Assembly: GCA_020697515.1 (NCBI GenBank)
Contig: JAIXNB010000025.1
Coordinates: forward strand, 1 to 19,041
Length of the DNA: 19,041 nt
DNA from: Nanobdellota archaeon
GTDB taxonomy: Archaea > Nanobdellota > Nanobdellia > Nanobdellales > Nanobdellaceae
Reading direction: 5' to 3'
Shown: positions 1 to 19,041 of the stretch, in pieces
Position numbering within the stretch: the first letter of the stretch is position 1
How the letters are laid out: each line of letters starts with the position of its first letter
Position numbers and translations under genes: made by a program
Notes under the pieces: model-generated
Database searches by the model: none
What the model saw: the letters and a program-made list of their open reading frames with translations, nothing else
What the model was told of the DNA's origin: nothing

Positions 1-2
1 AT

Positions 3-167
3 AATGCAGATGCTCACTTATTATCAAGTATATTCAAGCAATTTTACATTTTTCCGGTGAAAGATGGAAGAATTATTAGAGGAACTTGGCAAGAGTTGTT
101 TTTGGCAGAGTTCGACGGGCCACGACATAGGAAAGTCGTTGTTGTCGTGATAGGTAACGACAAGTGA
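3..167 (+). CDS. C-terminal fragment of a YjbQ/UPF0047-family protein; the 5' end lies outside the window
   Basis: Frame 3 is open from the window edge and reads NADAHLLSSIFKQFYIFPVKDGRIIRGTWQELFLAEFDGPRHRKVVVVVIGNDK*. The GTWQ..(L/Y)..EFDGPR.R motif is the conserved C-terminus of the YjbQ family. The TGA stop is at 165-167. It is absent from the ORF track because it has no start in the window. Confidence 0.7.
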   Translation, partial: NADAHLLSSIFKQFYIFPVKDGRIIRGTWQELFLAEFDGPRHRKVVVVVIGNDK

Positions 168-604
168 TAATATTAACGAAACATTGCAAAGAGAGAATAA
201 AGAAGAGATTACTTAAAAAGAAGTCTGTAGACCCTTGTATAATATGGAGCTCTGCTATAAATTTCATTAAAAGCAGTAAACGTATAGAGTCTAAGAAGTT
301 TATATATTATACTGATGGAAGAAATACATTAGTAGTTACAAAGAACAAAATTAAAGGTATATCTAGAGAAGAAGCTAAAAGGTTTATACAAGATTTGGAA
401 ATAGATACATTTTGTGTGTTTTTTAACAATAGTGTTGTTAAAATGTCTAAAAAGAACTTACTTAAGATGATTGATCTGAACGACGGTAATTTCATTGTCT
501 CTAAGCATGGTGATATATTTTTTGGGAGGGCACATGTAGCGATAACTTTTAGGCCATCAAAAAGAAAAGAAAGAGGATGGAATATAAATTGTTTGGATTA
601 TTAG
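164..604 (+). CDS. Hypothetical 146-aa protein with a DUF4258-like N-terminus (possible small toxin-like fold)
   Basis: The GTG start overlaps the upstream stop as GTGA. The N-terminal IILTKHCKERIKKR resembles the DUF4258 signature (x-T-x-H-A-x-x-R-[ML]-x-x-R). The later FIYYTDGRNTLVVTKNK fits the beta-strand part of that domain. The remaining ~80 aa have no recognisable motif. Confidence 0.55.
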   Translation: MIILTKHCKERIKKRLLKKKSVDPCIIWSSAINFIKSSKRIESKKFIYYTDGRNTLVVTKNKIKGISREEAKRFIQDLEIDTFCVFFNNSVVKMSKKNLLKMIDLNDGNFIVSKHGDIFFGRAHVAITFRPSKRKERGWNINCLDY

Positions 605-1086
605 CTGAAAATATAGATCCGGATAAAATAGAAAAGGAAGCTGTAGGACTCGCTATAGTATATTCCCAGAATATAAAAAAAGGGCCATATGTGATCTTTG
701 CAGCAAATGAAGGTTATAATGCAATATATAACCCAGGAGGTACTAAAGAAGAAGGGGAAACAGATTTTGAGACATTAAAGAGAGAGTTGAAAGAGGAGTT
801 AAATCTTGAATTGAGCAAAATATCAAAAGAATATATAACTACGTACGCGTACTCCCCAAAGAAAAATACATATTTTGAGGTGAGATCCTACGTTGGTATT
901 GTAAATGGAACTATTAGTTTAAATCCTACCGAGATAGAATCAGCTCTAATATTTAAATACAAGGATGTAGATGAAAACTTGTTAAGATGGTTGAATAAGA
1001 AATATCTGCTTGGGCCTAGTGTTATAGATTGTTTTATCATGAAGAGACAAGAATTAGAAAAAATAATAGCTTCTTTTCGACCATAA
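577..1086 (+). CDS. Nudix hydrolase
   Basis: The Nudix box GX5EX7REUXEEXGU is present as GTKEEGETDFETLKRELKEELNL, with N in place of the last G. The gene overlaps the upstream ORF by 28 nt. Confidence 0.85.
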   Translation: MEYKLFGLLAENIDPDKIEKEAVGLAIVYSQNIKKGPYVIFAANEGYNAIYNPGGTKEEGETDFETLKRELKEELNLELSKISKEYITTYAYSPKKNTYFEVRSYVGIVNGTISLNPTEIESALIFKYKDVDENLLRWLNKKYLLGPSVIDCFIMKRQELEKIIASFRP

Positions 1087-1087
1087 A

Positions 1088-1139
1088 TCAGGTCGTCTCT
1101 CCTTCTTCATTATTCTGACTGGGACAGCCTCTTCATCAA
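1088..1139 (-). ncRNA. Candidate box C/D sRNA (candidate 2)
   Basis: The minus strand reads UUGAUGA (C, 1139-1133), 15 nt, CAGA (D' variant, 1117-1114), AUA, AUGAAGA (C' variant, 1110-1104), 12 nt (AGGAGAGACGAC), CUGA (D, 1091-1088). It lies in the 106-bp spacer between the Nudix and radical SAM genes and is G+C-richer than its surroundings. A TATA-like CTTTATAA sits upstream on the minus strand (1179-1172). Confidence 0.45.
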
Positions 1140-1163
1140 TAATATCAAATATTAACTTAAGAG

Positions 1164-1171
1164 CATTAAAG
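1164..1171 (+). promoter_or_regulatory. TATA-like box (CATTAAAG) for the radical SAM gene
   Basis: Its centre is 25.5 nt upstream of ATG 1193, the same spacing seen at other genes in this window. The match to a TATA consensus is weak. Confidence 0.35.
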
Positions 1172-1179
1172 TTATAAAG
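1172..1179 (-). promoter_or_regulatory. TATA-like box (CTTTATAA on the minus strand) for C/D candidate 2
   Basis: This is a good TATA match. Its centre is about 36 nt upstream of the C box at 1139, which would give a short leader. Confidence 0.35.
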
Positions 1180-1192
1180 ATAAAGCTAAAAA

Positions 1193-2314
1193 ATGAAGGG
1201 AGTACTATATGTAAGAGAAAATGATCATATAACTTGTCTAGCATGTGCAAGGAAATGTAAAATTACAAAAAACCTACATGGATTTTGTGGAGTTAGGTAT
1301 AATTTAAATAATGAACTTATAGTTGCCAATTGGGGACTATTCGTTGCTATAGCAATAGATCCTATAGAGAAAAAACCATTTTATCATTTTTATCCGGGAC
1401 ATTCTGCATTATCCCTTGGAACAGTTGGGTGTTCTTGGGCGTGTAAATATTGCCAAAATTGGGATATATCTCAAAGAAAGCAGTTGATAGGAATAAAGTT
1501 GGAACCAGAAGAAATAGTGAGTATTGCTAAAAGTCGTAAAGAATTATATGATGTTATAACAATAACATTTACCTACAACGAACCCTCAATCTATCCGGAA
1601 TATTCTTATGAAGTTGCAAAAATTGCAAAAAAAGAGGGATTTTATATATCATGGGTCTCCAATGGTTATCTTACGGAAGAAGCTATAGAGTTTGCATCAA
1701 AATTTCTAGACGCAATCACGATAGATATAAAAGGAAATGCTAATCCGAGGTTTGCGAAGAAATATATTCTAATAAATAATTATGAACCAGTGTTGGAGGC
1801 TCTTGAAGAATTGTATAAGAAGGGAGTTCACATAGAAATTACAGATTTGGTTATACCAAAAATTGGAGATAGATTAGAAGATGCTAGGAATTTATCTAAG
1901 CGTATTCATGATATTATGGGAGATAATAGTAATATTCATTTTCTAAGATTCTACCCTAATTATAAATTGAGTGATATTCCACCAACATCTATAAACATAT
2001 TAGAAAAACACACTCAAGTTGCAAAAGAAGAAGGTATCTCATATGTATATATAGGGAACGTGCTAGGACACAAGCTAGAGCATACATATTGTCCAGAGTG
2101 TGGAAATATTGTTATTAAGAGGTATGGCTTTTTAGTTGACGAAGTAAACATTGGTAAAAACAATAGGTGTAAATTCTGTGGGTACAAATTGTATTTGGAG
2201 GGTCATGCTAAAAGATCTAGAATAACTTCTCCAATGTACATTGAGACAAATAAGATTCCAATTATGCGAAAAATTGTAGACTCAGAAATAGTAGAAGTGA
2301 AATTATCAAATTAG
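1193..2314 (+). CDS. Radical SAM enzyme, AmmeMemoRadiSam-system type (PflA-like activase family)
   Basis: The CX3CX2C cluster is CSWACKYC. The N-terminal LACARKCKI..HGFCGVR and the C-terminal zinc ribbon CPECG...CKFCG are typical of AmrS-type radical SAM proteins. Confidence 0.88.
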   Translation: MKGVLYVRENDHITCLACARKCKITKNLHGFCGVRYNLNNELIVANWGLFVAIAIDPIEKKPFYHFYPGHSALSLGTVGCSWACKYCQNWDISQRKQLIGIKLEPEEIVSIAKSRKELYDVITITFTYNEPSIYPEYSYEVAKIAKKEGFYISWVSNGYLTEEAIEFASKFLDAITIDIKGNANPRFAKKYILINNYEPVLEALEELYKKGVHIEITDLVIPKIGDRLEDARNLSKRIHDIMGDNSNIHFLRFYPNYKLSDIPPTSINILEKHTQVAKEEGISYVYIGNVLGHKLEHTYCPECGNIVIKRYGFLVDEVNIGKNNRCKFCGYKLYLEGHAKRSRITSPMYIETNKIPIMRKIVDSEIVEVKLSN

Positions 2315-2327
2315 CAACACTATTATC

Positions 2328-2333
2328 TTTTTT
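2328..2333 (+). terminator. Oligo-T tract (T6) downstream of the radical SAM gene
   Basis: It lies 14 nt after the stop codon. Archaeal terminators are oligo-T runs. Confidence 0.4.
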
Positions 2334-2436
2334 AGCTATGGTATGATGTTCTTTCGTGTTTAAGGATACTTACATAAATAAAATAAAATTATAATTACTA
2401 TATTTATATTTTTAATTAGTTAGACATAAGCAATTC

Positions 2437-2444
2437 TTAAAATA
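2437..2444 (+). promoter_or_regulatory. TATA box (TTAAAATA) for the AIM24-family gene
   Basis: Its centre is 25.5 nt upstream of ATG 2466. Confidence 0.5.
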
Positions 2445-2465
2445 GTTAAAAATTATTTAAATACA

Positions 2466-3167
2466 ATGAACTGGAGAAAATGTTTTGATCCTAGTTACAC
2501 AATAATAGAGATAGATTTGGAACCAGGTGAAGAGTTGTATGCAGAACCTGGCGCATTTATCATGGGTAGCGGTAATTATGAAGTAGAATTAACCTTATCT
2601 TCCTCAAAAGAGGAGGGTCTATTTACATCAATACTAAATGCTGCTCAACGTAAAATTGCTGGTGGAGAGTCTGCATTTTTTGTAAGATACAGAGCGATAG
2701 ATAGAACAACACTATTTTTGGGCCCAGGTGATTCTGAACCAGGTGATATAATATATGTTCCAGTACAAAGTGGTATAATTGTTAAATCTGGAAAATATGT
2801 AGCACACTATGGAGATATACAAACTTCAATAGCTTTAGTTTACGCCGGCTATTTCCAAGTGAGTGGGGATGTAACCTGGCTTAATTTGATAGGAAATGGA
2901 GGTGCATGGATAAGTGGGAAAGGAGGTCTTCTTAGAATAGATTTAGCACCTGGGCAAACAGTATATGTCGATGAAGAACACATAGTAGGGTTCTCTCAGG
3001 ATATCCGATATGATATAAAATTATTTTCAGATATTTACGGAAAGGATAAGGGAGTTATTGATTTTGTAAAAAAAGCTGCAAAAGCATTAGCCACTACACA
3101 CTTTAGCAGAGAGGGAGTTATATTTAGATTTACCGGTCCTGGAAGTGTAATAATCCAAACTCGCTGA
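2466..3167 (+). CDS. AIM24/DUF124 (TIGR00266) family protein
   Basis: It has the family-typical pattern IEIDLEPGEELYAEPGAF, GGESAFFVRY, LAPGQTVYVDEEHIVGF and a C-terminal FRFTGPGSVIIQT. Confidence 0.8.
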   Translation: MNWRKCFDPSYTIIEIDLEPGEELYAEPGAFIMGSGNYEVELTLSSSKEEGLFTSILNAAQRKIAGGESAFFVRYRAIDRTTLFLGPGDSEPGDIIYVPVQSGIIVKSGKYVAHYGDIQTSIALVYAGYFQVSGDVTWLNLIGNGGAWISGKGGLLRIDLAPGQTVYVDEEHIVGFSQDIRYDIKLFSDIYGKDKGVIDFVKKAAKALATTHFSREGVIFRFTGPGSVIIQTR

Positions 3168-3181
3168 AACGTGCAAATATC

Positions 3182-3186
3182 TTTTT
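3182..3186 (+). terminator. Oligo-T tract (T5, followed by ATTTT) downstream of the AIM24-family gene
   Basis: It lies 15 nt after the stop codon. Confidence 0.3.
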
Positions 3187-3285
3187 ATTTTAATATTTAA
3201 TAAAATACATTCGGGGTCTTAATTGGAATGACAGGGAGATATATGTATTTATCCTGATATTTAAACAAGACTCCAACGAGACTAT

Positions 3286-3293
3286 TTTATAAA
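3286..3293 (+). promoter_or_regulatory. TATA box (TTTATAAA) for the EF-2 gene
   Basis: Its centre is 25.5 nt upstream of ATG 3315, which implies a leaderless mRNA. Confidence 0.55.
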
Positions 3294-3314
3294 TGTTATT
3301 TTTAATGTTGTTCC

Positions 3315-5516
3315 ATGGATCTTACTAAGAAAGTCTTGGAACTCATGAATAAACCAGAGCAGATAAGAAACATAGGGATTGTAGCACACATACACCATGG
3401 GAAAACAACACTAACAGATAATTTACTGGCAGGAGCAGGTATGCTCGCTGCAGACTTAGCTGGAGAGGCCATGTTTACATGGTGGCACGAAACAGAGAAA
3501 GAGAGAGAGATGACTGTGTATGGTGCAGCAGTGTCTATGGTTCATAACTACGAGAGTAGAGACTATTTAGTTAATTTAGTGGATACTCCAGGTCACGTTG
3601 AATTCTCAGGACAAGTTACAAGAGCCTGTAGAGCTATAGATGGTGCGATAGTAGTTGTAGATTTTGTAGATGGAGTAATGCCACAAACAGAATCAGTTTT
3701 AAGGACTGCTTTGAGAGAGTATGTTAAGCCTGTTTTATTCATCAATAAAACAGATAGAGCCATAACAGAACTGAAACTTCCTCCTGAGAAGATTATGGAA
3801 AGAATAGGAAAAATAGTGATAGAAGTTAATAAACTAATTGAGAAATATTCTCCACCAGAATTCAAAGATAAATGGAAGGTAAATGTAATGGACGGTTCTG
3901 TTGCATTCGGATCTGCTAAGTACCACTGGGCTCTGTCCGTACCTTACATGAAGAAATATGGTGTTTCTTTCAAAGACGTAATAAAAGTATATAAAGAAGC
4001 GGGAGAAGATAGGGAAAAATTAAAGGAGCTAGTAAGAAAGATTGCGCCAGTACATAAAGTTGTTTTAGATATGGTTGTGAGACATCTACCCTCTCCGAAA
4101 GAAGCACAGAAATATAGAATTAAGCAGATATGGAAAGGAGATTTGGAATCTCCATTAGGACAAGCAATGGTGAATTTAGATCCAAATGGTCCTGTAATGA
4201 TAAATGTTACAAATGTTATAATTGATAAGGTATCAAAGCAGGAGATCGCAACTGCAAGAATATTCTCCGGAACTCTTAAAAGAGGAGATGAGGTCTACCT
4301 GATGCGTGCTGGAAGAAAAGTGAAAGTACAACAGTTAGCAGTATGGAAGGGTATTCAAAGATTGCCTGTAGAAGAGGTAAAAGCAGGAAATATCATTGCT
4401 TTAGTTGGTATAAAAGGTCTGTATCCTGGTGAAACAATAATATCTACAAATCTGGATCCAAAGAGTGTGGAGCCATTTGAAGAGATAAGACATTGGTTAG
4501 AACCAGTAGTTACTAAATCCTTTGAACCGCAAAACCCTAATGACTTACCCAAATTAATAGAAGTATTAAAGTTAATAGAAAAAGAGGACCCTACAATAAA
4601 AGTAGAAGTGAATCAGGAAACTGGAGAGATTCTTGTATCTGGTTTGGGAGACCTGCATCTACAAATAATTGAATATAGAGTAGCTAATGATTTTGGAATA
4701 AAAATAAAAACTGGACAACCGATAGTAGTTTATAGAGAGTCCGTTGAGAAGACTTCTGAAGTAGTAGAAGGTAAATCTCCAAACAAACACAATAAATTCT
4801 ATGTTATTGTAGAACCCCTGGATCCAAAGTTCTTTAAGAAGCTTAGGGAGGCTATAAGAAATGGCGAAATTCCAGAAGGTAGAATTAAGAAAGATGATAT
4901 CTGGAAGAAACTTGTAGATCTCGGTATGGATAAAGAGGAAGCTAGGAGAGTTCAAATGGTCCATCGAGATAGCATATTTATAGATATGACTAGAGGTATT
5001 GTGTATCTACCAGAGGTCATAGAGTATGTTTTAGAAGGTTTCAAACAAGTTATGGATCAAGGACCAATAGCATGGGAGCCTTGTATAATGCTAAAAGTAA
5101 AACTAGTTGATGCTGTATTGCATGAGGATCCTATACATAGGGGTCCTGCTCAAGTAATACCTGCTGTTAAAGAGGCTATAAAGCAAGCAATATTACAAAA
5201 TCCAGTATTATACGAACCTGTACAGATAGTAAGAATTGATGTTCCACCGGATTACATAGGAGATGTTTCTTCGCTAGTTTCAGCCAGGAGAGGACAAATA
5301 TTGGATATGCAAATAGATGAAGAGAGAGGGGTGATAAAAGCAAAAATCCCAGTAGCAAATATGTTTGGATTTACAGATGAATTAAGAAGTGTTACTAACG
5401 GAAGAGGAGTATGGTTTTTAGAGGATCAAGTATTTGAAAAAGTTCCAAAAGATTTGTATGATCAGGTAGTTAGGTCTATAAGACAGAGAAAGGGTATACC
5501 AGAGGGTGTTCATTAA
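3315..5516 (+). CDS. fusA: Translation elongation factor 2 (aEF-2)
   Basis: GTPase motifs are AHIHHGKTT, DTPGHVEF and NKTDR. The archaeal EF-2 blocks PSPKEAQKYRI and GKSPNKHNKFYV are present. The diphthamide-site block HEDPIHRGPAQVIPA is present. Confidence 0.97.
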   Translation: MDLTKKVLELMNKPEQIRNIGIVAHIHHGKTTLTDNLLAGAGMLAADLAGEAMFTWWHETEKEREMTVYGAAVSMVHNYESRDYLVNLVDTPGHVEFSGQVTRACRAIDGAIVVVDFVDGVMPQTESVLRTALREYVKPVLFINKTDRAITELKLPPEKIMERIGKIVIEVNKLIEKYSPPEFKDKWKVNVMDGSVAFGSAKYHWALSVPYMKKYGVSFKDVIKVYKEAGEDREKLKELVRKIAPVHKVVLDMVVRHLPSPKEAQKYRIKQIWKGDLESPLGQAMVNLDPNGPVMINVTNVIIDKVSKQEIATARIFSGTLKRGDEVYLMRAGRKVKVQQLAVWKGIQRLPVEEVKAGNIIALVGIKGLYPGETIISTNLDPKSVEPFEEIRHWLEPVVTKSFEPQNPNDLPKLIEVLKLIEKEDPTIKVEVNQETGEILVSGLGDLHLQIIEYRVANDFGIKIKTGQPIVVYRESVEKTSEVVEGKSPNKHNKFYVIVEPLDPKFFKKLREAIRNGEIPEGRIKKDDIWKKLVDLGMDKEEARRVQMVHRDSIFIDMTRGIVYLPEVIEYVLEGFKQVMDQGPIAWEPCIMLKVKLVDAVLHEDPIHRGPAQVIPAVKEAIKQAILQNPVLYEPVQIVRIDVPPDYIGDVSSLVSARRGQILDMQIDEERGVIKAKIPVANMFGFTDELRSVTNGRGVWFLEDQVFEKVPKDLYDQVVRSIRQRKGIPEGVH

Positions 5517-5532
5517 CAACTAAGCTCTCCTA

Positions 5533-5545
5533 TTTTTTGTTTTTT
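5533..5545 (+). terminator. Double oligo-T tract (T6-G-T6) downstream of the EF-2 gene
   Basis: TTTTTTGTTTTTT begins 17 nt after the stop codon. Confidence 0.55.
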
Positions 5546-5592
5546 GTGCGATTTAGAGGCGCTTTTTACCACATTTTCTTAGGTTAATTTAG

Positions 5593-5600
5593 TTAAAAAT
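5593..5600 (+). promoter_or_regulatory. TATA-like box (TTAAAAAT) for tmk
   Basis: Its centre is 23.5 nt upstream of ATG 5620. Confidence 0.4.
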
Positions 5601-5619
5601 CTAGTTGGTATAGAACTCT

Positions 5620-6210
5620 ATGCTGATAGTTTTGGAAGGAATAGATGGATCCGGGAAATCCTCGATAGCTCAGCTTTTAAAAGAGGAATTGGAAAAGCGT
5701 AAGTACAAAATATGGTTAACAAAAGAGCCGACAAAAGGCCCAATAGGTAGGTTAATTAGAGAGTTTTTAGCAAAAGGCCATAAATTAAATGAGAACTGGG
5801 GGAGAGTAATGGCCTTACTTTTTGCAGCGGATAGATACTATCATCAAGAGGAAATAAAAGAAAAGATTAGGCAAGGTTATATTATTATAAGTGATAGATA
5901 CTATCATTCTACATTTGCCTATCAACCAAATTATCCTGGAACGACAATAGAATGGATTAGAGAATTACATAGATACCTAGAAAAACCGGACTATGTTTTT
6001 ATATTAGATATTCCCGTTGAATTGGCGATAGAAAGAATGTCGGATAGAAAAAAAAGACATATGTATGAAAAAAAGGAGTTTTTAGAAAAAGTTAGATATA
6101 ATTACCTAAGACTAAAAGAGATTTTACCTAATGAGAATATAATATATATAAGCAATGATAGATTGCCTGAGGAGACAGTTAAAGAAATACTAAAAATATT
6201 AAAGCTATGA
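5620..6210 (+). CDS. tmk: Thymidylate kinase
   Basis: The P-loop is LEGIDGSGKSS. The DRY motif is (I)SDRYYHST, followed by a lid region. The length is typical at 196 aa. Confidence 0.93.
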   Translation: MLIVLEGIDGSGKSSIAQLLKEELEKRKYKIWLTKEPTKGPIGRLIREFLAKGHKLNENWGRVMALLFAADRYYHQEEIKEKIRQGYIIISDRYYHSTFAYQPNYPGTTIEWIRELHRYLEKPDYVFILDIPVELAIERMSDRKKRHMYEKKEFLEKVRYNYLRLKEILPNENIIYISNDRLPEETVKEILKILKL

Positions 6211-7974
6211 TATATTTTCTTCCTTTAACTTTTTATAGACGTTGTATAACTCCCTTCCTAGTTCCCTCTCTCTCTGTTTAACCTTACTACAAGTGTTTTT
6301 GACGATTTCTATAGTTTCCTCAATAACTTTAGTCTTTAAATTCAAGTTTCCTTTTTCTATTTTTTCTATATTCTCTTCCAGTTTCCTAGTTAAAATAATA
6401 TCCAGAATATCTGGTAGATATTTATCGAAAATCTCTATAATTTTCTCCCCAAGTTCTGTTATCTTGATGGATCTTCCTTTTATATAGTTCCGCTTATATA
6501 AAGTTTGTACTATTTCTGCTCTAGTGGTCTTGGTCCCAATCTTAATTTCCTCCATCTTTCTCACAAGGCTAGCAGGATTATATCTAGCAGGAGGTCTGGT
6601 TTTTCTCTTTTGCATCTGGATCTTAATAACTGGCAGTCTCTCCCCAATATTAAATTCTATGTCTTTAAACTCGTTCTTAAGCCAAAGCCAATAAACCAAC
6701 ATCCACCCCTTGTACCTAACCTTTTTATAATCATAATAAAAGTCTTCTTCTGTAGTTACATACATTTTCTCAATAACTGCGTGATCCATGAATGTAGCAA
6801 GAAATCTTCGCGCAACTAAATCATAAATCAACCATTCTCTTTTAGATAAACTTTTTGGAATAATACCTGTTGGATGTATTGCAGGGTGAATGTCATATTT
6901 TTTACCATTATTGGGTTTTAAAGTACTCTTTCTTAACAAGAGTATAGAGAATATTCTATATGATAATACTTTTTTTAAGTTGTTTATAATATATCTAAAA
7001 TCAATCGTTTCAGGCAACTTTTGTGAGGAAGTTCTAGGATATGATATATAACCATTTTCATATAACCTCTGAGCAATCTCTAATGTTTGTTTTGGGGTAA
7101 TTTTGTAGAATTTATATGCATCTGTTTGTAGGTCTGTCAGATTGTATGGATGTGGAGGCATCAATTTTTCTTCTATGGTCTTAATGCTTTTTACAGTTAG
7201 ATAACTTCCTATTTTCTTTTTTACTCCCGATGCCTCTTCTTTTGATTTGAATTTATCTCTAATATGTTTAAATTTAATAATATTATTCTCTTTTTTTGTA
7301 TTGATATATAGAACATAATACTCTTCTGGGATAAAATTTCTTATTTCTATTTCTCGTTCAAATATTAATTTAAGTGTTGGGCCTTGAACTCTCCCTATAC
7401 TCAATGTAACTCTTTTTAAATAATGTCTAATCGCATGAGTAAGAGCCCTAGATAAATTTATCCCATATAGCCAATCTATTATATGCCGAGTCTCTCCTGC
7501 TATTGCAAAGTTTAAGGAGATGGTACTCGATTTATTATAAAACGCTCTTAGAATATCCTTAGGTGTTATTGCTGAAAATATCATTCTATAGCTATTTTTT
7601 CTACCTAATGCGAATCTCAAGATATTATAACCAATTAATTCACCCTCTATATCATAATCTGTAGCTACTATTATATAATTCTCATTTTTAAATTTTTTGA
7701 TTAACTCAATATAGTACTTCTTGGCAGTTATTTTATCCTCAATGTATGCCGGAACCCATCTGTAGCTGAAAGTAGGGTATCTCCAACCGCTATTTTTGTC
7801 GGATAATGTATATAGGTGTCCAAGTGCAGAGACAACATAAAAAGTTTCATTATTTAAAGTAAAAGAGTAGTATCTAACTTTGCGCTTATATGTATAATAT
7901 CTAAATTCACCTTTTGATAGGAACTGCGTAATTTTCCTAGCAACGGATGGTTTTTCAGCAATAATCAGAGCCAT
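6205..7974 (-). CDS. topA: Type IA DNA topoisomerase (Topo I/III-like), core enzyme only
   Basis: Toprim motifs are IIAEKPSVA and ATDYDIEGE. SIGRVQGPTL is present. The active-site tyrosine block is GYISYPRTSS. There is no C-terminal zinc-finger region. The gene overlaps tmk convergently by 6 nt. Confidence 0.93.
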   Translation of the reverse strand: MALIIAEKPSVARKITQFLSKGEFRYYTYKRKVRYYSFTLNNETFYVVSALGHLYTLSDKNSGWRYPTFSYRWVPAYIEDKITAKKYYIELIKKFKNENYIIVATDYDIEGELIGYNILRFALGRKNSYRMIFSAITPKDILRAFYNKSSTISLNFAIAGETRHIIDWLYGINLSRALTHAIRHYLKRVTLSIGRVQGPTLKLIFEREIEIRNFIPEEYYVLYINTKKENNIIKFKHIRDKFKSKEEASGVKKKIGSYLTVKSIKTIEEKLMPPHPYNLTDLQTDAYKFYKITPKQTLEIAQRLYENGYISYPRTSSQKLPETIDFRYIINNLKKVLSYRIFSILLLRKSTLKPNNGKKYDIHPAIHPTGIIPKSLSKREWLIYDLVARRFLATFMDHAVIEKMYVTTEEDFYYDYKKVRYKGWMLVYWLWLKNEFKDIEFNIGERLPVIKIQMQKRKTRPPARYNPASLVRKMEEIKIGTKTTRAEIVQTLYKRNYIKGRSIKITELGEKIIEIFDKYLPDILDIILTRKLEENIEKIEKGNLNLKTKVIEETIEIVKNTCSKVKQRERELGRELYNVYKKLKEENIS

Positions 7975-8242
7975 TTTGTCTTCAAATTTGATAATAGCTA
8001 GTTAATAACAAATATCGCAAAGACTTTTATTATGCTATTTATTCTTACATCTTTAGAAACAGATATATTTCCAAAATTCCTAACATTGATATGGAATGTT
8101 GTCTCTATCATATTTTCAAAAACCTTCAATAAAAAGTTATGTACTATTGTTACAACTCTCATAATAATAGTATACTCTACAAGAGTTTCTTTAGAGACCA
8201 CAGTACATATGTTTGAATGAAACTTTTAGAACAATTATCTAC

Positions 8243-8327
8243 TGCGGGGGCGGGGATTCGAACCCCGGACGGGCCTACACCCATCGGGTCTTGAGCCCGA
8301 CCCCTTGGGCCGCTCGGGCACCCCCGC
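8243..8327 (-). tRNA. tRNA-Leu (anticodon CAA), class II with a long variable arm; no intron and no encoded CCA
   Basis: The minus strand reads GCGGGGG-UG-CCCGAGCGGCCCAAGGGG-UCGGG-CUCAAGA-CCCGA-UGGGUGUAGGCCCGUC-CGGGG-UUCGAAU-CCCCG-CCCCCGC-A. This is a complete cloverleaf with 64 of 85 nt G+C by hand count. Confidence 0.95.
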
Positions 8328-8329
8328 TA

Positions 8330-8345
8330 TTTTAAATTTTTATTA
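8330..8345 (+). promoter_or_regulatory. AT-rich TATA region (TTTTAAATTTTTATTA) for C/D candidate 1
   Basis: The possible TATA octamers are centred 22-30 nt upstream of the C box at 8364. Confidence 0.35.
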
Positions 8346-8348
8346 GCC

Positions 8349-8360
8349 ATAAATTTTTAA
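8349..8360 (-). promoter_or_regulatory. TATA region (TTAAAAATTTAT on the minus strand) for tRNA-Leu
   Basis: It is centred about 26-29 nt upstream of tRNA position +1 (8327). Confidence 0.45.
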
Positions 8361-8363
8361 GGA

Positions 8364-8412
8364 GTGAAGATGCCGAGGACAGCTGATTTATGATGATTCT
8401 CTGTTACTCAGA
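8364..8412 (+). ncRNA. Candidate box C/D sRNA (candidate 1)
   Basis: The sequence reads GUGAAGA (C variant, 8364-8370), 12 nt (UGCCGAGGACAG), CUGA (D', 8383-8386), UUU, AUGAUGA (C', 8390-8396), 12 nt (UUCUCUGUUACU), CAGA (D variant, 8409-8412). The 12/3/12 spacing is exactly the canonical archaeal layout. It lies in the spacer between tRNA-Leu and apgM. Confidence 0.55.
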
Positions 8413-8422
8413 CACAGATAAA

Positions 8423-8430
8423 TTTATTTA
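8423..8430 (+). promoter_or_regulatory. TATA box (TTTATTTA) for apgM
   Basis: Its centre is 24.5 nt upstream of ATG 8451. Confidence 0.5.
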
Positions 8431-8450
8431 TTTAATCAACACCATTTTAC

Positions 8451-9710
8451 ATGGGTTACAAAACACTTTTCATTATTTTGGATGGTGTTGGTGATCACAT
8501 CATTAAAACCTTTCATGGTAAAACACCACTAGAAGCTGCGAAAAAACCCAACATAGATAAGCTTTGTCGTTTTGCAGAATGTGGTGTCGTGTCGCCTGTA
8601 GACATTGGTGTCGTTCCTGGAAGCGACACTGGGCATCTAGGCCTTTTTGGATATGATCCCTATAGATATTATCCCGGTAGGGGGGTTTTTGAGGCGCTTG
8701 GACTGAATATCAAGTTAGAGGAAGGAGATATAGCGTTTAGAGTCAACTTTGGAACTGTTGATAATAATTTTTTAATTATTGATAGAAGAGCCCAGAGAAA
8801 TCCAGAAGGAATAGATTCAATAATTAAAGAATTTAATAGTAAAGTTGGTGAGATTGAGAGCAAATACGGTGTTAAGATCATTCTAAAACATGGAGTAGAA
8901 CATAGAGGTGTGCTTGTAATAAAAGGGAAAAATTTATCCAATAAGATATCAGATATTGATGTACATAAAGTAGGAATTAAAGCAAAAGAAGTCAGCCCAT
9001 TAAATGATACAAAAAGTGCTAGGATAACTGCAGAGATTGTGAATAAAATAATAAGTTTATTTTATGATGTTTCTAAAAATCATGTAGCGAATGACAGAAG
9101 AAAAGAAAAAGGATTATTGCCAGTTAATTATTTGCTACTGCGTGGAGTATCAATGTATAAACCACTTAAAGATCAAGATACATTCTACAGTAGATATCAA
9201 CTTAAACCGGTATTTATTGCTGGCGCCCCAATGTATTTAGGTGTTGCAAAATATGTTGGAATGGATACTATAAAACCTGCTGGTGCAACTGGGACTGTAA
9301 ATACCTCTTTAGTATCCAAAGCTGAATCCGCTATATCGGCTAGACAAAAATACGACATAATTTTTGTACATATAAAGGCAACTGATACATTATCACATGA
9401 TAAAAACCCAAAAGGTAAGAAAAAATTTATAGAGCTTATAGATCAACGATTCTTCAGCAGAATAAAGGATGAATTTGATATAATTGTTTTAACTAGTGAC
9501 CATACGACGTCCTCCATTTTGGGAGAACATACAGCAGACCCTGTACCAATAATGATATATTCTGTAGAAGATATAATTCATAGAAAAGATTCTGTAAAAA
9601 ATTTTGCAGAAAGAAAATGTTATAAAGGAATTCTAGGACATTTAAAAGGCATACATATCATACGGCTTATTCTGAATAAAATAGGAAAGGGGATCAAATA
9701 TGGTACGTAA
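8451..9710 (+). CDS. apgM: 2,3-bisphosphoglycerate-independent phosphoglycerate mutase, archaeal type
   Basis: The N-terminal LFIILDGVGD, then PGSDTGHLGLFGYDP, and the C-terminal LTSDHTT...HTADPVP are typical of the archaeal ApgM family. Confidence 0.92.
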   Translation: MGYKTLFIILDGVGDHIIKTFHGKTPLEAAKKPNIDKLCRFAECGVVSPVDIGVVPGSDTGHLGLFGYDPYRYYPGRGVFEALGLNIKLEEGDIAFRVNFGTVDNNFLIIDRRAQRNPEGIDSIIKEFNSKVGEIESKYGVKIILKHGVEHRGVLVIKGKNLSNKISDIDVHKVGIKAKEVSPLNDTKSARITAEIVNKIISLFYDVSKNHVANDRRKEKGLLPVNYLLLRGVSMYKPLKDQDTFYSRYQLKPVFIAGAPMYLGVAKYVGMDTIKPAGATGTVNTSLVSKAESAISARQKYDIIFVHIKATDTLSHDKNPKGKKKFIELIDQRFFSRIKDEFDIIVLTSDHTTSSILGEHTADPVPIMIYSVEDIIHRKDSVKNFAERKCYKGILGHLKGIHIIRLILNKIGKGIKYGT

Positions 9711-10398
9711 TAACAATTCTTTAGATTATATCATTGCAAATTATGCGTATGGATTCCTAAAAAAAGAATTTGTAGAAACATTGCCTATAACAATCTCTGC
9801 ACAGAATCTAAAAGAAGAACAAGCTGTAGAAAAAGCAAGATCTTTAGTTATTGATACCCTAACAAATCTTTATTATCATCTCGAAGAGAAGTATCCAATA
9901 ACCAGAGAGAATTTAGAGTTCACTCCATTAGAACCTGAATTGATTATAGGGGGAAAAAGTAAAGTTACACCGGATGGGTATGACGTAGCTGTTGCAACAT
10001 ATAAAAAGCAGTTACGTGGCGATATCAAACTAAAATTCTATATAAGTTACGAACACAAGAATGGAAAAGCACGCAAGAGACCGTATGCACAACTACTAAC
10101 ATACGTTCTTATATCCACATATAAAATGAGAAAATATTTTAAAAAAAATGTAAAACCAATCTTTATTGGCTTTTTAATTAATAATGGGGGAAGGGTCATA
10201 AATGGTTTTATTGCGTCAAAATATGTAAGTAAAGAGAAAATTGAGTTATTTGTATATTGGCCAATGAGATCAAAATGTTTTAATTACTCATTAGACTACA
10301 AAATTCTGGCTGAAGGGATAAGAAACATAACTAAAGAAAATAAAAGTCTAAGGAAAGGATTAAAAAATGAGTTATACTACCTCTATGATTTAATATAA
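9700..10398 (+). CDS. Hypothetical 232-aa protein with a PD-(D/E)xK / QxxxY-like motif set (possible RecB/Cas4-superfamily nuclease fold)
   Basis: The ATG overlaps the end of apgM by 11 nt. The motifs are TPDGYD (D92/D95), DIK (108-110) and QLLTY (131-135), with spacing typical of RecB-family nuclease domains. There is no Cys cluster. The functional call is inference only. Confidence 0.6.
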   Translation: MVRNNNSLDYIIANYAYGFLKKEFVETLPITISAQNLKEEQAVEKARSLVIDTLTNLYYHLEEKYPITRENLEFTPLEPELIIGGKSKVTPDGYDVAVATYKKQLRGDIKLKFYISYEHKNGKARKRPYAQLLTYVLISTYKMRKYFKKNVKPIFIGFLINNGGRVINGFIASKYVSKEKIELFVYWPMRSKCFNYSLDYKILAEGIRNITKENKSLRKGLKNELYYLYDLI

Positions 10399-10407
10399 TA
10401 TCTAACT

Positions 10408-10413
10408 AAAAAA
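10408..10413 (-). terminator. Oligo-T tract (T6 on the minus strand) downstream of the uS3 gene
   Basis: The plus strand shows A6, 11 nt beyond the uS3 stop codon. Confidence 0.4.
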
Positions 10414-10423
10414 TCTGTGTGAT

Positions 10424-11140
10424 TTACTGTGTTATTCTTCTTTCTTTATTAATCCCTTCCTCTTCCAACAATTCTTGGAATTTCTTAGCAAGCTCTGGAT
10501 CTATTTCTTCTAATTCCTCTACCCTAACTTCATAAGGTTCCTTAATCTTTACTTCGTCGGGTAACCTTATATCTCCGGGTAATATCCTAACTTGCACTCC
10601 AATTACTCCCTGAGGGAGTATTGCTATATCTATAGCTTTTCTCACCCCTTCTTTATTAACTTCTCCTGACTTTTTCATATTTCCAGCAGAGAACCTTATT
10701 TTTGTAGCTCTTTCCCCAATGATTTTACCCGCCAATCTTATCTCAACACCCCTAGCTCCCGCTTCCATAACCTGCTGTATAATCCTAGATACAACCCTTC
10801 TAGCAGCTCTAGATCCTAGTCTTTCTATTCTTGTAGCGATTAACTCTGCAACGATATTTGCATCTAATAATGGATTATCAACAGGTATGGCTTCTATTTG
10901 TGGGTTTTTAAGTCCAAATTTGGTTTTTAATATTTTTGCAAGTTCTTGAGCTCTTTCATTAGCCTTTCCAAGAACAAATCTAGGCCTAGCACAATGGATA
11001 ATTATTTTTTCTCCTAATGGTGTATCATAATACTCTACTTTACTAATTAGTTTACCCTTTAAGTATTTCTTCACAAATAAGTGGATTAATGTTTCTTTTT
11101 TCCTCCAGTTAACTATCTTGCGGATAGCTTCTGAGACCAT
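10424..11140 (-). CDS. rps3: 30S ribosomal protein S3 (uS3)
   Basis: The KH-domain and uS3 blocks are RPRFVLGKANERAQEL, RAARRVVSRIIQQVMEAGARGVEIRLAGKI and GVIGVQVRI. Confidence 0.95.
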   Translation of the reverse strand: MVSEAIRKIVNWRKKETLIHLFVKKYLKGKLISKVEYYDTPLGEKIIIHCARPRFVLGKANERAQELAKILKTKFGLKNPQIEAIPVDNPLLDANIVAELIATRIERLGSRAARRVVSRIIQQVMEAGARGVEIRLAGKIIGERATKIRFSAGNMKKSGEVNKEGVRKAIDIAILPQGVIGVQVRILPGDIRLPDEVKIKEPYEVRVEELEEIDPELAKKFQELLEEEGINKERRITQ

Positions 11141-11655
11141 TCTTTTAATACATCTCCAACCAATCTTTTTAAAGCCTTTCGGGAGTACCTCTTTTCTGGA
11201 TCATATTGTTCTATCTCCATTGCTACTATTTCTACATGAGTTCTCTTTCTCCTTACTGTCCTCATCCTTATTCTCCCCCATACAGTAGTTCCTTTATGCA
11301 CTGCAGCGTGAATAATTATTAATTTATTAGTATTTAATCCTAAATACTGCGCATTTTTTTCTAAAGAATTAAGAAGCCTGAGAAAGTATTTGGCAACTTT
11401 CTCTGGATACCTACCAAATTTTATTGGGCCGTTTAAATCTTTTCTATGAGGTATATCTCTACAATATCTAAAGAATGGGATAGATCTCCTTTTGGTTATT
11501 ACGTCTTCCAGGTATTTTTTGGCTTTATTTAGTGGAAGATACTTAATCGCTCTAGCAACATGAACAGAGTTTTTTCTGGAGATTGGCAAATTCCACGCTC
11601 TTACAACTGCAATCTTCTTTGCAGATCTAAGCTCCTCCATGAGTTTAGCATCCAT
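11113..11655 (-). CDS. rpl22: 50S ribosomal protein L22 (uL22)
   Basis: The blocks are ISRKNSVHVARAIKYL, GRYPEKVAKYFLRLLNSLEKNAQYLGL and THVEIV. The C-terminal tail overlaps the uS3 start by 28 nt. Confidence 0.92.
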   Translation of the reverse strand: MDAKLMEELRSAKKIAVVRAWNLPISRKNSVHVARAIKYLPLNKAKKYLEDVITKRRSIPFFRYCRDIPHRKDLNGPIKFGRYPEKVAKYFLRLLNSLEKNAQYLGLNTNKLIIIHAAVHKGTTVWGRIRMRTVRRKRTHVEIVAMEIEQYDPEKRYSRKALKRLVGDVLKEWSQKLSAR

Positions 11656-11667
11656 TCTAAACGAACA

Positions 11668-11675
11668 TTATAAAT
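11668..11675 (+). promoter_or_regulatory. TATA box (TTATAAAT) for the 11701..13737 operon
   Basis: Its centre is 29.5 nt upstream of ATG 11701. Confidence 0.4.
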
Positions 11676-11677
11676 AC

Positions 11678-11685
11678 TTATAAAC
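11678..11685 (-). promoter_or_regulatory. TATA box (GTTTATAA on the minus strand) for uL22-uS3
   Basis: Its centre is 26.5 nt upstream of the uL22 ATG at 11655. Confidence 0.5.
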
Positions 11686-11700
11686 CTAAGTTATTATGAA

Positions 11701-12099
11701 ATGAAGCCAATAGAAATCCTAGTTGTCGTAATGTATTTGTCGTTTGTCTTACTACTTACAACATCACATTTTAACAACATAATTTCAGAAAGGAAAGCAA
11801 TAGTAAATTATTTAGAGAGATTCTATATAGGAAGGTTTGTTATAAAAACCCTAACAGAAAATGTTACTTTTACTTCAGGAATATGTAATTTATCTGAAAA
11901 CTTTACAAAAATATTTGATGAAGATACATATTTATCATTTTTAAGTAACAATAACATTAAAATCCCAATAAAAATCTCAGCCCAATATCTAAATGGGACA
12001 GTAATCGGTAATATAGGTGGGACTGGTAAAAATATAATAGAATTTAGGAGAGTTTGTAATTACAGAGGGCAAATGGTAATAGTAAAGGTATTAGTATGA
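11701..12099 (+). CDS. Small N-terminally membrane-anchored protein rich in N-glycosylation sequons (132 aa)
   Basis: There is a single N-terminal hydrophobic helix (ILVVVMYLSFVLLLTT). The sequons are NVT, NLS, NFT and NGT. It is the first gene of an ATGA-coupled operon. Confidence 0.6.
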   Translation: MKPIEILVVVMYLSFVLLLTTSHFNNIISERKAIVNYLERFYIGRFVIKTLTENVTFTSGICNLSENFTKIFDEDTYLSFLSNNNIKIPIKISAQYLNGTVIGNIGGTGKNIIEFRRVCNYRGQMVIVKVLV

Positions 12100-12425
12100 A
12101 CCCAATAATTGTACTAGAAATAATTATAAGTATTTTAGCAGTGGGGTATATGGTTAGCTTAGATGTTCCTATAAAGTTTGATACTAGGTATTATTTATTT
12201 GAAGACTTATATGCATCATTAATTACATTAAACTATCAAAATTATTCTAGTAAGAAAGTTTGTAACATTATAGAAAATGTAATTCCAAGAAATTATAAGT
12301 ATGTTGTATTTGAAAACGGTAATATAATTTGTGGAGAGAGTATAAAAGATTATTATTGGGGGATATCTCATTTCATAGAGTATAACAATACAATATACAA
12401 CATAACAATATTGATAACGAGATGA
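12096..12425 (+). CDS. Small N-terminally membrane-anchored protein rich in sequons (109 aa)
   Basis: It shares an ATGA overlap with the upstream ORF. The N-terminal hydrophobic helix is PIIVLEIIISILAVGYMV. The sequons are NYS, NNT and NIT. Confidence 0.6.
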   Translation: MNPIIVLEIIISILAVGYMVSLDVPIKFDTRYYLFEDLYASLITLNYQNYSSKKVCNIIENVIPRNYKYVVFENGNIICGESIKDYYWGISHFIEYNNTIYNITILITR

Positions 12426-12712
12426 GGTCTCAATTTGTGATACTTCTAACAGTCTTCATCCTATTTTCATGGTATAATGTATACAAAGCTCTAAATATTG
12501 AATATTCTGTATATGAGTCTAATATTGAAAAATACATTGCATATTCATTCTGGCACGAGATATATACAACCGATAATATAACTCTTAGAATACTTATTAA
12601 CGATACTTATTATGCATACTGTAAGGAAATTGGATTAAAATGTATATTTAATGGTACGCATGTTATAGTAAGATCCCCAACAAAATTATATGTTTTAAGA
12701 ATTAAACAATAA
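12422..12712 (+). CDS. Small N-terminally membrane-anchored protein rich in sequons (96 aa)
   Basis: It shares an ATGA overlap with the upstream ORF. The N-terminal hydrophobic helix is FVILLTVFILFSW. The sequons are NIT, NDT and NGT. Confidence 0.6.
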   Translation: MRSQFVILLTVFILFSWYNVYKALNIEYSVYESNIEKYIAYSFWHEIYTTDNITLRILINDTYYAYCKEIGLKCIFNGTHVIVRSPTKLYVLRIKQ

Positions 12713-12714
12713 AA

Positions 12715-13737
12715 TTGGTAGTAATCGCTGGAATAGATGTAGGAACAACTACCGCGATAGCACTATTGGATGAAAACAAAAGAATAGTAGACAGTATCAG
12801 TAAGAAGAATTTCTCTGAAAGAGAGATAATTAGTTATATATCAAATAAAACGCATTTGGTGTTACTTTCAACAGATAAATCTAAGATTCCTGCTAGAATT
12901 AAAAAAATAGCTGCTAGGCTAAATTTAGGTGTTTTTGCTCCTAAAAAAGACTTACCGCTAGAGTACAAGAAAAGATTTTATGCTAATAGAAAACTCAGAG
13001 AAATTCTTAAAAACATTCATGAGTTTGATGCATATATAGCGGCATATTATGCTATAGATCAAGTAAGAGATATAATAATAAAGACTAAAAAAGTAACTAA
13101 CGACATAAACAAACAGGCAACCATCCTTAGGAAATACTTTAGGAATCTCAAAAAAGAGCCAGTAACTATTTATAGAGAACTTTTCGAAAACAAAAAGAGA
13201 AACACTATAGAAAAGAACAAGGATATTAACAATAATAGAGAAATTAAAAGGAGAATTAAAGAAGAAGGTGGGCGAGCAAAATCTATTAAAATAGTAGTCA
13301 AAAGAGTATCTAAAGAAGATAGAATCATCAAGGATAGGTTATCTGAACTAACAAAACTACTTTCAAGATATATCACAGCTTTAGATATTATTTCTGAGAG
13401 TATATTAAAGAAAAAGACAGAAGAATTAATACCAAAAATATCTTATGTTGAAAAGAAAAAAATTAGCATAAAGAGAGTATTTTTGGATGATAGTAACTAT
13501 ATAGATAGAGTTTACAAATATAGAGAAATTTTTATATTGAGGGATAAGTTCGAACAAATTAAAGAAAAAATGTATTCAAAAAAAGTATATTTAGTGGATG
13601 AATATATAGATGTTATAACGTTTATAATACCAAAAAAATACGAAGAAATTGCTTTAAATGATAATAAAGAAAATATATCTGAAGTAAAAAGAAAAATAAA
13701 AGAAATAATAAGGAAATATCGATATTGTAAAATGTAA
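12715..13737 (+). CDS. DUF460/COG2433-like protein: RNase H-fold N-terminal domain plus a K/E/R-rich, coiled-coil-like region
   Basis: The TTG start lies 2 nt after the upstream stop. The N-terminal VIAGIDVGTTTAIALLDEN matches the first-strand acidic motif of RuvC/YqgF-like DUF460 proteins. The central region of residues ~150-230 is highly charged. Confidence 0.65.
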   Translation: MVVIAGIDVGTTTAIALLDENKRIVDSISKKNFSEREIISYISNKTHLVLLSTDKSKIPARIKKIAARLNLGVFAPKKDLPLEYKKRFYANRKLREILKNIHEFDAYIAAYYAIDQVRDIIIKTKKVTNDINKQATILRKYFRNLKKEPVTIYRELFENKKRNTIEKNKDINNNREIKRRIKEEGGRAKSIKIVVKRVSKEDRIIKDRLSELTKLLSRYITALDIISESILKKKTEELIPKISYVEKKKISIKRVFLDDSNYIDRVYKYREIFILRDKFEQIKEKMYSKKVYLVDEYIDVITFIIPKKYEEIALNDNKENISEVKRKIKEIIRKYRYCKM

Positions 13738-13846
13738 ACTTGTTTCTACATTAAAATAAAAGTATGGAATCCAGTTGTCTGTTATATTTAGTTTTATTAT
13801 ATCATAATTAGCAAGTAAGCAAAATAAACATATTAAGTATTAGACT

Positions 13847-13870
13847 ACCCCCTCCCCTTTCCGAGTGGAA
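13847..13870 (-). repeat. ORB-like origin recognition element, left copy (inverted)
   Basis: The plus strand reads ACCCCCTCCCCTTTCCGAGTGGAA. Its reverse complement is TTCCACTCGGAAAGGGGAGGGGGT. Confidence 0.75.
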
Positions 13871-13989
13871 GATGCAAAGTAGAGGAGAATATAGAATGTA
13901 AGGTTAGTAATGTATAAAATATTATGTATTACTATTTACTACTAGTAAATAGTAATAAAAGTTCGGAATATATACACCTGTGAAATAAT
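13871..13989. other. Candidate duplex unwinding element of oriC, including a 31-bp perfect palindrome at 13927..13957
   Basis: This is the 119-bp segment between the inverted ORB-like copies, about 25% G+C by hand count. The palindrome is TATTACTATTTACTA-C-TAGTAAATAGTAATA. Confidence 0.65.
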
Positions 13990-14014
13990 TTCCACTCGGA
14001 AGGGGGAGGGTGGT
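13990..14014 (+). repeat. ORB-like origin recognition element, right copy
   Basis: It reads TTCCACTCGGAAGGGGGAGGGTGGT. The 12-nt dyad core is identical to the left copy, and the G-string tail differs at 2 positions. Confidence 0.75.
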
Positions 14015-14151
14015 CCCGTAAAATATATATATCTTATAAATTCTGTGATTATCTACATGTTAGTAAAAATTTGAAATAACTTTTATATGTTGTGACTAGA
14101 GTAACATAAAATAGTTTATTAAAGTTACGTAAATTTTATAAATGAACTATC

Positions 14152-14159
14152 TTTATAAT
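14152..14159 (+). promoter_or_regulatory. TATA box (TTTATAAT) for orc1/cdc6
   Basis: Its centre is 25.5 nt upstream of ATG 14181. This supports ATG 14181 over the TTG at 14172 as the start. Confidence 0.5.
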
Positions 14160-14180
14160 AATATTCTCTAATTGTCATAC

Positions 14181-15413
14181 ATGCCCGAACACAAAATTAC
14201 AGAGTTTTTCAATATCTATATAGAATCATTTTTAAAAAGAAAAACAATAATCAAAAACCCTCTTTATCTATCAGATATCTGGATACCTGAACAAATAAAA
14301 CATAGAGACCGTGAGTTATCACTAATATTCCAATATATTGCACCTATAATAAAAAGATTTAAAGCCCCGAATCTTTTATTGTATGGTCCAACTGGAACTG
14401 GAAAAACATTATCTGTAAAATATTTGGGAAAACAACTTGATAATCTCTCCACAATCAAAAAACTACTTATTAAACATGTATATGTAAATTGCAGAATATA
14501 TGGGAATAAAAGCAGTTCTCTCTACTATATTCTAAGAGATATTTTATCTCAGTTAACTAAAAAAGTTATTAAAGATGGTATAAAAACTACTGATCTTATA
14601 AACGAGCTGTTTTCATATATTCAGGAAAAAGATATTTCTGTACTCATAATCTTTGATGAAATAGATTCATTAATAAAAAATACAAAGGAGGATGATTTTT
14701 TATATCTAATTACTAGAGATGATCATGTTTTAGACAGGAATAGACTGTCTTTTATAGGAATATCAAATACTTTAGATTATCTAAAAGATCTAGATGCACG
14801 CACATTGTCCTCATTAAATGCTATTAAGATAGGATTTAAACCTTATAATGCTTTACAGCTTTACGACATCCTTAAGGAGAGAGCATGCTTGGCATTTGAA
14901 GAAGGGGTAGTATCTGATGATATATTAAGGTATATAGCCGCGTGGGTTGCTCGAGAGTCTGGTGATGCTCGTAAAGCAATTAGCATCCTTAGACTTGCTG
15001 GGAATCTTGCAGACGCTGAGAGCAGTGATAGGGTAACAATGAAACATGTAGAGAGAGCTATTGAAGGGTACGATTTGGATTCTTTTATTTCAGAAGTAGA
15101 GACTTTATCAACACATCACAAGCTTATTGTATTATCAATTTTAGAAGAACAAATAAAATTAGACGATCATTCATTTGTATCTTTTACAGAAATATACGAG
15201 AGATATACACAATTATGTAGTGAATATGGTTTGAGACCTTTGAGTAAAGATAGTATTGGTAAAAAAATAAAACAGCTTGAAACTTTTTTGGGAGACTATA
15301 TGGAAGTATATATCAAAAGCTTTGGAAAGTATGGTAGAAAAAAAGTTGTTAGAATAAATCTAGATAAGGAAAAGGCCTATAAGGTGATAAAATTCCTAAG
15401 AGATAACATATGA
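14181..15413 (+). CDS. cdc6: Orc1/Cdc6 replication initiator
   Basis: Walker A is GPTGTGKT, Walker B is LIIFDEID, sensor 2 is GDARKAISILRLAG, and there is a C-terminal winged-helix region. The ORF track starts at TTG 14172. I prefer ATG 14181 (MPEHK...) on promoter spacing. Confidence 0.94.
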   Translation: MPEHKITEFFNIYIESFLKRKTIIKNPLYLSDIWIPEQIKHRDRELSLIFQYIAPIIKRFKAPNLLLYGPTGTGKTLSVKYLGKQLDNLSTIKKLLIKHVYVNCRIYGNKSSSLYYILRDILSQLTKKVIKDGIKTTDLINELFSYIQEKDISVLIIFDEIDSLIKNTKEDDFLYLITRDDHVLDRNRLSFIGISNTLDYLKDLDARTLSSLNAIKIGFKPYNALQLYDILKERACLAFEEGVVSDDILRYIAAWVARESGDARKAISILRLAGNLADAESSDRVTMKHVERAIEGYDLDSFISEVETLSTHHKLIVLSILEEQIKLDDHSFVSFTEIYERYTQLCSEYGLRPLSKDSIGKKIKQLETFLGDYMEVYIKSFGKYGRKKVVRINLDKEKAYKVIKFLRDNI

Positions 15414-17158
15414 ATGGTAAAATACTTAAAGAGTTGTGGAAAAGAGGATTTATAGTATCTGTAGATGCTATAGAGTTTTTAAAACAGATTGAATCTCAAC
15501 TAGATTTAGATACTATACTATCTAAGCTTCAAGTTGAGAATATAACAATCATTACAAAGCAAACTCTCGAAAAGATCATAAAGATAGATAAAAATCTGTC
15601 TTATAGAGATTCAACAGGCGTACAGAAAGATAAATCACAAAAAGATAACAACTTTGAAAATATTATTCATAACAAAACTAGCAAAAATAGTATCAGCAAA
15701 AATGCTAATGGATCTACTATACTAAAGTTCATACAACAGACAACAAAAATCGAAACTAAAAATAAAATTAAGATTGAAGAGAAAATATGTATCGAAATAG
15801 AAAAAAATACTAGTAATGATATAGAATCTCCTAGGGTTTATTCAAAACTAACTCAAAGTAGCTCATCAAGAGTACTTATTTGCTCTCAGAAAAAAAGATT
15901 CGTTGGAGATGAGTTTCAACTTTATGTAGATATTCTAAAAAGCTATGAGTTATCTAAACATGAAATTTCGGTAAATACTTGGGTGTCCTATTATCGGGCC
16001 CGCTTAAATAAGATCAAACATTTATTAAAAAATCACTCTGAGTTGTCTTTATTTATTTCTTTTGATCAGTTGAAAAGAGATATAGAAGAAGTATCTGTCG
16101 TAGGATTGGTTAGAGATAAAAGAATAACTTCTAAAGGTATGGTTATCACTTTGGAAGATAGTAAGGGTCTTTTAAAAGTATTCATCTCCCAAGATTTGGA
16201 AAATTTTGAAGAAGTACAGTCTGTTCCTTTAGATACTGTAGTTGGTATTAGAGGGAAATATCTGAGTTACAAAAAACTTCTAATTGCAGATTCATTTTTC
16301 TATCCGGATATCCCATTTAAGAAAGTAAAGAAAGGAGAAGATGATGTTTGGATAGCTTTTACCGGAGACTTTCAGGTTGGTAATAAAAATTTCCTTAAGA
16401 GGCCATTTGAACGTTTTATAAGATGGCTTAAGGGCGAGTACGGCTCCGAAAAAGAAAGAACTCTGGCTAGGAAGGTTGGATACCTAGTACTTACTGGGGA
16501 CCTAATAGATGGTGTGGGTATCTACCCCAACCAAGAAAAAGAACTAGAAATAGTTACCGCAGAGGAGCAGTATGCAGCTTTAGAAAGGTACTTCTTAGAG
16601 ATACCGGAATCTATACAAGTTATTACTATTCCGGGAAATCATGATGTAGTAAGATTAGCAGAACCTCAACCACCAATACCTAAAGATTTCTTTCCAGAAA
16701 CTTACGAATTAGAAAACTTTTTTTATGTATCTAATCCAGCATACGTTAAGATCCATCGATTGCTCGATATACTAATTTATCATGGATATTCTATGGATTG
16801 GTTTGTTTCTGAAGTCTCATGGATACGGGAGAGAGGAGGTTATGATAAACCAGAAGAGATAATGAAGTTTATGCTCACAATCAGACACCTCGCGCCAACT
16901 CACGGATGTAATCCCTATGTCCCATATCCTGGCCAGGATCCGCTTGTGATAGATCCTGTACCAGATATCTTTGTTACAGGTCACATTCACCGTACAGCAT
17001 ACGCTGTATACAAAGGAGTCGAGTTAATCAATGCATCATGTTTCCAAGGTATCACACAATATCAGCTAGAGCTCGGTCACAAGCCAGATCCGGGTAAAGT
17101 TGTTTTAAGGAATATTAAAACTGGTGAAGTCAAAATCCTTAATTTTCTATCATCATAA
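15410..17158 (+). CDS. dp1: DNA polymerase II (PolD) small subunit DP1
   Basis: It shares an ATGA overlap with cdc6. The N-terminal is ELWKRGFIVSVDAIEFL. The phosphoesterase motifs are GDLIDGVGIYPNQ, GNHD, YHGYS and TGHIHR, but motif I reads GDFQVG rather than the DxH form. An N/K/S-rich low-complexity linker covers about residues 58-160. Confidence 0.93.
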   Translation: MNGKILKELWKRGFIVSVDAIEFLKQIESQLDLDTILSKLQVENITIITKQTLEKIIKIDKNLSYRDSTGVQKDKSQKDNNFENIIHNKTSKNSISKNANGSTILKFIQQTTKIETKNKIKIEEKICIEIEKNTSNDIESPRVYSKLTQSSSSRVLICSQKKRFVGDEFQLYVDILKSYELSKHEISVNTWVSYYRARLNKIKHLLKNHSELSLFISFDQLKRDIEEVSVVGLVRDKRITSKGMVITLEDSKGLLKVFISQDLENFEEVQSVPLDTVVGIRGKYLSYKKLLIADSFFYPDIPFKKVKKGEDDVWIAFTGDFQVGNKNFLKRPFERFIRWLKGEYGSEKERTLARKVGYLVLTGDLIDGVGIYPNQEKELEIVTAEEQYAALERYFLEIPESIQVITIPGNHDVVRLAEPQPPIPKDFFPETYELENFFYVSNPAYVKIHRLLDILIYHGYSMDWFVSEVSWIRERGGYDKPEEIMKFMLTIRHLAPTHGCNPYVPYPGQDPLVIDPVPDIFVTGHIHRTAYAVYKGVELINASCFQGITQYQLELGHKPDPGKVVLRNIKTGEVKILNFLSS

Positions 17159-17413
17159 TTATTATTACTTAAGTTATTTAGAGTCTGCTCTCCCCTTAGG
17201 TGGATGTGACTTTTTAAATATTACTAAAATCAGAAACTGTTTCGAACCAGATCTATCTCTCTTTTTAAGTTATAATAATATCACCATTCTCTAACTTGCA
17301 TACTGTAGTAACTCGTTATTATATTTACAGATCCTGAGGACAAGAATGGCGGAATCTTAGAGTATACATTAAATACTGATTAGATGATGCTTTTTGTAGT
17401 AATACTTTAAAAC

Positions 17414-17422
17414 TTATTTAAA
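17414..17422 (+). promoter_or_regulatory. TATA box (TTATTTAAA) for rpoL
   Basis: Its centre is about 25.5 nt upstream of ATG 17444. Confidence 0.5.
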
Positions 17423-17443
17423 TCTAAACCTTTAGGTAATCTA

Positions 17444-17716
17444 ATGGAAATCTTAAAGGAGACTGACACCGAAATGGAGATATTATTCAAAAATGAGAAG
17501 CCTACATTCTTGATGATAGTAAAAGAAGAGCTGGATAAAATGCCGGAAGTACTCATTGCTGCATGGAGGGAAGACCACCCGCTGACTAAAGATATTTATT
17601 TTTATGTAAAAACAGATGGTAGTAAAAAACCGAGAGAAGTTATCTTAGAGGCTATCCAAAGAGCTATTAAAAGAGTTGAAGACTTTAGTGATTCTTTCAA
17701 GAAAGTTTTAAAGTAA
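17444..17716 (+). CDS. rpoL: DNA-directed RNA polymerase subunit L (Rpo11)
   Basis: It is 90 aa and has the pattern MEIL..(D/E).E.EI.F.....T......EL........AAWREDHPL......YVKTDGS..P.E....AI, which is characteristic of archaeal RpoL. Confidence 0.85.
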   Translation: MEILKETDTEMEILFKNEKPTFLMIVKEELDKMPEVLIAAWREDHPLTKDIYFYVKTDGSKKPREVILEAIQRAIKRVEDFSDSFKKVLK

Positions 17717-17717
17717 A

Positions 17718-19041
17718 ATGATTTCTGAATCAAAGGTAGTTCTAGATACCTCTGTTCTTATAGATGGAATAACCTCCCGCCTGCTTGAAAAAGGCGAATT
17801 AGATGTTAAGGAAATAATAATACCTATCGCTGCTATGTCTGAACTCCAACACCAAGCAAATAAAGGCAAGGATGTCGGATTCCTTGGGTTAGAAGAGGTA
17901 AAGAGGTTGCAAAAAATATGTGAGGGTAGAAATATTACTCTGAAATTTGAAGGAAGACGCCCGACATTAGAAGAAATTCGCTTGGCAAGATCTGGATATA
18001 TTGATGCATTAATAATAGATGTCGCTAGAGAAACTAACTCCACATTATTTACATCAGATAGAGTAATGTATGATGTTGCAACAGCTTTAGGAATAAAATC
18101 ATATTTCTTTGGAAAGCAAATAGAAACCATAGAAAAACTAAAGTTTGAGGAATTCTTTGATGAGAACACTGCTTCGGTTCATATAAAAGAAGGTGTAAAA
18201 GTAAAAAGAAAGAAGGGAGGTCCAGGTAATTGGTATTTAGAAGAATTAGATATAGTCTTAAATAGACAAGATATAGAAGAAATTATTAATGAAATCTTAG
18301 AGGCTGCTAGAGTACGTACAGATGGTTTTATTGAAATAGATAGGAAAGGTAGCACAATAGTACAACTGGGAATGTATAGGACTGTTATTGTCGAACCCCC
18401 AGTTTCAGATGGGTATGAAATAACCATAGTAAAACCTTTAAAGAAATTAATATTAGATGATTATAATCTAGATCCTAAATTGTTGAGAAGACTGGAAGAA
18501 AAGGCTGAAGGTATTGTTGTTGCAGGAAGACCAGGATCAGGTAAAACAACATTTGTCCAAGCTCTTGCTGAGTGGTATTTATCAAAAGGAAAGATTGTAA
18601 AAACTATAGAATCTCCAAGAGATTTGAATGTCGTAGATGATATAACGCAGTACTCTAAAAATTTTGCATCTTCTGAAGAATTGCATGATATTCTTCTTTT
18701 AGCTCGTCCGGACTATGCAGTATTTGATGAAATGAGAGACACTCCTGATTTTGAATTATATAAAGACTTAAGATTAGCTGGGGTAGGGATGGTTGGAGTC
18801 GTTCATGCAGAGAGACCTGTAGATGCAATACAAAGATTTATATCACGAACAGAACTAGGTATGATCCCACAAATAGTAGATACTATAATATTCATTGAAA
18901 ATGGTGAGATTTCTCAAGTTTATGAGTTAGAACTAGTTGTTAAAGTCCCAACAGGCATGGTATCCGAAGATCTTGCACGGCCAGTTGTTGAAGTTAGAGA
19001 TTTTCTAACCAACGAGTTGAAATATGAAATATATACTTTCG
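17718..19041 (+). CDS. PIN-domain plus PilT-like ATPase protein (COG1855 type); the 3' end lies outside the window
   Basis: The frame is open from ATG 17718, 1 nt after the rpoL stop, to the window edge (441 codons translated by hand with no stop). The PIN N-terminus is VVLDTSVLIDG...TSDRV. Walker A is GRPGSGKTT (18525-18551) and Walker B is AVFDEMRD. It is not in the ORF track because no stop lies within the window. Confidence 0.88.
   Translation, partial: MISESKVVLDTSVLIDGITSRLLEKGELDVKEIIIPIAAMSELQHQANKGKDVGFLGLEEVKRLQKICEGRNITLKFEGRRPTLEEIRLARSGYIDALIIDVARETNSTLFTSDRVMYDVATALGIKSYFFGKQIETIEKLKFEEFFDENTASVHIKEGVKVKRKKGGPGNWYLEELDIVLNRQDIEEIINEILEAARVRTDGFIEIDRKGSTIVQLGMYRTVIVEPPVSDGYEITIVKPLKKLILDDYNLDPKLLRRLEEKAEGIVVAGRPGSGKTTFVQALAEWYLSKGKIVKTIESPRDLNVVDDITQYSKNFASSEELHDILLLARPDYAVFDEMRDTPDFELYKDLRLAGVGMVGVVHAERPVDAIQRFISRTELGMIPQIVDTIIFIENGEISQVYELELVVKVPTGMVSEDLARPVVEVRDFLTNELKYEIYTF

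Follow-up and report, generated by a model that had tools for sequence, protein, structure and literature searches.

The question raised by this locus is whether the short interval between a tRNA-Leu gene and apgM in the genome of an uncultured nanoarchaeon encodes a methylation-guide RNA. An earlier note, made from the letters of the sequence, had proposed a box C/D sRNA at positions 8364-8412. The window, that is, the whole stretch of DNA that was analysed (19,041 nucleotides), is contig C39 of a 469-kb genome assembly (55 contigs, 32% G+C, 76% completeness); the genomes of the relatives used for comparison have sizes of 0.4-0.8 Mb. Among these relatives is Nanoarchaeum equitans itself (G017), so that the host of the window can be assigned to the nanoarchaeotes. 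With high probability, positions 8360-8415 of the plus strand encode a box C/D sRNA of ~55 nt that is an ortholog of NeqsR02 of N. equitans, a relative of Rfam sR45 and a double guide for 23S rRNA.

Layout of the element

The boxes and guides are all on the plus strand, at the coordinates proposed before. The C box GUGAAGA (8364-8370), which departs from RUGAUGA by an A at position 5, is followed by the 12-nt D' guide TGCCGAGGACAG (UGCCGAGGACAG as RNA; 8371-8382). The D' box CUGA (CTGA in the DNA; 8383-8386), the 3-nt spacer UUU (TTT; 8387-8389) and the C' box AUGAUGA (ATGATGA; 8390-8396) were read directly from the sequence, and their combination (CUGA-UUU-AUGAUGA, 8383-8396) forms the canonical internal D'/C' pair that had been described. 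The D guide TTCTCTGTTACT (UUCUCUGUUACU as RNA; 8397-8408) and the D box CAGA (8409-8412), a CUGA variant that is kept in the same-genus genome G001, complete the element. Both guides are exactly 12 nt long, as had been noted, and the architecture is 7-12-4-3-7-12-4 nt. The prediction of the mature sRNA (~55 nt, 8360-8415) is supported by the Rfam sR45 match and the alignment of orthologs.

The earlier note had seen no terminal stem flanking the boxes, and none was found here, nor any significant or competing stable fold of the element (z = 0.30). The missing stem is normal for nanoarchaeal sRNAs, since N. equitans C/D sRNAs have unpaired ends (Randau 2012, PMC3491384).

Genomic context and transcription

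The gene for tRNA-Leu(CAA) (8243-8327) is located on the minus strand, divergent from the sRNA, and the plus-strand ORF at 8451-9710 was identified as apgM, cofactor-independent phosphoglycerate mutase, from its matches to PF10143 (1.9e-45) and PF01676 (9.9e-41); the element thus lies between the two genes that had been named as its neighbors. The AT-rich region reported 5' of the C box was also present, and contains TTTAAA at 8331-8336 on the plus strand, a putative box A for the sRNA. In N. equitans a TTTAAA box A is found ~26 nt upstream of transcription starts (Randau 2012, PMC3491384). Given this spacing, transcription of the sRNA probably starts near A8360, ~4 nt 5' of the C box, from the element at 8331-8336, and the predicted ~4-nt leader is close in length to that of mature NeqsR02 (5 nt). 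Another AT box, at 8349-8360 and ~27 nt upstream of the 5' end of tRNA-Leu, is the putative promoter of that gene. Two TATA-like elements occupy equivalent positions in G001, in which the order tRNA-Leu (minus), sRNA, apgM is kept despite divergence of the tRNA-to-C-box spacer. No strong oligo-T tract was found 3' of the D box, and the sRNA may arise by read-through into apgM followed by processing.

As it shares the strand of apgM, lies 38 nt before the start of that gene and has no strong oligo-T terminator after it, the element might instead be a cis-acting part of the apgM leader, for example a k-turn bound by L7Ae that regulates the downstream mRNA, with no stand-alone guide RNA being made; in a RIP-seq study L7Ae was reportedly bound to mRNAs in archaea. 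This is very unlikely. In six genomes from other genera of the family, tRNA-Leu adjoins apgM across a plain AT-rich spacer of 40-60 nt without the sRNA, and the orthologs in N. equitans and in G016 (another family of the same order) occur in other, unrelated contexts. Conservation extends to the guide sequences, beyond the boxes alone, and processing out of a leader would still give a guide RNA. Such differing contexts fit the sRNA gene mobility described by Randau 2012 (PMC3491384).

Comparison with chance

The whole 469-kb genome was scanned using regular expressions, with the reversed genome and 20 first-order Markov simulated genomes serving as controls. The strict layout given in the earlier note was found three times in the genome and a looser C/D layout 15 times, while neither occurred in the reversed genome or in any of the 20 simulations. 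Counts this far above the controls indicate that the genome holds a real population of C/D sRNA genes, to which the element at 8364-8412 belongs. That short box-like motifs had come together by chance in AT-rich intergenic DNA might be suggested by the shortness of the boxes, two of the four deviating from consensus. The empty controls, and the orthologs with conserved guides in three other genomes (one of them experimentally expressed), reduce the probability of this explanation to almost nothing, and it is considered effectively refuted. Genes for the sRNP proteins were identified in the genome, namely L7Ae (PF01248, 100.5 bits), Nop5 (PF01798, 213.9 bits) and fibrillarin (PF01269, 298.9 bits). 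Pattern matches in G024, G038 and G016 were rejected; they lie inside coding sequence and have no C' box.

Orthologs and relation to Rfam sR45

A search with an archaeal covariance model had been recommended as a check. In a permissive scan the Rfam family sR45 (RF01274) matched positions 8360-8414 over the whole model (positions 1-55; E = 1e-4), but its score of 27.9 bits is under the gathering score of 40 bits. The core of the D' guide, GCCGAGGACA, is identical to the corresponding part of the sR45 model consensus. When 41 relatives were searched, the gathering score was passed by G017 (N. equitans; 42.8 bits) and by G016 (42.3 bits); the same-genus genome G001, at 33.8 bits, fell below it together with the window element. 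Because the window score is under the threshold, homology is argued from the orthologs and the common guide core. Model R1, a sequence model made from the four orthologs, gave 57.2 bits at 8361-8413, a circular value, since the window element is one of the four training sequences. The sR45 label used in one other study is presumably a Pyrobaculum name.

The aligned sequences are GUGAAGA-UGCCGAGGACAG-CUGA-UUU-AUGAUGA-UUCUCUGUUACU-CAGA in the window, AUGAAGA-UGCCGAGGACAG-CUGA-CAU-AUGAAGA-GUCUUCGUUACA-CAGA in G001, AUGAAGA-AGUCGAGGACAA-CUGA-UUA-AUGAUGA-GUCUUCUCUACU-CUGA in N. equitans, and GUGAUGA-AGCCGAGGACAG-CUGC-AGG-GUGAUGA-CGUCUCUGCUUCG-CUGA in G016. Apart from one extra base in G016 the alignment has no internal gaps, and all four genomes agree in 33 of its 55 columns, among them G13 and C15-A22 of the D' guide. 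Between the window and G001 the D' guide is identical at 12 of 12 positions and the D guide differs at four of 12; the D guides of the orthologs follow the common pattern nUCUyyGyUwCn. The element is therefore kept both within the genus (G001) and in two further families of the order. Conservation in related genomes, which the earlier note had left to be checked, was thus borne out.

The match in N. equitans (46922-46979) is the locus of C/D box sRNA2, for which 59,100 RNA-seq reads and a snoscan result of 'no prediction' are listed (Randau 2012 Additional file 2, PMC3491384), and for which PLEXY gave as D' target 23S rRNA Cm2086 in CTGTCmCTCGGCC (Randau 2012, PMC3491384). The same RNA is named NeqsR02 in Dennis et al. 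2015 (PMC4644070). Since the match coincides with a listed, expressed sRNA, the window element has as its ortholog a guide RNA that was detected by experiment.

NeqsR02 shares with the window element the 7-12-4-3-7-12-4 nt architecture, the A5 variant of the C box (AUGAAGA in NeqsR02), a common core of the D' guide (AGUCGAGGACAA against UGCCGAGGACAG), a D guide that starts nUCU, the same predicted D' target in 23S rRNA (Cm in CUGUC) and the lack of a terminal stem. They differ in the D box (CAGA in the window, CUGA in NeqsR02), at six of the 12 positions of the D guide, and in context, which is the tRNA-Leu/apgM spacer for the window and the NEQ052-NEQ053 interval for NeqsR02. Expression has been shown for NeqsR02 only. 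The window element and the NeqsR02 ortholog group have in common a D' guide directed at 23S CUGUCCUCGG, together with D guides of related sequence (nUCUyyG...), and very likely the element belongs to that group, i.e. it is a known kind of guide RNA, in a tiny-genome archaeon from a hot spring. The sR45 RNAs of Pyrococcus and other Thermococcales have a similar D guide (consensus CUCUUCGCUUCG), but their hosts belong to a different phylum-level lineage, and the terminal boxes of the window element are of a variant type (see below).

Three further genera of the family (g2-g4) gave no ortholog, either with model R1 or with the pattern GGGACAG...TGANGA. The R1 and pattern matches obtained there are other, non-orthologous C/D sRNAs. 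Weak sR45 matches in G004, G005, G007, G012 and G013 were set aside as a different sRNA with the guide GUUGCGCGCG.

Predicted targets in 23S rRNA

The earlier note had asked for the guides to be compared with the rRNAs and tRNAs of the genome. No target with at least eight Watson-Crick pairs to either guide was found in the genome's own 16S rRNA or in its 32 tRNAs. Its own 23S rRNA is represented in the assembly by ~190 nt of the 3' end, at the start of contig C27, and both predicted sites lie outside this fragment; 23S rRNA was not found in the G001 assembly. When G-U pairs were admitted, the scan of the guides against rRNAs gave too much background to be of use. Sites were placed on the 23S rRNAs of relatives, and E. 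coli numbers were assigned by 23S alignment, the strain used being shifted one position relative to K-12.

The D' guide pairs with N. equitans 23S rRNA at 11 of 12 positions, with 11 contiguous Watson-Crick pairs (CUGUCCUCGGCC), at the very site that PLEXY predicted for NeqsR02, and with the N+5 nucleotide paired. By the N+5 rule the predicted 2'-O-methylation site is thus the C of 5'-CUGUC-3' in 23S rRNA, equivalent to ~E. coli C1994 and to N. equitans C2086. The D' site falls at ~E. coli 1990-2001, and CUGUCCUCGGC would be expected at ~1990-2000 in the organism's own 23S rRNA.

For the D guide, the starting point was N. equitans, whose own D guide pairs with its own 23S rRNA at GGAAGAGAAGAC (10 Watson-Crick pairs plus one G-U, nine of them contiguous), 62 nt downstream of the D' site. 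The D guides of the orthologs all fit a target nnnnn(R)(R)AGAC, with AGACCCCGUG, which is universally conserved, at its end. From the window D guide, a 23S target 5'-(G/A)GUAACAGAGA-3' is predicted at ~E. coli 2052-2063, with N+5 at ~2056. We take this site to lie on the strand of helix 73 leading into the peptidyl-transferase loop. A first candidate for the D target, GUAACGAG, ~15 nt upstream of the D' site, was set aside, the D guides of the orthologs pointing to E. coli 2052-2063.

Metagenomes were scanned for GTAACAGAGA located 1-4 nt before CCCGTGAAGC. Two contigs only were recovered, one of which (L053) carries an archaeal 23S rRNA; it is nanoarchaeal, with 34% G+C and ~73% nucleotide identity to this genome. 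Its 23S rRNA reads GGGUAACAGAGACCCCGUG, including GGUAACAGAGAC, exactly at the position predicted for the D guide, and the window D guide pairs with it through 10 Watson-Crick pairs and one G-U, N+5 being paired; there is one mismatch to the window D' guide (CUGUCCCCGGUC). L053 comes from a more distant relative, and its 23S rRNA is the only one found to match the window D guide. As the scan was built around the prediction, the match is supportive, not decisive.

These data also bear on whether the element is a decaying or partly disabled copy, of which the RNA may still be made while one guide, most likely D, no longer directs methylation, so that at most a single-guide or chaperone-only role would be left. 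Of the orthologs, the window element does score lowest with sR45 (27.9 bits), its D guide differs from that of G001 at four of 12 positions and more from that of N. equitans, and the seeming absence of the ortholog from three genera of the family suggests that some relatives can do without the function. Against decay, none of the four boxes is damaged and the 12/3/12 spacing is unchanged, the D' guide is kept at 12 of 12 positions within the genus, the changes in the D guide correspond to a 23S variant (GGUAACAGAGAC) that really exists at the expected position in a related nanoarchaeon, and the G016 guide predicts the same 'AG' variant. Decay is accordingly judged improbable. The proposal of a box C/D sRNA is supported by the kept orthologs, by the published and expressed N. 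equitans counterpart, and by the pairing of the guides with the 23S rRNA of relatives.

Several observations were made on the same region of 23S rRNA. In genera g2 and g4 (L068, L077, L069 and L073; G012, G007, G004 and G005), in which the NeqsR02 ortholog was not found, an sRNA is present with the D guide AUUUUACCCAUU or similar. Guides of this type pair with 23S AUGGGUAAAA (~E. coli 2049-2058), on the same helix-73 strand and ~4 nt further upstream. The equivalents of E. coli 2057-2059 (the macrolide-site region) vary in nanoarchaeal 23S rRNAs, reading AGA, AAA, CAG or GAA in the alignments (L053 12796-12816), and the D guides of the sRNAs appear to track this variation. Contig L053 also carries an archaeal RNase P RNA at 8755-8993 (92.4 bits); N. 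equitans, by contrast, is known to have no RNase P (Randau 2012, PMC3491384).

Off-consensus boxes

Position 5 of the C box and position 2 of the D box are the partners of the k-turn 3b.3n pair, normally U.U. In the window element both positions are A (UGAAGA and CAGA), and the tandem G.A/A.G nucleotides are intact. The earlier note was right that each terminal box deviates from consensus by one base; the two deviations co-vary and are typical of the lineage, as follows, and do not count as a weakness. The A5 variant of the C box recurs in the orthologs of G001 and N. equitans, and 10 expressed sRNAs of N. equitans carry it as well. For the terminal pair of the 25 expressed N. equitans sRNAs (C-box position first), the counts were A/A 8, A/U 2, U/A 0, G/U 0 and U/U 15; for the terminal and internal modules of 15 loci in this genome they were A/A 11, A/U 5, U/A 1, G/U 1 and U/U 12. 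The Fisher p-values of 4e-5 and 8e-4, respectively, overstate the co-variation, as the sRNAs are not phylogenetically independent. The genome scan was not biased towards co-variation, because all box combinations were admitted. The D box CAGA goes with UGAAGA in all eight N. equitans terminal cases and in 11 of 12 cases in this genome.

NeqsR08 (207,100 reads) and NeqsR16 (146,500 reads), which rank with the most abundant sRNAs of N. equitans, share their whole box set with the window element (GUGAAGA, CUGA, AUGAUGA and CAGA). Their guides are unrelated to the window guides, and hence they are not orthologs. Their abundance indicates that this combination of boxes is functional in terms of expression, and, together with the co-variation, it argues that the terminal boxes represent a lineage-typical variant and not decay.

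One module of each type is present in 10 of the 15 sRNAs here and in ~17 of the 25 in N. equitans; in the window sRNA the arrangement is flipped, with the A.A module terminal and the U.U module internal. It is conceivable, though on balance rather unlikely, that A.A and U.U box pairs form a code by which partners are specified in stem-less nanoarchaeal sRNAs, as opposed to neutral drift. If true, the code would ensure pairing of C with D and of C' with D', or would give the sRNP an orientation. The systematic pairing of A.A and U.U box variants in these stem-less sRNAs might repay study.

Proposed function

If assembly proceeds as in archaeal sRNPs that have been characterised, L7Ae would bind at the two k-turn modules, C/D and C'/D', after which a Nop5 dimer and two fibrillarins would assemble on the L7Ae-bound modules. 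In the terminal module, UGAAGA and CAGA would replace the usual U.U pair at 3b.3n by A.A, as is common in Nanoarchaeota. Once the two 12-nt guides are paired with 23S rRNA, 2'-O-methyl groups would be added by fibrillarin to the nucleotides that face the fifth guide position, counted upstream from D' or D. The target of the D' guide would be the C of 5'-CUGUC-3', and that of the D guide ~E. coli 2056, ~60 nt downstream. With two sites so near each other, the RNA would act as a 'double guide' and may also aid local folding of the rRNA. For this organism we infer expression, the promoter, assembly of the sRNP and methylation at both sites.

One more methylation-guide RNA is thus identified with confidence in an uncultured nanoarchaeon of reduced genome, and one of its two predicted 23S sites is beside the peptidyl-transferase loop. 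Retention of the NeqsR02/sR45 guide pair in several nanoarchaeal lineages argues that both 23S sites matter despite extreme genome reduction. Such genes are missed by automated annotation: the Rfam gathering threshold fails here, and snoscan was blank for the N. equitans ortholog. Scanners for C/D sRNAs should accept UGAAGA and CAGA boxes for the nanoarchaeal lineage.

Further observations on sRNA and tRNA genes

Just 3' of tRNA-Leu in G016 (L014, contig C2), a different C/D sRNA is encoded on the reverse strand, AUGAUGA-GCACUGGGGUUC-CUGA-AC-AUGAUGA-CUAGCAAACCAU-CUGA, and the flanks of tRNA-Leu are seemingly a recurrent landing place of sRNA genes. In genus g2 the tRNA-Leu genes (L022-L025, L028 and L031) have an insertion of ~15-20 nt after the anticodon region (e.g. 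...cgggtttcttaccaactaaggtcttaag...), probably a tRNA intron, that is absent from the tRNA-Leu of the window.

A second C/D sRNA was found in the window at 1088-1136 on the minus strand, AUGAAGA-GGCUGUCCCAGU-CAGA-AUAA-UGAAGA-AGGAGAGACGAC-CUGA. Its D' guide has an 11-nt run, GGCUGUCCCAG, in common with that of sR04 from N. equitans (GGCUGUCCCAGG), so that it is probably the ortholog of NeqsR04. Other candidate C/D loci in the same genome are on contigs C3 (2410-2464), C4 (3687, 3735 and 5241), C6 (10276), C8 (5070), C22 (1140, 1294 and 8511-8565), C23 (75), C34 (2064), C35 (9312), C44 (2083), C46 (4208) and C55 (9498). Two of the C4 loci adjoin directly at CUGAUGAUGA. The C8 locus is 16 nt 3' of a tRNA, and may be compared with the dicistronic tRNA-Val/sRNA8 of N. 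equitans.

Follow-up and report, generated by a model that had tools for sequence, protein, structure and literature searches.

Layout of the locus

The DNA analyzed here, a stretch of 19,041 nucleotides from a Nanobdellota archaeon (hereafter the window), contains four consecutive forward-strand genes, referred to as A, B, C, and D. Gene A (11701-12099, ATG start) encodes 132 amino acids and overlaps gene B (12096-12425, 109 amino acids), which overlaps gene C (12422-12712, 96 amino acids); both overlaps are ATGA sequences (i.e., junctions of -4 nt). Gene D (12715-13737, 340 amino acids) begins with a TTG codon 2 nt past the stop codon of C. These open reading frame calls agree in every detail with the four-gene layout given in a preliminary description of this DNA. 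Upstream, Pfam models identified rpl22 (11113-11655) and rps3 (10424-11140) on the reverse strand, divergent from gene A. The 45 nt separating rpl22 from gene A (11656-11700) contain back-to-back TATA-like boxes (ATTATAAATACTTATAAAC), and this sequence reads as a probable bidirectional promoter. The gene A transcript would then be leaderless or nearly so.

Since A, B, and C are short, have a biased composition, and match no database family, they might be taken for chance open reading frames of AT-rich DNA rather than genes. The conservation data refute this reading, to which we assign practically no probability. Compared with their orthologues in two related loci (L005 and L007), dN/dS is 0.14 for A, 0.11-0.17 for B, and 0.13-0.19 for C, the same range as for D, at dS values of 0.5-1.3. 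Orthologues down to approximately 30% identity keep the cysteines, the glycosylation sequons, and the gene order, and the AlphaFold2 model of A reaches a pLDDT of 94. A, B, C, and D are real genes under purifying selection, and the preliminary description's question of whether the small reading frames persist in relatives is answered positively by their retention at dN/dS of 0.11-0.19.

A, B, and C are predicted to be small surface proteins

We found that A, B, and C each contain a single N-terminal hydrophobic stretch (best 19-residue Kyte-Doolittle window of 1.7-2.5, starting at residues 4-6) and three to four N-x-S/T sequons. The predicted topology leaves cytoplasmic N-terminal tails of only 1-4 residues. 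Together, the three window proteins contain 10 sequons, whereas shuffling that preserves composition would give 3.7 (P = 0.002). Family-wide, there are 3.2-3.6 sequons per 100 amino acids, a density approximately three times the shuffle expectation (P < 0.001) and approximately six-fold above that of cytoplasmic proteins, with D and 14 cytoplasmic control proteins at 0.5-0.6 per 100 amino acids. Sequons in fixed alignment columns occur in 7/8 to 9/9 sequences, all of them C-terminal to the helix. These data suggest that the heads of A, B, and C are probably N-glycosylated. The membrane-anchored surface build claimed earlier for these proteins is supported by the predicted N-in/C-out orientation, the placement of the sequons, and the pilin-like model of A.

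An exhaustive HMMER search of 1.84 billion proteins yielded eight representatives of the A family, 121-136 amino acids in length, and a metagenome scan with a four-sequence A alignment recovered one locus. Gene A of the window begins with MKPIE, and across the family the residue after the N-terminal lysine is P, T, S, V, L, or F. C62 and C119 are invariant in the family alignment, and 8 of 10 family members have the sequon at N63 (CNLS/T). AlphaFold2 models A (pLDDT 94.1, pTM 0.77) with a helix from residue 2 to 53 that would run from the membrane into a stalk, then a pair of short helices and an antiparallel sheet of four strands. The best Foldseek match of this model in the PDB is the C-terminal alpha/beta domain of uS3 (E 0.09), and no pilin is among the matches listed. 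The head of A resembles generic two-layer alpha/beta domains, such as the uS3 C-domain and the periplasmic domains of CusS and LapD.

The B and C families were traced only through synteny, the exhaustive HMMER search having been made for A alone; a word-seeded protein search recovered two clusters for A, four for C, and seven for D, all of them close relatives. B is a predicted bitopic membrane protein that begins with MNPIIVLEIII, and orthologues are present in L005, L007, L008, L010, L011, L013/L014, L015, and L016. A glutamate inside its hydrophobic helix, E8, is kept in 8/8 orthologues and the cysteine pair C56/C79 in 6/8, and the sequons at N49 and N97 are conserved. The B protein of L010 starts MKA|NF. 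C proteins share the N-terminal motif M-[KR]-[SAN]-Q-[FY] (MRSQF in the window; KA|Q at the N-terminus in L011), with C67 and C74 invariant and the sequons N60 and N77 present in 9/9 orthologues. They form four clusters at 61-99% identity, plus remoter orthologues at 33-38%.

The A-B-C order is kept throughout, with ATGA overlaps in seven of eight lineages, down to 29-35% identity. The divergent rpl22-rps3 pair adjoins the trio in L005, L010, L011, L013, L014, L015, and L016, and the opposed arrangement of the L22 gene (reverse) and A (forward) was found in every related locus for which the upstream flank was covered. Among the relatives found, the three families are confined to Nanopusillus/Nanobdellales-type nanoarchaea, and they include the cultivated, organelle-bearing strain YN1 (YN1_3100 and the next two genes). 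We found no similarity between A, B, and C past the membrane helix by BLASTP or hhalign, and searches of all A, B, and C family members against Pfam, NCBIfam, PADLOC, and PHROGs gave no consistent match. Family profiles of A, B, C, and D produced only chance matches to PDB sequences. On sequence comparison, the trio comprises three orphan families with no relationship to one another. Their strict order and coupled translation over deep divergence argue for a stoichiometric complex, and our data make it likely that the trio forms an extracytoplasmic glycoprotein complex.

D is a DUF460 protein with an RNase H-like domain

Gene D starts MVVIAGIDVGTTTAIALLD and matches the Pfam DUF460 model (PF04312) over residues 3-110 with an E-value of 4.6e-22 and a score of 78.6 bits (cutoff, 28). 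AlphaFold2 modelled residues 1-130 with a pLDDT of 80-94 and the C-terminal part poorly; the model predicts one RNase H-like domain, ending at approximately residue 125, with basic helices after it. Foldseek matches of this model include the YqgF domains of Spt6/Tex, RuvC of Deinococcus radiodurans (E 0.03, TM 0.54 normalised to the target), N-domains of ROK kinases, and integrases. A RuvC-like PHROG matched D with an E-value of 0.02, while a profile search of PDB sequences found no significant match to solved RuvC sequences. Conserved residues in our alignment (A1) are D8 (GIDVG), present in all sequences that include the N-terminus, D54 (TDK), H102, E103, and D105, and they fall in strand 1, strand 4, and the C-terminal helix, positions that agree with the elements of the model and with the published description of the family (PMC3985635). 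In that work, DUF460 is grouped with the Holliday-junction-resolvase-like RNase H families, and its average length was taken as a sign of additional domains besides the RNase H-like domain (PMC3985635). Profile match and predicted fold place D firmly in DUF460, with one RNase H domain of the RuvC/YqgF type, in line with the preliminary description. The K/E/R-rich region reported there is also evident, as K, R, and E comprise 36-37% of the protein beyond the DUF460 domain; the net charge of the whole protein is +34. We know of no function established for any DUF460 member.

The suggestion that D is ASKHA-like did not hold: it has one RNase H-like domain, acidic and histidine residues of the RuvC type, and the strongly positive net charge noted above. 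No ASKHA Pfam model matches D. A two-subdomain ASKHA ATPase was considered and rejected, given the single RNase H-like domain and given that the Foldseek alignment to ROK kinases (approximately 100 columns) covers their N-terminal subdomain alone.

D lies beside a probable replication origin

Downstream of D, a repeat search identified an inverted pair at 13850-14010, in which 21-nt arms (CCCTCCCCTTTCCGAGTGGAA / TTCCACTCGGAAGGGGGAGGG) surround an AT-rich stretch of 119 nt with a perfect 15-nt palindrome inside it. An equivalent inverted pair, 122 nt apart, is located upstream of cdc6 in L013. Pfam and NCBIfam models place orc1/cdc6 at 14172-15413 and the PolD small subunit DP1 at 15410-17158, both on the forward strand and overlapping by 4 nt. 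Archaeal origins have a characteristic ORB architecture, and by comparison the arms appear to be ORB-like elements. The position upstream of orc1/cdc6, together with this architecture, suggests that 13850-14010 is a probable replication origin.

L002, L011, and L013/L014 share the order D-cdc6-DP1, and in Aenigmatarchaeota (L001/L003) the order is Hef-XPF-D. We infer nuclease activity for D and a branched or structured nucleic acid as its substrate, which it most likely cuts or binds in replication or repair; it is the gene neighbourhood by itself that points to such a role. The papers that we found do not mention DUF460 neighbourhoods with the origin, cdc6, and PolD or with Hef-XPF. The recurrent location of DUF460 beside oriC-cdc6-PolD and, in Aenigmatarchaeota, after Hef-XPF offers a lead to the function of this widespread archaeal family, namely towards a RuvC-like nuclease in replication or repair.

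Linkage between D and the trio is not conserved

The preliminary description proposed that all four genes encode one membrane module in which D serves as a cytoplasmic RNase H-fold/ASKHA-like partner. Such a module would be analogous to PilM with PilN/PilO. The four co-directional genes with junctions of -4, -4, and +2 nt fit this proposal, as does the retention of the A-B-C-D order in L005, L007, L008, L011, and L013/L014. C-D adjacency is kept where identity has fallen to 42-44% (L011, with D at 44%), and A of L013/L014 is approximately 29% identical to A of the window. Furthermore, the TTG start of D lies 2-6 nt past the stop codon of C in five sequences, and so weak a start codon directly after C would fit translational coupling and co-expression.

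Against this proposal, the arrangement is broken in L016, L015, and L010, where the trio and D do not adjoin. In L016, A-B-C (3940-4942) and a D homologue (12834-13811; 37% identity, E 3.6e-45) are on the same contig with 7.9 kb and 11 genes between them, and D there follows rps14. In L015, the complete genome of strain YN1, the gene after C encodes a helical, cytoplasmic protein of 900 amino acids, and D is absent from the 8 kb on either side of the trio. In L010, C abuts the end of an apparent tRNA gene, read from the sequence with no ARAGORN call. Conversely, D is without an adjacent trio in L002 (rps8-rps14, D, cdc6, PolD DP1), in L006 (rps8-rps14 and then D, after which the locus ends), in L001/L003, and in L004. 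Searching six-frame translations of L001-L011 with HMMs of A, B, and C revealed no hidden copy in L002, L003, L004, or L006. A genome-contig scan with the D alignment recovered three loci.

The architecture of the proteins also argues against a single module, as D has one RNase H-like domain rather than the two of ASKHA proteins and carries RuvC-type residues and a net charge of +34, and A, B, and C lack a PilN-like tail for PilM; tails of 1-4 residues offer hardly any surface to a cytoplasmic partner. Nor does tight packing set the A-B-C-D cluster apart, since 8 of the 14 same-strand junctions within the window are 9 nt or shorter, and in compact genomes such as these even a 2-nt spacing does not imply shared function. 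Neighbourhood conservation had been set beforehand as the check on the proposal, and across relatives the linkage between the trio and D fails. We consider a single four-protein module improbable and the functional independence of the trio and D highly likely. In our overall reading, the interval comprises two evolutionarily separable units, A-B-C and D, on one probable transcript in this lineage; taken as a whole, with the functions proposed below for each unit, we give this reading even odds. A defence system composed of small transmembrane effectors and a nuclease was also considered and rejected, with zero PADLOC matches and no conserved linkage.

Relationship of the trio to pilins

We asked whether A, B, and C could be pilins or pseudopilins. 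As the preliminary description stated, the canonical [KR][GA] prepilin site is absent from all three window proteins (MKPIE in A, MNPII in B, MRSQF in C). In archaeal pilins, a short charged leader ending in this site is cut by a prepilin peptidase and precedes approximately 20 hydrophobic residues. In A and B, position -1 lacks a small residue. In favour of a pilin-like build, A and B carry a conserved glutamate within their membrane helix or where it begins, C starts [KR][SAN]Q[FY], and KA|Q (C of L011) and MKA|NF (B of L010) occur among the relatives; the distance of the glutamate from the start varies. Approximately 21 family members matched none of the pilin and class III signal models (such as PF07790, PF04021, and N_methyl) at E-values up to 10; the only related match was Flp1_like to one A member (E 0.15, 12 bits, cutoff 33.5). 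The 19-kb window and the flanks examined of L011, L013, L015, and L016 contain no gene for a pilus ATPase (PilB/FlaI), a platform protein (TadC/FlaJ), or a prepilin peptidase. Archaeal pilin genes often stand alone (PMC4858521), and a neighbourhood free of machinery is thus compatible with a pilin family. Nanoarchaeota possess two type IV pilus systems and an archaellum (PMC6142677). The predicted order of secondary structure in A fits the lollipop build of pilins, with a helix of approximately 50 residues and a beta-sheet head. Overall, a pilin- or pseudopilin-like mode of assembly for the trio is possible, at somewhat less than even odds.

Alternatively, the trio could be signal-anchored surface glycoproteins (envelope, S-layer-associated, or host-contact proteins) that never enter a filament, with the helix acting as anchor and stalk. 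The missing matches to pilin and class III signal profiles, the Foldseek result for A with its generic two-layer head, and the absence of pilus machinery near the trio are all consistent with this alternative, and many nanoarchaeal hypothetical proteins with a single N-terminal transmembrane region are predicted to be external (PMC6142677). However, plain anchors would hardly explain the helix glutamate of A and B or the invariant [KR]-x-Q-[FY] of C, nor the strict A-B-C order with coupled translation over deep divergence, and the 52-residue continuous helix and four-stranded sheet of A match the pilin build. We regard this alternative as somewhat unlikely.

A, B, and C could also be bitopic platform proteins of the PilN/PilO/GspL/GspM kind, serving as the scaffold of an envelope machine and not as filament subunits, as they are small, combine a transmembrane helix with a stalk helix and an alpha/beta head, and are encoded by consecutive overlapping genes. 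The periplasmic core of PilO and GspM is an (alpha-beta-beta)x2 ferredoxin-like repeat, whereas in A the head runs alpha-alpha-beta4. Furthermore, the trio has only 1-4 residues in place of the cytoplasmic N-terminal tail by which such proteins bind PilM or GspL, Pfam gave zero matches to PilN, PilO, or GspM, and dense sequons suit exposed surface heads. Platform proteins are therefore a very unlikely explanation.

Proposed model and its implications

We propose that the ATGA overlaps would lead to coupled synthesis of A, B, and C in roughly equal amounts, and that each protein would insert N-in/C-out with 1-4 residues left in the cytoplasm. The hydrophobic helix would continue into an amphipathic stalk helix and a small, cysteine-bearing, N-glycosylated alpha/beta head outside the cell. 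Through their N-terminal helices, the three proteins would most likely assemble into a 1:1:1 heterotrimer at the outer face of the membrane. We infer this heterotrimer and its filament function together: it would be a set of the minor-pilin or pseudopilin type that primes or caps a filament, made by nanoarchaeal type IV pilus-like machinery encoded elsewhere. In its specific form, in which the trio is the highly divergent pilin/pseudopilin set of Nanopusillus/Nanobdella-type nanoarchaea and its heterotrimer primes, or sits at the tip of, a type IV pilus-like filament, we consider this proposal rather unlikely. D, which is strongly basic, would belong with its more widely conserved neighbours, the origin, orc1/cdc6, and PolD, as a nuclease-like protein of replication or repair and not as a partner of the membrane trio.

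Nanobdellota, including Nanoarchaeota, live attached to host archaea, and the proteins of the contact structure are unknown (PMC11420986). For one clade of nanoarchaeal pilus ATPases, the cognate pilins have not been identified (PMC4858521). The trio is a concrete candidate set for the contact structure, as orphan families under purifying selection with glycoprotein-type heads and a pilin-like build. If the filament proposal is true, the filament could be the approximately 6.6-nm attachment-organelle filament that bridges symbionts to hosts.

Comparison with known systems

We found no description of the A-B-C-D gene set in literature on DUF460, COG2433, Nanopusillus pili, and Nanobdellota pilins, and none in the profile libraries, in keeping with the earlier impression that the combination had not been described. 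D resembles DUF460/COG2433 proteins in scoring above the Pfam threshold, keeping the acidic residues of the family, and having a predicted Spt6/Tex YqgF- or RuvC-like fold; it differs in its short basic helical tail, within a protein of 340 amino acids.

The likeness to PilM-PilN-PilO, an RNase H-fold cytoplasmic protein beside small bitopic proteins encoded by overlapping genes, is superficial. Unlike PilM, D lacks the second ASKHA subdomain and carries nuclease-type residues; A, B, and C have no cytoplasmic tail; the gene order is reversed; and linkage between the trio and D is not conserved.

The trio also resembles the "hypothetical external" proteins of nanoarchaea, which are likewise uncharacterised, have a single N-terminal transmembrane region, and are predicted to be surface-exposed (PMC6142677). 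As a class, these have been proposed to matter for host interaction (PMC6142677). That category is defined by topology and shows raised non-synonymous diversity (PMC6142677), whereas the trio is under purifying selection and has a fixed gene order.

Among pilin sets, we compared the trio with bacterial GspH/I/J/K and FimU/PilVWX and with archaeal minor pilins such as MMP0233/0236/0237 of M. maripaludis. The trio differs from pilins in having no pilin or class III profile match, no [KR][GA] cleavage site in the window proteins, a variable glutamate distance, no pilin among the listed Foldseek matches of A, and no machinery gene nearby. It resembles minor pilin and pseudopilin sets in having several different subunits whose genes follow one another directly and are coupled in translation, and the predicted build of A resembles type IV pilins and pseudopilins in its short tail, helix of approximately 50 residues, and small beta-sheet head. 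Cysteine pairs of the disulfide type and a heavy potential for glycosylation are further pilin-like properties of the trio. In most pseudopilins E5 is present, and it is absent from the tip subunit GspK; similarly, the acidic helix residue is found in two members of the trio, A and B, and is absent from the third, C.

Four co-directional ORFs and their surroundings

Within the window, four ORFs lie on the forward strand: A (11701-12099, 132 aa), B (12096-12425, 109 aa), C (12422-12712, 96 aa), and D (12715-13737, 340 aa, with a TTG start). ATGA overlaps join A to B and B to C, and 2 nt separate C from D. The lengths, the junctions, and the TTG start agree with the preliminary description, as does its account of A, B, and C (the trio), each of which has one strongly hydrophobic N-terminal stretch and three to four N-x-S/T N-glycosylation sites (i.e., sequons). 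The window derives from a Candidatus Nanopusillus MAG: D shares 99% identity with a database (NCBI) protein of that name, and B is filed under Candidatus Nanopusillus sp. as a hypothetical protein.

The neighbors of A-D in the window are housekeeping genes, and no pilus or secretion genes were found across the 19-kb window. Upstream on the forward strand are apgM and an ORF of 232 aa (9700-10398) that shares 11 nt with the end of apgM, lacks a Pfam match, and contains four sequons (shuffle P approximately 0.05). On the reverse strand, rps3 and rpl22 diverge from A. Downstream, an AT-rich spacer of 434 nt (13738-14171) lies between D and orc1/cdc6, which is followed by the gene for the PolD small subunit (DP1). 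The divergent junction of rpl22 and A (11656-11700), which spans 45 nt in the window and carries TATA-like boxes back-to-back, is kept in every relative examined. These genomes are otherwise known for scrambled gene order, and a shared bidirectional promoter may hold the trio beside rpl22-rps3.

In this genome, A-D are probably transcribed together. Their junctions leave no space for a promoter, which could lie only within C, and a TTG start right after the stop of C would also fit translational coupling. Same-strand junctions of ≤9 nt account for 8 of 14 in the window, some of them between pairs without an evident functional link, and tight spacing is therefore weak evidence for shared function here.

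The trio comprises three orphan families

Three related contigs (L005, L007, and L008) carry these ORFs in an unchanged order. Compared with L005 and L007 (Nei-Gojobori), the trio has dN/dS of 0.11-0.19 (dS 0.5-1.3), a range matched by D (0.16-0.18). A, B, and C are genuine genes. A word-seeded protein search returned close relatives only. When an A profile was run exhaustively with HMMER against 1.84 billion representative sequences, it recovered eight family members (121-136 aa, 29-42% identity) and nothing else credible. Among the family is YN1_3100, from strain YN1, a cultivated member of the Nanobdellota. B- and C-type genes always follow A on the relatives' contigs (L010, L011, L013/L014, L015, and L016), with ATGA overlaps at both junctions in seven of eight lineages. 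A, B, and C have no detectable mutual similarity outside the membrane helix, and none of them matches Pfam, NCBIfam, PADLOC, or PHROG models or the sequences of solved structures. The trio represents three orphan families that have not been described before and are narrowly distributed among Nanopusillus/Nanobdella lineages.

Each family has its own conserved features. The A family begins with M(Lx)K-x-x-E and contains the invariant motifs RFxxGR, LTE, GIC-NL[ST], and RxC, with C62 and C119 invariant. All eight B orthologues keep a Glu within the hydrophobic helix, and the B N-terminus in L010 is MKA|NF. C begins with M-[KR]-[SAN]-Q-[FY] in nine of nine orthologues (KA-Q in L011), and its C67 and C74 are invariant. 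The three families carry 3.2-3.6 sequons per 100 aa, compared to 0.51 for D and 0.58 for 14 cytoplasmic control proteins encoded at these loci; the family density is approximately threefold the composition-shuffle expectation (P < 0.001). Sequons occupy fixed columns in 8/10 A and 7/8 B sequences and at two columns of C (each 9/9), and all conserved ones are C-terminal to the helix. The conserved sites include N63 in A, N97 in B, and N60 and N77 in C. The sequons are the strongest topological signal for the trio; because of them, the charge distribution, and the Cys pairs, our data support a predicted N-in/C-out topology with glycosylated extracytoplasmic heads, in which only one to four residues of each protein would remain in the cytoplasm.

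D is a DUF460 protein with an RNase H-like domain

D is a true member of DUF460/COG2433: residues 3-110 match Pfam DUF460 (E 4.6e-22), and the rest of the protein has a high content of K, R, and E. Among seven aligned homologues D54, H102, E103, and D105 are invariant, and D8 is conserved wherever the N-terminus is included. The AlphaFold2 model of D is confident to approximately residue 130 (1-130, pLDDT 80-94) and poor beyond. Its best Foldseek matches are all RNase H-like (E from 4e-3): the Spt6/Tex YqgF-like domain, Deinococcus radiodurans RuvC, the first subdomain of ROK kinases, and retroviral integrases. A PHROG RuvC-like model also matches (E 0.02). The Pfam match and the structural model bear out the DUF460 RNase H-fold assignment made earlier; the ASKHA-like character also suggested for D was not borne out, since D has a single RNase H-like domain and is therefore not an ASKHA ATPase. 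DUF460 has been grouped with RuvC/YqgF/Tex and is confined to Archaea (PMC3985635). The net charge of D (+34) suits a nucleic-acid-binding protein, and D would be a basic RuvC/YqgF-like nuclease acting on replication or repair intermediates.

The start of D is TTG in the window lineage and ATG in L013. Where DUF460 follows rps14 (L002 5989-6010, L016 12816-12840, and L006 2086-2230), an in-frame N-terminus, GIDPG, is conserved with its catalytic Asp. No ATG, GTG, or TTG lies between the upstream stop and this N-terminus in L002 and L016, and the sole in-frame canonical start in L006 is a GTG at 2098, approximately 40 codons upstream of GIDPG. Gene-caller products are consequently truncated N-terminally (e.g., P0006, 288 aa). 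This suggests either ATT or ATA initiation or systematic mis-annotation.

The trio and D are uncoupled in relatives

A single membrane module of all four proteins, with D as the cytoplasmic partner, had been proposed. Our synteny data do not sustain it. One block (apgM, reverse-strand rps3 and rpl22, then A-B-C) is intact wherever its flanks are covered (the window, L005, L010, L011, L013/L014, L015, and L016). A second block (D, spacer, orc1/cdc6, PolD DP1) occurs in the window, L011, L013/L014, and L002, and the two adjoin in window-type lineages only. In L016, the trio (3940-4942) and the D homologue (12834-13811, behind rps8-rps14; 37% identity, E 3.6e-45) lie on one contig, 7.9 kb and 11 genes apart. 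L002 and L006 both have D after rps14, and no trio near it. In strain YN1 (L015), C is followed by a 200-nt gap and a 900-aa helical cytoplasmic protein, with no D within 8 kb on either side. In L010, the 3' end of an apparent tRNA gene, read from the sequence, lies on the opposite strand 3 nt past the stop of C; the contig ends there and ARAGORN calls no tRNA.

The neighbors that D keeps more durably are genes of replication and repair. Outside the Nanoarchaeota, Aenigmatarchaeota have a DUF460 gene that overlaps the end of a gene pair for a Hef-type helicase and an XPF (ERCC4+HhH) nuclease (L003 3848-6927; also L001), a repair neighborhood that may point to DUF460 function; a further archaeon has a short D located behind eIF5A. 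Moreover, the trio offers D virtually no cytoplasmic surface to bind. Given the uncoupling in relatives, the neighbors of D, and this minimal surface, the trio and D are likely to work independently of each other in related organisms. We regard the four genes as juxtaposed in a lineage-specific way and not as a system. DUF460 is a known family, for which these neighborhoods provide a functional lead rather than a demonstrated new mechanism.

Repeats and ATPase genes near DUF460

In the spacer downstream of D, directly upstream of orc1/cdc6 and PolD DP1, the arms of a 21-nt inverted repeat (13850-14010; CCCTCCCCTTTCCGAGTGGAA / TTCCACTCGGAAGGGGGAGGG, 95% complementary) enclose 119 nt of AT-rich DNA that includes a perfect 15-nt palindrome (13927-13957). 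This arrangement looks like a putative ORB-pair replication origin. L013, which keeps the A-B-C-D order, has an equivalent pair in the same place (…GAAGTGGAAA / TTTCCACTTC…, 122 nt apart); none was found in L011 or L002. L013 also carries a PIN-T2SSE-KH domain ATPase gene (8810-10486) downstream of cdc6, PolD DP1, and a DHH phosphoesterase.

In L004, from an uncultured archaeon, a short DUF460 gene of 169 aa is followed approximately 1.5 kb downstream (7949-10709) by genes for two small proteins with pilin-like N-termini (MKGQQQILTPILVVLIM… and MAVGQFRIVEETLFFMIG…) and then for a 578-aa protein that, from its sequence, reads as a putative FlaI/PilB-type ATPase. Since a convergent RNase Z-like gene intervenes between the DUF460 gene and the pilin-like pair, their proximity is probably coincidental.

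Comparison of the trio with type IV pilins

Modeled by AlphaFold2 from a nine-sequence alignment (pLDDT 94.1, pTM 0.77), A has a continuous helix spanning residues 2-53, then a pair of short helices and an antiparallel sheet of four strands, the same secondary-structure order as type IV pilins and pseudopilins. The pilin-like build suggested earlier is upheld in this respect, and not by any profile match for A, B, or C. The main rival reading, that the trio are plain signal-anchored surface glycoproteins with no filament role, would accommodate the missing profile match. We consider it less likely, given that A and B conserve a Glu within the helix or where it begins, that C has an invariant N-terminal motif, and that the three genes keep a fixed, stoichiometric layout.

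We propose that A, B, and C, expressed in a coupled fashion, would form an extracytoplasmic glycoprotein complex, probably a heterotrimer, of pilin/pseudopilin architecture. That the trio is an extracytoplasmic glycoprotein complex is likely; that its assembly is pilin/pseudopilin-like is a tentative suggestion. The trio is a clearly delimited candidate for a surface complex of host-dependent archaea. Nanoarchaeota have been reported to have type IV pilus-like systems (PMC6142677), one of which the trio would most likely serve, and for one nanoarchaeal pilus ATPase clade the pilins could not be identified (PMC4858521). An attachment organelle whose components are not known has been seen in YN1 and Nanobdella (PMC11420986). 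Should the trio be the missing pilin set, which we regard as rather improbable, it might contribute to the filament of this organelle.

Follow-up and report, generated by a model that had tools for sequence, protein, structure and literature searches.

An ORB is defined by a dyad, which is read by the winged-helix (wH) domain of Orc1, and a G-rich motif, which is read by the initiator-specific motif (ISM). The oriC1 of Aeropyrum pernix harbours four ORBs organized in two pairs. These ORBs are short (22 bp; PMC1904270), a property shared with the boxes described in this study. The core of the Sulfolobus (Saccharolobus) oriC1 lies beside orc1-1 and consists of an inverted ORB3-DUE-ORB2 arrangement of approximately 130 bp with an AT-rich DUE, wherein both ORBs as well as the central DUE motif (ucm) are required in vivo (PMC12141716).

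In the Thermococcales Pyrococcus abyssi and P. furiosus the origin region shows the order oriC-cdc6-dp1 and contains an inverted ORB pair (PMC1904270). The Pyrococcus ORB core (TTCCAGTGGAA/TTCCACTGGAA) comprises invariant TTCC and GAA elements plus a C/G-string; these ORBs extend over 34 bp, with about 10 nt from core to G-string, and occur alongside numerous mini-ORBs of 13 bp, with a second cluster located within dp1 (PMC1904270). Haloarcula hispanica oriC1m features an AT-rich region between two inverted ORBs, and both ORBs and their outer G-strings are essential; a further G-rich inverted repeat just inside the ORBs functions as an enhancer (PMC3936714). In Thermococcus, the origin is reportedly dispensable altogether (PMC5663688).

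Among the papers searched, none was found that describes an origin of a thermophilic nanoarchaeon. For complete genomes of nanoarchaea, the sequence is simply rotated so as to begin at orc1 (preprint), and automated origin annotation employs family-specific ORB motifs. Here, we analyse a locus of an uncultured thermophilic nanoarchaeon labelled Candidatus Nanopusillus sp., where two inverted ORB-like boxes flank an AT-rich segment upstream of orc1/cdc6. We consider it likely that this element represents an oriC1-type ORB(-)/DUE/ORB(+) chromosomal replication origin, which Orc1 would bind and fire. "The window" denotes the whole stretch of DNA analysed, 19,041 nt in length.

The orc1-dp1 Locus

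The gene neighbourhood comprises the following features:

12715-13737, plus strand: DUF460 gene, conserved left neighbour of the spacer (Pfam DUF460)
14181-15413, plus strand: orc1/cdc6, encoding an oriC1-type initiator of 410 aa whose winged-helix reading head is non-canonical (Pfam, exact product match)
15410-17158, plus strand: gene for DP1, the small subunit of PolD, which overlaps the stop codon of orc1 (Pfam DNA_pol_E_B, Metallophos)

The initial annotation had placed Orc1/Cdc6 and DP1 side by side in a Thermococcales-like oriC-cdc6-dp1 order. Pfam identifies both products, and their genes indeed follow the spacer in this order. The orc1 product harbours Cdc6_lid, Cdc6_C and AAA domains, and the exact 410-aa protein is present on 5 contigs in public gene calls, which set the true start at ATG 14181 instead of TTG 14172. 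The spacer 13738-14180 directly upstream of orc1/cdc6 is the largest of the whole window, as claimed, yet the accompanying length of 434 bp applies only to the TTG 14172 start and becomes 443 bp when counted to ATG 14181. The linkage of orc1 and DP1 is retained in the related lineages L007, L008 and L030. L008 and L009 likewise have DUF460 to the left of the spacer; in L007 the contig ends within the upstream gene, for which no Pfam match is on record.

Anatomy of the Box Pair

The spacer contains the following elements:

13847-13870, minus strand: left ORB-like box, minus-strand TTCCACTCGGAA-AGGGGAGGGGGT (inverted-repeat arm, exact 12-nt core, G+C island)
13871-13989, no strand: AT-rich inter-box segment, 24% G+C, candidate duplex-unwinding element (composition)
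13990-14019, plus strand: right ORB-like box TTCCACTCGGAA-GGGGGAGGGTGG with a conserved 3' extension (inverted-repeat arm, conservation in L006)

An inverted-repeat search yielded two arms of 21 nt, 13850-13870 and 13990-14010, which are complementary at 20/21 positions (95%) and lie 119 nt apart. When the spacer was shuffled 1000 times with its dinucleotides preserved, the best inverted repeat, up to 1 mismatch being allowed, measured 12 nt on average and 18 nt at most, and no shuffle (0/1000) attained the observed 21 nt. The annotated reverse complementarity of 13847-13870 and 13990-14014 thus holds as a near-match but not exactly: ranges of 24 and 25 nt cannot be exact reverse complements, and 3 mismatches occur over 24 nt (13990-14013). 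While the 12-nt core is identical in the two copies, as had been noted, the 12-nt G-tails differ at 3 positions rather than at 2. Within the window the core TTCCACTCGGAA is found only at 13859-13870 (minus strand) and 13990-14001 (plus strand), even if up to 2 mismatches are allowed; at 3 mismatches there is no excess in the window (10 sites found, 11.4 expected).

Each core forms the dyad TTCC-ACTC-GGAA, directly followed by a G-string (GGGGGAGGG or AGGGGAGGGGG). In the left box the core adjoins the AT-rich segment and the G-string faces outward (leftward); in the right box the G-string likewise faces outward, towards orc1. The boxes have a G+C content of 62-64%, compared to 24.4% in between, which agrees with the 119 bp of roughly 25% G+C described previously, and they account for all 20-nt windows with at least 55% G+C, confirming that they are the sole G+C-rich islands of the spacer. 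A TTCC...GGAA dyad plus G-string, inverted around an AT-rich segment with oriC1m-like polarity, corroborates the proposed ORB anatomy.

The polarity common to the window and oriC1m comprises a C-run on the left and a G-run on the right of the top strand, such that the G-strings point outward; however, the haloarchaeal G-strings are extended, unlike those of the window, and the enhancer repeat of oriC1m has no equivalent here (PMC3936714). In plan and general size the unit corresponds to the Sulfolobus core of about 130 bp. It measures about 167 bp, and in contrast to Sulfolobus oriC1 there are only two boxes and no third ORB1-like site was found. Whereas core and G-string are separated in Pyrococcus, they abut in the window, which contains neither mini-ORBs nor a cluster inside dp1.

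Apart from a single additional base pair, the core itself equals canonical TTCCAGTGGAA; in an ungapped alignment 9/12 positions are identical. The invariant TTCC and GAA of the classic ORB/mini-ORB core TTCCAGTGGAAA are present in both boxes (TTCC....GGAA), but the 3-nt centre of the 11-bp TTCCAGTGGAA is replaced by a centre of 4 nt; the Sulfolobus oriC1 core also has 3 nt at this place. The canonical form given in the initial annotation, TTCC-AGT-GGAA with a 3-nt centre, is correct for the Pyrococcus ORBs (PMC1904270).

Conservation across Lineages

The loci L001-L005, L031 and L032 are near-identical strains, as is L009 with respect to L008, and they add little footprinting power. The single strain polymorphism in the 443-bp spacer is T13858C (in L004, L005 and L031), which brings the 21-nt left arm into perfect complementarity with the right box. 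In L006, a 91% relative, the contig breaks within the right arm, and only part of the right box is retained; this part (13993-14019) is identical at 27/27 positions, compared to 71% over the next 89 nt of the spacer.

Four other lineages show the same plan upstream of orc1, i.e., a C-rich box, an AT-rich stretch and an oppositely oriented box, with 73-195 bp between the boxes:

L007: Orc1 identity 58%, boxes 102 bp apart
L008: Orc1 identity 46%, boxes 124 bp apart
L030: Orc1 identity 39%, boxes 195 bp apart
L033: Orc1 identity 35%, boxes 73 bp apart

In all four the boxes are the sole or main G+C islands of the spacer. A C-run takes the place of the G-run in the orc1-proximal box of L008 and of L030. 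No clear box pair was apparent upstream of orc1 in L037, an outer clade with 38% identity. This four-lineage layout, along with a core that equals the canonical 11-bp form plus one base pair, supports the suggestion that the site next to orc1/cdc6 is an origin.

Across lineages, complementarity is limited to a core of 12-13 nt without a long stem, which is in keeping with inverted protein sites rather than an RNA helix or a mobile element. G+C islands in AT-rich genomes of thermophiles often indicate RNA genes, and the boxes are such islands in AT-rich DNA. Their arms could form the long terminal helix of a structured non-coding RNA enclosing a hairpin. The plus strand is predicted to fold at -68.4 kcal/mol (z = -7.5), and the single arm mismatch would be a G-U pair on this strand, with C-G at this place in L004, L005 and L031. 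Yet the minus strand folds nearly as well (z = -6.9), as expected from the symmetry of the DNA, and the arm helix lacks conservation, as pairing is confined to the 13-nt core in L008, extends to 13/15 positions in L030 and is nearly absent from L007. Moreover, the interior contains 24% G+C compared to 75% in a tRNA of the same organism, Rfam gave no match at the gathering score or at E = 1, and no terminator was found. We rejected the RNA gene on account of the missing Rfam match, the folding of both strands and the unconserved helix, and regard it as highly improbable.

Similarly, terminal inverted repeats of 21-24 nt around 119 bp and an overall size of about 168 bp are reminiscent of a foldback or MITE-like element inserted upstream of orc1 by chance, and the contig break of L006 falls inside the right arm. 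However, only one copy of the box pair occurs in 25.4 kb, the sequence shows no target-site duplication, and no related copies were detected in 596 Gb of genomes, a metagenome collection or viral contigs, the source genome not being among them. Specifically, a scan with TTCCACTCGGAANGGGGNGG of the genome contigs (596 Gb, without the source genome) produced 7 matches, none of them related (Streptomyces, Leucobacter and others); two are archaeal and lie as single copies inside ORFs. Metagenome contigs (without the source population) contributed 12 single matches in DNA of 42-71% G+C, and viral contigs 3 chance matches to the box pattern. Furthermore, the same architecture occupies the same syntenic site in diverged sequence down to 35% Orc1 identity, implying vertical inheritance. 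A mobile element is thus hardly credible, and an origin remains the preferred reading.

The box core varies between lineages. L007 and L008 have cores that differ from that of the window, and the L008 core TTCCACTTCATA lacks any GGAA half and hence a dyad. In L030 and L033 a canonical TQRRVS reading head of Orc1 coincides with cores having a 3-nt centre (TTCCACAGGAA and TTCTAAAGGAA, respectively), and lineages with a variant head possess non-canonical cores, i.e., the core co-varies with the reading head. Accordingly, the notion of a lineage-specific variant applies to a species-level group comprising the window population and L006, where the 4-nt centre is found, but not to the wider lineage.

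The AT-Rich Segment

Between the boxes two further elements were identified:

13913-13955, plus strand: conserved inter-box module TATAAAATAT (13913-13922) - N - AATAGTAA (13948-13955) (shared k-mers)
13927-13957, no strand: perfect 31-bp palindrome with 15-nt arms around C13942 (palindrome search, shuffles)

The least stable 60-nt window of the inter-box segment (from 13904) ranks 52nd among 18,981 in the window. The stretch 14019-14165 between the right box and orc1 is AT-rich and equally unstable, and therefore, the site of unwinding is not pinned to the inter-box segment.

The palindrome reported earlier is present exactly as described. Its 15-nt arm was reached in none of 1000 dinucleotide-preserving shuffles (mean 5.7 nt, maximum 10) and in 0/2000 of a further shuffle test. 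As single-stranded DNA its hairpin amounts to only -9.7 kcal/mol at 37 C. The palindrome is absent from L007 and L008 and was rejected as a conserved feature; L030 and L033 have palindromes of their own (p about 0.025 and 0.007, respectively). It represents a species-level feature that probably arose through mirror duplication of the conserved AATAGTAA motif. The palindrome shares with the Sulfolobus WhiP-type repeat TACTACTACTAC TACTAC alone.

Per kb, the motif TAGTAA/TTACTA is about 23 times as frequent between the boxes as in the window overall, and the palindrome holds 4 of the 5 copies in the inter-box segment. A clade-wide iteron was rejected, as L007, L008 and L037 show no enrichment.

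What is shared between lineages is the inter-box module. The inter-box segments have four 8-mers (0.38 expected) and two 9-mers (0.06 expected) in common, and the two motifs of the module recur in L007 (positions 702 and 735) and, inverted, in L008 (4310-4301 and 4277-4270) with a start-to-start spacing of 32-34 nt. Recombination between the inverted boxes would account for such a flip in one lineage. The module is unrelated to the Sulfolobus ucm (TTATACAAAC). Speculatively, it most likely serves as the site of an accessory protein, either dimeric or of the nucleoid type, and may play a role like that of the ucm/UBP pair in Sulfolobus oriC1.

The Orc1 Reading Head

The closest solved relatives of the window Orc1, accession HIP66789.1, are Sso Orc1-1 (2QBY_A, 4e-57) and A. 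pernix ORC1 (PDB 2V1U, 2e-54). The protein displays the features of the oriC1 type, namely an AAA+ domain with the ISM glycine, a Cdc6 lid and, at the C terminus, a winged helix. The ISM glycine (position G120 of Sso) is invariant in 122/122 sequences. Sso Orc1-1 recognizes DNA mainly through shape and non-specific contacts; R341 in the HTH makes the sole base-specific contact, to a guanine, and R365 is the wing arginine.

The window Orc1 lacks an arginine equivalent to R341. In the window protein and its relatives P0001, P0002 and P0003 the HTH Arg-Arg (Sso R341 and R342) is replaced by D/E-S/N; at the R341 position P0003 has E and the other three proteins have D. The head of this clade also shows a 2-residue insertion and an altered wing, in which basic residues are kept; at the place of R365, P0003 has R and the other three have K. 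Unlike the window protein, A. pernix ORC1 has a canonical TLRRVS head. The variant HTH was rejected as unique to the clade: in an alignment of 153 sequences (148 top-150 representatives plus window, Sso and P0001-P0003) the R341 column contains Arg in 106/153 and lacks it in 47/153 (43 other residue, 4 gap). Arg occupied this column in 118/122 sequences of a smaller alignment. When the winged-helix domain was used by itself as a protein query, the sole match was a same-species fragment, and P0132 as query matched only P0132 and P0001.

Taken at face value, the substitutions of R341 and R342, the 2-residue insertion and the altered wing suggest that the origin boxes are read by another protein, with Orc1 possibly recognizing AT-rich repeats, such as the enriched TAGTAA/TTACTA, or DNA shape. 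Against this, the repeats are not enriched in L007, L008 or L037, recognition by Orc1-1 depends mostly on DNA shape and non-specific contacts anyway, the ISM glycine and the basic wing residues are preserved, and the box cores change together with the Orc1 head across lineages. We deem a different reader of the boxes very unlikely and retain Orc1 as their proposed ligand.

Origin Firing or Operator Function

By analogy to Sulfolobus, Aeropyrum and Haloarcula, one Orc1/Cdc6 monomer, produced from the gene 167 bp downstream, would occupy each box in a defined polarity. The winged helix would contact the 12-nt core beside the AT-rich DNA, and the ISM of the AAA+ domain the abutting outer G-string. 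Two opposed initiators may then bend the DNA, underwind it and bring MCM to the AT-rich segment of 119 bp, the melting of which would launch bidirectional replication. Orc1 binding, unwinding and firing are thus predicted for 13847-14014 by comparison with these systems.

Another candidate element lies closer to the gene:

14121-14143, plus strand: probable orc1 promoter, near-palindrome AAAGTTACGTAAATTT overlapping a TATA-like TTTTATAAAT, 38 nt before the ATG (conservation)

In L006 this block is identical at 36/42 positions, exceeding the flanking spacer, and the change from TTACGTAA to TTGCGCAA comprises paired substitutions that preserve the dyad. Judged from its sequence, 14121-14143 is probably the orc1 promoter. 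A scan for sigma-70 promoters and terminators, with a tool that does not cover archaeal promoters, gave nothing above chance.

Alternatively, the boxes might serve Orc1 or another regulator as operators of orc1-dp1, or they might constitute a dormant origin, such that replication starts elsewhere or by recombination. The boxes are located 167-330 bp upstream of orc1, and initiator genes close to origins are thought to be auto-controlled. Dormant ORB-bearing origins exist in Haloferax mediterranei (PMC4595724), and archaea can replicate independently of origins, as reported for Thermococcus (PMC5663688). In addition, 25 kb around the locus show no skew signal, a length too short to be decisive. 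Over this distance GC skew tracks gene orientation without an inflection at 13.9 kb, and a comparison of third-position (GC3) skew between same-strand genes on either side of the locus (plus strand, 0.218 left and 0.129 right; minus strand, 0.253 left and 0.148 right) reveals no replication asymmetry.

An operator function is countered by the separate, better placed and independently conserved promoter element 38 nt from the ATG, as well as by the geometry of the boxes: inverted sites that flank AT-rich DNA at a distance of 100-120 bp are typical of an origin, not of an operator. No second orc1 is seen in 25 kb, and complete genomes from three Nanobdellota orders, this order excluded, generally contain one ORC1 gene (preprint). 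On balance, we judge an operator or a dormant site improbable and favour an active origin.

Implications for Nanoarchaeal Replication

The locus follows the textbook plan, and therefore, neither its existence nor its position will surprise a specialist. The element is of an ordinary kind; it combines a slightly unusual box sequence with an initiator devoid of the usual DNA-reading arginines. For uncultured symbionts, the box pair offers a concrete site at which to profile replication by read depth; it also supplies a motif for origin finders and a defined DNA substrate for recombinant Orc1. A dyad expanded by one base pair, together with an initiator lacking the guanine-contacting arginine, represents a small and testable case of initiator-origin co-variation.

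More tentatively, the Orc1 head, the box core and the flipped inter-box module raise the somewhat doubtful possibility that origin recognition in the Nanopusillus-like clade is rewired and fast-evolving. In this scenario, the winged helix of Orc1 would have given up the Arg-Arg pair that prevails elsewhere and acquired two residues, and the box core would have gained a base pair in the window and diverged in other ways in L007 and L008. If so, these lineages would offer a natural series of co-evolving initiator-origin pairs in reduced symbiont genomes, which would be useful to understand how archaeal Orc1 gains specificity with almost no base contacts.

Gene context and organism

The Orc1 encoded in the window is identical to HIP66789.1, and NCBI assigns both this protein and EF-2, as MAG products, to "Candidatus Nanopusillus sp." (Nanobdellota, Nanoarchaeales, Nanopusillaceae). 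A tRNA-Leu of 75% G+C in a genome of 32% G+C indicates that the host is a thermophile. Pfam assigns the following genes, with Orc1/Cdc6 and DP1 lying downstream of the spacer as the initial annotation had it:

12715-13737, DUF460 protein
14181-15413, Orc1/Cdc6
15410-17158, small subunit DP1 of PolD
17444-17716, RpoL

Elsewhere the window carries housekeeping genes. Three small overlapping plus-strand ORFs at 11701-12712 (132, 109 and 96 aa) match no Pfam family and form with the DUF460 gene a block that is also conserved upstream of orc1 in L008, a relative with 46% Orc1 identity (L008 2079-4148). Public records place a PIN / T2SSE-type ATPase gene of 609 aa on the plus strand at ~17718-19547; the mechanical minus-strand ORFs that overlap it at 17708-18427 are probably spurious.

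An inverted pair of G+C-rich boxes

The intergenic spacer 13738-14180 is the largest of the window. It measures 443 bp when orc1 starts at ATG 14181, the start in public gene calls, whose exact 410-aa product occurs on five contigs; the 434 bp reported initially hold only for a mechanical TTG start. The spacer harbours two boxes and a central palindrome:

13847-13870, minus strand, left box, reads TTCCACTCGGAAAGGGGAGGGGGT
13927-13957, perfect palindrome of 31 bp
13990-14013, plus strand, right box, reads TTCCACTCGGAAGGGGGAGGGTGG

The box pair and the palindrome, both noticed in the initial annotation, were recovered by a repeat search, and the boxes are indeed the only places in the spacer where 20-nt windows reach at least 55% G+C. 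The inverted-repeat arms (13850-13870 and 13990-14010) span 21 nt, are 95% complementary and lie 119 nt apart. When the spacer was shuffled 1000 times with its dinucleotide composition preserved, no inverted repeat with one mismatch or none was longer than 18 nt, and no perfect palindrome had arms longer than 10 nt. Two details required correction: the ranges first paired as reverse complements, 13847-13870 and 13990-14014, differ in length (24 vs 25 nt), and the G-rich tails differ at 3 of 12 positions rather than at 2.

At short evolutionary distance, the right box is identical at 27/27 positions in the 91% relative, compared to 71% identity over the next 89 nt, and the sole spacer SNP among near-identical strains, T13858C (L004, L005 and L031), renders the 21-nt arms perfectly complementary. 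With up to 2 mismatches allowed, the 12-nt core has no further copy in the window, and none was found in 6.4 kb of extra sequence from the near-identical strain L001; at 3 mismatches the count in the window is at chance level, with no cluster within dp1. GC skew and third-position skew, computed over 25 kb only, are dominated by coding-strand bias.

A direct repeat, 13755-13770 (AATAAAAGTATGGAAT) and 13954-13969 (AATAAAAGTTCGGAAT), is 88% identical over copies 199 bp apart, the first lying outside the pair on the left and the second within the inter-box segment; both copies terminate in GGAAT, resembling half a box core. The contig of L006, the 91% relative, ends at position 1 within the right box, which suggests that assemblies break at the box inverted repeat.

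Box architecture across relatives

In a search of 5.8 billion sequences the closest Orc1 proteins were P0001 (91%), P0002 (58%) and P0003 (46%), followed by matches of roughly 35-39% identity from other DPANN groups. The order left neighbour-spacer-orc1-DP1 is retained in L007 (58%) and in L008 and L009 (46%). DUF460 is the confirmed left neighbour in L008 and L009; in L007 the contig end truncates the upstream gene, for which no Pfam hit is recorded.

Box pairs upstream of orc1, each written from core to G-string (locus, Orc1 identity; left box; right box; distance between boxes)
Window; left TTCCACTCGGAA-AGGGGAGGGGG; right TTCCACTCGGAA-GGGGGAGGG; 119 bp
L007, 58%; left TTGTACAGTAAGAA-GGGGG; right TTCTTACAGCCGGA-GGGAGGAGGGGG; 102 bp
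L008, 46%; left TTCCACTTCATA-GGGGGTGGG; right TTCCACTTCATA-CCCCGTGTG; 124 bp
L030, 39%; left TTCCAAAAGAAA-GGCACGGGTG; right TTCCACAGGAAATGTA-CCCCTC; 195 bp
L033 (Aenigmarchaeota), 35%; left TTCTAAAAGAAACAAAC-GGGTTGG; right TTCTAAAGGAAATTA-GGGGGTAGG; 73 bp

At all five loci the boxes stand out as the principal, or the sole, G+C islands of the spacer. A mobile foldback element could in principle leave such a pair, but the pair occurs once in 25 kb, searches of genome, metagenome and viral collections turned up no related copies (the source genome being in neither the genome nor the metagenome set), and the plan recurs at the syntenic position in deeply diverged lineages.

Arm complementarity is conserved over the 12-13 nt core only (13/13 in L008, 13/15 in L030, almost none in L007), a pattern that would match oppositely oriented sites for a polar DNA-binding protein, unlike a conserved RNA or DNA stem. 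Against a structured RNA gene also speak the equally good folding of both strands (z = -7.5 and -6.9), the lack of an Rfam match, the arm helix not being conserved among relatives and an interior of only 24% G+C.

In L008 (4357-4379, CCCCGTGTG) and L030 (2935-2958, CCCCTC) the box nearer to orc1 has a C-run after its core where a G-run would be expected, and therefore these pairs are not true inverted repeats beyond the core. In L008, ACGGGATATGAAG at 4331-4343 and CTTCATACCCCGT at 4362-4374 form an additional, local inverted repeat.

No clear G+C box pair was seen in L037, an outer-clade locus with 38% Orc1 identity, and so the architecture may be absent from some nanoarchaea. L037 contains two ATTAGTAAC units 19 bp apart (360-415) and shares AGTAATGTAT with the inter-box segment of the window; k-mers shared between L037 and the window exceed chance only marginally (18/1000 shuffles for k=8, 91/1000 for k=10).

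The AT-rich inter-box segment

The 31-bp palindrome, matched in 0/2000 shuffles, is absent from L007 and L008. Unrelated perfect palindromes lie between the boxes of L033 (AAATATAACACTGTTATATTT, 2378-2398; arm length reached in 14/2000 shuffles) and L030 (TTTGGAAAAATTTTTTCCAAA, 2885-2905; 49/2000), the latter overlapping a mini-ORB-like TTCCTTTGGAA at 2881-2891. Common to three nanoarchaeal lineages is a module TATAAAATAT-N22-24-AATAGTAA(A) with a start-to-start spacing of 32-34 nt:

Window 13913-13955, inter-box module
L007 702-742, inter-box module
L008 4270-4310, inter-box module, inverted relative to orc1

Recombination between the inverted boxes on either side would invert the module and so produce the flip seen in L008. 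The conserved AATAGTAA sits in the right arm of the window palindrome, whose left arm is its mirror image; TAGTAA is enriched in the window, not in the relatives examined. The palindrome hairpin, folded as single-stranded DNA, reaches only -9.7 kcal/mol at 37 C. It therefore seems unlikely that a stable cruciform extrudes at high temperature, and the palindrome is more naturally read as a putative dyad-symmetric protein site.

Comparison with characterised origins

Pyrococcus ORBs form an inverted pair upstream of cdc6-dp1 and read CCCCCC-N10-TTCCACTGGAA, with TTCC and GAA invariant (PMC1904270). The core of Sulfolobus oriC1, ORB3-DUE-ORB2, spans 130 bp and requires in vivo both ORBs and the central DUE motif ucm, which is bound by UBP (PMC12141716). 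In the minimal Haloarcula oriC1 the essential ORB G-strings occupy the outer ends, with a C-run left and a G-run right on the top strand (PMC3936714), the same outward polarity as in the window. Ori-Finder-Arch describes a minimal origin by the formula ORB(-)/DUE/ORB(+), where an ORB comprises a dyad read by the wH domain and a G-rich string read by the ISM.

The window core TTCCGAGTGGAA corresponds to the canonical 11-mer TTCCAGTGGAA plus one inserted base pair, and the 4-nt dyad centre noted initially is therefore right. It does not extend across the clade: this centre is limited to a species-level group, the present population and L006, where only part of the right box is available. Furthermore, the G-string abuts the core, whereas N10 separates C-run and core in Pyrococcus ORBs.

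The initiator Orc1

The closest solved structures to the window Orc1 are Sso Orc1-1 (2QBY_A, 4e-57) and Ape ORC1 (2V1U, 2e-54), the pair of initiators that have been crystallised with ORB DNA. Sso Orc1-1 makes only one base-specific contact, from the HTH residue R341 to a guanine; wing R365 contacts the backbone, and the ISM turn consists of G120 and L121 (PMC3089459). In the alignment, the motif T-Q/L-R-R-V-S is retained in Sso, Ape and the homologues P0004, P0007 and P0008; the reading head is SKDSIG in the window, GRDSIN in P0002 and SKENIR in P0003, all three with a 2-residue insertion after the helix. Variant-head proteins retain the ISM glycine and carry a GKYG, GKGG or GRGG wing compared to canonical GRYG.

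Arginine occupies the R341 column in 118 of 122 sequences (the best 120 homologues, the window and Sso), the exceptions belonging to this clade only. Searching 1.84 billion cluster representatives exhaustively with HMMER tempers this picture, with arginine in 106/153 aligned sequences. At the 50%-identity level the clade is represented by only two sequences (706 and 678 bits), and an outer group at ~350 bits (P0132-P0135) has related non-Arg heads. From these counts and the outer group, the variant head is, by alignment, typical of the clade but no unique invention. The canonical-head lineages inspected (L030 and L033) have 3-nt-centre cores, and the three variant-head lineages have non-canonical box cores. 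This co-variation, in a small sample, supports Orc1 as the predicted reader of the boxes.

A predicted oriC1-type origin

At 14121-14143, 38 nt ahead of the orc1 start codon, the near-palindrome AAAGTTACGTAAATTT and a TATA-like TTTTATAAAT overlap. Its L006 counterpart is the perfect palindrome AAATTTGCGCAAATTT, and the change from TTACGTAA in the window to TTGCGCAA in L006 involves paired substitutions that preserve the dyad; the element probably serves the orc1 promoter as an operator. The boxes might instead be purely regulatory operators, or the locus a dormant origin, yet for the role of orc1 promoter and operator this separate conserved element is better placed.

Taken together, the locus is likely an oriC1-type origin, a well-supported and bioinformatically typical prediction, of an uncultured thermophilic nanoarchaeon. 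This candidate origin is marked by an ORB dyad expanded by one base pair, a core-abutting G-string and an initiator whose reading head departs from the canonical motif.
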